In this document: positions 1 to 64,000 of the stretch, piece by piece
Numbering within the stretch: the first letter of the stretch is position 1
How the letters are laid out: every line of letters begins with the position of its first letter
Translations under genes and position numbers: made by a program
DNA from: Ophelia neglecta
Lineage: Eukaryota
Direction of reading: 5' to 3'
Assembly: GCA_965285935.1 (NCBI GenBank)
Contig: OZ260664.1
Location: forward strand, 11,594,001-11,658,000
Length of the DNA stretch: 64,000 bases
The notes under the pieces: model-generated
Database searches by the model: none
Seen by the model: only the letters and a program-made list of their open reading frames with translations
What the model was told of the DNA's origin: nothing

Positions 1-2604
1 AGGTTTAACGTTAAGCGAACCAACTGAACTGAAAAGTTGATACTTGGAGGGTTTCTCTACTAAATAAGAATTTACTTTTGGTCCCGTGCCAGCGACTTGC
101 AATTCCATTTGGAAGTAATGTTTATTGGTGCCACTAATTATGTAAATGATTTTTGTGTAAATCTTTGAAAATGACCTATATGTTAAACATATGTAAAGTA
201 TTATTAATGGTCCAAACAAACTTACATGTGTTATCGACCGGTGTAGAGCTTTCCAAAACTATTCGTCGTGAACACAAACACATGTGTCAATATTATTTGT
301 TTATGTAAGACCTTATATAATATATACAAGTAGAAGACTATCACAACACGACTTGGAAGAACAAATGATTTTGTTCGGTTAATGAATAATATAATGTTTA
401 TTACGAAACTATATTATCAAAAAGAAAGTGGCGTCGGGTATGTACCGTTTTATAGAACACATCATTATGGCTTTACCAACATTTAACTATATTTTGTACC
501 ATTTTAAAATAAGATAGTTCTATCCATTCTAATTTAGTTCCTGCTTAAATTTTGTTTAAAAGGTTCTGAGCAAAAACAATTTAGGCACAATCTTTTATCA
601 ACAAGCACCCACTACGTGGAAATGGTTAATGTAATGTTTCTTTTGCCTCTCCTGTCCCATGTATTAGGCATGACAAAAAATCATTAGCAGTTTCATAAAT
701 ATACTAGTGGCCAAAGGGCATAGACGAAAAACTAATAAAGCATATCGAAGAGGAACGTCTATGACATCTTGCGCTCACGCAAATGTTAAGTTGGTCCGAG
801 TGTAATTAATTCTAGCCATCCATAGTATTAGTTTCGCGGCACCTCAATATTCCCTCAACCGCCTTTACTCTGAGTTATGGGCATCCACATGGGAGACTGT
901 TTATCTACCGACACGTACCGTTTTCCAGCATTTAACTTTCTGACATGAAGGGGTAGGGCTAAAGGGAATGCAACCTGTCTGGAGGATACTAGTACCATAT
1001 AGCTTAATGTCTGAGAAATTGGTTGCGTTGTAGGAAGGTGAAAAGACTGAAATAGTGTCCACGCGATTTCTGCATACGCCGCCATTATGTTTTACATAAG
1101 AAGATATTATTCAAATGTATTATTTTTATATAATATTTGAATTGAGAAATGCATAATTAAGACCACCAAATTACTGCTAAGCCCTATCTGAGGACTATCA
1201 TATAATAAATATGGTTCAACAAAAAGTAGCTACCTATTTTCCAGGAAAAGAAATAAAGAGCACAGGACAAGTTTATTTGGTGTTTACTTGTCCTGAGGAC
1301 AAGTGAAATTTAGGAAAATGGATGTTGTGCGTGATAATTATACTGTATATCATATTATGCACATAAGTATTTTTCAGTTCAGCCAGCTTATTATATTGTA
1401 TATGGTATGAAAACTATACATACATGCATGTTTAACATCTATCTGCAGGGCCAAGGTTCTTATGTAGAAAGAGGAAATAGCAGCAATACCGGTGTAAGAA
1501 TGTCCTTTCAAATGTCTCTGCGGAATTTGAAATTTGAAAAAATGCTGCTCTATAATACAAGCGACAGTGAAAGGAAATGTTTTATGCAGACAGCTTCTCA
1601 AGTCTGCTTTACCCTCTTAGCCACTTGGTAAAATATTATTAGCGTTATAACGGTTTCCGTTCTGTACTATCATGACAGACATTTGTTTGAGTTTGCGGCC
1701 ATTGCCCCTATGGAAAATCAATAAATGGGGACAGACAACATGGTAATATCCGGGTAGACTGCATGACATGGAACAGCGATCGGTGGCGTGTTCACAAATC
1801 AAATACTGTAATCTGAGCTTCAATTGACTGTGTGCTAGTCTCGTCTCATCTAATGATATGGCAAAGGCCGCAGACTCCAGTATGCCGCAAAAGCGACAAA
1901 AACTCATAGCCCTCCAAAGCTATTTTCTGCCCGCGTTTCCCATAACCATGCTTTTGAAGACGAATAAATCGTTATCAAAATATCTAGCATGGTTTGCAGG
2001 GGCGAAATACTTTATCCATTATTAACGAAAAAACCCGTAGATAAAGGAGAAAATGGAGAGTGATCTGCCTCCTCTTTAAAACGAGTATTTAAATGTTTAG
2101 ATACATTATTACCTACTACAATACTTGTACTGACGCGAAGTCCGATGTATGGTCAGAAAAAAAATAGAGGCACGATATGCAAGGATTACTGTAAACCAAG
2201 GAACGGTAACGAGCAGGGATTGTTTGCGTTAATCACGCCACGATCCTGCCGCCGACGATTTCGTGTGTGCGATTTCCTGGCTGTGGCCTTATCTAAATAG
2301 GAAATCACTCTCTGCTTGCCCTCTGCGACAAAATATCATGTAAAAACAAAACGCTGAAATATGATTTGATAAATTTTCTCCCTCTCCTTGTTGATCATAA
2401 TGGTAGCATTTATATGGCATTCAGTATGATCTTTTCAATTAATTATAACCAAACAATAACGGATACAAATAAACGATTGCTTATTAAAATGGCAGTCAGA
2501 TTTAAAAGAAATGCGTAATTCAAAAAATTGCCATTGTATTACCTCGACAACAGATAAACAAGTACATATACACGGGCACTGTTGGTCATCATATAAACAA
2601 TGTA

Positions 2605-2745
2605 GTGTCTTTGATTGAGACTGCAGAGCACGAGTAGGTTCGTACCTCCACAGCTTCTCGGAGATGTACACAGGCGCAACGCCATGCAGGACCGGGTACA
2701 CCATCAACGATAGCTTAAAATCAATTCTGTGCTAGACTGGAAACA
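2605..2745 (-). mobile_element. Decayed non-LTR retrotransposon (L2/CR1-like) RT C-terminal fragment
   Basis: Translates to FPV*HRIDFKLSLMVYPVLHGVAPVYISEKLWRYEPTRALQS, matching the LHWLPV-RI-FK...LHGLAP-YL...Y-P-R-LRS motif. Confidence 0.75.
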
Positions 2746-5700
2746 ATAATTTGCAGGTAAAATATGCAGTTCTACCTTTAATTGTGATTAAACCTGCTTT
2801 GCAATATCAAACTGTTTATATCATTTACTGGTATATTTTGTAATAGGTCATGGATGTCATTAATATGTTGTAAATGATGGTAAACAACCACCGATTATTA
2901 TTTCTGCCTTTCTAAGGTAACTTTCTTCCAATAATATATATATTTCCCCCTAGTGGAGACAATTCTAAGAAAATTGTGTGAACATTGGGGCTTGTCCCGT
3001 AGAAAACCCTTTGAGAGCAAACACATATTATACACCATAAAGTCATTTTTCTATCACCAATAGCACACCATAAAAATATCTCGGACTCATTTTTATTGTA
3101 GGGTGGGTCAATATCGAAAGACTGAACTCTGGATAACGCCAGTTGTGATGACCAAATGTAACTGTAAATCATTAAATCATTAGCTAAGAGATTAGCGAAA
3201 AAAGTACATACACATTTGCAGGATAAGACGGATAAAGGCATTGACTTTATGGTTTAATTACCCCATGCCCTCTTAGCTAGAATTGGTTCGCTTGGTCGAT
3301 CAACTAAGATTGCATTTTATGAATCGTTTGTTGTGGCTTATGTTGATCGATCTTTCTGTTATGTTGTTCCGATTTGAGGATGCAGGATGTCGGGTTTATC
3401 ATGGACTGAAGTGTGGCCATAAATCTGCACTTTCCAGATTTAACACTTTTTGATTGCTACAGATCTGGTATTTGGAAATGACATTCATGGATACTGCGCC
3501 AGATGTTATATTCCCGGCAAGGCATGGATTCCACCACAGCTGTCACGCCAGTTGTATTTACGACCCAATATTCAACCCTGACACGTCCAGTCTTTTTAGA
3601 ATGATATGCGTATATAAGACAACCAGATTGCTTAAATGTTGCCTTGACTAGAAATTCTATATTCTAAACTCGTTTGTTACTTCATTCTGAACGGCACACC
3701 GCCAAATTCGCCAATGAGTAAAGTGTGTCCGAGGTTCCCGCCTTCATGTTTAACCGATCGCTTGGTATTGATTTCATTTTGCTAGAAGGTGTTATTTTGT
3801 TCTTCATTTGGAAGGCAATAATGAGCCGACTGGCTTTCAACCATATTCTGTTATGTTTGCAGGGACAACGCCATAAGCCTCTTTATGTCTTTCAAATCAT
3901 TGGACATTGGGCAACTATTAGTAAATCAAAGCATAACGGCATGTAGTTGAAATGTATGAATACTTAATGGGTATTATCGACTATAAAGTATTATAATGTG
4001 AACACAGTTTTAATGTTAAAAATGGTGTTTGCATGCGATCTCAGTACTTGCTAAAATAATATATTATTACTGTTTTAAAGCCATCAATCTGTTTACTCTT
4101 TCACAGACCATTCTTTCTGCATCACTCTTATATATAGATATGTGTTCGTGACCTAGATCCAACTATGAATATAATTTCACTATTGCTGTTATCGGCACTG
4201 AATTAGTTGGTGAGCATTCACATATTTACGGTAATACTACACGCAGAACCGATACCAATCTGTCAACCGAATTCCGTAAATGACAAATGTGTAAATGATT
4301 TGACGTGTAAAGGTTACATTTCGCAATGCTAAAAATAAGACAGCCTTTAACGTGCAATGTCAGGGTGACATTTTAGCTTACGGTCTATCCACAGAGGGGC
4401 TGGAAAGTACGTGATCGCACAAAAACAATAATCTACTCGATGCAAGGCTATTATTGTGTCATTAATTCAACTTACCACTGAAAACACTTTCCTTGCACTA
4501 TGCTCTAACTTGCAGGTTGATGCATTCGACAGTTTGTACATTACACATTTTAGTTTTAGCCGCAGTTTAATTTGCATCACAAGTTTATCTAGTGTTTAGA
4601 ATCTGAGAATTGGCGTATGTGGACCTGTGGCTTGTGGTTCCTGATGACCGATTAATGGACTATTTTTAAGCTTTCTCTGCTAGTTAGCCACTCCTGTTCT
4701 GTTTTGTTAACTAAACCATAGAAGCATCCACCCATGTCCTTGGTGTAACTTAATGCTGTATGTAACAAATGATATATGATCATAAATGCATCAGCGCATA
4801 TACACATTTTGTTGACGCTTGCAGTGTCAGGTAGAGTATCCTTACCTAGAAACATTCTTCATCATGTTACTTAAACGTCGCACACACGTTCAAGTACAGC
4901 AGCTAACTAGTACACAACTCACGTTCATCGTATCGGCCCGGCGAGAAGGATGTAGTTGTTTTGCGTTGGATTTAAATATTACCAAGGTCATGCACACATA
5001 TGGTTTAAAGATTAAAGCCAAAGGCATGGTGCGCTTGGTTTAAACTTAATTCCTAAATCAAAGCAGTACAGGAGCAGTTTATTTTGAGATAGATCCTTTG
5101 TGGCATCTGTAATTAATATAGTCATTGTATGGAAAGTTTGAGCAATGCAATGCAATGGTAGTCCCATGCATAATTGATTTTATTACCTGATTGGGTGTAG
5201 TTATAAATAGGATATAATATATAAATACAGGCCTGCCTTGTTCATCTTACTAAAGTAGGCAACACTGTGCTGAAGATTACACTATTCCAGTATATCCAGA
5301 AATATACGGTTCTGTTTTGTGGCTTGCATGAACATAATGGTGTGTTGACAAAAACAACAACAAAATATTCACAACTGCATTTTTTGTTAATTGATTTATT
5401 TTATTAAAAAGAAGGTCAATAATTGCTATTTACTTGGTAACCATTCAGGGCATTTCTGTGGATTTTAAAATGTGCCTAACGCGCATTTAAGAATAAAAAA
5501 AGACCCCGATATAATAATGTACTGTGCTGGAAATGTGAAACAGCACATACATTTTAAAACCTGGATTGAGTAGCGAGTTCTATTGTTAACGAAACCAATA
5601 AAGATGTCTTCTCGCAATGACCGACGTGGTAAGGAGGCGTGATGTAGAGATGTGTAAATCACGTCTGCTTGTTTCCGGTAAAACATGAGAATAGAGACTA

Positions 5701-8006
5701 TCATTTAAAGGGGATATATCTGACGGAGAAGGCAACCCACCCACATCCTCCCTTACAACAAATGGCAAAGGGATAGCTAGTTGAATGCTAGTATCACACG
5801 CTTCCCCTTTTTTTTCACATCGCCATTGTTTAGCGCCCGCGGGGTAGTTGATTATAAGACTTTATTATAAGAAGAATAGTTTAAATCACTTCGATATGAT
5901 GAGTCAAATACATCAAGTACATATTTGTGTGTTTGCAAAATGTTGAAATAGTTATAAGATTGTTATTATTATGCCAATTTCATATCTAAACACCCAAGGT
6001 AGATTTGGCCATAGGCAAGGCACCTACGTATATTAACTTACCCGTGAGGGGTATCATTTTAAAGAGACCGAGCAGTAATACAACTGATACAACAACGAAG
6101 AACATGAAAGGAAAAAAAGAAGAAAAAGATAGAAACAAATAGAAAAAGACACAAATTGGTAAATTGTTATACCAAAGTTACAGGCAAAATAAACCTTACT
6201 TGAGGCATCAGATTAGTTAAACATGGCAACAAATAGTGTTAGGTCATTGTGTATCAGTAATACATAATATAATCGTATACTACACATATCCCTATATCGC
6301 TCGAGTGGAGCCATTTTATGCTTTTGATGCTGCTGATATTAAAAGATACTTTAGGGGGGGGGGGCTTAGCCTCGGGGTTTGGCCTTAATTTTCCATAGAT
6401 TCGGACCACCAGGCTAGTGTATAAGTTTTCTTGGTGTAGGATACTAAAATTTGTAATGTCAGTGTAATGAGCTGCAAGTAATTATTTTCAAGTCGATCTA
6501 TAATGCACAATCTCAGTTACTATTTAGTAGGTCAACGTTCATATGACCACGAAATATTCAGTGTTTATGCCGTATTCTAAATTCACTAATTGCACTCTCG
6601 ATAGAATCATCTGGGTCCCTTATCTTATTTTAACTACGAGACCTATATGTTGCCCTATTATCAGTGGGCTTTTTGATATATATTAGGCTAATTTCCATGA
6701 AAAACAGACGTAGTAGCACCACTATCGGCAGGGACGTCTCCGTGCTGGTCTTGGGGACATCTACGCGATCGCCTCGATGTTTTTACTTAAGACTTCGCCT
6801 AATTAGATAACAAGCGCCTCAGCGTTTTCGCCCTTTTTCTGGACCTCCCCTGATGTCCAAGTTATGTTTTTCGTATAATGTTCCATGTCGAGGACTTGTT
6901 GTCGTTATATTTTGTTTTCAGTCTCAAGTTAGCTGAGATATTTTTATTTCGCCACGATATTCATGCTGTCACACATGCCAAGTTTATGGGCTTAAATAAT
7001 TAGATTCCGACCTTTATCAATGGGTTGAAAATCTGGACAAACTGATTAATATTGTAGTCTTCTCACAGAAAATTAGTTAAGTTTTAGCTCCAACAAGACA
7101 TTTCGATTACCCTTTTCACATTTAGGCGAAATTAACTACTAAGGAACATGAACAGACTTGTCATCGACAAATGTATTGACCAAAATCTGCGCAGTTCCAA
7201 GTCGAAGATGTCCGTCTCTGTCAGTGACACCTTGCCTTCGCCTGGCCTAGATGAGTCCGTACAGTGGCAGAGTAAAAAATTACTGAAACATACCGTGGTT
7301 TGATTATATTGAAGCAACCCTGGCATAGTGATTACTGTATGCATCATTGCATTTCCCCGCAGTTTGTTCTGAGATAATACCATCGAATACCTGTCCTTGT
7401 AAAACGCTTCAGTTTCCAATTCCATCATTTTGTTATATACATGTTTAACATTGAATTCATTATAGGGAGCCATATCCAACCCTGACCAACATTTAAAAAC
7501 ACTTGCTTTCACCAAATTCATAAATGATGTGATTTCTTCGTAAATCATCCCCGGGATTCTTCAGCCGGTTATTTTATTGGATTGAAATATCAAATTTATT
7601 TTGCGTTTAGTTAACAGCCTACGCCTTTGTCACAAAGATAAAGATAAAACATTATTGGTTTGCCTGTTTTTCTTAACAGTTCTTTGAATTAATGATGAAA
7701 CTACGTTCATGTATTTGGAAACTGTTTGACGAACATAACATACAAAACTTTTCCCATTTCATTTGGGCGGCCAGCCAGTTCGTTGGATAAGCATGGGACT
7801 TACATATATCTATTGAAAATCAACATTTTAAGGAAACTTCATAGCATCAGTTACACTGTATAAAGCTAATTATTATAGTAAGCGTAATACCCTTTCATCA
7901 TTGTTGTTGCATTACAAGCCACCTGGTCATTACCTGGTCAGTCAGGCATGACCTCAGTCAGGCAGGACGGTGTGTCCGGAGTGCTAGCGTGTTTGGGGGA
8001 TATGGC

Positions 8007-8131
8007 AATTGTACAGCGGACTGACAGTGTGTCAATGTATTGACTGTTATATTGGAATTGTACAGCGGACTGACAGTGTGTCAATGTATTGACTGTAATA
8101 TTGGAAGTGAACAGCGGACTGACAGTGTGTC
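8007..8131. repeat. 49-bp tandem repeat, about 2.5 units
   Basis: AATTGTACAGCGGACTGACAGTGTGTCAATGTATTGACTGT(T/A)ATATTGG at 8007, 8056 and 8105. Confidence 0.9.
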
Positions 8132-11100
8132 GATATTCCCTGTATTAGTACCTCATGTTGTGCCGCTTCATCGTGGTTTTGAGCCCAGTATGGTGGTATG
8201 TATTTACCTTATTCGCAGATACATTAATAATGATTGTATGTTCATATATTGCCTGTAATTTCAAATATTTTCCTTTTCCTTGTAATTACAGTTTACCTGT
8301 ATACGAGTGCATGGGATTAGACCTCGGAATAAACATTACTGCATGTTCTACTGGTTCATAACCTTCACTGTTATTACTGAGTGCAACAATACCAAAATTC
8401 AATACTAGATGCGACATAACAATTGTCTTTAATGTGTCTTTTTTGCGAAAAGAATTTGAACTTTCTGTTCCCGCTTTTAATGATTTATGATTGATTTATT
8501 AATGATTATCAACTGACTTTGCCCAAAAAGTCAATTTATGTAAAGGACTCCAGTGCATCATTCCGTGGATAGGCCTTTGAATGAAGCGCACTGTAACTTT
8601 TTTCCGAAAAACACTGTTCATTATTTCCAATAAGCAAGAAGCGACATTGCTTTCAATTGGTATCTAGCGTTTATGGCTGTTAAATTTTAAGCCATCCCTC
8701 TTACTGCTCTGTTTTGCGATTTTCGAGTATTTCTAAGAGGTAATAATATACAACCACATCTCACATATCGCTGTAATTCACATCGTTACGATGGTTGAAT
8801 GCGAACCCAATTAATTGGAACATCGGCCAGTCCTGCCTTGAAGCCCTAGCGGGTGGTATAAATACGACTCGCTAAATGATTGCGAATATGAACTTGGGTG
8901 TTTCAGCATATCGAATCAAGAAACACTGGTTTCTGAATTAATATACAAGGGGCTGCCCATGAGGGCAATAACATGTCTGATTAGATGGGAATCACATTTA
9001 ATTGTAAGGGTGTAGACACAAACTTTTCAAAGCACGTATTTCTCCTATTACTACTACTTACATGTTTCTTTCGTGCTCTAAATCACATCGTGTAAAGCCG
9101 TTGACTCTCTTACTGCTAGTAATATGAACTTATTCGCTTTTCTAAAAAAATAATTTTGACACCATTTTATTGACTGGATTTGGGGGATTGAGGTTACGGT
9201 GATGCTGTTGGGCCATCTTTATCATTTTAAACCAACTTTTATGCAGTCTAATTGACAATACTCTTTGTTTTAATCGGATGTTAGATTCATTTGAATTCAT
9301 CTGTCGCCATTTAGAGCTCACCAGGTAATTAATGTACGTATTCTGAGACTCTTGGTATGGGACAATTTAATGTTCAAGTTGGAAAACAAGTGGCTTATCA
9401 CTAAAAGAAGTAGTTATAAGAATTACTTGAGCACACCGCTCTCGCTAGCTTGAACTAAGCTTTAAACCCGACGCGGACGCAGCGACGCTGGGATGCCCAC
9501 AATCTCGGCTGAGGTCTCGTGCCATGTTTCGACAGCAGCCACCTTCCCTTCTACTATGTTATTGTCAAACAGTTTGCTGCTAAACAATCACTAAAGGATT
9601 CCGTACGAACATAATCGATGTATGCAGATGCTTCGATCAATTTGTGATTATAACACGTTAAGGTACGTCAATTTAAGCCACCTTAATTCATATCACATCT
9701 GTTTATTTTGTTAAAGCCTACTGAAAGATATGTTCCTTGTGTTATAAAAATATACTTAATAATGATGTTGGGAAAATATGTGTAAGTGACCGACCGAGAG
9801 GAGGCTGAAATCTGCTTCATTTAGGCGATAATAGAGCTGAATTTTGCTATACTTTATTCCCAAAGATTACCGAATGATAGATTTCTTAACTAACTTATTA
9901 TTAGGATGTGAAAACAAGGAGTTCAATACACAGTAGAGTATTGCTCTGAATAGCCTGTGCGATATCATACAAATGTTTAATTCTACTAATATAGGCCTTA
10001 ATTTTGGTATGTTAGCTATCTATAAGAAACCTATACTGGCCGGGAATGGCAAAATGAATTTGACTGTAAAGGATGAACTGTGAGCACAATGGGCAATGGG
10101 ATTAGACATCCTCTTCTATGTTGTTTTGCCAAAATGTGCTGTCTTAGCCCCCCCCCCCCGCCCCCTCCATCCACACCTTCTTTTCTAGTTAATGCCTGGT
10201 CTGACTGTCTCATGCCTCCATATCCATATTTGACTGGAAAGTCGTTGTGGACGCCCGTCGCTGTGATCCTAGACCTGATCATATTTGGACTGTGATCCTG
10301 AGTTCCGATTGTCGATTGATTGCCGATGTCGTATTGGGTTCAACCACTTGATATTGTCCTGTCTAGAAACTGGTTTCATGTTACGTACGGATTCTCGAGG
10401 AGTCTTTTATGGCAGTTGCATATTTAACTTAACTTTCCGCAGTATACGCATACAACTACTGCAACATGCGCCTTTTACGTCGCAGTAGGACATTGAATAA
10501 TCTCTGTTACCACCACATAATGAATATTTTATTTTAATAGGTATTGACAATTTAAAGTGTATTTGTGGCAACATTATAAGAAATAAACTAACATACTTAT
10601 GTTTAAATGGTATGGACAACCTTCCCAGTAGGGTTGGAAAGGAATCCGGCTAGTCTCAGAAGCCGGCTTGGTGGTCGATTTGTCTTGTCTGTCCACAGAG
10701 AAGACAAACGACCATTCTGGGAGCCTTGTTAACTGTTCCGGCGAACCATGTACATATCTGCAAATCACTCAGAACAAGACAGCGGGCTGAATAAGCGGAG
10801 GCATTGGGCATCCACTGGATAGAAAGTTGCATTTTTGACTTGCTCTTCAACATTACAAAGGCAATGAAAAGAGGGAATAGGAAAGAGAGATCACTGTTTG
10901 TGTGGGTTATAATATTATAATATTAGTGATAATCGAAATTCGCTTATGATGAGTTAACTTGCTTTGAATGCTTTTGGAGGGCACGTTCCTTTACAGCAAT
11001 TCCAGTTTTTTTTATACTGCAGAGGTAACCTGGATTATTTTGATGTTATTATGGGTATAAGTTTTGGCCTCGATAAAAATGCTTCGCCTGCAAAATCATG

Positions 11101-14100
11101 TAATTTGTATATAAGCACATGGCCAACATTGGTCAATGGCCATCAGCATTAGTACTGTGGCTCCAGGACAATGCATATAGTGGAAAACATGCCCTGGTAA
11201 AGCTGGGCGGGCACGTTCGTTATTTGCAGTACAAACCAGTGTAATTGCCAGAGAAACTGCCTGCGTTAGCTTTTTACCAAGAAGAAGTCAACAGCAGGAA
11301 CATTTCGAATCGTATTTCAGCATAATTTTCATTGCAAATGATAACAAATTGATGCTTTCATTTGCGTTACTATATGGAAACTCAAGATTGATAGTTTGCG
11401 GTGGTTGCTGGTTCCTAAATATTCCGTACGAATTTAATGGAATATTCTCGACTAACGACTCGGCTTTGTCTGCCGGGTATCCACATCCGGTTTTCAACTA
11501 TATATTTGGACATACATTTCCATCCCAGACTAATTAAAAAGAGTTAATGCGCATGGAAAGTGTGAATACGTATTGTTCATGTGATTGCCCTCTCCAAGCA
11601 ATGACGCATTAAACACCCAATGGGATATTTCTATTTTGAACGCTTCCTTCACCGTTGTGCATAATGTGTTTGGAGTATCGAGACATATAATATAATCGAC
11701 GTTTATTACTTGTTGCATGAGCAATTGTGTTTATTAGTTTATCATTTCAAACTTTATCATTTCGTTTTCGCAAACTGCTTATATGTAATTTAAACGTCTA
11801 ACTATATTGTATCGCCATGTATGATGTTATTTAATCTTATGTTTCTCGGGTTATATATGCAGAGAATAAACCATGTGATAGCCTTCGCAATAACTTTATC
11901 TTCTTTGTCAATGAAACTTTGTGTATGATAAAGTTGCGGACTTTGATTTATTTCTATTATTAGACTGATTATTACAATACTACACTATGCGTCCGGTTGC
12001 AGGTTTAGAAAGTATTTTTCTATGAAAAAAACGTGAAATGAATTTGGTGAAGAGAATCATTTAAGCCGTCATATTTAAGCCTTGCGATATTATAACTGTG
12101 TTTCGAAATCATACTCGTACATAAATCGGTTATATTAGTCAATGCATAAAAAGAGAAGTTTCCGCGACTCACATCAAATTCGGGTAAGGTAAGATAAACC
12201 TCTTCGCATTCATACTAGCTTCCCCAACAGCCAAGGATAAACTAAGATTTAATCACGAGCTTCGGCAAATCGGGTGGGTATACCAGATGAAATATTTTTC
12301 GTCATCTTTCCTTAAAAAAAAGATTTGATACCGTTTACCGCAGTGATCGTGCTTGGCTAAAGTAAAGCTCAAATATTAAGTTTAATAAATGCTAATTTAA
12401 CAAATTGCATCATTCTACTCAGTGACTTTTTCGAAATGTATGGCAAAGTATTCATGGTTCCGGAATAACCTAAATGTGATTCAGCGAGGTCACCCGGCTT
12501 TGGGAGCGCATCCGGCGACGTGTCAATGTCCTGATTGATGAATAGAAAGAGTCCAATTTGTGTGCACTTGATTAATGTATGTGATCATCTTGGACATTCA
12601 CTGCAAAGACCAATTCTGATGTAAAGCATTAGCAACCGGAATGGATGAAGCAGGTTCGAAGCTAAATCATTCCGCACAGGTCTAATGCCATAGCAAAAAG
12701 GGAGCAGATACACTGCAGCCAAAGGAAAGCCATTAAATTAAATCACAACAGCACGGTTAATATTCCCCTATAGTGGTGCTTATAACATAATATATTCGGT
12801 GAAATGCAATACTGGCTACTCGAATTACTAGAAGTGAAAAATAACATTGGAATGTGGTTTTAATCGAAATTGCTAATGCTACTGTTGGGGATTGACTGTG
12901 ATATACTGCCTTAATAATTTGACATTACATTTTTTTCACGGGTTAAACACAAACCTACATCTGACATTAGAAGTGTACTATGATAACTGTATTTATTAAT
13001 AAAAGTAAGAAGCATATACGCAGCTGCCTCTTTAAATAAAACAATTGCATATTGAGATATGGTATCGTTTAAAATGTTTCGAGAGTAAAATTTGAAATGC
13101 TTGTAGCATGCTGAGTAGGACATGGGTGTACATTAGTTTAGGTTGATGTACGTGGAGCCTTTTGTGTCGTATTTATTAATATAGATCAGTGTAAATGAAA
13201 TAAAACTTTTGAAGAGAAAAGAAAGCATCCTAATCCAATAACAAATGAGAGCCTTGGTCTATTGTTGATATGAACTTTCTTTGTCTCACTCTAAGTAATT
13301 AAGATGATCACGCATCAGCACTCTGAAATCACACGCTTTGTATTGGTTTCTTGAAATGACAATACTATCCCTTAACTAAATTCCAGAACTTAATTTGTGA
13401 GACGTGATTGGCAATTGGTGTTCCTAATTTATAATACCAGTCGTCTATTCCGATTAAGGCGGTAACGCAATAGGGTGAATAATTGCTTGTTACTCATGCT
13501 ATCAGGTTGATTTAAAGGACAAAGCAAGACGATTTGGAGTAATAACACTATGCTGTTAAGTTACACGAATACTCCCCATCATAACGAAAGTAAAAGGCCT
13601 TGGGAATTCAATAAACAAATAAACAGACTTTATGAAACCCAGCGGAACCAACAAAGCCATAAGGCTAATTTCGTAAGCCAAGCGGGATCGAGCATAACAG
13701 AAGGGGATATATGTTATGCCTTTTGGCAGTAAGAGAAAATAAGGTGACAAATCCCAGCGGAAGTGTTTTTCACCTTTGTATCGCCGGGCATCCTTAGTGG
13801 AAGGATTTGCGAAGTGAATTATATAATATGAAACTTTTTTGTAGTTCAACCGGTTTGCAACCGGTTTGCATTACCGACTGAACATTTGTTTATGCCGATA
13901 AAGCAGTCTCACAACTAGAAATCGATGGCAAAATAATACATGCCAAATCTAATAGTAAAATATACTCCACTCACACATGAATCAAACTTTTGTATTGTCT
14001 GCACAGGTCAAAGCAGCTATAGTGTCAGTTGGTCAGTTAGATTGCTATTTACTAAATAACTCCAAAATATATACCATATAATTAGAAAATCAACTAGTGA

Positions 14101-17100
14101 ATAGGGATATGCAAACAGCATCGACGACTTGGCGTATTCACCTAAGAGAAACATATGATCATTCTTTTCATGGCCCGTAAACGGCTATGGTGGTACGGTT
14201 ATAAAACGCAAATAATGTCATTGGATTTGCTTATCGTCACTGTCGTGAGTGGAAATTATGTAAGGCATAAATAAGTTATCGCTTCTGATCACCTGGGCCC
14301 TGTTTGTGGAAGTTCTCTAAAATCTGTCCTCGGATTAAAATCACGATTAAACTGCTAAGTCGGCCATTACTTGCTAATAAGGATATCAGGAAGCTGTATT
14401 TTTGGTTTAAACCAAAGTCATTTTGGTCCTAAACTTAACCATGGTCAATGAACATAGTCCATCGCGGAACCATTTAAACTTTTTATAGCACGAGAGGGTA
14501 TTCCCGATATCACATGCCCAGGGCATCGGCCCTGTTCTAAGCACTGAGTTGTTTTTAGTCAAAGTGTGAAGGAAATTTAGATACGTCGAAAGAATTGATG
14601 TGAGGCTAAACGTTGGTCCCCCAAAATAGGAGTTAGATTTAGCCGTTACCTATATGTTGCAGCCTGCAATAAACACGATTATGTATGTGTCTACCATTGT
14701 GCAAGAGCTAGGGTAAATCGTAATGCGTTGGTGTAGCTGGTATTATACGAACAAATTTTATTGCCACTACTAGCCACTTAACTGTCTGGGTTTTTCATAT
14801 CAGTGACATAATCAGGAATAATGTAGTCATTGCCCCACACATAAAGCCAAATAAAGAAGAGGACAACAAAAGCAGTACAAGGAACATTCTAGAATGAATC
14901 TGATCTGGTTGGTGAGATAGAATCAAATGTAGGCTATGGACACGTTCGGGCTCTGCAAGGAAAGAAGGTCAATCAGATAGCCAGCTCGGCATTGAAAGAG
15001 AAAGAAGGGTGCATCTGGCAAACAAACCAAGACTAGTCAAATAAATCCGGTCATTTCGGAAACATGACCATATCGTGGTGAAATGAATTGGCGGCTGTTA
15101 TAACACATAAGTAATAAATGCTTTCCATACCGAATTACTTACCTATTCCGGATTTACGATGTATCTGTGCCTGTCATATCACTTCCGTTTGTGTCCACAT
15201 ATTTTCCTTCAGTACCGCCCTATTTACGTAGAGAGCAACTTTAGCAGCTTATTCAGTTTGTTTCTTTTTGCCTTACCACCCTTTCTTTATGGAATGTTAA
15301 GATGTATAGATTGAAAGTTTTACCATTTCATCAAAACAACCACACCATAACTTTGGCAAATAATACTTATAATTACCACACACAATTGGGGACAATCCAG
15401 TAAAACTAAGTAGAATTAATTTAATAGCCTTTTAGCTGCACTGTTGTCTGTGACATTACATTCGTATTGCTTTAAATACTCATTCATATATCAAGCGTCA
15501 AGGAAATGCCTAGAATCTAAATGTCTACTTCCCCCTTTTTTTTGGAAACAAATGTAATCTTGTCTTTGCCCAGATAAGACATTACTTAAGGGCGTGATGA
15601 GTTTAAGCCTAGACGTGCTTTCTTGTTCCCTGTAAATGCATTCGAGGTCTACTAAAACAATCATCCGCCTTTTTAAGAAGAAAATACCACAGTTCGTCCT
15701 GGAAGCAGCTCACACCCCATCTACAATGACCTCGATCAATCTGATATCGTGCTAAATGCTGTGCTTTCTACGTCTGTCTGAATAGAAAAGTGCTTCCTGT
15801 TCGCCCTTGTCACTTTCCAGTAATCGCTTTGTTATAAATCTTTCCCCAAACATGGTAGTCATGTTGATTATTTTTCGTCAAAGAACCCAGATTAATGATC
15901 TTCGAAGCTTAATGGCAGCGGGATAAAGAATTACAAATAGACAGTGATTAAATCCGATATGAAAAGCACACCAGTTATGAATAGCGCTAACCGCAATAAC
16001 CTCGTGCCACTGATCTTGTATGTAGGCGACTGTGGGTTTTCATGTATCCTGAGCATACGAAACAAACAAGTCTACAAATATCATAGGTTTGTTTTTCATA
16101 TTTCTGTTTTGAAAAAAAAACACTGTAGAATTTTGGACTTGTGTGTTCGGACGTTTTTATCTGCCTCGTGTAGAATTGCTCAGATCCTTATTCATTAAGG
16201 GTCTAGAAAAAAAGTATTTTGGGCTCCTTAAATCAAACCAGTGTGCTAGTAAAGACAACGTGTAACATTCTTACAGGTTGATAAGCTTAATGTTAATCCT
16301 TCTCCCCGAACATTTAACATACTAGACAAGGCAGCTCTTGGGTAATTCGTCAGAAACATGATATAGAACGAATCAAAGGGTACAACTTACTCACGACAGG
16401 ATATTTCTACAAGCCAAATGCGGTCTTTATATTTGCTTCAGGCAGTTCTAAACTACAGGAACTCATAAATAATTATTGGCTATTAATAAAGTGGTTGGTT
16501 TACTTGATGATTGCGGGCTGATATATTTATATACATGATGATTTGGGGCTGATTTATTGATATACTTAATTATATCGGGCTGATATAATAAAATATCGCT
16601 ATTGCGATAGATAAATTTGTATTGTCTCCGGGTTTCCGCTCCCGTCTTTTTGGCAACTAACAGCGGCAACGTTTATTGCATAATAATGCGGCAGGGGGGT
16701 TTAAATAAAAAGAGAAGAGGTTAATCAATTTGGTAAACTAAAATTTAGATATGTGCAATCCTAAATTATAAGAAAAGATAAAAATATAAAAGAATTTTAA
16801 GCTGTATATCCAATCTAATTTGACTAAAAAGGATGAGTTATATATTTTACTTTTTATTTAAGAATTGGACATTAAGATTCTGAAATTGCCCTCAGTACCG
16901 GACAATGCTGAAAACCGAAGACTCCCCAATATGCAGAAGAATACTACAGTATGAATTTTGATCATTATTTGTAATATACTGGAACATCTTCACAGTTCAG
17001 CATAGCTACAACAGTTCCTAAGGTTATTCCTCATCTTGGTACTAGAGGGAAGCACTGCTTTTAAAATCATGCAAGGGAAAGTAACCGAAATATTAGTAGA

Positions 17101-20100
17101 AAGGTTTGGAAACTAAACAATTTAAACAAAGAGGTGAATATAGTGTTGGTCTTTTGTAATTTTTGTCGTCACAAGTAATTAATAAAATACGAATAATGAC
17201 TAATAGCTGTCGCTGTCATCATCAACTTTCATTATATCTGTTTAGATTAATTGCATGTTCTGCCGGACTGTGGGCTAAGCTGGGTTTAATGAAATCGCTT
17301 CAGCACATACGTCCTATCCGCCGGACAAGGCGGTGAACAGAAAACGAGAAATCCAAACTGATTTAGGGCTGAGACTGTATGGATAGTAAGATAATGGTAT
17401 CATAAAAAGTGGCACTACCGCATCGGGGTCAGTCGCAGATGTACACAGCTCATGACGTTAATAGTTACGGAAATCTTTTGCACTTATGAAGGCAGGTTGT
17501 AATAACCTTGGGTTATATCTATTGGGTATAGTGCAAGATGTTGAATGTCTAAAATCATTCGTTTATTCTAGCTTAATCATTTCTGAAGGTTTGTTTCTGC
17601 AAGTAGAAAACGTGACGGATCAAAGTTCATTCATATGAACATCAAGTGCCATCTTTATTCAGATCATTTTATTTTCGGATAACCACATTTTGTACGGGTA
17701 AGCCACTATTCACTCGTGCATTCGACGCGTCCTTCATTGCTTATTATCATTTTGTTTGTCTTCACTTTAGAAATGCTGTTGTCTAACTACGTCAAACAGG
17801 TTAAGGCTTATATTTGGTGATTTCAGTGCGGTCGCTCGAAAGCCAATACTTGAAAGGGAACCACTGATTGATTTGTATTAGTAAAGTATTACCTGTGCAC
17901 GATTTGACGCAATGTTCCTTAATTCTTGCCTGAACTAAATCGGACTTGTTTTTTCTTCTCTTCAATAGTGATTATCTTGATCTAACTAATTTTGTTTCTT
18001 TTTGCGGCTGTGAATATATGTTTAGTGGCTACAACGACTAGTTATCAAATCTGAGTGTCCATGCTTTGCACACATTTGACATTGTTTAATAGTCTATGGT
18101 AATGGGACAGATAAATATTCCTGATTGTGATCTTAAAATATGATTTCTTATTTCATTATATATCATTTTCAAACCACTCTTTTCATGGTTTACATGTCAA
18201 GTTTTTCAGTTTCATCTTGTTTCGAAATCTTTCTTGTAATTTGGTCTGTTGACTTTTAAGACATAATCCATCGTTTATTGACCATTGCGTATAGAGGTGC
18301 ACGACTACATCAAGCTGTTTTGCCTACGTTCCCATCTTATCTTAAAATTACACGTCACCGACCTTAAATACATCCTATACGTCAGTCCCATACTCTACGG
18401 TCCGAACATGTTTATCGCAGTGCCAGAATCTTATGGCTGACTCATACTGTCTTCTTCTGTAGCCTATCTCCCCAGTGCAGCTTTAACAATTCAAAATGTC
18501 TCATCACATCTACTCCAATCAATTGGTTCGTAACAAAGACGTGATTTATTAGTCAATAATTAGATGGTTCTTACCCAGTACCTTTACTGGCACAACTCGA
18601 CACTATTTTCATATGGTAGCAACCACATCAGTGTCTCTTCAGTTTTTTCTTAGCACTTGTAACGGGAATGTACCTTAACATAGTAATAGCTATTCACACA
18701 TGGCAGTTGTAGGTGAAGATGAGTCCAGAAAAAAAGAGCAGCCTTGGGACGCTGGGTTATTTTTTTCTCCGCTCGTGGAAATTCTTCGTTTGTTCGCTGG
18801 ATCTTGTTATTTCAAGGTTATTTCATAATGGTTGATCCGTTTTGATCATCAAGGTAATTGCTTACTTTTGCGAACAGTTTTCGATGATGCGTGACAAAGC
18901 TCACAACAAGCAGTAAGTAGCCATCGAATGACAGGCTGTATATCATGAACCAAGCCCCTCCCCAATTTGAGACCACAGTAGATAAACCCATCTCGAAAAG
19001 CACAAGACAATATGGGGATGCAAAAGGTCCATAAACACTCGAGAAAAAATGTATTATGTAGAAGACGCATAGCGAATGTATCCTTCTTCAACCTACTGCA
19101 GGTAGAAAGGCGCCAAATATTATTACAGACAAATGTCAAATGTATCATACCATCTGGTTTATATGAATAGCCATACTGTGTAGCTGTTTATTCCTCTGAC
19201 CATTTACTTTTTAAAGGAAACGGAAAATTTTATGTCAAATCGTGTCGAGGCCTTGCTCCTAAATTAACGATTTGGTATATAACCCAATAAAACGTCCATA
19301 AAGATTGATTGGTGGCCCGTTATAGTGAGCAGGTGTATATGATATATACCCTGTATTAACCTATCAACAGAGACCATGACAAGGTTGCCCCGGTTGTAAC
19401 CCATAGCGATAAACTCAATATTTCATGATACATCATAAATGAGAAGTACCATAAAGCTAGAATAGAACTTATCGCCATTCACGTATCATTTAACATATAA
19501 CAAATACTTTAATATATACATTTCTCTGACATACTTATATCAGATATTAAATGTACCGGCATAATATTCGCCCTTCCTGGAATTTTTGTGCAGTAGATTT
19601 TGTCAAAACCATCAACCTACCACTTTCCCATAGATTTTTCCTGTTTGGCACACTTTGGACATTCAACGCAGACACTGAAAGCCTGACACAACTTTTATCT
19701 GCTTTAATGATTATCTTGGCGTACTAAGGTTTGTTTAAGACACCAGTTTTAAGGAGAACTCTTTTTTCTTGTTTCCGATCCCGCCAAACCCCCTTAATTG
19801 TCATTTCCAACCAATGTTGTCCGCAAACAAAAATTTAAAGCCAATTTCCTGTCAATGTGTCAGCGGCGCCGACCAGTAATTTATTATGGTTCTCTACGCT
19901 ACTTGGGGTCATTACCATGAAGCCGATGAGCTATTGCAAGATCTTGATGATGGTTTAATATTGTCTAGACGTTATCTTAAGAGGCGATAGAATAATAGGC
20001 AAAGGTCGGTCGTTCTGGTGACAACTTTCCATTATGCGAATATTTAAAGTGTGAAAAGGATTCCATAGGAGTTGGGCATGGTACACTTGGGTATTACACA

Positions 20101-23100
20101 ATGTATGTATTTCCTCAAAGTAAATTAAAGGTCTTAAGTATCTATCTTGTGTACGGATGACTATACGTGTTTTGAAAAATAGGGGCGAAAATATGTGAAA
20201 TGCACGGGTTGTTAAGGAGAATAATGGAAAGAAATGTATCACTATAGAATCAGGATATTTGCAAGATACACTCTCACCATTCGTCCAAAAAAGGGCTCTA
20301 AACGGTCCTTATTATACAAAGACGACTTCAAGGATCACACTTTGTTCATCTTGAATTAAAGAGGAGAAACAAGGTTAATGCACACAGTTTTCAAAATGAA
20401 ACTGGATTGTAGTTGGTTGAAGACCTTTGTACAGTCGGTACTCAAGCGGGCTCAGCGTGGATTATTTTCCTTGTTTATATGGCTGGTCTGACCACATATA
20501 TTTTCCTGTTGACAGCCTTAATGTTTACGGAATACGGAAGCATTGTGGATAGAGATTGCCATTTGAACATTCTTCCGCAACAAATGCAAGTTGTTGACCT
20601 ATTGCCTTCCCATAGCACGCTCTCTCATTTCCTGTGTGCGATCATACCTAAACCATTCGTATGCCCAGTGTACTAGTGTTATTGTCGCCATAATAATGAT
20701 ATAAATAATATAATCTATGGTTCAAGCCTTTTGTTATTTGTTGGTTTTATTTCGATTCGTTTTCGGATTTATAATTAAAAATTTTATCATATATTAAGCT
20801 CAAAGACTAAAAACGTGAATGATACACACGACACAACCTCATCAGGCTGTTTTTCATTCTTTGTATGATGATTGAATCGGATGTACAATGGAACTGATCT
20901 TTATGTAGTCATAGAAGGATATCGAATGACAGTGTGCTAGTTACATGGTAAATACATAGCTAGCATGAATAGTTTAACATGACGTCGGCAGAGAATAAAC
21001 ATTGTCTGACGTCTTTCTCCCTTCCCCAAATCGCCAATCACCGGGATAATACACGATCTAGTATATCACGTGCGATAACTCGGTTAGGTGGTTGTTATTG
21101 GGAAGCCAACACTAATAAATCGGGATAAAGTGGTGATAAATGCACTGCGTACATCGTTATGTGTCAATTTAGTCTATGCGAAAAATAGTCTAAGCATAAT
21201 AAAGTTTCCAGTCGATATGTCATAACAGGTATACTACTGATTTATGTGTGGAGGAAGGAGATGATTTAATACACCTGGGTGGACGTGTGTAGTAGCCTTA
21301 TGTTGTTGTAGTTTCTACATAAAAGACAATCGGTATTTATTTCTATGTTCTTTAGTATTTAGATTAATGTTATAGCATTTTCTTTTTTATTTAGCGTACT
21401 TTTCCTGTTCATTTGCCTCATATATTTGCGAGTTAGCGTGTGTGCCTGTTTCCCTGTTACAGCAGGTCTTTTTCATAGAGTATCGCGTTGCCTTCTTTCT
21501 GTATTTTTTGTTCTGTTCCACTTAAACTCAATAGGCCAATAAACAAATTTGAATTGAAAAACTCTTGAATTGAATGTCAGATTTTAGTTATTGTGCCGGA
21601 ATTTTCTCTAGACCTGAAACTGCGCTCAATTTCCTTTTTAGGTTTAAACTGCTTTCAAAATGTTTCTAAAATTACTCTCACTCTTGTGTAGAAGCCCCTG
21701 CTACTTGTAGGAGGCAACTGGACGTTCTGTTTATGGCTTGCCTAGCTGAACGCTCATGCTGGCGTGATAAACCTGGTCGTGGCTATTACAGAACATTCAT
21801 AGCTACTCTATTTTATCGTAGTCAATAGAGTGCTTGTTATGAAGCTGGTTAAATGATGAACGTGCCGTTTTTCGACTCCCGCTTGCTTATGCATCTCCCT
21901 GTTCAATATATACATTATTGTTAACAAAGGCATTTTTACCAGCAAGAAAATTGCGTGATAATCTTTCAAGTATATTTGTATTTGATATCATCACCTAGTA
22001 GAATCTTATTGTTGGCGGAATGGTAATTACAAAACTAGCATGTAGAGCACTTTCTCTTTTCTCGCAAAACAATCTGTTACCAATAACAATAGTATACATG
22101 TTCAATCCATGCATTTAGGTCAATGCTATTTCCTGCTGAATTGTTGGATTTAAATTATTGCATAATTATCTCTAGGCTAATGGGGGCTTTAAATTCTTAT
22201 TTAGGAATGAGGGAGCTCATATTATATCAATGATATCGGTTGACTTCTTGTCATTCTACGTGATATTGTTTTTACTATATAAATCAACCCTTGTTAGTTG
22301 TCTGACGTTCCTGATGAATTTGACTCGAACATTATGATAATGTTAAAATATGCACCGTTTGTTCAATACGTGAAATTGAGAATCGCAGCCAGAAAATATA
22401 AAATCGAAGGCCTTATCGATTGGGTTTTCGCCATCATTGCCTTGTTATGCAACTAAAAACAATAACTTTTTGATGTTATTGGCTGCGGAGATCAGGAATT
22501 TGCTAATATAATTTGCGAGCAATATCTGGCGACGTGCTCTCATTGATCTCATAGGACTGTACAAAATCTCTCGAGTACTGCGCATTCAATGTCGAATAAT
22601 ACATTTGTTACGAGGGTATAAAATATTGAAACGGTTGAAACAGAGCTTGGTTCATGTTTGTTAAGAGGGTTTCCAGTGCTTCATACATGCAAAGAGGTCA
22701 CACTGACTCTGTTTATTTGCCCTGTGGTCAGACTTCTCATCGGAGCAATTACGTTGGGGATCAGAGGTCAACTTTCCTATCAGACTGGCCATGGAAATAA
22801 TCTCAGGTTGTGTAAATATGCGAATAGCCGCAGCTTATACTGGCGGACAACGGGCTGCATATCAAAGTTGTCCTACAGTGGTTTCGGGGGCATTGTGTGC
22901 ACATATCAAGCACACTGGCTATTTGCAATATTGAAAAGGCATTGGGGAAGAGATCGGCTTGCAATCGACTGCTAGAATACACCTAATACTCGATATCTTG
23001 GCAAATCTAATATGCCAGTTTTAAACGGCAGCGATCATAGCCACGAGACAGCAATTAGGTCACAATGGCCACATGTCTTTTCTGCAAACTCAAAGAGAAA

Positions 23101-26100
23101 ATGTCATGGTTTTATAAATGCTACATTTACTGAAGTATACTTGCCGTACGCCTTGGAATTGATTAGGCGTAAAGTTATTTTCGCCTTGAATGAAATGAAT
23201 ATCTAATGAAAACAGCGATCGCGGCTGTCAGTAATATCTTTCAGTTCTAAATAATAGGGATACATCTATGGATATGTGCAACTCTCTACGGGCTTTTACC
23301 CGGGCAATGAATATTTTCAAAGAGGAAACAAAATGGATCAACATACTGGTGCGCTCTCCTTATGTGGCATCCTTAACAAATAGTACAAACTAGTGTGACG
23401 TACACATGATGCTAATAACCAAGGGCCATCAACATTTGTCAGAAATTGCATAAAGTTAGCAGGGCAATGTACAGTATCCATGAAAAATCTGCAGTGACCA
23501 TTTACTTGCTTCTGGTTCCTGGTGACGTCGAGTGGATTAAGTAAGCTAAGTTTGCTTTAGCCTGCGGGTATCCACTAATGTTAAAACGGGAAATAGAAGA
23601 AAAATACTAATGTGGACATCTGGCAGACAATGCGAAATCATGAATCACAGGGATAACTTCTTTTCGAATTCGTCTGCAGAAGTGAACTATTGGCACACAA
23701 ATGTCAATCCTCATTGCCCTAAGGTTAAAAACATTGTAAATAAATGGAATGGAAAATGTCAATTTGATATAACTATGAGTAATAGTCCAGGTATCCATGA
23801 TGTGAGCGCAAAACAGTGGTTAACGTAAGAATGGATATGATCCGGTACACCATGCCCCGGGATCCCACGGGTTTTACAACGGCATATATTATTTAATTAA
23901 CCTGTTGGTATTGTCATGGCAACCCAGTATGTGCAGAGCAAAACAATAATAACGGCATGTCCTGGGGTATGACAGTCTTCAAATTACGTGATGCCCCGGG
24001 GTAATAAGGTGACCGGGGGCATGATGTTGGAATCAAGTTGGAATCAACAATGTCTCGTAATGGGAAAAACCAGACATAAACAATAAGCGCAGAGAATGGT
24101 TTGAATACGAGAATAGTGAGTTAATGCCCCCCCCCCCCCAAAAAAAAATTGCTCCGAATTGGTGCTAAGAGTGTTCTCCTGCGTTCAGCGAAATCCTGCT
24201 AACATATACGAAATTTGTGGGTCGGCTTAAGTTAATGTACATACGCAGTGCAACCCAGGTTTTTTTACAGTGTCGGCGAAAGACACACTTTCTGTAAAAA
24301 GATAGCCAAGACACCCGCAATGATCCTCACAATTATGGCTTTGCATCGAGTAGTTTATGGACGTCTATTTATAGTCACCAGACGAAGTTCCTCTAAAGAT
24401 GTCGGAATAAAAAGATTTAACAATTTATCAAATAGACTCAATCTTCCGTGATGATATTGGCTCTGTTAACGGGTCTGTGATATTTTTATAAGTAGGAACA
24501 TTTGAAATATCAGGCAACGTAGCTAGTTTTCTTTTCTCAATAGCGTAGTTGTGTTTCAATACTAAAACTTGTAATTGTTTGCAGGTTCTGTGCGGGTAAG
24601 GGTCATTGGCTCCTGGATTCTGTCATCGTACAAAGCTCTCTGATATGCAATTTCGAAAACAAACGCTGTTGGTTTTATTTGTGATTGAACCTGTGCAGTG
24701 AAAACTAAATGAATCCACTGTTAGGGTACGGGAGGGTAGGGAAGATCGGGAAGTGTATGCTTTTAGGTTGATAAATTTATGATGGGTATATATCAGACAG
24801 GGCAAAATATATTCAGCTTAAATGTTTTCTTTTGGAAGAAAATCTGCCTTAAACTAAGGTCAAATGGAATTTGTTCCTTAAAATTTCAGGTTGGTTCGTA
24901 CACAAATATTTTCCCCTCGTTTTCCCCACTTTCTTGTTAATTACAATTCAATGCATGTTTAAAGCTGACTATTATTCTGGTGAAATTGATCAGTATGGTG
25001 AAATGTTTAAATGATTACGTTGTTGCCTAAACTTATTGGGTTTTTACTTTAAAAATAAAATTAAAACCTATAAAGTGTTCAAATGGTGTTTTTCATACTT
25101 AAGATTACTTTTCAGCGAATAACGGAACAGTGATTGGCAAGTCTTGGAAAATCCTTGTTTTCCTTGCGTGGGAAAAGATGACTATAAAAAGCCGATACTT
25201 TAAGTTTTCCTGCAGCTTCTGTGTTTCGCATGATATTGGTTAACACGCTTACACATAAATCACAGAGACCCCTTAACTCGCTTGAACTGAAGTGTTTCAG
25301 ACTATTCGCCACTACATGTTTCGCCTGGAATCCATCTTTCCGAGTTACTGCGTTACTTTCCTGCGCCAGACGGGGAGCGCTATGCTTCCCCAATCTCTCG
25401 GCTTATGTCACGGTGGTTATCCAGACAACATTCAGTCTCTGCTGCGGTGTCTTTTCTTGGTGAAATTTTCAGATAAGCTGTTCATCAAGATCATTATGGA
25501 TTAGTGTCCAATTCGTTGATCGACTGGTATTTATTCGTCCAACTAAGGCAAATAATCATCTCGGCAGAGACATTTATCTTACCTATAGGGGATGTAGATT
25601 GTTGTACATTTATCATTAATGGTGTCATTGTTGTGGGCAACTAAGTACGTCTGATTTCGATTAGTTCATTAATTATGCACAATTTGCGTAAAAGAAAAAG
25701 AATTTATGAACCTTAGTCGTATTAATGATGAGCACTTTATAGTTATTCATTTTCTTTTATATACATTAATTGGTAATTTAAAATGATACCAACAAATACT
25801 GTCAATCCGTCGGAGCGTTTAAAGAAAGTGATTTCAAATGAAAAATTATAGACACTGTATACGAAACGTTATTCCACTCTTAACAAATTATTCTAGATAT
25901 ATTACTTGCATGAAGCCGACGGCGGAGTTCAAGTTATTTTAAAAAAGTTATTTGACGCTGAGTGAAATAAATTTTTAGACCACCACTGGCTCATACGTAG
26001 GGCTCACCACATCTTTGTTTTAACTTGCAGGGCAATTGCAAACAATGGTCTTATACAGCATCATTAGGACAGTTGGCGGGCTTGACAACTACCCTATGTA

Positions 26101-27149
26101 ACTTCTATGTAATCTATGTTGTAACCTTTGTGAACGTCACTCATGATTATCGTGGCAAAGAATGGGTTAATCCGGCATGACCCTTTCGTATGGCTATGGT
26201 AATGTCCTGCTTTATCCTAGACCTTTGTAAAGCATAAATCAGAGTTATTTTCAATATGTCTGCATGAAGCTAGTTATTGTGACTCCTCAAATATGCTTGG
26301 ACAAAATAATTTCAATGAAGCGCCCGCTACGTTTTGGGGTCTAGTATATACGACATTTACCATAAAATCATGTAGATGTAAAAAAACAAACAACGTTTGT
26401 TGGCAGTTTCTTGTGCCATGATTATAAAGATATAGCGGCAATAGGTATCAACGTGTGTTTATGATTTAAGCGGAATATTTTCACAGTTAGGCTTATGTAA
26501 AATTTTGATTATTATAGTTGATCTGTTTTTGTCAGGTGGCTCATTGTTTAACCGATGACTGCCCACATGGTCTCACACATAGAGCTGTATGCGATTACAG
26601 AGAGTTCTTGTCTCGGTCTCTTCGTCAAAGACGCATGTTAGTTCTTAACTGTTCCATTTGTTGGTCGATATGTGCAGTCAACCGCCAGCAGGTGCTACCT
26701 TTAATAGATTCTACTGCTAAGACCAGTCTAATCATTTAAAAGAGGTGTAGTTCAAAACTTTACATCAGGAATTAATGGTCACATTTGTATTATACCCGAT
26801 GGGTACACCCACTATGTTTAAGGCAAATTATTACTGGTACTTACATTTTCTGTCCTGACTGGCAGGCCGTTAGCCCTCTAGCGACAGTTCGTCGAAGGTA
26901 TTGTTATGATCGTACTTACGGTAATTGTAATGCATACCATACTACTAACACAATATCAATCCTGATCCGCAGGGCAGTTGCCTCTTCATATACCCCCTAA
27001 ATTGTAACTGGCCGTCTTCGCACACCCTACAACGCGGTGGTAGCAGAGGGTCTTCATGGCCACATCGTGGCGTGTCATATACCCCTTCTGTGATGTAGAA
27101 ATAAAAACACCCTCCACTACCTTGTTTTCTACATATGGAAATAATATTC

Positions 27150-27544
27150 TTTGTCGACTTCTTTCGCCTCTAGCCACATCATTCATCTCCAATTTAACTT
27201 AATTATACAGTGAAACCTGCCTTAAAGACCACCTGTCTAATCAGACCATATATTTTAGGAACAGAACACTGACTTTCCATTGATTTTGACCTGTCTATTC
27301 AAACCACCTGCCTATAAAGACCACAATTTGTCAGTCCTTTGGGTGGTCTTAATACCCAGGTTTCACTGTAATTAAAATAATTGAGTTGACTAGCAAGTGG
27401 GGTGCACAAATAATAAAAACCTGTATTTATTACCGAAATACAATCAAAATCGAAATTACTCCTGATACTATGATAATTATTAATGTTTATCACTGACTAG
27501 CCAAATTCGACTTATCGTCATGGGGAGGCGCCCGATAGGACCCC
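27150..27544 (-). repeat. Split direct repeat B2 (395 bp), 3' terminus of the element
   Basis: TTTGTCGACTTC...GATAGGACCCC, a copy of 29022-29416. Confidence 0.95.
27208..27368. mobile_element. 161-bp Tc1/mariner(pogo)-type MITE inside repeat B2
   Basis: TIR CAGTGAAACCTG...CAGGTTTCACTG with TA on both sides; internal GACCACC subrepeats. Confidence 0.85.
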
Positions 27545-27860
27545 TCTCAGCTGACTTCATTTAAACTTTATATTTTATATCAACGAAAATTACTCCTTGT
27601 TATCACTAGAATCAGATACTGATAGTCTGAACATCATGTAAGAACTTCCTCCTGTTCTACCAATCTTCTCTTCCCCTTCCAATGAGTCACCTGCAACTGA
27701 CTTGATCATCATGTAATTTATAACATCTGGCATAACTTTAAATAAATCCAGCACCCCTCCCTCACTTTTACATATTGTTACTACTATAACCTCCTCTTAT
27801 CTATGACACACTCCTTAAAAAGCCTAATCATCACATCTTACTTTACCCTATAGAGGTACA

Positions 27861-28329
27861 TTCTTGCTCAATATTAACTATACATGGTTCAGCCTCCAGG
27901 CCACACCCTTCAGCCTCACTCCTTATAATGCTTCTAGCTCAAGATTAACTATACATGGTTCAGCCTCCAGGCCACCCAAGAGGTAACACCCTTCAGCCTC
28001 ACCCCTTATAATGCTTCTTGCTCAAGATTAACTGTACATGGTTCAGCCTCCAGGCCACCCAAGAGGTAACACCCTTCAGCCTCACTCCTTATAATGCTTC
28101 TTGCTCAAGATTAACTATACATGGTTCAGCCTCCAGGCCACCCAAGAGGTAACACCCTTCAGCCTCACTCCTTATAATGCTTCTTGCTCAAGATTAACTA
28201 TACATGGTTCAGCCTCCAGGCCACCCAAGAGGTAACACCCTTCAGCCTCACTCCTTATAATGCTTCTTGCTCAAAATCAACTAAACATAGTTCAGCCTTC
28301 CAGGCCACCCAAGAGGTAACACCCTTCAG
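27861..28329. repeat. 83-bp tandem array (about 5.6 units) in the A2-B2 spacer
   Basis: Units start at 27861 (12-bp deletion), 27932, 28015, 28098, 28181 and 28264: TTCTTGCTCAAGATTAACTATACATGGTTCAGCCTCCAGGCCACCCAAGAGGTAACACCCTTCAGCCTCACTCCTTATAATGC. Confidence 0.95.
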
Positions 28330-28730
28330 ACCCTATTTAGGCTAGTACTCCATTTACATTATACTATTGCTCCAATTGCATACTATGCATGCTCATTTAA
28401 GTTTCCAGGTCACTCAACAGTTAAGTCCTGTCTTACTACCCAACTTTCTGGGTCCCATGTTATCACAATCAATCTCAAATGATTCTTCAGATCCCCCAAG
28501 GTGTAACACCCTTCCAATTTTCTTAACCTTACTGGCACCTATGATGTAATATTGCCTAGGCCTTTCTATTTCTACAAAAGTTATCAGTCCAGGCCAAGGG
28601 GGTAATTACCCTTCCAGTCAAACTATGGAGCCCTAGCAGTGCCAATGTGCAGCCTGGCCTTAAAACACCAGACTAACTAATAATTAACACTACTTCTACC
28701 CCTCACCTCATATGGGTGGCTGTGGGTGGG

Positions 28731-29024
28731 AAAGCTGTCTGTCTAGCTTTCCTGCTGCCTGCTAAATCAAAGATGGCTACACGTGCTACGTCCTCGATCA
28801 CCTGATGTGTGCCTGGCGCCCCCTGCCCATATACCATTTACTGTCAAGTCACGTACGCCATACCCAACTAGTCCCAGCAGTAGTATAGCAATAGCCATGG
28901 AAAATAATGCATACTGCTAGCGAAGTAGTATTGCCACAGGCAAAAACATAGTACTCCCTAAATACAAGGAGGCCCGAGTCGAAAGGTGACAAAACATGTT
29001 ATCGCCTTGCGATAAAATATATTT
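28731..29024 (-). repeat. Split direct repeat A2 (294 bp), abutting B1
   Basis: Copy of 35463-35756; shares TTT (29022-29024) with B1. Confidence 0.95.
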
Positions 29025-29416
29025 GTCGACTTCTTTCGCCTCTAGCCACATCATTCATCTCCAATTTAACTTAATTATACAGTGAAACCTGCCTTAAAGA
29101 CCACCTGTCTAATCAGACCATATATTTTAGGAACAGAACACTGACTTTCCATTGATTTTGACCTGTCTATTCAAACCACCTGCCTATAAAGACCACAATT
29201 TTTCAGTCCTTTGGGTGGTCTTAATACCCAGGTTTCACTGTAATTAAAATAATTGAGCTGACTAGCAAGTGGGGTGCACAAATAATAAAAACCTGTATTT
29301 ATTACCGAAATACAATCAAAATCGAAATTACTCCTGATACTATGATAATTATTAATGTTTATCACTGACTAGCCAAATTCGACTTATCGTCATGGGGAGG
29401 CGCCCGATAGGACCCC
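29022..29416 (-). repeat. Split direct repeat B1 (395 bp)
   Basis: Matches 27150-27544 with two substitutions seen (29202/27330 and 29258/27386). Confidence 0.95.
29080..29240. mobile_element. Same 161-bp MITE inside repeat B1
   Basis: Same TIRs and TA flanks as 27208-27368. Confidence 0.85.
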
Positions 29417-29764
29417 CACAAGAGGTCCCACATGAAAGGAGCAGCCAAACTGCAGCCCGAATGTGGGGCCTCGCGCCCCCCATGCGACAGCGATAATATA
29501 AATATCTGAAATCCTGATAGTATTATTCCCCAAATTTGCTAACAGGCATCTCTGTAGCGAATCAAGATAAAGTGGCCTGCCTAAATCTAAGCAGAATGGC
29601 TGTAGACCCCTTCCCGTTTACAGTATCTAATGCTTGGTAACCCATGTTGCACACCCCACTCACCACCGGTATCTGTCTAGTAGTATCTCAGCCCATTATT
29701 ATCTTTGAACCAACCTTAATCACACAATATTTCCCATGTGCCACACTGTGATATTAAATGATGT

Positions 29765-30739
29765 TCACTGATTTATTAAAACATCTGGCCTAATGTAATT
29801 CAAAAAAGCATAGGACTTCCATCTCCCCATAAGCCTGATTTGCTCCTGGGAACTGCCATTCATAGCCATCTGAGTTGCCCTACCTAGCCTAAATGAATGT
29901 GTATTAAAGCAATCTGAGTCCAGTCCTAATTGACAAATGCACCTTTTCAAAACATTGACCACCTGGTTCCTGGAGAGGGCATGTGATTCCAGGTTCTTTT
30001 TAAACAGTGGACCTGCTTCCTCCCCTCTTAACTGCATGTATTGCCCTAAAGCTTGTACTGGGCAATAAGAACCTTTCACTTCTTTCACTTTTATCTTTGG
30101 GGTAAACCCTTGGCTATGCTTATATTTCTCAAAATTAATAATGTAAGCATTGACCCTACCATCAGGCGACCAAGACCAGCTTAATTGTTTCAACTGCAGT
30201 GTATTTGTCTCATTGCCAGCAGTGACAGCTTCCCCAACCCTGAGACAACCATAAAACAAGGTTAGAAAAAGGGCCCTATATAGGACCTGTTCATCCCTGG
30301 GCAACCCTATGTAGCTAAGTTGAGCTAACACCTTTTGTAATAATGTTAAGGTTATTGGCAACAAATGTTTCTGCCCCTGAGCACAACGTTTAACTCCTGC
30401 CATTAGTTTGGCAACCACAAAGGATGAGGTTATATCTGGTAGCCTCCATAACCTATGGTAAAAAGCTATAGCTGACAAATGTGTGGAGATTGTGGCATAT
30501 TTCCTGCCAAGTGTAAACAAATGACAAATAAATGCACTTAACACTGTGACCATATCAGTCTGCTGGTATGGGACCATAGAAGATGTTTGTACGAAATTCA
30601 TATAAGATTGCCAGTGCTTAGCATATTGTCTAAAAGAGGCTTCTTCCATTGAGGCAAGGATCAGTCTGCTCCCCACAGATTGAAGTTTTCGGGCCGAAGA
30701 TGATAAGGCACTGAAGTTGATCGCGGTTGCAATCCCCAA
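29765..30739 (-). CDS. Tyrosine recombinase (YR), open frame intact, overlapping the RNase H end
   Basis: Catalytic signature LRVGE ... KH ... HSFRLGRAT ... GRWKS ... LNYIR. First ATG at 30649; the ORF-track start is TTG. Confidence 0.95.
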   Translation of the reverse strand: MGIATAINFSALSSSARKLQSVGSRLILASMEEASFRQYAKHWQSYMNFVQTSSMVPYQQTDMVTVLSAFICHLFTLGRKYATISTHLSAIAFYHRLWRLPDITSSFVVAKLMAGVKRCAQGQKHLLPITLTLLQKVLAQLSYIGLPRDEQVLYRALFLTLFYGCLRVGEAVTAGNETNTLQLKQLSWSWSPDGRVNAYIINFEKYKHSQGFTPKIKVKEVKGSYCPVQALGQYMQLRGEEAGPLFKKNLESHALSRNQVVNVLKRCICQLGLDSDCFNTHSFRLGRATQMAMNGSSQEQIRLMGRWKSYAFLNYIRPDVLINQ

Positions 30740-32422
30740 GCTTGTAGGTTGTGTGCTGACACCTTCTGTCGAGAAATAAGATCACAAGTTATGTTCTTTG
30801 TACCAGGCAAATGTTCTGCCCTAATAAAGATGTTATGTTTCAATTGTACCAAAACCATTCACCTGATTAATGTCATGATATGTCTAATAGGGGAGGTCTG
30901 TTTATTCAATGCAAACACTACCCCTAAATTGTCACAATGGAAGGTAATGTGGCAGTTTGCCAACTCCTGTGCAAACATATTGAGAAGTACAAAAATTGGA
31001 AACAATTCTAGAATTGCTATGTCTAGCTCTCTCCAGTTGACAGGCCATAGGCCGTGAATCCAATTAGTACCAAATGTGCCTCCATAACCAGATTTAGAGG
31101 AATCAGTATACAGATTGATATTCTGTTGATCAAACATGTCTGCCCATAACATCATTGTTACCCCATTGTACTCTTTGAGGAAGTGTTCCCACATTTCAAG
31201 ATCCATTCTCATAGCCCTGTCCACCTTTACCTTATGCCAAGCAAGTTCTTTTCCCACTAATGGCATTGTACAACCTTCTTAAGAAAGGACGGCCCGGTCT
31301 AACTACTATGGAAGCAAATGCCAGACAACCAATGGCTGACCTTAATTCTCTGCCTGTGACCACCTCTTGTCTTTGAATTTGTGCTATTTTCTCCCTGTAT
31401 GCCTTTATCTTGTCTACTGGCAGCCTAGTTATCATTTGTACTGAATCAAGTTCTAACCCAAGGGAAACCATTACCAGTGCAGGCCCTACAGTTTTCTCCT
31501 CTGCTATGGGGACACCTACCTCCATACACAATGCTTTGAAATCCTGCAGATATTTATGACAAATGTTGTATTCCTTATTGAGAAACATGAAATCATCCAA
31601 AACCTTCACCACAAATTCCACCCCGAATTGAGTTCTCATAATCCATTTCAAGGCATCCGAAAATGCCTCAAAAATTTTACACGAAGCTGAACACCCCATT
31701 TGTAAACAGCGATCATAATAATATAAATTCTTCCAGGTGAACCCAAAAAGATGATACTGTGAGGGGTGCACCGGAATGATGCGAAAAGCATGTGCTAAAT
31801 CTGTTTTAGCCATAAAAACACGAGGCCCTTGCCCTCTTATTATTTTGATGGCATCCTCAATGCTTTGATACTTTACTGTGGCTGACTCCCTGGGGATGTT
31901 AGTATTAACTGCTGCTTCATTGTAAGGGTATGAAAGATTGTGCAGCAATCTATACTGCCCTGGAGTGGACTTCTCCCTAATGGCAAGAGGTGTGCATTTA
32001 AAATTGTCTAGTGGTGGTTTATTAAAGGGGCCCGCTATTCTTCCAGCCTGCAGCTCTTTGGACAAATTTGCCTCCACTGCCTCTGGGTTCATCAGAGCAG
32101 ATCTAGCATTATTACACGACAGAGACGTATCTTCCCCTACAAATGGGATCTTAAAGCCCTCCGAAAACCCTTTCACTAACGGATCCCTGAGCCTGGCAGG
32201 GTATTTGCTTAAGTACTTAACTAAGTTGTTAATGTTTACTGGGGTTGTCAGTTTTGTAGCCGGGGCACTCGCAGTCTCTGTGCTTCCCTGAACATATGTA
32301 GCAGTCATGTCTCCAGCGGCACTTTGGGTCATTGCACTTTCCTTGGAGGTGATAGGCCCTGCAGAAACCATATGGCGGTACCTGTATACTGGCTGCCTCC
32401 CCCTGATCTTGTCCCCTTTCAA
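30661..32422 (-). pseudogene. pol (reverse transcriptase + RNase H), disrupted
   Basis: RT motifs KTDLAHAFRIIP, CLQMGCSASCKIF, VLDDF, LGLELDS. Frameshift near 31250. RNase H motifs LYTDSS, ILELFPI, HCDN, HLPG-N-CDLISR. In-frame TGA at 30859-30861. Confidence 0.9.
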
Positions 32423-33457
32423 AGCTGCTTTTGGGACGAAAACTATTAGCTCCCCTGCTACAGTTTGCCCTCAATGATAACTTAAATGACAGGTCTGGTC
32501 TGGTATGATCCCAGGGATACCACACGGTAGCTCTACCAGCCCTGAACTCCCCGTCATACCATGCCTAATCTGCTCCCCACTCTGCCAATTCCCGTACCTT
32601 GTTAGCGTGAACCAGCAATGCTTTACATTCCAGTGGAAATTTCTCACTGTATATCTGGGAAAATATGTCAAATGCCCTGCTCCATTGTAAAATATTCAAG
32701 TCTTTAAATTGCTTTCTCTGTAGCTTCAACCTAGGCTCGTCCCCATCTAAATCAATCCTCAGGGCCCCCTTTTTCCAATCTGCTTCTTTATGCTGCCCCA
32801 ATAAATCTCCCAATTCTACAAATTGGTGTTGCCAAATTTTTTGTTTTAACTTCATAGGTACACTAGCCCCTAGTGGAATGTCGTATAAATCTTTAGCTTG
32901 ATTGTCACATGAAGCTATAGCTGGACTATCGTACGGAGCTCTAGCTGACCTCTGAGGAACTACCTGTATCTGCTCTCCTTTGTGCTGTGTAAAATTTACC
33001 TCCTGTTCAGAGAACATGGATGTACAAATCTCAGCATTAGAGCCACCTATGGTAGCTGTGTCAAATGGCTTCTCCCCTAGTATATCTGGGCCCCCTGGGG
33101 TTGTATTACCTGAACCCTGCTTCTGTTGACTGGTTCCTGTGGTGACCTTTGTGGTATTCTCTGTATTGTTATTGACTGGTATGTGTCTATAATTGTTGTC
33201 CCTGAAGTGCTGGCTGCACCACTGAGAATCACTGATGTCAATAATTCCAGTTTCTTTTCTAGTCCTGACATCCTTTCCTCCATCCCGGAATTAGGAAGCT
33301 CTACTTCGTGTCCCACCCTATTCTGTTTTTCTCCTATATTGCCACTTGCCTCCCCCTCACCCCTTTTTCTTGTTAGTCTCCCTTGCGCTTTGCTTTTCTC
33401 AGGAAGTACTGGAACTTGATCCATGTTATCCCTTGCCCGTTTCTTTCCCCTAGGCAT
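32229..33457 (-). pseudogene. gag-like ORF1, disrupted
   Basis: ATG at 33457 (MPRGKKRARD). One frameshift lies between about 33290 and 33080, joining the 32565-33017 frame. An in-frame TAG at 32565-32567 falls in D*AWYDGEFR (the W-x-x-YD-x-x-FR motif of DIRS/Ngaro gag). C-terminal Cys/His knuckle CRAYHLQGKCNDPKCRWRHDCYICSGKH. Confidence 0.85.
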
Positions 33458-33543
33458 GATGTCCTCTGAAAAATATTTCTGCCAAAAAAACACAAATTAA
33501 ACTCGCAACATTGTAAACTGTTCCCTTTATATAATTCAAATTA

Positions 33544-33710
33544 CAGTGAAACTTGTATATTAATACTTTCCAAGGAACTGTCAAATGATGGTTTATATGG
33601 GCAGGTGGTCAGAAAACCAATGGAAAGATTGGTATTCTGCTTCTAAAAGGGGTGTTCTGATTTTACCAGTGTTTTGTTTCGAGAGGTGGTCTTCCAGACA
33701 AGTTTCACTG
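33544..33710. mobile_element. 167-bp diverged MITE of the same family, opposite orientation, upstream of gag
   Basis: TIR CAGTGAAACTTGT...ACAAGTTTCACTG with TA flanks; the reverse complement aligns with the B-repeat MITE (AAGACCACCT, CTTTCCATTG, ACCACCTGCC). Confidence 0.8.
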
Positions 33711-33793
33711 TATTAATTTGGCAAGCAGTTCTATTGTTTCCCACAGTTTTGGACGCAGCGAACAAGCAAAGCGACGCCAACAAAAGGTACATT

Positions 33794-34060
33794 TAGCCAC
33801 TTACAATGCCGGCCGCAGCGAGCCTCTTCACACGGTACTATAGCCACTTACGGTGAAGCCGCGCGAACCGCCTCTACCTGGTTCTATAGCCACTTACAGT
33901 AAAGGCCGCGCGAACCGCCATTACCCGGTTCTATAGCTACTTACAGTAAAGGCCGCGCGAACCGCCTAATACCTGTTCTATAGCCACTTACAGTATAGGC
34001 CGCGCGAACTGCCCAATACCTGGTTCTATAGCCACTTACAGTAAAGGGCCGCGCGAACTC
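33794..34060. repeat. 46-48-bp tandem array (about 5.7 units) between the SGNH ORF and gag
   Basis: Units start at 33794, 33841, 33887, 33934, 33981 and 34029: TAGCCACTTACAGTAAAGGCCGCGCGAACCGCC...GTTCTA. Confidence 0.92.
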
Positions 34061-34690
34061 CAAACCGCATTAGAAACAACCGAAGCCACTAGATTTTTGC
34101 CTTTCATTAGTCGAAACTTGTATTTAATGGCACAAATTATTATGCCACCCTGAGTATTTTCCCCCGAGAGACATTAACAGCACCTTAAAATCAAGCATAT
34201 AACGTAGTCTTGAAACTCATCAACTCCAAAATTCATTTGGACCTCCCATACCGTGCACCAGAAAACTACACCCTGCCTAATCCCTCTATGTACTATAATT
34301 TTCTGCCCACATGCATGCATGTATTTGTCAGTCCTGGCCACCCAAGGGGTAACACCAGCTAACCCTGTCTAACCTATCCACATAACCCCCTGTGCTATTA
34401 CATTTGTTTATGTGCATGTAAGGGGTGGGGGGGGGGGGGCATCTATCGCTGTTTTTGTGCAGCAGGCTTACTACTAATATGAAAAGAATGTCTCTGTTTC
34501 CTTCATTTTAGGTTATAATTATCTATTACATAAATATTACATAAAATTGCTTATTTCGAAAAGTCGATATTCAACCATGTATATCATGCACAAATCAACA
34601 AATTTGGAATGGCGATATTTTGATATGTAGTATATCAATGACCCTCCTACCGTCCCCCTCCTCCACCCCTAGCCCTACATATATCTGTCC

Positions 34691-35371
34691 CTAATCCCTA
34701 CTTGACTGTGCTTTCCCGATCAGTTTAAAACTTGCCCTTCTAATTGATCGTACATAGCTTTCCCTTCCCTCTTTCTTGTTTGGGTGGATCCCATCCCAAG
34801 ACCATTGTTCCACATCCATGGTTTTGCCCTTGTTATTCTCCCAAAACCCCTCGTGTGTCCAATACATAATCTTGTCATTATCCTCTGCCATTGTTCTTAA
34901 TATTCTATTAAAATGCCCCACCTTTTCCCTAAACTGCTGTGCTGACATAGCTCCTAGGCCCCCCTCCCTCCACAAACAACTGCAGACCATGGCCTGGCTA
35001 GCGCCCTCCTCCAGGCACCATTCGGCCAGCCCTATCACTGCCCCTGCCGCCTGCAATGGCGATATGCTAAGTGAAGTGAGGTCATTTGTCCCAATATCTA
35101 ACAAAATAATGCACCCTTTTTGCAACCCCCTCGCGATTACCCTGCGCGCATGTATGCCAAAATGTCCAACAACCTTTAGACCCGGCTGGGCGGCAAAAGT
35201 AAGGCGATCCAATTTTCCAGACATTCTCAAATGGTCTATCACCCCACCATTGTCTCCCCCAGTGCCTATGACCTTGTCTGCTGGGGACTGGAACTTGCCT
35301 ATTCTACCCCATATGTGTTGTTCCATCCCGGTTATGAAACTGTGCCCACCGATAACTAAATGTTCCTTCAT
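34691..35371 (-). CDS. SGNH/GDSL-type hydrolase (esterase), 226 aa, intact, retrotransposon-encoded
   Basis: Block I VIGGHSF (nucleophile Ser), block III LDIGTNDL, block V WDGIHPN (DxxH). ATG start with no interruptions. Confidence 0.9.
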   Translation of the reverse strand: MKEHLVIGGHSFITGMEQHIWGRIGKFQSPADKVIGTGGDNGGVIDHLRMSGKLDRLTFAAQPGLKVVGHFGIHARRVIARGLQKGCIILLDIGTNDLTSLSISPLQAAGAVIGLAEWCLEEGASQAMVCSCLWREGGLGAMSAQQFREKVGHFNRILRTMAEDNDKIMYWTHEGFWENNKGKTMDVEQWSWDGIHPNKKEGRESYVRSIRRASFKLIGKAQSSRD

Positions 35372-35462
35372 GTTAAGGTAGCGTATCTTGGCTATATAAT
35401 CACCCTTTAGGAACTATAAAACCGCCTTTACCTTGTAGTTATTGCTTCAAACCCCGTGAACT

Positions 35463-35756
35463 AAAGCTGTCTGTCTAGCTTTCCTGCTGCCTGCTAAATC
35501 AAAGATGGCTACACGTGCTACGTCCTCGATCACCTGATGTGTGCCTGGCGCCCCCTGCCCATATACCATTTACTGTCAAGTCACGTACGCCATACCCAAC
35601 TAGTCCCAGCAGTAGTATAGCAATAGCCATGGAAAATAATGCATACTGCTAGCGAAGTAGTATTGCCACAGGCAAAAACATAGTACTCCCTAAATACAAG
35701 GAGGCCCGAGTCGAAAGGTGACAAAACATGTTATCGCCTTGCGATAAAATATATTT
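35463..35756 (-). repeat. Split direct repeat A1 (294 bp), 5' terminus of the element
   Basis: Identical by eye to 28731-29024 (AAAGCTGTCTGTCTAGC...GCGATAAAATATATTT). Confidence 0.95.
35500..35590 (-). promoter_or_regulatory. Candidate Pol II promoter within repeat A (duplicated in A2)
   Basis: Minus-strand TATA-like GTATATGG (35566) about 28 nt before Inr-like TCAG (35537); E-box CACGTG 35512-35517; YY1-like AAGATGGC 35502-35509. Motif inspection only. Confidence 0.4.
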
Positions 35757-38184
35757 ATTTTCAATGAAAATCACATTATAGTAAAAAAAGAACTATAAAC
35801 TATACACCTATTTATCCAAGACCGGCATGCCTAAAGCACTATTGTACACAGTTCGGCAAATTTAGAAAGGGGAGATTTGAGGCAAGAACGGTAATGAAGC
35901 TTTTCAGCTGTAAATCTATCTAGTGGATGAAAGTGTTTTCCTTCGACTTAGATTAGACGAGTATTAATACAATGTTATATCTATCAACACTTTATTGTGA
36001 ACGAATATTAGCTTTGATGAAAGTACTAATAAATGTATTTTTGTTTATCATCAAACAAATTTTACTTGAAGGGAAGGGCATTATAATGGATCATCTTCTG
36101 ATAAGATTGATTCCCGCTGATATTTAATATCTTCCGTCGGAACATACACGCATAAGATTTTTCGAAGATTCTTATTCCATTAATTTTACCATCGATTATC
36201 AGTATCTGATTATTGTTATATATCCGGCGGCAGAAGTTGAACATTTGGATAAGTAGGCAAAGCACAACAGTTGCTTTCAAAAAGTGCCACTTATCTGACG
36301 TTAATATACATTAATGTTATGTCGAGCGTAGCTCGAGGTGTGCCAAGCTGCACCATGATGGGCCGCGGGTCGTCGCATCACAGTGAACGAGGTCCAGAGC
36401 GCTTTACCAGTTAGGCATATAATCGTGTTAAGATGTTGAGAAAATGTGTAGCCATATGTTTTGTTTCTGGGACGTATATTAGATGTCTATTGATTATCGT
36501 GTAGCATATAAGCCTCGCTGGAAATTCGCATTGACTGTATGAATGTAGCCCAAAAAAAACCACAATAATTAATTTCCGTAGAACGGAGTTTAAAGATACA
36601 AATTAGATGGCACTTGGGCAATTATTTCCTGCGGCGACTGAATTTATTATGAAGTCAGCATGCTTAAAAGCCGCATGCTTAGTAGGATGTATTGCAGATG
36701 TTGACTATATCTACTCATTAGTTGGGCAGAGCTACTACTGTGGCTGAAGAATATAGCTAGTATGTTGAGGGCCTAGCGGCCTTTGGAACCGTGTATGTCA
36801 CCATGGACCATATGTTTGCTTTGAATTTTCTCTTCGAACATAACAAATCAGCAAAAAAGAATTATTCTATTTAAGCCGTGTGATCACCACCTGTGGCTAT
36901 ACATTTTCGAGGTGCTAGCTTAAATCAGTCTTTGTGTCTAGTTACAAAAAAAGGTGTTATCTAGTTATGGTAGGCCTTTTGTTTAATTACTTTCATGTTT
37001 TGTTGCACTTCAAATTTTTTTATCGACAACTGTTACAATCATTTGTCATGGTTCAGCCACTCCTTCCCGGATATCGCTAACGAATGCCTGACGGAAAGAA
37101 ACCCTGCAAGAAAAAAGTATCCGGTGGTAATAGTCATCTCGTTTGCAGCTTCTTTTTCTCGTGTATTCAAAAAAGTTCCGACATGGATATTTCTGCTGTT
37201 TTATAAGCAGAAATTTGGGCTGCTCGAGGGAAGCCTATCTATCGTGAGTGCTGTGACTATTATGCATTTACATGGATAAGCCAAGTCAGCTGAAGAAAAA
37301 TGCCAATAACCCTTCACTGTTCTTTTAACACGACAAAATATATTTTGCATGACTGCTTATAGCATAATACCCATCTGGCTGATTCCAAACTCACGAAGAA
37401 CTGTTAAATAATTTTATCCCAAAATAGATGTTAAGTTGTGTCATTTTTTTTCAACATCTTATGACAAATTGATCAAAACCGACCCTCACTGTTGAAGAAT
37501 CTGAAGATCGCAAGGAAAGGCTAGCACGCGCACCTTAATCCAAGTCTGATATATTTTTTGTTTTAGCTTTCCTGAATTTTTAAACAGCATACCATAATTG
37601 GATATTTTAATGTTCCTTTTGCGTAATTTTTAAGAATAACTTCCCATGCCTTCATGTTTTTCACTTGTTACTCATTGTACTCTGGTATTGTACACAACTT
37701 AAATTCATTAGAATAGAAGGTCAAACGATTATTTGGTGGGCGGCTTCTCCTCGCCAGTGAGCTATAAATATGTTCTATATTGGTTTAGAACCGTCGGGTT
37801 GTAATTGTGCATATAAACATAAGGGTTTTATGAGCTAGCAGGTTCTAGCTAGAGAGATAGAAGCTACCCTTTGCGCCCACTGGCAGAATTAAAAAGATTC
37901 AGTTGTCTAGCTATGGGTAAATTTAAACGTTTGATGGATATATTTTTATGTTAATTTTCTTTGTCTGCCGGGCCATTCTCGTTTTGTTCAGATACCTAAA
38001 ACTCTCGAACAAATATGTCGGACAAAAGGCAAGAAAGTCTAAGGAATAATTTACTGCCCAACAGGTATAAGAAACTTGCTATTACCGACAACATAGTGAT
38101 GTGGTTGTGTCAATTTAAGGCAGAGTGGGAAAAGTGGTGTGTTAATCAACATTTACCACATAAGTTCAAAGAAAATTGAAAATA

Positions 38185-38190
38185 TTTATT
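38185..38190 (-). terminator. Candidate polyadenylation signal (AATAAA) of the CACHD1-like gene
   Basis: TTTATT on the plus strand about 180 nt past the stop codon. Confidence 0.4.
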
Positions 38191-38371
38191 GATTCTTATA
38201 ATTTCAGCATACTCTACTCTGTGTATAAGATTATGTGCATGACTAATTGTCTGCCTGGTCAATAAGATAAAATCCATTTTATAGCATGTTTTCTCATAGA
38301 AATGACCACTAATCAGAAACAAATATCTGGTAAAGTGCTAAGCTACACACACGATGACGTGGTTGACTGCA

Positions 38372-41300
38372 TCAATGCCTCTTAGCCACCACAGCAGCAT
38401 ATGAAGGAGGTGGCACAGTCTCCTCTGTTTGTGAATCTTGTTCGTAAGCTGGGTTACGGGCCGCTGAAGTCGTACGCTGTGTGCCTGTGTCGCCCACTTT
38501 ATTCGGCCGACAGTACCTTTTGGCCAGCAATCCAGCAACTACTATAATTGCTATGATTAGAAGCGGCAGACCGACTGACAATCCAAGAACAAATGCACGG
38601 TTGTTCCCTGTCAAAATATATGAAAATGCGATAACCCGCTGTGATTTGTTTATTGTAAATAATTAATTAGCTACTAAATACAACCACAAATAAAGATTAA
38701 TATTGATGTTATCTCTTGTTAAGTATGTTTGAATAAAGTCGGACGAACAGTTTGAGTTTTGACAGTCCTCCAGATAATGACAGGCATTTCCTTTTATGGA
38801 TCTTTGACACCAAGCACATCCGGCAACAGAAATGCACGACCTATATAAGCATTGAAGAGTTAATCGAAAGTAAATACTGCTAAATACTATATCCACATAT
38901 GCGAGAATGTCGTCTGCCTCTTCCATTCAATCACTGTTATGGAAATTGTCATAATGCTAAATGTGTATAAGTTATATCTTACTCAAATGTATCCTGTTGT
39001 CCGCAGAGAGGATCATAACACCTTTCCAGATCTTTTATTTGAGGCAATTCGTGTTGTATTTGGGCTTGTACATCAATACCCGCTTCTTTTGGTATGCAAA
39101 GATTGTGGCCACTGATGTAACAAATACAAGTTCAGTCGCACGTTAATGTCAGTAAAGATATCAAGTGGCATTACATACAATTTGTCAATACTAATCTCGT
39201 TGCAAACTTCTTTTCTTTAAGTAGTATTATGTTTGAGACTCTACCGCTGACGACTCCAGGTAATTTCCGTTCTATTTATTGGTATATTGCTGATTAATGA
39301 CGGTTGCTTGGTCTGAAGCATATTAACACCGGTTAATTCCAGGCTTATCGGCGTTAAATGGATAGCTTACTTGTCATCGAATGTATCGGTACAGAAATGA
39401 TAATCATCAGTGTCGGTGAAGCACGGGCATCGACATGAGGTGTCGCCTCCAATTGTACATTTCAAAGGTAACCTAGATATCTGGGTAAAATGGAATGGCC
39501 TGTAAGGGTCGTTCATGTTCTTAGTGTATCAATTGACATATTTTAAACGTTCCAATATCATAAGACATGAATCAAATAAAAGAGTGTATGCGACGGATAA
39601 ATGAAGAATATCCGGCCAATATCTTCTGCCGTGCCAGTTGCTATTGACTGGTTTATCTTTTAAATGAATAATTGAGAATATATTTTAAAAAAGGTTTTAG
39701 GTGGAGGTATGTTGTAAAAAGTACAGCTGTCAGACAATTTTTCATTTAGTTGATTTCTTAGATTTGGGCTGAAAGAGCCGAATTAGCAGGAAATACCAAC
39801 TTCGTCAACACAGTTACAGGTCGGCACGTTTCCAGACCTTTTCTTCATACCAAGAAACACATTTGTTCCCCGCACGTCATGTATAACTAGATTAAGTTTG
39901 CGAATGTCCGAAATGGGTCCATTGACACTTATCTAAACAATGATACAATTAAATGATAAGACACGCTGCGGAATGAAAAAACACCACATTCCAGTGATGA
40001 CAAATATTTAAATATAAGGCCGGATTAAAAACATTATTTAACAATCCTATTGTTGAAAGTATATGATGAATTATTGAAGATATTGATCACATGTTTTCGG
40101 TTTAGCGTACAACGTAACATACTATACCAATTTTGTACATCGTGTGCCTTGGACCGCAAAATGAGTGATAGTTATTAGCACCTAAGGGCCTGGTAGGGGC
40201 TGGGCGGGTATTTGTTAACAATGAATTTATGAAAACATTTTATCTCAAGATCAGAAAAATGCATGACAGCTTACCTGGAATGATATATGCTTACTATGGC
40301 CTACTATGGCGATACATAAATAAATGCTTAACTATTTAAAGCAGTAAAATTAATCGCAAAAGTGTATTCATATACTTTTTTGACGGTATTTTTTCAGGTC
40401 ATTAGAATAATCCAAGGTCAAACAATAATATGCTTCCAACAATATAGTCATTGAATTACTAGCAGATAAAATTAAATGATTAACAAAGAATATTCTGTTT
40501 TACCTCTTCAGGAAATGACGTCATGAAGATAGGTATCACAATATACTAATCTTTTTTTTACCACGAAGTTTAGTTATATGTTGTAGTCACTTGTAATAAC
40601 TTAGTAAACAAAAGCAAGCACATGAGCTTGGTGACCCTTCTTCTTTGAAGAATCTAGCAATTTAAAATGTCCACATAACAAAAATGTGCATATACAGTTA
40701 TATGACCACTGGCCTTTCAACTGTACAGTTATATAGCCGATTCAAGAACAAATTCGTAAGCTGAGACCACAGCCATATGGAAAGGTGCTCAAATGTACTA
40801 AAGGCTTGCCGACCTGGTTTGGAACCAAAAAAAAAGCCACAAACACAAATCTATAGTCAATTTTTTCAGTGCCCAATCTCCACTCAACAAACAAAACTGT
40901 AATATTAAAATCATTCATGAAGTTTATCTAAGAAAACGTGATTTTTCCATGGTACCTATTGACAAATTAATTATCTAAATTTTAAGAATCAACCATATCA
41001 ATCTATCTATTAGCTACACAAGTGGTTAAGTTTCGTTTTGACATTATTATCGCGGATACATTGAAAAATTGAGGCTGCTATCGTGCACTTTGGTTATATA
41101 GAGATAAAATAGTTTAATAAAGTCTTTGGTAGCACTTGCTCTTCAAATGCTAAATGACAAACCCTTTTGATCCACAGACCATGAGCCAACGGCGATTTAT
41201 CACCCACCTCGTAAGAAACTTGTTTCTGCAGCGAGGAATATTGGTTACACTCGTGAATAAACATGTTGCCTCCGCGAATTAGAAACTCAGCCAACTGCGG

Positions 41301-44300
41301 CTGCTGAAATAATGAACATTGTAATTAGCATCCATATATACTGGTCGACAGTTATGGCACAATAAAATGGTTTCTGATATTGGGTTACCTTTTGACTTAT
41401 GTGAACATTTTCTATATAAATATCCTCCTGCAATTCGGAGACGAAGCCTTCATCGATCACTAGATAACCATCGATGTCGACCAAAAAGCATCTAGAAACA
41501 CAATCCCCAACAACTTATGTGTGACAGTAGCAGTAAAAAATCTTTTTGTGGTGCAATTCAATTGATTGAAACCATGGTTTCTGTCTTTATATTATTGCCA
41601 GACCATTATATTCCGGTGGGATGGGGTGGGTAAATTTGTATCTAAAGTAATGAGTAAAAATAAAGGAAATAACATGCTTCCTATGTGTTGAATATTTTTC
41701 TTTCCAGAATGGACTAAAAATTACTTTGTTTTCAATAACTTTAAGAGTTGCCTTCTCCCCCTAAAGCCAAATATTCCTTCACTATTTCAGGGCCTACAAA
41801 TACCGTGTTTTCATTAATTTTATGTAGGTTTTCTTAACGATGTTCAATACTGTGGGCACCAACCGATTATTTTCCTCTTGGCACTGAGAAAACTTTTTCC
41901 TGACATTTGTGTACATAAACCCGACAGGAACATCAATGGCGATTACACCGGCAATTTTCACATAAAAGTCCCTATCCCTGTAAAATAAAACAGTAGGTCT
42001 TTATTTGCCAGAGTTATCACAGTAAAGGTCGTATTCTCATACTACTACCGCCTTTCTCATAATCGTGTAGATCTCACTCCTTCTGAGGACACTGAGATAT
42101 CGTCAAGTTACTAAGAGCATTGCGTCCCTCTATAAAGGATGGGCAGTTTTATTTTTTCAAATGCCAATGCGGCCATTATTGATTGTATAATCTTTGGCTG
42201 CCTATGGTGGTGTAGGTTGCAGTGACGTAATTGGTCTTTCCCCACGCAATGGCGCCCCCTGTTGGGCTGTTCTAGAGCTTTCAGGACCGACAATAATATC
42301 TAGCTATCTGGCCAGTGATTGGCCAATAAAGCTAGCCTAGCTGAATAGCATGCCGGGAAATGTGTTATTCAACATCTTGATAAAGGCCCCGCGGTAGACA
42401 ATGAGTGGTGACATAGAGGTAATATTTTATTATATAATATCATTATGTTTACCAAATCGATTGGCTGGCTTTATGCTTTGATTGACACTTGACTATTTTT
42501 GCTTTATGCAAATCAGCCAACTACGCTATTTTAACAACTACTACGCGCCGGAAAATGACATGCACTACTCTAACACTAGTAACAACGAGAGTGGATGCCC
42601 GACCGACAAAACATAACCCATAACCACGAACTTTCTATAAGACATAGTCTTAATTCACCAATAACCAGCAGCCGCATCCCCATAAAAATATGTATCCAGT
42701 TGCCTAGCTTTAATACTATCGCCATGTAATTAATCTTAAAAAACTTGATTCCACTTGCTATGCATTGTCTTTTACTGCTTAATACAATTCTTTCTACACC
42801 TTTAAAAAACAGTGAATTGAAAGTCACATGAATATGAACCACTCAATAGTTGATTATGTGAGGGCAAGGCAGAATTTCGAAATATTGAATATTAACAAAA
42901 ATTCACCCTGGAAACGTCAGAGCTTTGCTGATGGTCACGACATATCCGGCCCCGAATGCATCCAGATATGGCGAAGAAATCACAGTTTGCCGAGGATAGG
43001 CCAAGGTCCTATGGTACCTTTAATAAAGAAGGGCACGTATCTCTAATAAATTCATGCATGTAGAATATGGTGCTGAGTATAACACTTCTATTTGAAATTA
43101 GCAAATTTGCAAATAAAGCAACACATGGCAAGATATGATATAACAATATCAGTAAATTAATAATTGGCTTAACGGTTTCTAGTTCAATATTTGATATTAT
43201 TAAAAAGTCAGTTTAAAAACAGTTCAATATTTGATATTATTAAAAAGTCAGTTTAAAAACAGCACTTGTTCCAAAATAAATATAACTGCTTTCGCAAAGT
43301 GTAGGGTAAAGCAAAAATAAACGGCTCAGAGGTTTAATCTAGGCAAAGGTTGAATGTACCATATACGAGTCTGCGATGGACATAACTTTCGGGCAAATTT
43401 GAGAATACGGTTGATATTATTCCCAAGACATAGTGAATTTAACGAAATAAATGCTTATCGAAAGTTGTACAAAGTAGTGGCAGCCCGAGGAGGAAACGAA
43501 AAATCCACGCTTATATTATGACTGACCATACCTATTTAGATTGGATGTGTGGCGGTACAAGTGGGGGGGGGGTTGGGGGGGGGGGGGCGGTGATTGAAGG
43601 AAGTGCTTCAGAAGGAACGTATGACCAGTGGTGGCAGTTTGCTACATGTATTCAAATGTTAAGTACAGTCCAGTTCTATTATAGTGAAAGGAGGGCTTTA
43701 ATTCTATATAAATGCAATATAGGCGCATTTTAAACATATCCCTTGCAAGTATAAATGGCTGCCTTACCAGCCTCTACGGGTAGGGTCATAATTTTTGTTC
43801 AAAGTAACCCCGGGTGAAATCCGAATCACTCCCTGAGGAGTTGCGATATATCTCCAGACCACATGGGTTGGGTCAGCTGAAGCACCGAACCAGACATCGT
43901 GCACCTTCGAGGTCCACCTCAAAGCTTCCAATACGCCATCCTGAAATACTTCGATATTCCAATAAAGATTGCACGTAAATAAATTGGTATAATAAGAAGA
44001 AAAACATGTGTACTAATAATGTGCTTTTAGAAAGAAAAACTTGCATTCAACCTAGAGAAAAGTAACGTCTACAATTTAATACCGAAAACACATCATTTGA
44101 GGCGCCGTGTTTTATAATTTTCTCATAACGTTGGACATCTTTGGAGCTCTCCTCTGTGTCAATGTACCGAAACGGATTCTTGAAGGCTTTGGAAGCAAAT
44201 TTCACCGCCGTCTGACCTGTTTGGATTGATTTATTTTATTATTACAGTATATTTTTAACATCTAAGACTGCAACTATAATGCATTTATGTTAAGAATTGC

Positions 44301-47300
44301 TAGTCATGCTAATAATACCTTATTTGGTGATCACAAGAATACATACATTACCTTTCAACGCTTTTCTTTGGAAATGTCTACATGTTTGACTTTCATCTAT
44401 GGTGCTGATATTTAATTGGTGGTATGTGAAAGGGATTTCTAACAATATGTTTTTCTCTAATAACCTAAAAGTGAATTCTCCTTCTGCCAGAACAACACAC
44501 ACTTTGAACTTGGTTCCTGGCACCTAACGAAATATTTAAATTGGCACTTTTCAAAAACATACTTTTCTTGTCGGATATGTCAATTGAGATGGTAGATCAA
44601 ATAGTAAGATGTTTATTTATACATAACAAGATATGCAAATAGCCTACCACGTAGGCATGCTACGACAACAATGTGAATAGTCGAAATGTCAACGTTACCA
44701 AAGTCCAGCTGAAAGTGGCACTATGTTTTACTGTTTCGACCCCTCTAAATATGTCTCCTTTTGATATCACACTTGGAATAATCGCAGTCCAATTGCCAGT
44801 TTTCTCGCTAGAATATTCAAATTAATTGATAGATATTACGAGGATGGACGAAAATGGCTCATGTTAATCTACACACATCGGAGTAGATAAAAACCGGCAT
44901 TTACGTGTACTTTGTACTGACACCGTCACGAAACGATTGAATATTTTAGAAGCATGTATGATCCGCCTGCGGCGAAACCCAGTGTAATGTTTACAACCCT
45001 ATAGAATATACTTGCTGTTCAGCTTTGCAATATTACCAGGCATCCTTTAAAATAAAACTTAATTTTGCAATTAAAATAGTGGTAGTGGCGACATAAATTA
45101 CAACTTGTAATGTTCAACATGTTTCATATATGATATAGTGTATGGGTTCTAGTTGCCATTGCAACATATTTAAACACATTTGCAGTAAAAAGAATGCAAT
45201 GCTGTTGAGTGACCTTTACCCCTCAGCCCAGAGCTAGACGCCATGTGCACATATCTCATTGGGATTAAACATCATCTGTTGCAGATGTCGTGTCCAATCA
45301 TGATACACGCATGACTTGCTTTTGGGGAACTAGAGAGTGTGTAAATCGGTCGAGCAACTAGGAGTAAGTTGTAAAACCGAGGGACCAGATGAAAAGTGCA
45401 GGAGCGAGTTAAACAAGCGAGGGGTCTGGATAAATTTACAAATCTGCCACGGTGTCTGACGCTTCTGTTGAATTAGAAATGATGCCTGTGCTATAAGCAT
45501 GGCTCATTTCCCGCTGGAAAGCCAGACACGCTTCGTTTCACTATGAGTAATAATTCTTTACTGTTCCCAAGGATGTGTCACTGTGCTGGAAGCGATAAGA
45601 CGCAGGTCTTTAACAACACCGTTTTTTTTTACTCGAGCCTGCTTTAATCCTGCAAATGATTTGCCCTATTTTAATACTTAATTTGATTTATCATGTGTTT
45701 GCACATTTAATTTGACTATATATTAAAATATGTTCCACGCAAGCTTATTCGAATTACATTACCATTACAAATGCAATATATGCCCTCACCACTTTTTGTT
45801 ATTCGCAAAACACATACATTGGACATGAACATATATGCCACATACATATGATAACATACATTTTTCACTTAGGGACTGCGAGACAGGGTGAGAGCGACAT
45901 CTACCTATCAACGTGATCGCTCATGATCTTGCATTTGCCGGAGCATTCCGAACACTATCCCGGAGTTACCCAGGCCCGGCTGACATCTTGTCAACTGCGG
46001 GATTGCCGGGTAAACCTTCCTAGCCTTCTAGGTCATAGCCTGGGTCACCCCCCCCCCCTTTGTCGCATCCTTGTAAATGGATGATGCTCAATTAACTGGC
46101 TTCCAACCTTCCCATTAGGCCTGTAGCATGCCCACCATGGGTTGAGGCCGAATGGAGCCGAAATATCCCCCGCTTGTGATCGGACACGAACAAGCATTAT
46201 GTCGGTCACGCATCAGCCGCTTTTAACTCTGAACACCTTAGACAGCTGTCCCACAGATGAACGTTTGTTGCTATAAACGTATATCCCAATGGGCATTCCC
46301 TGGTTATATAATGACATGACCGAAACTGTTTAAAAATACCCTTTTTACTTTTGGATTTTATGAATTTACCTGTTTTATTTTCCCTTGCTTTTTTAACTCG
46401 CTCTTCGACTTTTCATCTCGACCCTCCCTTTTATAACTCGCTCCTCGACACTCGACCAATTTACATACTGGAAACACCAAATAGGCGGTTGCGGGGCTGC
46501 GCGTCCTGGTTCTTGATGAACAGTTATGGACTAACTATTCATTTTGTCCGCCGATTCATCTCGGCGACCACATGCAATAAAACCAAAGTGAAGATAAAAA
46601 GCAATTAATCTACCTTATAATCTTGTTGATAAGTTTGCCACTGTCAGGATAACGTTCAAGCTCTTTGATGTGTAGGGATATGACATCGTCCTTTACTGTT
46701 TGTGGTCTTGGTAGTAGTGGATGAGAAAGTGTCTGACCTTCCGTGTCAATGACAAAAGCATACGAAAGGACGCCACTTCCAACCTAAATGCAAACTTTAT
46801 TGTTAATACACACATTGACTACTAGTGTGAACAAAAGAGGTATGTATCTCAAGTAAAAAGTCTATACAGGCAACTGCGTGATGTTTTCTGCAACCAGGAC
46901 ATCCGCAAGCACTGTTAACTCGTTCTTTTTATTTCCTTACGTCGTGTAAAGCTCCCCATAGCTCCACATTGCAAGCGATGTCCAATTTCATTTAATGTGT
47001 TCATTTAATTCCCTTGCCAGCTTTCTTACAATACAAAAATTGGGGATTTGTGATTTTTGGCCAGCAACAAACTGTTCCTTATTAATACCCGATGTTTCAA
47101 TGGATAGTTATTGATAAGCGTTTTAGATTCATCTGCGGGTACCTACTCCCGTTAGTTTCCTATTATTTAGAATTGATGGACCGTAGTTGAGAACACCTTA
47201 AATATATGGCCAGTGTGTCCTTATGTATACCAGGGAACCTATCATATCTGTACCCTTTAAACAATGAAATAATGCCTCTTTAATAATCGTGTTGGCATAA

Positions 47301-50300
47301 AGGCTCACACCAGCTTGGAGGAAGGTAATTGGTGCCAGCAGATCAGCCATTGTTATATCCGTGCCGACCACCCCTATAAAGTTCTCGTTATCGATGAGTG
47401 GGAGAGACACAGTCACCACCAATCCTGAAAAAATAGCACGCCATGTTTTTAAAACGCAGCTTCAAACAACTCGAATTTCTTTCGGAAAATCTTCCATGAT
47501 TTTATGTGTACAAAGTGATAAAATATTCTTAGCTTGTATACCACTGACAACCATGCACCGTGTATAAACAGTAAATTAATTTTGAATATGAATCTGACTA
47601 TAGGTGTAGAAAACAAGTTACAGGTCTGGTAGACAAAAACCGAGAGAAGTTGCGGAATCATAGGTTGGGACTGACCTAAGCCAAAAGCATCAACATAGGG
47701 TTTGGATATTACAACGGCATCCACCGGCTTACTGAAGTAATCATAATAGGTTCCCATGTCTTGTCTCAGTCGGTCAGAGTCAGTTATTTTAATGAATCTT
47801 CCTGGCTGATATTTGTGATACAAAAACAAATCAATGATTTTACTTTGTCTATTCGATACGAATTGATTCAAAGAACCGACAATAATTTCAATGGTTTATA
47901 TTGTCAAGCCCATGAAAAAAAAACTAAAATCCCACTGTCAACCCACTGTGTATAAGAACTATCATTTATACTACTTCATATTAAGTTACTATGAATATCA
48001 TATACTCAATTACGCTACTGATTCATATCAACAGATTTGATGGAACAAGGCATGCAACAAAACTGGAACCTTAATAAAGTTTGGGTCTTAGATATGTAGA
48101 TATAACAGAATAGCTTACCCGTTTAGATGGATAAGGAGCCTCTGTCATTTCGCGAAGGACATCCTCTCCAATGTATCCTACATTGCCTAAACAATACGAC
48201 GTACGAGAGAAATCACTTATTTGAAACCAAAATGCATTGCGGGTTACCACCTAAAGCTGATCATCCTTGTGTAATGAAATTGTAAATATTTTTGACAAAA
48301 CTAACAAATAGCTGATAGACTCGAAACAGGATAGGAAAAGACATGATATTGGAAAGCATCCCATTTACCTATTCCAAACGTCAAAAGTACAACGTTTTCA
48401 TTGCCATAAACGGAATTCATATCAAATATTCTTTGTAAAATATCAGATTTGTAGTCATTCGGGTCGCCGTCTGTCAGGAAGAGAATAGATCTCTCTGAAA
48501 TAATAAGGTAATATGGTTTATCACATTTGGTGTCAGTTCATGTTTAATGCCGATATGATAGAGTTTAATTGTCATGACCGCTGAACAATATTTTGTATCT
48601 GATAAATCGTACGTCGAAGCAATGCGAAGGAAATTTAAATTGTAATAATGTGTCAGTTGATCCTGATGAATGATTTTCTTTGTTTCCACGAAAAAAATAA
48701 TTTTATCTACATGTAATGAAGAGAACAATCATGATAGCGAGTAGAATACCTCGTGCTTTGCCGTCTCTAGCAGTCTTGCTCAGAAGCTCAAAGGCCTTTT
48801 TGATAGCAAGGCCGTACTGTGTTCCTCCACCAGCCTTTATTTATACAAATATTAATAGGTGAGACTAATTTTGATGACATCAATGTTATACTCTTGGTTG
48901 TAAGGATTGTTCCAATCATTGAATGAAAATATATTTTAACAAACAAATTGCATTTGATACACGTGTATGGTGTAATCTCTATCTAACCATTTAACGGCAG
49001 TGACTAAACAGTTTAAGAGTGCAAGCATTAACAGATTGATGTAAAGTGGCAAATAAGCTGGTTTACGCTAAAACTGTCCACGAATTTTGACAATGTCTTT
49101 AAATTTGCCGGGGTGGCTTTAGCCAATCTCGTTCCGAAGCAATCCGTGATGTTAGCTCCGATCGGCGCCTCGGCATAGCTGGAGAATGATACCACACTGA
49201 CCTGCGGTAAGGATTCATTGGAAGATTAAAAGGCAAAATAAAATTGATACTGATTTCTGTGCTGAAGAACCAATGCTTGTGTTTTTAAATATAATTTTTC
49301 CGTGTAATTCCAGAACGCTACAACAAGACCCGCTGCCACGGTCACAAACGATACATAATACTATCTGTTCTGTTTTGAAGAAAAAGAAAAGGTCTTAAAA
49401 TGTTACCCTGTCTTCGGGGTTGAATGTCGCAAGAACCGTATTCGCGGCATCTTTAGCAATGTCCAGCAGGCTACGACCATGACTCCTGCTGCTCATTGAC
49501 CCAGACGTGTCGATTACTATGACGACATCCTTAGGAATAGGACTGGCTGTCGCTACGTACCATGGTCTGGAAATATAAAGACAGCATTCAAGAATAAAAG
49601 CATACACAGCATCAATACATTAATTACTATCACCTATATTCCTTCCAAAATATAAAAGAGTTGACTTTAGCACTATGCAATGTTGTACACATCCAATGCT
49701 GCCAAGTATAGGGGGGCCGATGAGGAATGCAGGGAGTGTTATGAGTTTGAAAATTATATGATTATAGAAGTATAGTTCGTGTACATCGTAGTGCCAGATG
49801 GGAATAAGTGTACATCTATGCAGTCCCATCTTGTGTAATAAAATAAGCCTACCATTGATGATTGATATGGGAACATATTCCTCGATTTTAAAGCTACTTC
49901 AACTTGCCTTAACCGTGCGTCGTAGTCAGAGCAGTTAGTCGCTAGTGATGCGGGGTAATGGAAGGACAGTCCTTCCTCAGTTCCGAAATACTGCCACTTA
50001 AGTCCTAGGATAAAAACATTTACGGTCAGTTAATTATTAAGGATTTAGGGCCCACTATAAAAGATGCTGAGCTGCTGGCGATGCGCGGCGTGCTCTGGAT
50101 CATAATCATGACCAACAATGTCCCCGCCTCAGTCATACCCACAGCGTGCCACAGCGCCGACAGGACAGCGCCTTTAACAGAAAGCCGGATTTGGATTTAT
50201 AAACCGATTCAAAACAAACATACATATACATATGCAGAATTGCGGTGTTGGCTATATTTATGCAGGAATATCAGGAAGAGAATATTGGGCGACCAAAAAT

Positions 50301-52989
50301 ATATTTTCTGGCTAGTATGAGTATTATTTGAGGTAAAAACCGTAAATTTATAATTTCCAAGGCGAGAACAGATGGCAACATTTCCTTGTTTTTCTTTTCA
50401 ATGTAGGTATAAGCATAATAATTGGGGCTCCAACCTGAATTATCCGCGAGATTTTCCTTAAACTGATCCAATATGGCTATATTCGCAAAGCTGGGATTAT
50501 TCGATGTGAATGGAGATTGCCGGTAACACATTGCATGATCATCAATCTAAGGGAAAATTCTAGATTAAAAACATAACCAACATATGTAAAACTGATACCT
50601 TCAGTTCTATTTAAACGGCCACATTTACCAGTTTAATAGCAGAACGAATTACAATGTCATTGATTTACTATGTCTTAGACGAATTTCGTTAATGCTGATT
50701 GGTGAACTTAATACTATAATATAATATAGTTTAATGAGGTTGAATTCGTTCTAGCAACCCGTTTATACTCCGTAGTAGCGGGCCCTACCGGTGATTTGAA
50801 TCTGATATCGTATTCTCTGCCGCTCAGGTCAAGCCGACAACACTCGCTGTATTCACGATAGGATCTAGAAAATCCGTAGCTTGACAAAATTTCCTTTCTA
50901 AGTTTGGTCACTACAGCCGAAGCTTTTTCAACATTGGTTCTCACTGACTCTGACAGCTGAAATATGGCAAATTCAAACACCAAACGTATATTTGGAATAT
51001 GATTATAGAAATATATGAAGTTAGTAGTCGTGTAATTATATTGACGCTGATGCAAATACGCAAAAGGAAAATATATTCTAACGAATGCAAATAGTTCGTG
51101 CATAAATATTTTAATATTAACAATGCACCGTAACAAATGCTACTATTGTAACTTTCAATCCCACCAGTAAACACATCAAACTTGTGAGTTTTTATATCAC
51201 ATGCCTTCATAGCCAATGCATAGCCATCTATGGGTTCTGTACTCAGGTTAATTTCATTGGAATCCAAGTATTTCTGTGAATAGTTAATACAAATATATTA
51301 TCTAGCATTTATGTCCATGCAATAGAGTGGCCTTGATCAAATTCAGGTGCAGATATATGTATCTGAGATTAAGGAACCGGTGTATTGCATGACAAGCCTA
51401 GTAGATTAAGACTTGTCCTTGATGATGCTGTAAATAATGGATTGCAATGTAGAATATTTTCAGATCTCAGATTCAAGTAAACTCACAAATATAAATGTCC
51501 TCTCTTCATGGACAGATTGTTAACGCTTCTCTGCTTTCCGGACTTTGACACCCTCAACCGGTGTTTTTAAAAGTCGCATAAAAGATGTTTATAAACAGAG
51601 GAGAGAAAGGAATAAGCAGGTGATTGGCGGGCTATTTTGAATCGGCGGACGCGCGAACGGCGACGCAAGCCTCTCAAATTTATAGTATTACGATAAAATT
51701 TGACAAGCACAATCCCTCGACTGCTTCCAGTTTTGAAATTTACAACAACCTTAAGGACCTCAAGCGGTCCTGTTAGTAGTAGCTCAGTCTTCACCTAAAT
51801 GCACATTCCAGCTCCTACCACTGAATAGAATGAAACGTTCTTAAACACCCATCACCACTCGAAAACAAGCAACAACAGACCGACGGCATACCATACCGAA
51901 TCCACTCCACATCGCCAACTCACCATGACGGCAATGTTCACATACATGCATTATTGCCAAATACATGCTATCTAGACACCAAAGGCTGCAGGGGGTAACT
52001 TAATGCCGGAATCAAAGGAAAGAAGACATACTTTGAAGATGGAATGCAGTGCCATACTACAAAGGGTCCTTATAAACCGACTACAGCATAGATGTGTATG
52101 GGGTTAAGAACATAATTCAACATCCATATGTCTATTCATATAACGCACCTCCAACTACTAAGTTGAAAACAACTTTTCACAAATCAGTGTTTCATAGTTT
52201 TATAAAATCCAGTTAAACAGCCACCAGGTTTTTTTTATCTATAGTTCGACCTTTTTTTTCTCACCATAGTTCAATTTGGCCAATAATGTACTACCATAAG
52301 ACCATTTCCTCTTAGCTATACGATTCCCGGTATACTCAGGGACCCAGTGGTACATTCGTCAGTGTGAACCCGTGCAAACTTCCTTGACATACTGCTACGG
52401 GGTTAGGGCAGTAGAAAGAACAGAACATAGCCATCGATATTTGCGATGGCGAAACTTAGTTGTTATATGTGTCTTGTACTGCATTTTTACAAAAAGAGAG
52501 TCATATTGCGCCGTTGACACTTTTATCAAGTATGTTCTAAATGCAGAAACGGTGTGGTTTTGTCGCTTTATGGGCTGATAGACCCATTCAGAAATGAATA
52601 AAGTGTTCAGACTACCGCTGTTGTATTTAATATCATTTATTCATGGGTATATCAAAACGGTACTGTATTATCTGCTGTGAGGTGCATAAATGATGTTTGA
52701 CTAAGTAAATAACGTATTTTGTGCAATCATGTGATTTAACTCAATTGTGTCTGCGTACTACGAGCAAGAACAATTCATTCGATATAGTATCTTGCGTTTT
52801 CTATTGACAAAAATATATATATAATCTAAGTCCACTTACCTGCATAAAGGAATATCCCAACGTTGTGTCTGTGAATTCATTGAAGAAAGCCTCTAGTTTA
52901 CTTACATTCAATTCTCCATACACAAGAAAACTCTGGCCTACAATCAAGTATACAACCAGAAACCGTCTTACATTTTGGAATAAGGTCAT
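38372..52989 (-). CDS. CACHD1-like: VWA and Cache domain-containing type I membrane protein (CACHD1 / alpha2delta-like), about 1098 aa, 26 coding exons
   Basis: Phase-consistent exons (minus strand): 52989-52840, 51273-51205, 50956-50789, 50546-50435, 50004-49908, 49566-49407, 49201-49067, 48834-48750, 48494-48369, 48186-48119, 47805-47676, 47424-47309, 46783-46614, 44807-44699, 44523-44352, 44216-44083, 43940-43768, 43017-42907, 41977-41864, 41491-41389, 41303-41208, 39932-39801, 39480-39371, 39111-38983, 38840-38749, 38607-38372 (3297 nt in total). Features: signal peptide; KWQYFGTEEG; YDARLRPWY; MIDAS DTSGS; FLTDG; PYVDAFGLG; second Cache YDPTRRGWY..SPYLDAFGAG; Cys-rich stalk; TM helix; short tail. 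The donors of exons 22 and 25 are least certain. Confidence 0.9.
43181..43262. repeat. Perfect 40-bp tandem duplication in an intron
   Basis: AGTTCAATATTTGATATTATTAAAAAGTCAGTTTAAAAAC occurs twice. Confidence 0.95.
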
Positions 52990-53744
52990 TTTCTCTGTTC
53001 TATTTCTCAATCTGGTAAAAGTCCTGTAATAAAAATAAGTTAAATAAACTAAAAGGAAGGACGGCTAGAGCAATTGAGCATATCACTGGGATCTGATGAA
53101 TGCTTAAAATATGTGATCAAGTGAACTTAAGATAATATATTTATGATGATTTACACTATGTTGATTCTTGTCAATTTTATTGGCGCTGGAACAGAAGGTG
53201 GAAATAGGATTGAACCCGCGGCTGACAAAAAAGGTACAAATATCTTCAGGTCAGCCTCTGTATCCTGTGTTGTAACAATGCGAAGCAAGACTACCATTAA
53301 GGTATGTCACAAATTCGGTCAACTTGGGGCATTATTGGCACTCCTTGATACAATTCGATATATAAAGGTTTATGAGAAGTCCGTGTTGTTGAAATCTGCG
53401 AGCTGTGGGCTAAGGCACCGCAGGGTGGCGAAGAATTTGTCACCGGTTGCCAATCTCATTATAAGAAGTAGAAGAAGTAGAAGTAGGTTGGGGCGTTCAG
53501 TAACCTAAGCATGTCAGGTTCAATGGCGCTTCAAAATAAAGTATAATCAAACCTTTATGAATTCAAATAAAAGACTTGCTTAATTAAAAAGTAGTCAGAT
53601 AGTGGAAGAATTGTCACAGTTAATAAAACAAACTTAACAATTGATTAAATATGAACTGAAGCATTTTAGCAATATAATTATGCTTATCATAGACAATTAA
53701 AATCAGGTGCACATGCTTTATTGTTTTAAGTGAGCAAGCATAGC

Positions 53745-53840
53745 CAGGTCGGTTTTCAAGTTGTTTTTGAACGCAATTATCGACCAAGCAGATTTTACAT
53801 TCGCCGATAAGGAGTTAAAAAGATTCGGACCTAGGAACAC
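53745..53840 (-). mobile_element. 3' end fragment of a CR1/L2-like LINE ORF2
   Basis: Translates to FLGPNLFNSLSANVKSAWSIIAFKNNLKTDL (GP-LWNSLP...FK--LKT-L motif), followed by AATAAA. Confidence 0.65.
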
Positions 53841-55184
53841 ATTAAAATATCGATCACCAGGACTAGTTAGTTGCATTTACGCTTAACCTAGTAGTAGCTG
53901 TCACTGAGGCCACATAGCATCAAAACTGGAGTACAAATTAAATGCTATGACGCAAGTTTCAAACTTATCAGAGGCGCATTGGGGATACAGCATCGACCTG
54001 CCTGTGTGACTTGTGGAAAACAGCAACTCCACCAAGACCACTATTAGCAATTCATGCAGAGGGAAAATCATTACATTCAGGCAGAGTGAGGGCTTCTATG
54101 AAGAGAAAGCCAATATGAAGATTAAGACATCTCGAGTTTAAAGTACTATAATTTAGGTAGCAAAGGTAGGTCAGACACATATTTTTATTTTTGTGATGCC
54201 CTTAAACCTTGAAGTTAACCCATTTTTTGAAAGCAGACAGTTCATGTACTCAAGTCTTATTGGCATTAAGCAGTCATAGAATTTTAATACAGCAATGCTT
54301 ACATGCTTATTTATAAATAAAATGTGAAATAACATGCTCTTGCGCCAAGTTTGTTTCTGATTGCCTCTATCTCTATGAATATAGCCCAAGTCATCCCTCG
54401 TGAATTATGCAAACACGAAACACGATCAAGATAAATAGACTAAGTATCTCATGGTTAAATGGGGATGTGAATTTTGATCCGCTTATCAGAAAAGCGGCAC
54501 GTCCACAAGAAATCTGTCCTTAACCCATTGGACACTAGTTAAGTGCACCTATAATGTTGCAAGATACACGACGCCCACGTTTAAACTTGTAAAGTACATT
54601 GCGATACATAACGTATACTTGTACCTTCTGTGTATGATATCGGCTAGTTAAACTGGTTAGCATCGCAGGGCGTCGAAGATTTACCCTCTCATTTTACTCT
54701 CAGTAGTTTGCATTACCAACTTATTTGCAAACCTTGCAGTTCTTGCAATAATGTGTAGAATTTATCTCGTCAGGCCTGACAGACGGTAAATACTACAGTC
54801 GTTACCAGTAAACGGGTTCATAACTCGCTATTTACATTCTTTTGAACTAGCACAACCATGAGAAATACAAAACAGGAAAAACCATCAACACCAAAAGGCA
54901 CAAGCCTGGTTATCTATATAAGGCCACGTACTATTTTTGGCACCATTTGACTATAGTAACTTCTGTTTAACCGTATTTAGAAATTTAAATTGCTTATGTC
55001 CTTTTGCATATTTAGCTATGATGGAAATGATAGGTGGTCTATGTGGATTTGGGCTACGCATTCTAAAAGTGCAATGACATTTACGACTATATTATTTATC
55101 AAGTTGAAATATAGGAAAATACTATTACGGAGTTTCAGACTGCAGTGGCTTCCAGCAGAACAACCGTGGCTCAGCAGTGAAGGC

Positions 55185-55482
55185 TGTTGTTGTTGTTTGG
55201 GGTTTTACGTGGTTTTCAACACTTTTCTGCTAATATCGCCACAGCGCAAACTAGTGACAGTGGGCCCAGTGCCCTCTTTAGAGTGCTGCCTCACTGGAGT
55301 ACTTGCGGTAGACACCAGACAGAAAACCCCACCCAGTCACGTTATACTGACACCGGGTTGATCAGTCCTGATACTACCCTCGAAATACGGGGCGAGCGAG
55401 CAATCAGTACCTATTTTTATTCGAACCCCGATCCACCACTCGCGAGGCGGACTCCCTAACCACTCGGCCACGCTCTAGTGGT
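55185..55482 (-). mobile_element. tRNA-derived SINE
   Basis: Minus strand: A box TGGCCGAGTGG, B box GGTTCGAAT, central CCCGGTGTCAGTATAACGTGACTGGGTGGGGT core resembling invertebrate SINE cores, (CAA)n tail. Possible TSD TCAGCAGTG at 55171 and 55484. Confidence 0.8.
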
Positions 55483-56482
55483 TTCAGCAGTGTGGGTGCT
55501 CGGGTCATTCAATATGGTAAAACAACCACGTGCCCCCAGATTTGGATGCTATGAATACGTCTGCGATAATTAGTAAATTCAGCACTAATAAAGAGAATAA
55601 AATGCTAATTTAACATTTTTGTGAAGGTTCCTTTCTTCAGAAAAAGTGCACCTTATGAGTGTAAATCAAGCTTATAAAATTTCAAAAATTAAAGCTTTTT
55701 TATGATTAAATGGAGCTTAATCCATTTACATATATAGAGATATGAATTCTTGCTTATGATTCAATAATATGTGTGTTTGGTCGTAAAAATGGATCGACAA
55801 AAAAGTAATGTGCACATAAAAATAAACATACTTTTCACTGTGAGCGGTAAATGGACCAGTCCCATTGTAACAAAGCGCTAAAATAACAAATGCAAAATAC
55901 TGCGAGTCCAAATATTATTTCTCAATTGGATTTTTATGCACGTACGTTTTACAAGACTTGTACGTGACGATTTTGATAATTGGATTGATATTGTGTCTAA
56001 CATATAGTTAAAGACATTTTTGGCAGCGTATTTTGCACTGATTATCGGACATCACTTCATATTTTTTCCCGAGCTGTTCATGGATCACTTTAAACAAAAA
56101 ATATATATAAAGTTGGCCCATTCGACTTTACGTACATCACGGACAAACTCAGAACTCTCTGCAACTCAACATATTTCAATTCATAATTTAATTATGAGGT
56201 GACCCAAATAATCGTTGTACACGCTAATTCCTGCATTATTCATGTCAGTGAACAAGCCGAAAACAAGGGCAACTAAGTTTCCAAAAAATAGTACAAATAC
56301 CCTCCTGATTCAACCAATCTAGATAGCTAGGATACCTAAAGAGTATCCTAGAGAACTATTTCTTCACCTAAATGAATTGATAAATACGGAGAAGAAATAA
56401 AACTTCTTTTCTCATTTTTGGGCCATAATATAGTCAGAAACAATTAATATTCTTAATCGAATTTCGAAAATGTTCGGACGGA

Positions 56483-57930
56483 AATCTTAACGTGTGTGAT
56501 CACAATTCACCACTCAATATTTTCCAGAAAATGTGTCTCAAATTACAGTTTAAAATTACAAGATGTTTTCGTTACTAATAAACATCTTGCTGATGACCAG
56601 ATATGAATAGCATGAGTTGTTCGGCAATTGAAGTTTACGAGTCAGTCTTTCGTTGTTACCTTAACTCATTTGAAAATGACTACGAGTCAGTCGCGGTACG
56701 AGAAAGTAACGTTACAAATCACCAAGTGTCCTAGGCTGAGTTTATAACTAAATTTACGTTCAAACGGTACGCATTTCAGTCACGTAAGGCAAACAACGCC
56801 TTACTTAATCGATATTAGCTCGACTGCTATTACAGGTATTTTACGCACTACTGTAGATTGAATATTTTAAATCTAATCCTTAATCTTAACGTGTGTGATC
56901 ACAATTCACCACTCAATATTTTCCATAAAGTGTGTCTCAAATTACAGTTTAAAATTACAAAATGTTTTCGTTACTAATAAACATCTTGCTGACGACCATA
57001 TATGAATAGCATGAGTTGTTTGGCAATTGAAGTTTGAACATAGCCGGCAAAAAATGTAACGTAAGACACCCTTTAAAGACGCCTTAAAAAACTTATCTAT
57101 ATCAAAGGTCCAATATATTATAAAATAAATATTGCGCGTCCCAATATACTTAAGTTTACCAAAAATCACATTAAGATAAAATTTATTAATAAACATATGG
57201 GGCAAAAAACACAGAGGCCAAAAATTGACCCTAATTTACACATAGGGACAAGTGATCTGTATGAATCACAGCCATACGATACCGGGTTCATTATTAACCC
57301 AATACAGTGTAGATAAATAAACTCGAGCACACGAATAATCCGGTAAATAGACGAGCCAATAGGCTCAAACATGACCGGGGTCGACAATGACATTATTATC
57401 CTAATGTCAGCCATGTATGCAATATATAATTGTTTTATAAAAATGTCTATATTTGACTTATTACAGAGGAGACCAACTACTTGGGCAAATAAAGCAGGCT
57501 AAAGCAACTATCCGTGGAATCCTATGTAGGATATAAACAAACCTAGGAAATTCTCGTGGAGGAAACGGAGCAATTCAGGACCTGTCAATGCTTTAGTTCA
57601 AACATTTCATTTATGTTCAAGATTGGTACGAGTTGCAGTCACGTAAGCCCAATATCATAACCATATTTACCTAAATAGTGGAATGCATGGGGCGTCCTTT
57701 TAGGCTTGATTTCGTTGTTACCTTAACTCACTTGAAAATGACTACGAGTCAGTCGCGGTACGAGAAAGTAACGTTACAAATCACCAAGTGTCCTAGGCTG
57801 AGTTTATAACTAAATTTACGTTCAAACGGTACGCATTTCAGTCACGTAAGGCAAACAACGCCTTACTTAATCGATATTAGCTCGACTGCCATTACGGGTA
57901 ATTTACGCACTACAGTAGATAGAATATTTT
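56483..57930. repeat. Interleaved local duplications X-Y-X'-spacer-Y'
   Basis: X 56483-56636 matches X' 56882-57035; Y 56648-56868 matches Y' 57710-57930; each pair has only a few mismatches. Confidence 0.9.
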
Positions 57931-60742
57931 GTATACACCTAATCGAAAACAAACAACGCACGTCAGCTTGTGACAATAAGCATTGTAACAGACAAATAGA
58001 CCCAACAGTCGGGAGTGTTCGGCATTGAAATTGCCTGGCATTGATAGAATGCTGGTTGCATTTCAGAATAAGGGTTTCGCTGATTTGCCTCAAAGCGAAC
58101 TCTAGCGGAGCACAATAACCGTTCTAATAATTTAATTTAACGTCAAAATGACCTCTAAGAAGATTAGTTGTTACAATTAATTCTATAAGTTGTACAGACT
58201 GAACAGTAATGCCACAATTCTCCGGTCACTATACCTGTTTCGACACCTCAACAAGACTTGCTCATGGGTCCTAAATAGCCAAAATATGTAGTCAGTGAAT
58301 GAATATGCAGTAATGCCAACTCAATCTCATTTTCTAGGAAGTTGGGCGAGCCAGCAATTGGCCTGTGTATACACATCGCGCTTTGGTCAGAAGGTGTACA
58401 AATACTTTCTAGAACACACTTCCTTCAGAGTGTTCATCCTTAGCAACGATCAGCTTCAAAAATCATTTGGAGCATCCTCCTTTCGGAACACTCCTTTCGG
58501 GCCCCTATTTCGAACAGGAAACACGTTTTTTTGTATAGTAAAGTAGGTGGTTCATTCCATCTGGTGGAAGAGGGCAGACGAAGGGATGGGAGTCTACCTC
58601 ATGCTGTTACTGAAATCGTATGTGGCCCTCCACAAGCACCCACGCATGCACTTACGAACATCGGTTATATATAATACTGTAAAATATTAATCAACGTTTT
58701 TTCGCGAGTTTCGCGTACACAATCGATGCACCAAAAATGTGCGCGAACATTTGTGCAGCTCTATGCCATACAACATTTTTCGAAATTCACGAATATTACG
58801 TGCGCAAAAGCCAAATGTAGCTCATTTCCCACTATATCACAAAGCCAAAACGAATTTATGGACCGTTAAGCATGTGTATTATTGATATTAAGTTCAGATA
58901 CTGAAAAACAACACAGCATAAGATGTTAAGAACATTTAAATTAGAATATCAGTTGCAAAGAACCATATGCTAACATCACAAAGCCAATAGGAACTGTCAT
59001 TTATTAGCTGTTGTGCAGGCATCTACCAATGAGGTATTCCTTTTTAATGGGCAATCACAATAACGTTTTGGCAGTCTCTGTATCGTTGAGTAAGTTACAA
59101 CAAAGCAATGTCTTAATTATTAACTTTGCACACTGAAAATAAAAAGAAACATACCAATGTTCGTTTTTCGGCGACTTCACGCCGAATCCTGTAAAATTTA
59201 ATCTGTAATACAAACACTACAAATACCCTCTAGTAAGCGGCACCTTATAGGCATGTATTTCGTGTAACGTGGTCCCACATTTCTGAATCAATATGCGTTA
59301 TGGTAGAAAAACGATCCTCGTTTGCAGGTACGGTAGTCAACAGCAACCCACTCTTGTATTGACACAGCCCAATGCATAATATGATCGAGGTCGGCCACAA
59401 GACACACACTTTTTTTTACATACTTCTTGATATGCAATTTCAAAGTCAATGATTTTAAATATGCGTTGGTATCGAATATCACATATCGGGATTGAGTAAC
59501 GAAGAATATTTAAGGTTATCTTTAAGTTGCTCGTTTGTTTAATCGATTTTGCATGGTCTTTTACCAGGCAATACACACAATGTTGTATTGATATGTATTT
59601 TATTTATACCCCTTCCATCTGAAGAAGAAGGTATTTTGATTTATGGATATGTTGTTGTGAAATTTCAATACTATGATTTTAGCTCGGGTAAAGCCAAATA
59701 GCCTACCCACTTTTAGTAATGATGGTAGTTCGTTGATTCACTTAGCCTCCTGTCCGTTGGGACATAGTGAATAGTGAAACAGTCGGTTTGTGCCGTTGTT
59801 ACCATTGCGGTAAGTAGTATGCTAGAATTCGAGTCCGCTTAAAGTGTAAGTAGTTTATATATTTCATATTAATATACAAGTATAATAAACGGTGTTTCTG
59901 GTAATCGTGTCCAACCGTTGTTTCTTGTTCTAATGTTACAAATAACTAAAACGATGAAAACTAATCTTATATCGTTATAGATTAACCGTTTGGACACACA
60001 GAGTTGGAATGTTTATTGCCAGTGTTTATATACAGATACACTGTGTAAAGTTCAACAGTAGTAGACATATGCAAATGACATGATGTAACAAGATTTCAGT
60101 TTGAAGAAAAGCAAAAACATATCGCTTATATTGTATAGTGATGGAATTCATTGCCTTTCACTTGTAATTGGGAAAAGCCTTTCTTGGAACATACCTCAAA
60201 TTATAAGGTCATCCCTTATTCAATTAGCAAACATTTGATAAACCAAATATAAGTGATAAAAATCAGAAAAAAAAGTTTGCCGAAAAGTTTGACTGCCGCT
60301 GGCCAATGTCTTGTGGCAGTTAAATGGAAAACTAAATTTTAACAGATTTCTTTCAAATTCCCTGAATTTTTGGTATTTCAACCTAATTGGTAAATGTAAC
60401 GTTTTGACCTATAAACAACGACCCTTGAAAGAGAAAGAAGAAAACGATATAATGATGGACTGGATTTTGATCCAGAGCCCTCAGGGCTAACCCTTATACT
60501 AAATGTCGTATGGGTTTTGCTATATGTACTTTACGTTAGTCGTGTCATCATTTTAGATAGAATTAGAGCTTAAAGCATCTACATAGTGTGGTTATATTTT
60601 TTTTTGAAAACCGTTATACCTTTAGTCTGATACGCTATTATTTTTAAAATTGCTTAACTGAGGTTCTGCTTAAAGCATATTACCTTATAATTAGCAACAG
60701 GTACTAAACTAATTTAGAACGAAATAATTAAATGCAATAATA

Positions 60743-60970
60743 CTTAGAGGCCTACAACCCGACGAGGGCGGTAAAACAGCAGCCCAAAAAATGGTAATAT
60801 TAAATCAGTTTTTGAACCAAGTAGCCAACTACTGTTGTGATGTAATTGGCAGAGACCTTATAGTAGACTGTTCCACCAGCCTGGAGAGTGTCTGGCAGGT
60901 AATTCGCCAACACTATGGGTTTCTGCGCACAGGTGGCCGTTTCATCGATTTGTGTAATTCCAAGCTCGAG
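60743..60970 (+). mobile_element. Fragment of an LTR-retrotransposon (Ty3/Gypsy-like) gag
   Basis: LRGLQPDEGGKTAAQKMVILNQFLNQVANYC...STSLESVWQVIRQHYGFLRTGGRFIDL resembles invertebrate Gypsy gag (TAxQK...LGQIANY...SIWQxIRxHYGF). Recognised from memory, not searched. Confidence 0.6.
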
Positions 60971-61354
60971 GCTCGGGCCCTATGGGAACCATTGAAGAAC
61001 CCGTATTTGCTTTAGGCCACGAGGTTATTCTTTTCAAGGGTGCGCTAACAAACTTCAAATCGACCACCACCTGCTATAGATATACGAGAACTATGGACCA
61101 GTTGTCGTCGGGTAAACACTGAGTTGGGCTACATGCTTGTACAATATGCAATATATATATAACTTTATTTCCTCCGATATCGAAGAGTACACCATATAAA
61201 AGTGAATATAGAAATAATATATTTAACGTGAAAAAGTGAAAAAAGTAACGTGTCAATTGAAAATGTTAAATATCATAGTGACAGAACTGCTAGAAAGTGA
61301 TATCATATATAATTTGTTATCATTAATTTCGTTACAAATTTATTTTCATTTAAG

Positions 61355-63530
61355 AGCCTGCTGCTGACAATTCCAAATTGGGACTAATTATATGGAAATT
61401 GTTTTATTTATCCATTTTATTTGGTATGATGCATTTTCACTGCTGTTATATTAAGGTTTAACAGCTTGTAATGGCAAAACTACTTACTTGTCATCGAATT
61501 TATCAGTGCAGAAATGATAACTATCAGTATCAGTGAAGCATGGGCATCGACACGAGGTGGCGCGTCCCGTTGGGCATTCCAAAGGTAACCTAGATATCTG
61601 GGTAAATGGCATGTCGTGTAAACGATCTATGATGTTCATAATGTATCAAACGACATATTTTAAACGTTTCTATATCGACATATATCAAATTAATTAGTTT
61701 ATACGATGGATAATTAACGAATATATCCCTTCTGCCATGTTTGTTGCTATCAATGCATAAACTGGTTTACCTCAAGATTGGTGTTAAGAAAGGGGTTGGG
61801 GAAGTGCTATGTTGAAAATAGTACAGCAGTCAGTCAATTTTCTTCGACCGACTCAGTAGCTTTCAAATATACTTGCTGAAAGAGGCCGAATAAGCAGGAA
61901 ATACAAACTTTTTGTCAACACAGTCACAGATCGGCTCGTTTCCAGACCCTTGTTTCATGCCTAGAAATACGTTTGTTTCCTGAACTTCGTGTATCTCGAT
62001 CAGATTACTTAGGGCAGGGTTCGAAATAGATCCTTGGACATTAATCTAAAATGAATATAATTACCTGCTTAGACTCACAGCAGACTGGAAAACACGCACC
62101 GAATTCCAGTAATGACATGTATGTAATCATACGCTCGGTTTTAAAAATATTTTACGTCACAAACCTATTATTCAATTTACATGATGATTTATTAAAGGCA
62201 TCGAAAAGAAGTTTTCAATTTAGCATACAATATAACAGATTATAACCCTATAATATTAATGATAGTCATAACCACCTGCGGACGTGGTAGTGGTTGGTGG
62301 GCGGGCTAGTGTTACCAAAGAAATTAGGAAAACATTTTTATCTCTAGCAAACATAAATGCATGACAGCTCATCTAGAAAAACGGCCCGTTAGCATGGCCT
62401 ACAATGGCGACAACAATATTATTAAGACAATTGAAAAAATTCCTTGCAGACAAAGTAAAATAATTAAAAATATTCCGTTTTCAAATCTGTGAGAAATCAT
62501 CAGGAACTAAAGTTATACAGATGTACCGTAAAATACTAATTATTTATCTTTTTTACCACATATTTTAGTATAATGGAGTAGTCGGTTATCACAGCTAGTA
62601 CACAAATACAAGGTTATCTCCTTCGTAAGCCTTCTAATGGGAATAATCTTGAAAATCAAAAAATCAAGTATTAATGTCAAATACGAGTTATAACACTAGC
62701 TTTCCAATGGCGATTCAAGGTCAAAGTCAAGATATGTGGTCAGGGTCATATGCGAAATTAGTCCAATGTGCTAAAGGTCTGTCAACCTTTTTGAAACAAA
62801 ATATATACCACAGATAGATTTACTGTCATTTTTAGCATTTTATCTCTACTCAACAACAAAAATATAATATCAAAAACATTCATAAAGTTTAAATGAGAAG
62901 GTGAATTTTCTATCGTGACCCTTTGACTCAATACCTATCGAAATTGTATGAATAAACCACAGCAATCAGCAACACAGGTGGTTTAGTTTCGTGTTGACAT
63001 CGTTTTCCCGGACACGCTGAAAATTTGACGCTGCTATCGTGCATTTTCGTAATGCCGAGATTAGATAGCTCAAGAAATTCTTCGGTAGCACTTGCCCGTC
63101 ACATGGTAGGGACTAACTCTTTTGGTCCACACCCTATTACCCCATGGTGTTATGTCACCGACCTCGTAAGATACTTGTTTTTGCAGCGAGGAATATTGGT
63201 TACACTCTCGAGTATCCATGTAGAAATTCAGCCAGTTGCGTCTCATGAATAATTAAAATTGTATTTATCACCAAATATATAGTGGTAATAATGACACAAT
63301 TTAAAAAATGTCTTGTAGTGGTTTACCTTTTGAAATAAGTGAACATTTTCTATGTTACAGTCTATTTGCCATTCGGGTGTGACGAAGTCTTGATTGATCA
63401 CTAAATAACCATCGATATCGACTAAAAAGCATCTGGAAACACGATGTTCAACTACCAATAATGTAATTTACAATGTGACAATGGGAGTTTAAATTAGTTT
63501 ATGACGCAGCCCAATTGATTAAAACCAGAG
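61355..63530 (-). pseudogene. Partial, pseudogenised paralogue of the CACHD1-like gene (homologues of exons 20-23 plus introns)
   Basis: Exon homologues at 63432-63327 (CFLVDIDGYLVI), 63244-63163 (acceptor CAG changed to CAT and a 14-bp frameshifting deletion), 62045-61909 and 61597-61488 (CRCPCFTD). Intron similarity to about 39240-41580. No homologues of exons 24-26 seen. Confidence 0.8.
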
Positions 63531-64000
63531 ATTGTTTGGACCATATTCATATGCACGTCAGGTGCACACGTCCAAATGCTTACATCAAAAGGACAACACG
63601 AAGATTGGGGCTTGTCATGGATATTCTTTTTTCAAAGGTGAAGAAGGTTTTGGTTTACATGTGCAACGATTATAGACCTTTTGGACGTCTTTGATTCATT
63701 GAAGAAAATAAGAATAAAATAATGAAGTAAGACTTTATAATGTCTTACTTATATGCACTTGTTTGAAGCATAAATCTATAGGCAGGACCGAATTATGTTC
63801 AAAAACAGGTCTGATGGGGTCGCTGTACTGGTTAAAACCTATATGAGAAAAACGGCTCTAGTAGGAGTGTGTAGTTAAGCTGTTTGGTTATGATTTAGGG
63901 TAACATTTGGGTGTATCTACCTACCACCAGTTATCACTTGTGGTAATTAAGAGATTTTAATAGCAGAATATCAAATATATCAAATATACAAGCATATTTA

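What the first reader, a model, noticed from the sequence alone, without database searches (positions are those of the whole stretch)
27150..35756. Ngaro-like YR retrotransposon with the SGNH hydrolase as the first ORF, upstream of gag
Seen: the order is A1 - intact SGNH ORF - 1.2-kb non-coding segment - gag - RT/RH - YR - B1A2 - spacer - B2. Known: some Ngaro elements carry an SGNH hydrolase, which I recall being described downstream of YR. Inference: in the predicted circular intermediate (...YR-B/A-SGNH-gag...) the hydrolase still follows YR. This element therefore looks like a circularly permuted lineage in which the recombination/termini module sits between YR and the hydrolase. That would make the esterase the promoter-proximal cistron. 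With the long structured spacer and two internal arrays, it may be an undescribed subfamily.
Basis: partly seen in the sequence, partly recalled or inferred. Interest (0 to 1): 0.85.

Follow-up and report, generated by a model that had tools for sequence, protein, structure and literature searches.

The report
Ngaro-type retrotransposon with intron-embedded 5' esterase
This is a real, slightly damaged copy of a tyrosine-recombinase retrotransposon whose esterase gene sits in front of gag and appears to lie inside a conserved intron; the papers I could read place this gene only after the recombinase.

Summary
On the minus strand, window 35756-27150 reads A1, intact 226-aa SGNH ORF, 1.23 kb non-coding, gag, RT/RNase H, tyrosine recombinase (YR), B1A2, spacer, B2. 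The genome has 13 copies at 98-100% identity, about 11 independent insertions. All keep the 5' SGNH ORF, so this is no chimera or one-off capture. The window copy is defective, with two breaks in gag and two in RT/RH.

The same order recurs in every one of the seven or so diverged families sampled from this genome. The six checked for repeats have split direct repeats at 98-100% identity. It also recurs in an annelid contig (Lamellibrachia satsuma) and in marine metagenome contigs. SGNH is under purifying selection (dN/dS 0.08-0.19).

A polypyrimidine-AG acceptor lies 3-22 nt before the gag ATG in nearly all lineages. The esterase ORF and its spacer therefore look like a 1.1-2.0 kb intron. No RNA data were available to confirm this.

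Elements with SGNH after YR share only 20-26% RT/RH identity with this clade, but 27-38% SGNH identity. That favours module exchange over simple circular permutation. Verdict: a new variant of a known kind, of moderate-to-high interest.

The parts
35463..35756 (-). A1 terminal repeat (294 bp), identical to A2. The 5' end of the element.
   Evidence: 100% identical to w28731-29024. Alignments of the independent copies whose 5' end is present start at element base 1-3, with unrelated flanks.
35430..35431 (-). Putative 5' splice donor (AAG|GTAAAG), 31 nt after A1 and 61 nt before the SGNH ATG.
   Evidence: a consensus donor occupies the equivalent place in 9 further elements. Inferred; no RNA evidence.
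34691..35371 (-). SGNH/GDSL esterase ORF, 226 aa, intact. Carries the GHSF, GTND and DGIH catalytic blocks.
   Evidence: Pfam Lipase_GDSL hit. The family profile matches solved GDSL/PAF-AH structures and the LINE ORF1 esterase 4c1b. The family alignment has invariant G64, N96, R135, D193 and H196, and nearly invariant G9-H10-S11-F12. dN/dS is 0.08-0.19 between families.
33458..34690 (-). Non-coding spacer of 1,233 nt. It holds a dispersed ~200-bp repeat (about w34442-34651), a 47-bp tandem array (w33786-34059) and a 171-bp Tc1-like MITE (w33542-33712).
   Evidence: the MITE has TACAGTGAAAC terminal inverted repeats and is absent from copies L009 and L010. The ~200-bp piece has many ~70% matches across the genome.
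33466..33480 (-). Putative 3' splice acceptors: polypyrimidine + CAG ending at w33479, and a second CAG ending at w33466. They lie 22 and 9 nt before the gag ATG.
   Evidence: seven other elements (six lineages) have a polyY-CAG 3-13 nt before the gag ATG. Inferred.
32229..33457 (-). gag with a C-terminal CCHC/CCCH-like zinc finger. It is 410 aa where the frame is open. In this copy it is broken by a frameshift near w33184 and an in-frame stop at w32565-32567.
30661..32422 (-). RT/RNase H ORF (570-603 aa where open), overlapping gag and YR. In this copy it is broken by a frameshift near w31243 and an in-frame stop at w30859-30861. No methyltransferase domain.
   Evidence: RVT_1 hit. The profile aligns through RT and RNase H of the caulimovirus and foamy-virus enzymes.
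29765..30739 (-). Tyrosine recombinase ORF, intact here.
   Evidence: Phage_integrase hit, below Pfam's curated cut-off (E 4e-4, 20.6 bits against 27.1). 100% identical in several copies.
29022..29416 (-). B1 internal repeat (395 bp), matching B2. It holds an inverted, diverged copy of the same MITE family as the spacer.
28731..29024 (-). A2 internal repeat. It abuts B1 with a 3-nt overlap (AAA on the element strand), which is the presumed circle junction.
27545..28730 (-). A2-B2 spacer, non-coding, with an 83-bp tandem array (about w27805-28329). It is about 772 bp shorter than in most copies.
27150..27544 (-). B2 terminal repeat. The 3' end of the element.

Best explanation
Window 35756-27150 (minus strand) is a recently inserted but now defective copy of a tyrosine-recombinase retrotransposon with Ngaro-type split direct repeats. 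It belongs to a widespread clade whose fixed gene order is A1, SGNH esterase, spacer, gag, RT/RNase H, YR, B1A2, B2.

Shown:
- the anatomy;
- 13 copies, about 11 independent insertions, all carrying the 5' esterase;
- the same order in every diverged family sampled from this genome (repeats found in the six checked), in an annelid contig and in metagenome contigs;
- catalytic motifs and strong purifying selection on the esterase.

Inferred:
- The esterase ORF and its spacer form a 1.1-2.0 kb intron.
- The full-length unspliced RNA would serve as the template for reverse transcription and as the esterase mRNA, because the esterase ATG is the first one after the donor.
- Splicing from the donor just before the esterase ATG to the acceptor just before the gag ATG would give the gag/RT-RH/YR mRNA.
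- No intron-less copy was found, so only unspliced RNA seems to be copied back into DNA. Cis signals inside the intron are one possible reason.
- By analogy with the lipid-binding ORF1 esterase of CR1/L2-type LINEs, the esterase is an accessory deacylase acting on a lipid or glycan substrate during the element's cycle. Its substrate is unknown.
For: - Anatomy and boundaries.
- Copy census. All 13 copies hold SGNH, and there is no SGNH-less copy.
- Same order in families L018-L023 with RT/RH 45-48% identical; these six have A1..B1A2..B2 repeats at 98-100% identity. L024 and L025 show the same order but were not checked for repeats.
- Same order in L013/L014, L017, L030 (Lamellibrachia satsuma) and in the P0172 context.
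- Donor xG|GTACG or GTATG lies 4-38 nt before the SGNH ATG in 8 of the 10 elements scored, where 0.01-0.05 is expected per 70-nt stretch. The window family has AAG|GTAAAG at -61.
- PolyY-CAG lies 3-13 nt before the gag ATG in 6 of 7 scored elements (and in L025), where 0.02-0.05 is expected. The window family has acceptors at -9 and -22.
- SGNH dN/dS is 0.08 (L020/L021), 0.085 (L022/L023) and 0.19 (L018/L029).
- GHSF, GxND and DGIH blocks are conserved over 42 homologues.
- The SGNH profile hits solved GDSL/PAF-AH structures and the LINE ORF1 esterase 4c1b.
Against: - No RNA evidence exists. No RNA run holds the element. The DNA contigs show only the 2,059-bp deletion joint and no splice-type joint.
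- Splice signals are short motifs, and related families are not independent samples.
- L013 lacks a clear donor.
- The window family's donor and acceptors fit the consensus less well than those of the other families.
- The transcription start is unknown, so 'first ATG' is assumed.
- Block I (GHS instead of GDS) did not align to solved structures.
Confidence: 0.62

Rival explanations
1. There is a single unspliced polycistronic RNA in which the esterase is simply the promoter-proximal cistron. gag-pol is reached by reinitiation or internal entry, or from a second promoter in the array-bearing spacer.
For: The ORF order is as described. Tandem arrays recur in the SGNH-gag spacer of several families, as promoter monomers would. 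No spliced joint was seen.
Against: Donor and acceptor signals are positionally conserved right at the two start codons, across families that otherwise cannot be aligned. A transcript started in the spacer would lose the esterase, yet every copy keeps it.
Confidence: 0.22
2. Origin by circular permutation. A classical Ngaro (gag-RT/RH-YR-SGNH-B1A2-B2) moved its B/A junction from after SGNH to before it, within one lineage.
For: In the circle the order YR, junction, SGNH, gag keeps SGNH after YR. Both element types share a GHSF-type SGNH family.
Against: The elements found with SGNH after YR (L031-L036) are 20-26% identical in RT/RH and about 25-29% over parts of YR. Their SGNH is 27-38% identical over its full length, as close as SGNH is within the 5' clade. 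That discordance fits module exchange or separate acquisition better. Only one lineage with SGNH after YR was sampled, and a floor on enzyme identity could mimic this.
Confidence: 0.25
3. The SGNH segment is an assembly chimera, a one-off capture of a host gene, or an unrelated nested element.
For: None found beyond the unusual position.
Against: All 13 copies carry it between A1 and gag. Unassembled-read contigs of public runs carry the same junctions. The same order occurs in diverged families and in other organisms. The ORF is under purifying selection.
Confidence: 0.01

Closest known systems
Vertebrate Ngaro elements with a hydrolase ORF (e.g. Xenopus DIRS-53_XT and DIRS-54_XT; Goodwin and Poulter 2004 as cited in PMC9210276)
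   Same: Split direct repeats A1...B1A2B2. gag, RT/RH and YR on one strand. No methyltransferase. An extra SGNH hydrolase ORF of unknown role.
   Different: There the hydrolase follows YR and its frame overlaps the neighbouring ORFs. Here it lies between A1 and gag, is separated from gag by 0.5-2.3 kb of non-coding DNA, and is bracketed by splice signals.
   Same: The same GHSF-type SGNH family (27-38% identity). A YR retroelement backbone.
   Different: Order is gag, RT, YR, SGNH, with SGNH starting 40-115 nt after YR. RT/RH is only 20-26% identical. The YR carries an ALOG-type N-terminal domain. No terminal repeats were captured on these contigs.
Esterase domain of ORF1 proteins of CR1/L2-type LINEs (zebrafish ZfL2-1 ORF1p, PDB 4c1b)
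   Same: An SGNH esterase encoded as the first ORF of a retrotransposon. The profile match has E 1.4e-4.
   Different: A non-LTR element. The esterase is a domain of the RNA-binding ORF1 protein, not a free-standing ORF. The GDS rather than GHS block I is from my own knowledge.
Retrotransposons and retroviruses that split expression by splicing (retroviral env mRNA, Drosophila copia gag mRNA, the legume Ogre intron); from my own knowledge, not checked here
   Same: The unspliced RNA is the genome. Splicing decides which ORF is translated.
   Different: Here the accessory gene would be read from the unspliced RNA and gag-pol from the spliced one, which is the reverse of retroviruses. I know of no report of this for YR retrotransposons.
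PAT and Kangaroo elements (DIRS order)
   Same: Split direct repeats. ORF and repeat order can be permuted ('translocation of the internal repeats', PMC4157794).
   Different: They carry a methyltransferase domain and no SGNH. The permutation concerns gag or YR.

Membership tests
Ngaro-like YR retrotransposons (structure-based definition of PMC4157794) | RT/RH and tyrosine recombinase on the same strand, with YR downstream | tested here: met
Ngaro-like YR retrotransposons (structure-based definition of PMC4157794) | Split direct repeats A1...B1A2...B2, with the internal pair downstream of YR | tested here: met
   Also found in families L018-L023.
Ngaro-like YR retrotransposons (structure-based definition of PMC4157794) | No methyltransferase domain (this separates Ngaro from DIRS1 and PAT) | tested here: met
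   The RT/RH ORF is 570-603 aa. Pfam finds only RVT_1. The profile aligns to RT plus RNase H up to position 568 of 599, which leaves no room for a methyltransferase.
Ngaro-like YR retrotransposons (structure-based definition of PMC4157794) | RT/RH groups with reference Ngaro sequences (DrNgaro1 and others) rather than DIRS1, PAT or VIPER | not testable with these tools
   No labelled reference sequences could be obtained. The key papers are not held. The SGNH-after-YR lineage found here is only 20-26% identical in RT/RH, so which of the two is nearer the type elements is open.
Classical hydrolase-bearing Ngaro architecture | Hydrolase ORF located after YR | tested here: not met
   SGNH lies between A1 and gag in all copies and in all related families examined.
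SGNH/GDSL hydrolases | Block I nucleophile Ser, block II Gly, block III GxND, block V DxxH | tested here: met
   Block I reads GHSF (Ser11); G64; GTND (N96); DGIH (D193, H196). These are invariant or nearly so in 42 homologues. There are Pfam and solved-structure profile hits over blocks II-V. Block I is assigned by position only.
SGNH/GDSL hydrolases | Three-layer alpha/beta/alpha SGNH fold | not tested
Spliceosomal intron | GT donor and polyY-AG acceptor conserved in position among diverged relatives | tested here: met
Spliceosomal intron | Spliced RNA observed | not testable with these tools
   No RNA run holds the element. The laid runs are DNA contigs.

The most novel reading that the evidence does not exclude
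A whole clade of YR retrotransposons, found so far in this genome, in an annelid and in marine metagenomes, uses a strategy that mirrors retroviral splicing. A catalytically intact esterase gene is carried inside a conserved 5' intron and is translated only from the unspliced genomic RNA. gag-pol-YR is translated from the spliced RNA. Only intron-containing RNA is reverse-transcribed. The esterase module has been exchanged between YR-retroelement lineages that are only about 20% identical in RT.
Probability: 0.45. Interest if true: 0.72.

Novelty: new variant of a known kind. Interest (0 to 1): 0.6.

Why it matters
Hydrolase ORFs in Ngaro elements have had no proven function since their description (PMC9210276), and how YR retrotransposons express their several ORFs is poorly understood.

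This clade keeps the esterase under purifying selection at a fixed 5' position and brackets it with splice signals. That gives a directly testable expression model: two RNAs from one promoter. It also shows that the esterase is a mobile module shared by very different YR elements and, more distantly, by LINEs. This points to a common, still unknown need for a deacylase in retrotransposition.

For annotation, such elements are mis-modelled as host genes. Examples are the Lamellibrachia model KAI0242052.1 and the Haliotis 'obscurin-like' models.

Tried and rejected
- The word-based protein search with SGNH found nothing. The exhaustive HMMER search found 266 relatives.
- No RNA run holds the element. 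The three runs laid are DNA contigs of one sample, so they say nothing on splicing.
- I looked for intron-less retro-copies by searching each exon by reference in three families, and found none.
- The shared 2,056-bp internal deletion is bounded by TAA microhomology, not GT-AG, so it is not a splice product.
- Goodwin and Poulter 2004 and Poulter and Butler 2015 are not held. Searches for Ngaro with esterase or GDSL gave nothing relevant.
- The SGNH tree (quick method; the careful search did not finish) has an unresolved backbone. It neither proves nor rejects a single origin of the 5' position.
- A single-sequence search of the RNase H region against solved structures was blank. The profile search succeeded.
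- P0013 first looked like a case of SGNH after YR. Its upstream ORFs have no RT or YR hits on record and a gag-sized ORF follows, so I do not count it either way.
- The host organism was not identified.


Full report
**Observation.** Repeat finding and self-alignment show two pairs of direct repeats on the plus strand. These are w27150-27544 = w29022-29416 (395 bp, 99%) and w28731-29024 = w35463-35756 (294 bp, 100%). All long ORFs lie on the minus strand. Read on that strand the order is:
- A1;
- a 226-aa ORF with GDSL/SGNH hits (w35371-34691);
- 1,233 nt without ORFs;
- gag with a C-terminal zinc finger;
- RVT_1;
- an RNase H-like part;
- a Phage_integrase-type recombinase (w30739-29765);
- B1 abutting A2 with a 3-nt overlap;
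- a 1.19-kb spacer with an 83-bp array;
- B2.

RT/RH has a frameshift near w31243 and an in-frame stop at w30859-30861. The SGNH and YR frames are intact.

**Copies in the genome.** Searches of the whole assembly with the SGNH segment, gag and YR each return the same 13 places at 98-100% identity, and no place lacks the SGNH segment. I fetched 12 of them.
- The window copy, L002 and L003 have identical flanks. L003 lies 152 kb away on the same chromosome and L002 is on a small contig. These three are one insertion duplicated later, or haplotigs. That leaves about 11 independent insertions.
- Alignments of the copies whose 5' end is present start at element base 1-3, next to unrelated flanks. 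This fixes the 5' end. The 3' end is fixed by the copies that reach B2.
- Some copies have all four frames open: SGNH 226 aa, gag 410 aa, RT/RH 570-603 aa, YR about 294-338 aa.
- Four copies share a 2,056-bp internal deletion bounded by a TAA microhomology. Two share the absence of a 171-bp MITE. One has a 2.9-kb deletion.
- Most copies carry about 772 bp more of non-coding, array-related DNA in the A2-B2 spacer than the window copy does.
- Contigs of public DNA runs carry the same junctions and the 2,059-bp deletion joint.

An assembly chimera or a one-off capture is excluded.

**The arrangement is a clade character.** Six-frame searches with the SGNH and YR proteins found many diverged pairs in which SGNH lies 3.5-4.5 kb upstream of YR on the same strand. 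I fetched twelve such places.
- Families L018-L025 all read SGNH, gag, RT/RH, YR. RT/RH is 38-48% identical to the window family. Among L018-L023 it is 62-65%.
- The six examined for repeats (L018-L023) have A1 just before SGNH, and B1A2...B2 after YR, with 98-100% identical repeats.
- Outside this genome the same order occurs on two marine metagenome contig sets (L013/L014, L017), on a contig of the annelid Lamellibrachia satsuma (L030), and in the gene list around P0172.
- A tandem array in the SGNH-gag spacer recurs in several of these, with unrelated unit sequences.
- Two places (L026, L027) are deletion derivatives that keep only A1, SGNH and the 3' repeats.

**The esterase.** The ORF has the SGNH blocks GHSF (Ser11), G64, GTND (N96) and DGIH (D193, H196). 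These are invariant or nearly so in an alignment of 42 homologues.
- The profile of that alignment matches solved GDSL-like hydrolases, PAF acetylhydrolase Ib subunits and the ORF1 esterase of a zebrafish LINE, 4c1b.
- Between families, dN/dS is 0.08 (L020/L021), 0.085 (L022/L023) and 0.19 (L018/L029). The ORF is therefore maintained by selection within the elements.
- An exhaustive HMMER search found 266 relatives, mostly free-standing ORFs of about 200-220 aa.
- Atlas clusters of look-alikes are eukaryotic, most often molluscan or cnidarian.
- The fold could not be modelled.

**Splice signals.** I tested this by comparison.
- Among the 10 elements scored, 8 have a motif of the form xG|GTACG or xG|GTATG 4-38 nt upstream of the SGNH ATG: L018, L019, L020, L021, L022, L023, L017 and L030. 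The expectation from each locus's own motif density is 0.01-0.05 per 70 nt.
- L025 and the further copies of the L019 family (L026-L028) carry the same donor.
- The window family has AAG|GTAAAG 61 nt upstream. L013 has no clear donor.
- The gag start codons (proteins beginning MPK, MPR or MGK) are preceded within 3-13 nt by a polypyrimidine tract and CAG in L018, L019, L020, L022, L023, L025 and L013. The expectation is 0.02-0.05 per 16 nt. In the window family the acceptors lie at -22 and -9.
- The sequences around these motifs do not align between families.
- The implied introns are 1.09-1.97 kb and contain the whole SGNH ORF and the spacer arrays.

This is strong comparative evidence, but it remains an inference. 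No RNA run holds the element, and no intron-less genomic copy was found in three families.

**Relation to classical elements.** The papers I could read state that the Ngaro hydrolase lies after YR (PMC9210276, PMC7192593, PMC6681497). None mentions a 5' position. Among the SGNH relatives I found one lineage with that classical order: L031-L033, L034/L035 and L036. Its SGNH has the same GHSF block.

| Comparison with the 5' clade | Identity |
|---|---|
| RT/RH | 20-26% |
| YR (over parts only) | about 25-29% |
| SGNH (full length) | 27-38% |
| SGNH within the 5' clade | 29-52% |

The esterase is thus less diverged than the polymerase between the two element types. That fits exchange or separate acquisition of the esterase module better than a shift of the B/A junction within one lineage. 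Two cautions apply: only one classical-order lineage was sampled, and enzyme identity may have a floor. The SGNH tree is unresolved at its base.

[quoted passage not shown] Its placement against reference Ngaro, DIRS1, PAT and VIPER sequences could not be tested here. It does not meet the classical hydrolase-after-YR architecture.

**Verdict.** The 5' esterase is a conserved character of a broad clade, not a curiosity of one copy. The most likely mechanism is alternative splicing around an intron-borne esterase gene. The origin is more likely module exchange than circular permutation. I rate it a new variant of a known kind. Repbase and Dfam could not be checked, and consensus sequences of this clade probably exist there unannotated. 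All earlier notes of the scan concern this same stretch; none reports the arrangement on other DNA.

Noticed in passing
window 27150-35756; L003 (same chromosome, 152 kb upstream); L002 (small 825-kb contig): Three copies share identical flanks on both sides. They are one insertion carried in a segmental duplication or in haplotig contigs. They differ by a few lesions: gag is open in L003, has a stop in L002, and has a stop plus a frameshift in the window copy.
   Followed up: partly
window 33542-33712, and inside B1/B2 (about w29077-29253 and w27205-27381): A 171-bp Tc1-like MITE (TACAGTGAAAC terminal inverted repeats) sits in the SGNH-gag spacer and is absent from copies L009 and L010. A 75-80% similar inverted copy lies inside the B repeat, so a MITE has become part of the terminal repeat.
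   Followed up: partly
window 33786-34059: A 47-bp tandem array in which each unit carries GTAAGT, a 5' splice-site consensus, inside the putative intron. These could be decoy or U1-binding sites. Arrays with unrelated units occupy the same spacer in other families and in the annelid element (L030:1261-1725).
   Followed up: no
L026:4463-6547 and L027:4172-6246: Non-autonomous derivatives of a sister family that keep only A1, the SGNH ORF and B1A2...B2. They arose by two different internal deletions.
   Followed up: partly
G000 C1:115634276-115640664, C7:60936603-60943096, C2:66977469-66983822, C8:32041351-32044323: Relatives of the L019 family at about 90% identity. The SGNH ORF is truncated and the spacer array is expanded to about 2 kb. 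They look like satellite-bearing non-autonomous elements.
   Followed up: no
L004, L005, L007, L008: Four insertions at different loci share the same 2,056-bp deletion from early gag to late RT/RH. A defective derivative has therefore been mobilised in trans, and it keeps the SGNH and YR ORFs.
   Followed up: partly
L016 (hydrothermal-vent metagenome contig, 7,160 bp): A GHSY-type SGNH ORF sits among ORFs with no match to gag, RT/RH or YR of this clade, on a contig whose two ends repeat (157 nt). This may be a different kind of element, or a circular or tandem one.
   Followed up: no
L031:5340-5395: In the lineage with SGNH after YR, a polyY-CAG acceptor-like motif lies about 30 nt before the SGNH ATG. 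The esterase there might also be expressed through splicing.
   Followed up: no
proteins P0043, P0047 and P0163-P0167: Public gene models fuse this esterase with other exons and treat it as a host gene. Examples are Lamellibrachia satsuma KAI0242052.1 and the Haliotis 'obscurin-like' isoforms.
   Followed up: no
window 35754-35756, 29022-29024 and 27150-27152, plus flanks of the other copies: The B1/A2 junction shares 3 nt (AAA on the element strand). The 5' ends of copies read AAA or ATA before TATATTTT. This fits a 3-nt crossover core rather than a target-site duplication.
   Followed up: partly

Follow-up and report, generated by a model that had tools for sequence, protein, structure and literature searches.

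Retrotransposons of the Ngaro type carry a tyrosine recombinase (YR) and are defined by the order of their split direct repeats and by the absence of a methyltransferase, as set out in the accessible parts of PMC4157794 and PMC9210276. Two Ngaro-like YR retrotransposons of Xenopus, DIRS-53_XT and DIRS-54_XT, also carry an SGNH hydrolase (main text of PMC9210276).

Here we describe an element in a 64,000-nt stretch of Ophelia neglecta DNA (contig OZ260664.1), referred to below as the window, to which all coordinates refer. The element occupies positions 27147–35759 of the minus strand, as judged from its repeats, ORFs and Pfam matches, and on repeat order and domains it is assigned to the Ngaro elements, a known kind. 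All features lie on the minus strand, except where no strand was assigned to a repeat array or insert.

Results

Organization of the element

Read along the minus strand, the element consists of A1, the SGNH hydrolase gene, a leader, gag, RT/RNase H (RT/RH), YR, B1, A2, a spacer and B2. The split direct repeats thus have the order A1...B1-A2-B2, with the internal repeats downstream of YR, and gag, RT/RH and YR share one orientation. A1 (35463–35756) and A2 (28731–29024) are identical at all 294 positions, and B1 (29022–29416) and B2 (27150–27544), which have AATAAA at 29303 and 27431, respectively, differ at 2 of 395 bases. The triplet AAA is common to the junctions of the left flank with A1, of B1 with A2 and of B2 with the right flank; its presence at both host junctions and between B1 and A2 would be expected for recombinase integration.

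The SGNH/GDSL hydrolase ORF upstream of gag (34691–35371; PF00657, E 2.5e-5) is open, as is the YR ORF (29765–30781), whose R, K, H-x-x-R and Y positions align with those of relatives. The gag-like gene (32229–33457; PF10650, E 1.3e-4) is broken in this copy by one frame change and one stop, and the RT/RH gene (30707–32281, ends approximate; PF00078, E 5e-8) by stops and a frame change. Although these two genes are broken, the element is young, because its repeats are almost identical. Gag has a C-terminal CCCH finger, which is followed by a Cys/His knuckle-like motif read from the translation. No Pfam match to a methyltransferase domain was found in any of the seven ORF pieces scanned, which stop short of the last 150 bp of RH, past its stop.

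A high-copy host MITE has been captured inside B1 (29077–29242) and has a twin in B2 (about 27205–27370). Because both B repeats contain it and it also occurs in contigs of the family, it is copied along with the repeat at each cycle. The leader contains a second, MITE-like insert (33531–33718), about 67% like the MITE in B and in the opposite orientation, and a 47-bp array of 5.6 copies detected by tandem-repeat search (33794–34058). A C-rich tract is found in the leader (34422–34439), about 65 nt upstream of the core copy described below, and another lies directly after A2 (28714–28730). Among the relatives, C-rich tracts that immediately follow A2, or lie just ahead of B2 if the spacer is short, were seen at L085:6186, L060:3531, L041:7025, L002:6644 and L087:5035, the last in an element whose repeats were not resolved.

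The spacer and its 83-bp array

The non-coding spacer between A2 and B2 (27545–28730) is 1186 bp long, as originally predicted, with B2 ending at 27544 and A2 starting at 28731. It has no stop-to-stop ORF of at least 70 aa, which agrees with the earlier statement that it holds no credible ORF. In the distal part of the spacer, a run of slightly fewer than 70 codons without a stop (27590–27795) is probably due to chance. Derivation of the spacer from a decayed coding or SGNH segment was considered and rejected, given the lack of such an ORF and a blastn match to the leader of at most 25 nt.

The predicted series of about 5.6 units of 83 bp was recovered as a tandem array of 469 bp (27861–28329), for which TRF reported 5.1 copies at 97%. 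An exact 21-nt core is present in five array units (27970, 28053, 28136, 28219 and 28303), and the last unit lacks 12 nt of the core middle, a loss located between short direct repeats. Degenerate cores had been noticed near 28495 and 28590; the first lies at 28490–28510 with five mismatches and the second, gapped and without 3 nt of the 3' arm, at 28584–28614. To these we add a third, with six mismatches, at 28408–28428. The recurrence of the core downstream of the SGNH gene was likewise found where it had been placed, in the 5' leader at 34336–34356, with one mismatch; none of 100 shuffles reached six matches. A bulged hairpin of some 14 bp could be formed by this leader copy, which resembles the array cores more than the three old neighbouring copies in the spacer do. 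Leader and array are thus identical at 20 of 21 core positions over a distance of 6 kb, and their 40-nt flanks are not significantly similar (46–447 of 500 shuffles score as well). Retention of the core between leader and spacer without its flanks suggests either selection or a short conversion event. Rfam 15 (4227 models) gave no matches at E up to 1 in 26500–37000, and an exact search of metagenome contigs with a 29-nt core found none.

The distribution of the spacer in the family was judged from the contigs of a single sample (three runs), which may be the source sample, compared over 28247–35462; contig depth is here a rough measure and not a copy number. The proximal spacer had depths of 77/201/238 and YR of 98/245/225. 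Depths of A were 195/466, B reached 462 in one run, and the array unit had 239/585/783. The depth of the array unit is about three times that of the spacer, versus more than 1000 times for the bin with the MITE inside B, whose depth is above 100,000. The junction of A2 and spacer is spanned by one contig. These observations suggest that the spacer travels with the element and is present in most family copies, rather than being an insertion, and that the array is confined to the element. The unit occurs nowhere in the 64-kb window outside the element and its depth pattern fits the element only, which speaks against a generic genomic minisatellite, the finding that by the original prediction's own account would have counted against it. 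At the 28490 copy the sample contigs match the core at one more base, with U-A and G.U in the outer stem where the array has U.G and G-C. A form with a 2059-nt deletion (joint 31231–33291), without most of gag and RT, was seen in two of the three runs at depths of 35 and 59 and is likely a non-autonomous derivative.

Predicted folding of the core

The core had been proposed to fold as an RNA hairpin. For the bare 21-mer the 7-bp fold is obtained (−6.5 and −8.2 kcal/mol); in short context it does not stand out from shuffles (z +0.29 for an array copy and −1.06 for the 5' copy). In long context the pair probabilities are at most about 0.25 for the 5' copy, below 0.1 in four of the five array copies, where competing folds win, and 0.74 in one. 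In the nine window copies taken together, 84% of cells are paired and there is one two-sided change, a result reached by 54–122 of 500 shuffles. The lower pair 32-52 is invariant, and pairing at 31-53 is maintained by G.U, A-U or U-A. A half-swap test gave p values of 0.08 and 0.21, with few independent copies. Covariation, which had been named as the check on the hairpin, is consequently not significant for these few independent copies, and it was found in distant relatives for motifs of their own. Hairpin structure for the window core is only suggestive.

Hairpin arrays in related elements

Relatives were collected by an RT profile search, which yielded 80 metagenome loci and 10 genome-bin loci of 33–53% identity, forming 65 clusters including the window. 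These loci are probably host DNA in the respective assemblies. Loci L081–L090 are Ngaro elements in contigs of bacterial genome bins, several of them named as marine symbionts, and there they probably represent host contamination of the bins. No relatives were found among viral contigs. The window motif is shared by none of the 90 related loci, and no DNA match to the spacer in them was better than E 0.01 (22 nt).

Many relatives have a short motif of their own repeated after YR, at a spacing of roughly 60–130 nt, and a 12-mer is repeated at least four times in 18 of the 40 clusters whose sequence extends 350 nt or more beyond YR. When halves of the motifs in those clusters were swapped, the own halves gave −1153 kcal/mol versus −960 ± 24 for swapped ones (0/5000). 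The antisense strand gave a smaller effect, −794 versus −666 kcal/mol (0/5000), and since it also passes, the motifs may have a role as single-stranded DNA; the coding control gave 1002/5000 (42 of 53 regions tested). When flanks alone were considered in a hand-picked set of 16 families, 39 of 61 copies paired best with their own flank. The 66 aligned copies contain 135 two-sided changes versus 58 ± 7, for a structure that was defined after inspecting those copies. G.U outnumbers A.C by 22:0 and 16:1 at two upper-stem pairs and is in excess at seven of the eight pairs counted, which indicates the sense strand.

Typically, a basal stem that varies is followed by a bulge and a short upper stem, often with an NNGG loop. 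The 3' motif was found in 26 of the 34 relative loci searched, always sense and after YR, and never in the 5' leader. Bulged hairpins after YR, in four to seven repeats with covarying basal stems, are present in L004, L007, L010, L016, L025, L038, L042, L058, L069, L070, L073, L077, L078, L082 and L088, and are better supported than the motif of the window. The original idea of a reiterated cis-acting hairpin therefore holds as a trait of distant Ngaro relatives, and for the window motif both fold and covariation are weak. Its placement near both ends of the genome RNA holds for this element and not for the relatives, since two-ended copies occur in none of the loci searched.

Compared with these post-YR arrays, the window copies also have a core of about 15–25 nt that is family-specific, repeated on the sense strand and surrounded by unlike flanks. 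They differ in lying after A2 and in the leader and not between YR and B1, where the arrays of the relatives precede B1 rather than follow A2. The nearest RT relatives (L001, L002, L012 and L018, in a tree made by a quick method from fetched loci only, covering 62 of 65 clusters) have neither the window motif nor a post-YR array. Two B copies are visible in four relatives, with a B-B distance, A2 included, of at most 460 nt in three; L085, with the only long spacer among these four (1258 nt), gave no common fold. RNAalifold found no consensus for the 66 3' copies or for 31 leader copies of the relatives, because registers and loops differ by family. A covariance model built from the relatives' 3' hairpins, R1, matched no core copy of the window and found no array in 19 held-out loci. 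R1 is weak, with 0.38 bits per position, and matches 1/4 of its L042 training copies. Its miss of the window motif says little about function, because the model is insensitive and R2 (see below) likewise misses a structure of the window. We nevertheless do not class the window motif with the post-YR arrays, given the miss by R1, the different position and the lack of arrays in the nearest RT relatives.

Leader motifs and position of the SGNH gene

In several families a different hairpin-like motif is repeated between SGNH and gag. When five families were picked by hand, pairing was seen in 116 of the 123 stem cells of their leader motifs, and six columns were two-sided. An unbiased half-swap test of leader motifs, on 22 of 31 regions, was not significant on the sense strand (1021/5000; antisense 74/5000). 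Directly after SGNH, L032 has a 31-bp array of 19.9 copies with a 6-bp hairpin, whose CCUUGUU loop resembles the CYCUUGG loop of the window. Other leader arrays after SGNH are of 82 bp in four copies (L003/L004) and 88 bp in 3.1 copies (L069). Tandem arrays of varied period (16–112 bp) upstream of gag were seen also in L001, L002, L032, L059, L076 and L086. In L027 a leader motif present three times (414–450, 1035–1071 and 1106–1142) includes GGTGAGT, similar to a splice donor, within a hairpin whose stems change. The window motif may belong with these leader motifs, the spacer being a counterpart of the leader, because in each a C-rich tract lies upstream of the motif.

An SGNH match is present in 20 of the 90 related loci. 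In 17, of invertebrate type, it is upstream of gag or RT (L002–L008, L014, L016, L017, L032, L043, L044, L052, L055, L076 and L078), and three are in contigs that are apparently circularly collapsed. An SGNH protein search gave no matches among 366 candidates. By eye, SGNH-like ORFs after YR were seen in L039, L051, L068, L085 and L089, four of them behind an acceptor-like site. An acceptor-like site precedes the gag start in 9 of 35 relatives, versus 336 of 3643 other ATGs (9%); such sites were noted in L012, L013, L046, L078, L082, L086 and L087. The window has a donor-like site at 35431, just after A1, and an acceptor-like site at 33466, before gag, with 6 of 12 pyrimidines, both below thresholds. 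The acceptor-like sites before gag hint at a leader intron, and gag may be made from spliced RNA that skips SGNH.

Predicted structure at the start of repeat B

A stable RNA structure is predicted to straddle the start of B1 (29385–29495; z −3.65 sense, −6.35 antisense). It is a longer, stable version of a two-stem structure with a conserved UGGC motif at the B1 start that covaries across 14 hand-picked relatives. The model of this structure, R2, when applied to 43 loci, gave 15 matches with E below 0.01, all of them on the sense strand and several from training clusters; it finds held-out families and does not match the window's own structure. Sites of the structure include L041:6541-6610, L085:5100-5200 and L060:2920-2975. 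Repeat B begins at TTGTG/G in the window and in L085, and at most 4 nt from that point in L060 and L041, but not in L002; in four of the five elements with two B copies the 5' boundary of B lies at, or at most 4 nt from, the UGGC motif. The structure may fix where second-strand synthesis begins or where end-copying stops. The primer of DIRS-1 is stated to be unknown in the accessible part of PMC7192593.

Discussion

We put at about one half the probability that the spacer core is an RNA stem-loop, bound by the zinc fingers of Gag, which marks full-length RNA for packaging and reverse transcription. This reading gains its likelihood from the distant relatives, which carry repeated tail hairpins with matched stem changes, so that the strongest evidence comes from them rather than from this copy. 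Gag is the candidate partner because it has a CCCH finger. The 83-bp array would be a local tandem expansion of a unit with the 21-nt core, tandem duplication would renew the reiterated stem-loops, and the putative binding of Gag zinc fingers to stem-loops formed in the cell would select full-length RNA. If the 5' core copy lies inside a leader intron whose removal skips SGNH, only unspliced RNA would carry that copy, as with retroviral psi.

It is rather unlikely, in our estimation, that the array is a functionless minisatellite, its unit amplified by slippage and the leader match of 21–25 nt left by a one-off template switch or gene conversion. The weak fold and non-significant covariation, the core centre lost in one unit between short direct repeats, the tandem arrays of many periods common in the leaders of relatives and the short B-B distance (at most 460 nt with A2) in three of the four relatives in which both B copies are visible would all agree with it. 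It fits poorly with the eight spacer copies of different ages that share the core, the older ones with unlike flanks, with the repeated motifs with covarying stems kept by relatives, and with the absence of any variant inside intact cores among the sample-contig rows listed. The core also holds what we take to be a CACCC box and a T-box-like half site, and it might act as double-stranded DNA, bound by host transcription factors in a promoter or enhancer downstream of each A repeat. Both core positions indeed follow an A repeat and a C-rich tract, and conservation without flanks and a weak RNA fold would be natural for a DNA site; nevertheless, we consider this unlikely, since a double-stranded site has no need of the complementary flank changes seen in relatives and all copies are in one orientation.

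Two further explanations concern the arrangement of the repeats. A2, spacer and B2 could be a separate transcription unit or SIRE-like mini-element, with an A2-driven non-coding RNA that is mobilised in trans or titrates Gag. A2 is identical to A1, B2 has AATAAA, a donor-like GAG/GTGAGG follows A2, and in VIPER it is the A2-B2 region to which SIRE corresponds (accessible part of PMC6681497). However, the depth of the spacer is not above that of the body, and A and B are at about twice the body, so there is no excess of free mini-elements in the sample, and such a unit is very unlikely. The shared core, of the same sequence and orientation near both ends, might also aid strand transfer by letting nascent cDNA jump between 5' leader and spacer. 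We regard this as highly improbable: homology is already available in the 294-nt A repeats, cDNA jumping at the core would lose or double A2/B1 or the genes, relatives are without two-ended copies, and no core joint is present among the joints listed in the sample contigs.

The Gag-bound stem-loop reading could be one case of a wider, undescribed RNA code, which we propose tentatively and with some doubt. Stem-loop arrays peculiar to each family, which tandem duplication renews and which can move between leader, post-YR tail and A2-B2 spacer, would be read by the Gag of each family to package its own RNA only, and the B-start structure would set the start of the second strand or the stop of end-copying; in the present element one motif would serve leader and spacer. 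The repeated hairpins and the B-start structure are concrete, mutable candidate signals for RNA selection and copy priming in YR retrotransposons, and family-specific pairs of hairpin and zinc finger could be a natural source of orthogonal RNA tags.

Retroviral psi consists of stem-loops bound by the zinc knuckles of nucleocapsid, clustered compactly near the 5' end. The present element may resemble it in its short stem-loops, whose loops contain G, in a Gag with zinc fingers and perhaps in a location within a leader intron. In contrast to the compact 5' cluster of psi, the candidate sites here are spaced every 80–110 nt and lie mostly in the 3' tail. TOC1 and kangaroo-1, algal elements of the PAT type, reportedly combine split direct repeats with an internal tandem array of about 75–90 bp, as this Ngaro element does; those arrays are not known to be linked with hairpins or with a motif that recurs elsewhere. 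In the openly accessible literature searched, neither repeated hairpins nor the B-start structure nor an SGNH gene ahead of gag is described; such repeats may be mentioned in the original account of Ngaro (Goodwin and Poulter 2004) or in subsequent reviews.

According to the accessible part of PMC6681497, VIPER/SIRE of trypanosomes has the same repeat order, and the A2-to-B2 segment resembles SIRE. SIRE, which is dispersed independently, has an internal part of about 30 bp, whereas the window spacer has 1186 bp and is not in excess. DIRS-53_XT and DIRS-54_XT are alike in the order A1...B1-A2-B2, in gag, RT/RH and YR, in the lack of a methyltransferase and in the extra SGNH ORF, judging from the main text of PMC9210276, in which the words 'tandem' and 'minisatellite' do not occur. 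In the amphibian elements of that text SGNH follows YR, whereas in the window element it precedes gag. The element of O. neglecta differs from them further in its 1186-bp spacer with a tandem array and in the MITE inside B.

Follow-up and report, generated by a model that had tools for sequence, protein, structure and literature searches.

A predicted leader intron enclosing an SGNH esterase gene ahead of gag in a Ngaro-type retrotransposon of Ophelia neglecta

Introduction

How does a retrotransposon translate gag when another gene stands in front of it? The question is raised by an element in the window, a 64,000-nt stretch of Ophelia neglecta DNA (contig OZ260664.1, positions 11,594,001 to 11,658,000), whose first ORF encodes a predicted esterase and whose gag begins only after a long spacer rich in ATGs. 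It touches on two wider questions: by what means the ORFs of tyrosine-recombinase (YR) retrotransposons are expressed, and why SGNH esterases are captured again and again by unrelated retroelements. The preliminary description of the locus had proposed that the esterase ORF sits inside a removable 2-kb intron of the gag/pol transcript, whose splicing might serve as a switch between enzyme and capsid. Here we weigh this proposal against the relatives of the element, DNA contigs and the rival explanations.

Results

A young Ngaro-type element with an esterase ORF in front

The element runs on the minus strand in the order A1–SGNH esterase–gag–RT/RH–YR–B1–A2–B2.

35463..35756, minus: split direct repeat A1, the 5' end of the element, 294/294 identical to A2
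34691..35371, minus: intact SGNH/GDSL esterase ORF, 226 aa (Pfam PF00657, E 2.2e-5; PF13472)
33458..34690, minus: non-coding spacer from the SGNH stop to gag, 1233 nt with 23 ATGs
32229..33457, minus: putative gag with a C-terminal Cys/His-rich finger; the C-terminal piece matches gag of relatives
30859..32371, minus: broken RT and RNase H (RH) region (Pfam RVT_1)
29765..30649, minus: intact tyrosine recombinase ORF (Pfam PF00589; 30 homologues)
29020..29416, minus: repeat B1 with a MITE (29078-29242) and AATAAA at 29303; 400/404 aligned letters equal B2
28731..29024, minus: repeat A2, identical to A1 over 294 nt
27546..28730, minus: A2-B2 spacer with 83-nt tandem repeats and a donor-like GAG/GTGAGG at 28706 (slashes mark exon-intron boundaries)
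27148..27545, minus: repeat B2, the 3' end, with the same MITE (27206-27370) and AATAAA at 27431

It is a young Ngaro-type (split-direct-repeat) YR retrotransposon: its A1 ... B1 A2 B2 plan, with B1 abutting A2, matches that of Ngaro elements in the available part of PMC9210276, and the gag-like, RT/RH and YR ORFs follow in Ngaro-like order, gag, RT and RH being broken. The label is based on layout, the YR tree described below being built from unnamed loci. Ngaro elements are set apart from DIRS and PAT by the absence of a methyltransferase domain after RH. None of the 6 ORFs scanned gave a methyltransferase-type Pfam match (the RH piece itself gave no match at all), and YR starts within about 200 nt after RH.

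Although young, the copy is disabled, with interruptions in gag, RT and RH and with SGNH and YR open. The gag frame changes after about 126 codons and holds an in-frame stop at 32565-32567; the RT ORF ends at 31232 and the RH piece, in a different frame, at 30859. The window copy therefore cannot be an active source of Gag.

The first ORF is an SGNH/GDSL hydrolase by its motifs and a predicted esterase, with the catalytic blocks GHS (Ser), GTND (Gly-x-Asn-Asp) and DGIH (Asp-x-x-His). Its structure model is of low confidence (pLDDT 57), its fold matches being SGNH hydrolases, and the only Atlas leads are mollusc and cnidarian GDSL clusters. Protein-database searches with the SGNH sequence, at near lengths and for longer forms, returned no match, which is weak evidence about fusions. 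The window has no match to the 3'-type SGNH, and no second SGNH remnant follows YR.

Splice signals around the esterase ORF

The features that bear on the expression of gag are the following.

33466..35431, minus: predicted leader intron of 1966 nt with the whole SGNH ORF inside, proposed from conservation in relatives
35426..35434, minus: predicted leader donor AAG/GTAAAG, intron start at 35431, unchanged in the spanning DNA contigs
33466..33476, minus: previously noted acceptor ATATTTTTCAG; the same 11 letters precede gag in the relative L012
33479..33495, minus: alternative acceptor, a T-tract ending in GGCAG at 33479, 21 nt before the gag ATG
35502..35509, minus: GCCATCTT, a YY1-like motif downstream of all 7 ATGs of A1
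33794..34061, no strand assigned: 47-nt tandem repeats in the spacer
33531..33713, no strand assigned: MITE-like insertion with CAGTGAAAC inverted ends flanked by TA, spanned by the contig 33291-33904
33526..33533, minus: TATA-like box TATATAAA, 76 nt before the gag ATG, a rival internal promoter

The donor had been described as CAAG/GTAAAG at 35432/35431, about 30 nt inside the A1 boundary. Its motif and its place 60 nt before the SGNH ATG (35371) hold, whereas it lies 31 nt past the inner end of A1 (35463) and thus just outside the repeat. The acceptor was described correctly: 8 nt separate the end of ...TTTTTTGGCAGAAATATTTTTCAG (33466), whose last letters are TTTTTCAG, from the gag ATG (33457).

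With generic, author-made splice matrices untrained on this species, 75 of 3633 minus-strand GT sites (1.2 per kb) reach the score of the leader donor, and 120 of 3603 minus-strand AG sites reach that of the acceptor at 33466. Taken alone, the two window sites are of ordinary strength and within chance. The donor is strong on its exon side and weaker on its intron side, which lacks G at +5; it narrowly outscores every other GT of the 500 nt that precede the SGNH ATG (7.3 vs 7.2 for 35533). At the other end, no acceptor anywhere in the element scores above the AG at 33479 (6.4), which lies 13 nt upstream of 33466; 33466 itself scores 1.7, or -1.5 with a shorter tract. The features of a U2-type intron are present at moderate strength: a GT donor, a branch-like TTAAT 43 nt before the ATG, a T-tract and YAG. 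The acceptor at 33466 is favoured because the last 11 intron letters of the window equal those of L012, and that at 33479 because its T-tract is longer; either exposes the same gag ATG.

A1 holds 7 ATGs, and the short ORFs that they open all close before the leader donor. Downstream of these ATGs, the YY1-like GCCATCTT is a possible mark of the transcription start region: the octamer has 2 matches in 110 kb of host DNA and recurs 290 nt before the SGNH ATG in L005, and is absent from L006 and L017. With transcription starting near it, the SGNH ATG would be the first on unspliced RNA and the gag ATG the first on spliced RNA. Scanning is unlikely to take a ribosome from the esterase cistron to gag, as 23 ATGs fill the spacer between them.

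The signals recur in diverged relatives

A YR scan of metagenome contigs yielded 50 loci and genome contigs one more (L051); three scans of viral contigs gave no relatives. An intact SGNH ORF stands directly before gag in 3 of the 51 loci (L005, L006 and L014), most of the 51 being too short to tell. The SGNH proteins of these three share only 25%, 22% and 17% identity, respectively, with that of the window; the alignment keeps GHS, GTND and DGIH in L005 and L006, and the last two blocks in the 5'-cut L014.

Where a gag start is visible, 6 of the 8 members of the window's YR group have TTNYAG within 11 nt of it. From the end of the motif to the gag start the distance is 8 nt in the window, 11 in L005, -1 in L006, 9 in L012, and 1 in both L013 and L007; L014 shows a weaker T-tract with AAG/TAG, and L023 has no acceptor. 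Left out of the count were L033 and L037 (gag start unclear) and L003, L011 and L029, which begin inside gag. The motif is found near the gag start in 0 of 2 elements outside the group and at 167 of 4457 background ATGs (3.7%). For the 5 of 7 relatives without the window the binomial P is 1.5e-6, and it is 5e-4 for the 3 of 5 left after also dropping L007 and L013, in which a later Met was picked by likeness; as the motif was fixed after the sequences had been seen and the elements are kin, these values speak of conservation, not of independent origins.

At the 5' side, both testable relatives carry a GTRAGT donor at most 200 nt before the SGNH ATG, compared with 46 of 820 control windows: GTAAGT at 14 nt and GTGAGT at 181 nt in L005, and GTGAGT at 167 nt in L006. 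L014, cut at its 5' end, stays outside this count. The leader introns predicted from these sites are:

L005, 5252-7072
L006, 2564-3911

L006 appears to need the splice for its gag start codon. Its gag frame has no ATG at the basic N-terminus, which resembles the M-P-x-K starts of relatives. With TG directly after the acceptor and A as the last exon letter of the best upstream donor, the predicted splice would join A/TG in frame and give an M-P-x-K start as in most of the group; on the unspliced sequence, the next ATG beyond the acceptor lies in another frame. An A precedes 25 of 62 upstream GT sites in L006 and is by itself weak evidence; we estimate the whole coincidence at roughly 1 in 100. 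A precedent for a split start codon is known from env of the springer subclade (available part of PMC12992720).

The spacer of the window tolerates a MITE and tandem repeats yet keeps the T-tract and both AGs, which the MITE leaves intact, and this supports the intron reading. A leader intron containing the esterase is thus likely in the window, because splice signals recur at matching places in relatives; its exact ends are less sure (33466 vs 33479). The proposal of a removable gag-leader intron around the SGNH ORF is thus partly supported, by the conserved positions of donor and acceptor and by the split ATG of L006. The preliminary description had asked for conservation across family members, and it is found: the SGNH-before-gag order, the gag-start acceptor and the pre-esterase donor recur in elements with 17-25% SGNH identity.

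L007 keeps the gag acceptor and has no SGNH within 1839 nt upstream; the intron may therefore predate its passenger, or the esterase is lost at times. L017 carries a decayed SGNH remnant upstream of YR. This locus (L017:1-2763) is a circular 2.6-kb contig of decayed SGNH, spacer and YR, with no gag or RT, and reads TATTTTTCAT at the place of the gag acceptor, possibly a decayed site. L051 is a partial Ngaro-like YR on a bacterial metagenome-bin contig, probably eukaryotic contamination, and was not used.

Two SGNH lineages at opposite ends

The YR tree has 37 rows; 14 of the 50 loci, including L031 and L035, were excluded for a match under 150 aa, and L051 came later. In a 27-row group with weak support (83/90) and no 3'-type member, the window is found together with the 5'-type elements, dispersed among the other rows; the four 5'-SGNH elements do not form a single branch within this group. 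In six loci a 3'-type SGNH directly follows YR; the four of these elements in the tree form one branch (97/92). Among the SGNH proteins of the fetched loci, a 98/98 branch separates the 5'-type from the 3'-type. Four of the six 3'-type esterase ORFs (L019, L030, L035 and L036) have no upstream Met and show a phase-1 TTNYAG acceptor 14-23 nt before the first motif. The SGNH of L006 also lies 1.2 kb after a YR, the contig being permuted or tandem, and this weakens L006 as a witness for the leader intron.

DNA contigs across the predicted junction

DNA contigs came from three runs (X1, X2 and X3) of a single sample. Both splice sites are spanned without a break, the donor by 34018-35492 in X1 and X3 and by 34427-35492 in X2, the acceptor by 33291-33904 in X1 and X2 and by 32847-33589 in X3. 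Contig differences from the window fall mainly in gag-RT, those listed lying at least 1 kb from the splice sites, and none touches the splice sites or the SGNH ORF. A spliced DNA copy, joining 35432 to 33465, is not among the 15 joints listed, a further 66 lying outside the listing; in such contigs variants can appear but also be dropped. Over its entire length the element is covered by contigs several times more deeply than the left flank; this suggests that the family is small, though depth is no copy number.

The joint 33291-31231, seen in 2 of the 3 runs, marks a sibling copy that lacks most of gag-RT, with a 3-letter microhomology. As a splice product this deletion was rejected, its ends not being GT-AG. 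A sigma-70 scan is inapplicable to an animal element and gave a result at chance.

Discussion

A proposed scheme: one promoter, two RNAs

We propose that a single promoter in A1 and a single leader intron serve both genes. Judged from sequence and its conservation, it is probable that the intron is retained for the esterase and the genomic RNA, and removed for Gag and probably RT/RH, which would act in trans. Transcription would start in the 3' part of A1. On the RNA that keeps the intron, the esterase ATG would come first and the esterase would be made, with gag out of scanning reach behind the 23 spacer ATGs; at full length this RNA would also be the template for reverse transcription. Splicing from 35431 to 33466 (or 33479) would bring the gag ATG to the front, yielding Gag and probably RT/RH; the genomic RNA would then depend on Gag and RT supplied in trans. 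Retrotransposons usually show cis preference, and the scheme runs against it. According to the available part of PMC7192593, the RT of DIRS-1 acts in trans and a spliced DIRS-1 reporter RNA is copied back. The absence of visible intron-less copies would therefore need a packaging signal in the intron, or simply reflects a small family.

The strongest competitor shares this splice and differs only in the source of the esterase: polyadenylation within the intron would give a short RNA for the enzyme, and the full-length genomic RNA would hardly be translated. AATAAA occurs three times each in the spacers of L005 and L006, 108-598 nt after the SGNH stop, and ATTAAA in the spacer of the window (34128) and in L014. 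However, the spacer of the window has no AATAAA, hexamers resembling poly(A) signals are common in AT-rich DNA and their positions are not conserved; we regard this variant as somewhat unlikely. The gag acceptor could also pair with a donor where the SGNH ORF ends, so that the esterase is kept, in an esterase-Gag fusion or on a short bicistronic RNA. Donor-like sites do lie at most 11 nt from the SGNH end in 3 of 4 elements (window 34702, L005:5934, L006:3410), that at 34702 is in frame with 33466, and esterases fused into ORF1p of non-LTR elements are on record (available part of PMC3905857). The phase is not kept, though: L005 is out of frame, the L006 site lies past the stop and gives no ATG, and L014 has none, which makes such a product very improbable.

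The remaining alternatives do without the leader intron. In one of them an internal promoter (start near 33500, TATA-like box at 33533) would drive gag from within the spacer, with the esterase as a separate 5' unit and the splice motifs as incidental. Besides the TATATAAA box of the window, 76 nt before the gag ATG, L014 combines a weak acceptor with a strict TATA 56 nt before gag; given a background of 3.3%, the presence of such a box in 2 of 8 group members corresponds to a P of about 0.03. Yet the box is missing in the other six, and an internal promoter explains neither the gag-start acceptor of 5 of 7 relatives nor the missing ATG of L006; we find it distinctly unlikely. It is quite improbable, too, that there is no splicing at all, with chance motifs and with gag reached on the unspliced RNA by reinitiation, an IRES or shunting. 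Such a view is at ease with window sites that are each within chance and with the lack of a spliced DNA copy among the listed joints, but it has to face the conserved position of the acceptor, the split ATG of L006, and 21-23 ATGs in the spacers of the window and L005.

Comparison with known systems

The hydrolase-bearing Ngaro elements of Xenopus (DIRS-53_XT and DIRS-54_XT), as presented in the available part of PMC9210276, share with the window element the A1...B1-A2-B2 split direct repeats, gag-like, RT/RH and YR ORFs and an extra SGNH ORF. Their hydrolase, however, follows YR, whereas that of the window precedes gag and has its own ATG. Ngaro hydrolases are described after YR, with their function unproven, in the portions of PMC9210276 and PMC7192593 at hand, and the former portion has no match for splicing or intron. 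We found neither a 5' esterase nor a leader intron of YR elements in the literature searched, which consisted mostly of listings; PMC3783388 and PMC8556966 contain no hydrolase match.

Metaviridae offer a likeness in expression: their env/ORF3, including the GDSL ORF3 of rotifer LTR elements, is reported to be made from spliced subgenomic RNA (available parts of PMC12992720 and PMC5408684). There, and by prediction here, one transcription unit gives two RNAs, splicing picks the first ORF and a start codon can be split by the junction. The polarity is opposite: in Metaviridae gag-pol is unspliced and the accessory gene spliced, while in the window the accessory gene would be unspliced and gag spliced. 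The non-LTR element ZfL2-1 likewise has an SGNH esterase in its first ORF, but as part of ORF1p, in the position of gag, rather than as a separate ORF before gag; lipid or membrane binding by this esterase is the best lead for function, and our best guess at the role of the window enzyme is drawn from it (available part of PMC3905857).

Several other arrangements resemble parts of the predicted layout. Foamy viruses make pol, a replication gene, from spliced RNA, and an extra ORF stands ahead of gag in Ogre elements (ORF1) and in walleye dermal sarcoma virus (orfC). To our knowledge, none of the three removes an upstream ORF by splicing to expose gag. The extra ORFs of Ogre are treated in PMC6431247, as far as the available part goes. 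The layout predicted here, in which a leader intron houses an enzyme gene and gag depends on splicing, is one that we did not find in print.

The prediction is precise: one junction and two RNAs. If it is true, the RNA that is translated into Gag is separate from the one that is copied. For annotation it carries a warning, as gag genes of this kind can be ATG-less in DNA. That two SGNH lineages, at opposite ends of related elements, are each tied to a splice site suggests that the dose of enzyme relative to Gag matters. More tentatively, and less likely than not, a widespread invertebrate Ngaro lineage may invert the retroviral plan. Its genomic RNA would be translated into the captured esterase only, all replication proteins would come from spliced RNA (some gag start codons existing only after splicing), packaging would be obligatorily in trans, and the splicing rate would balance genome and enzyme against Gag and RT; the Ngaro lineage with the 3' hydrolase would have reached splice control of a different SGNH independently and with opposite polarity.

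Other features of the window

The same very abundant MITE lies in both B repeats, and a related MITE inside the predicted intron. As B1 and B2 have one MITE in common, its insertion came before the copying (or conversion) of the element. The flanks (35757-35775, 29020-29030 and 27130-27150) resemble the B/A junction and share an AAA core without target duplication, the expected outcome of tyrosine-recombinase integration.

The GAG/GTGAGG at 28706 on the minus strand is the top-scoring donor of the whole element. It lies 25 nt past A2 and follows this repeat just as the leader donor follows A1. By analogy with retroviral donors, RNA started in A2 could be spliced from it into host genes, or the site could aid read-through of the B1 poly(A) signal.

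Outside the element, a multi-block host segment occurs twice, at 39366-41514 and, about 22 kb away, at 61483-63455; the two copies are diverged (74-87%) and are probably paralogous genes. Between them, 45336-46469 holds a pair of 88-nt inverted repeats 958 nt apart, possibly another DNA transposon.
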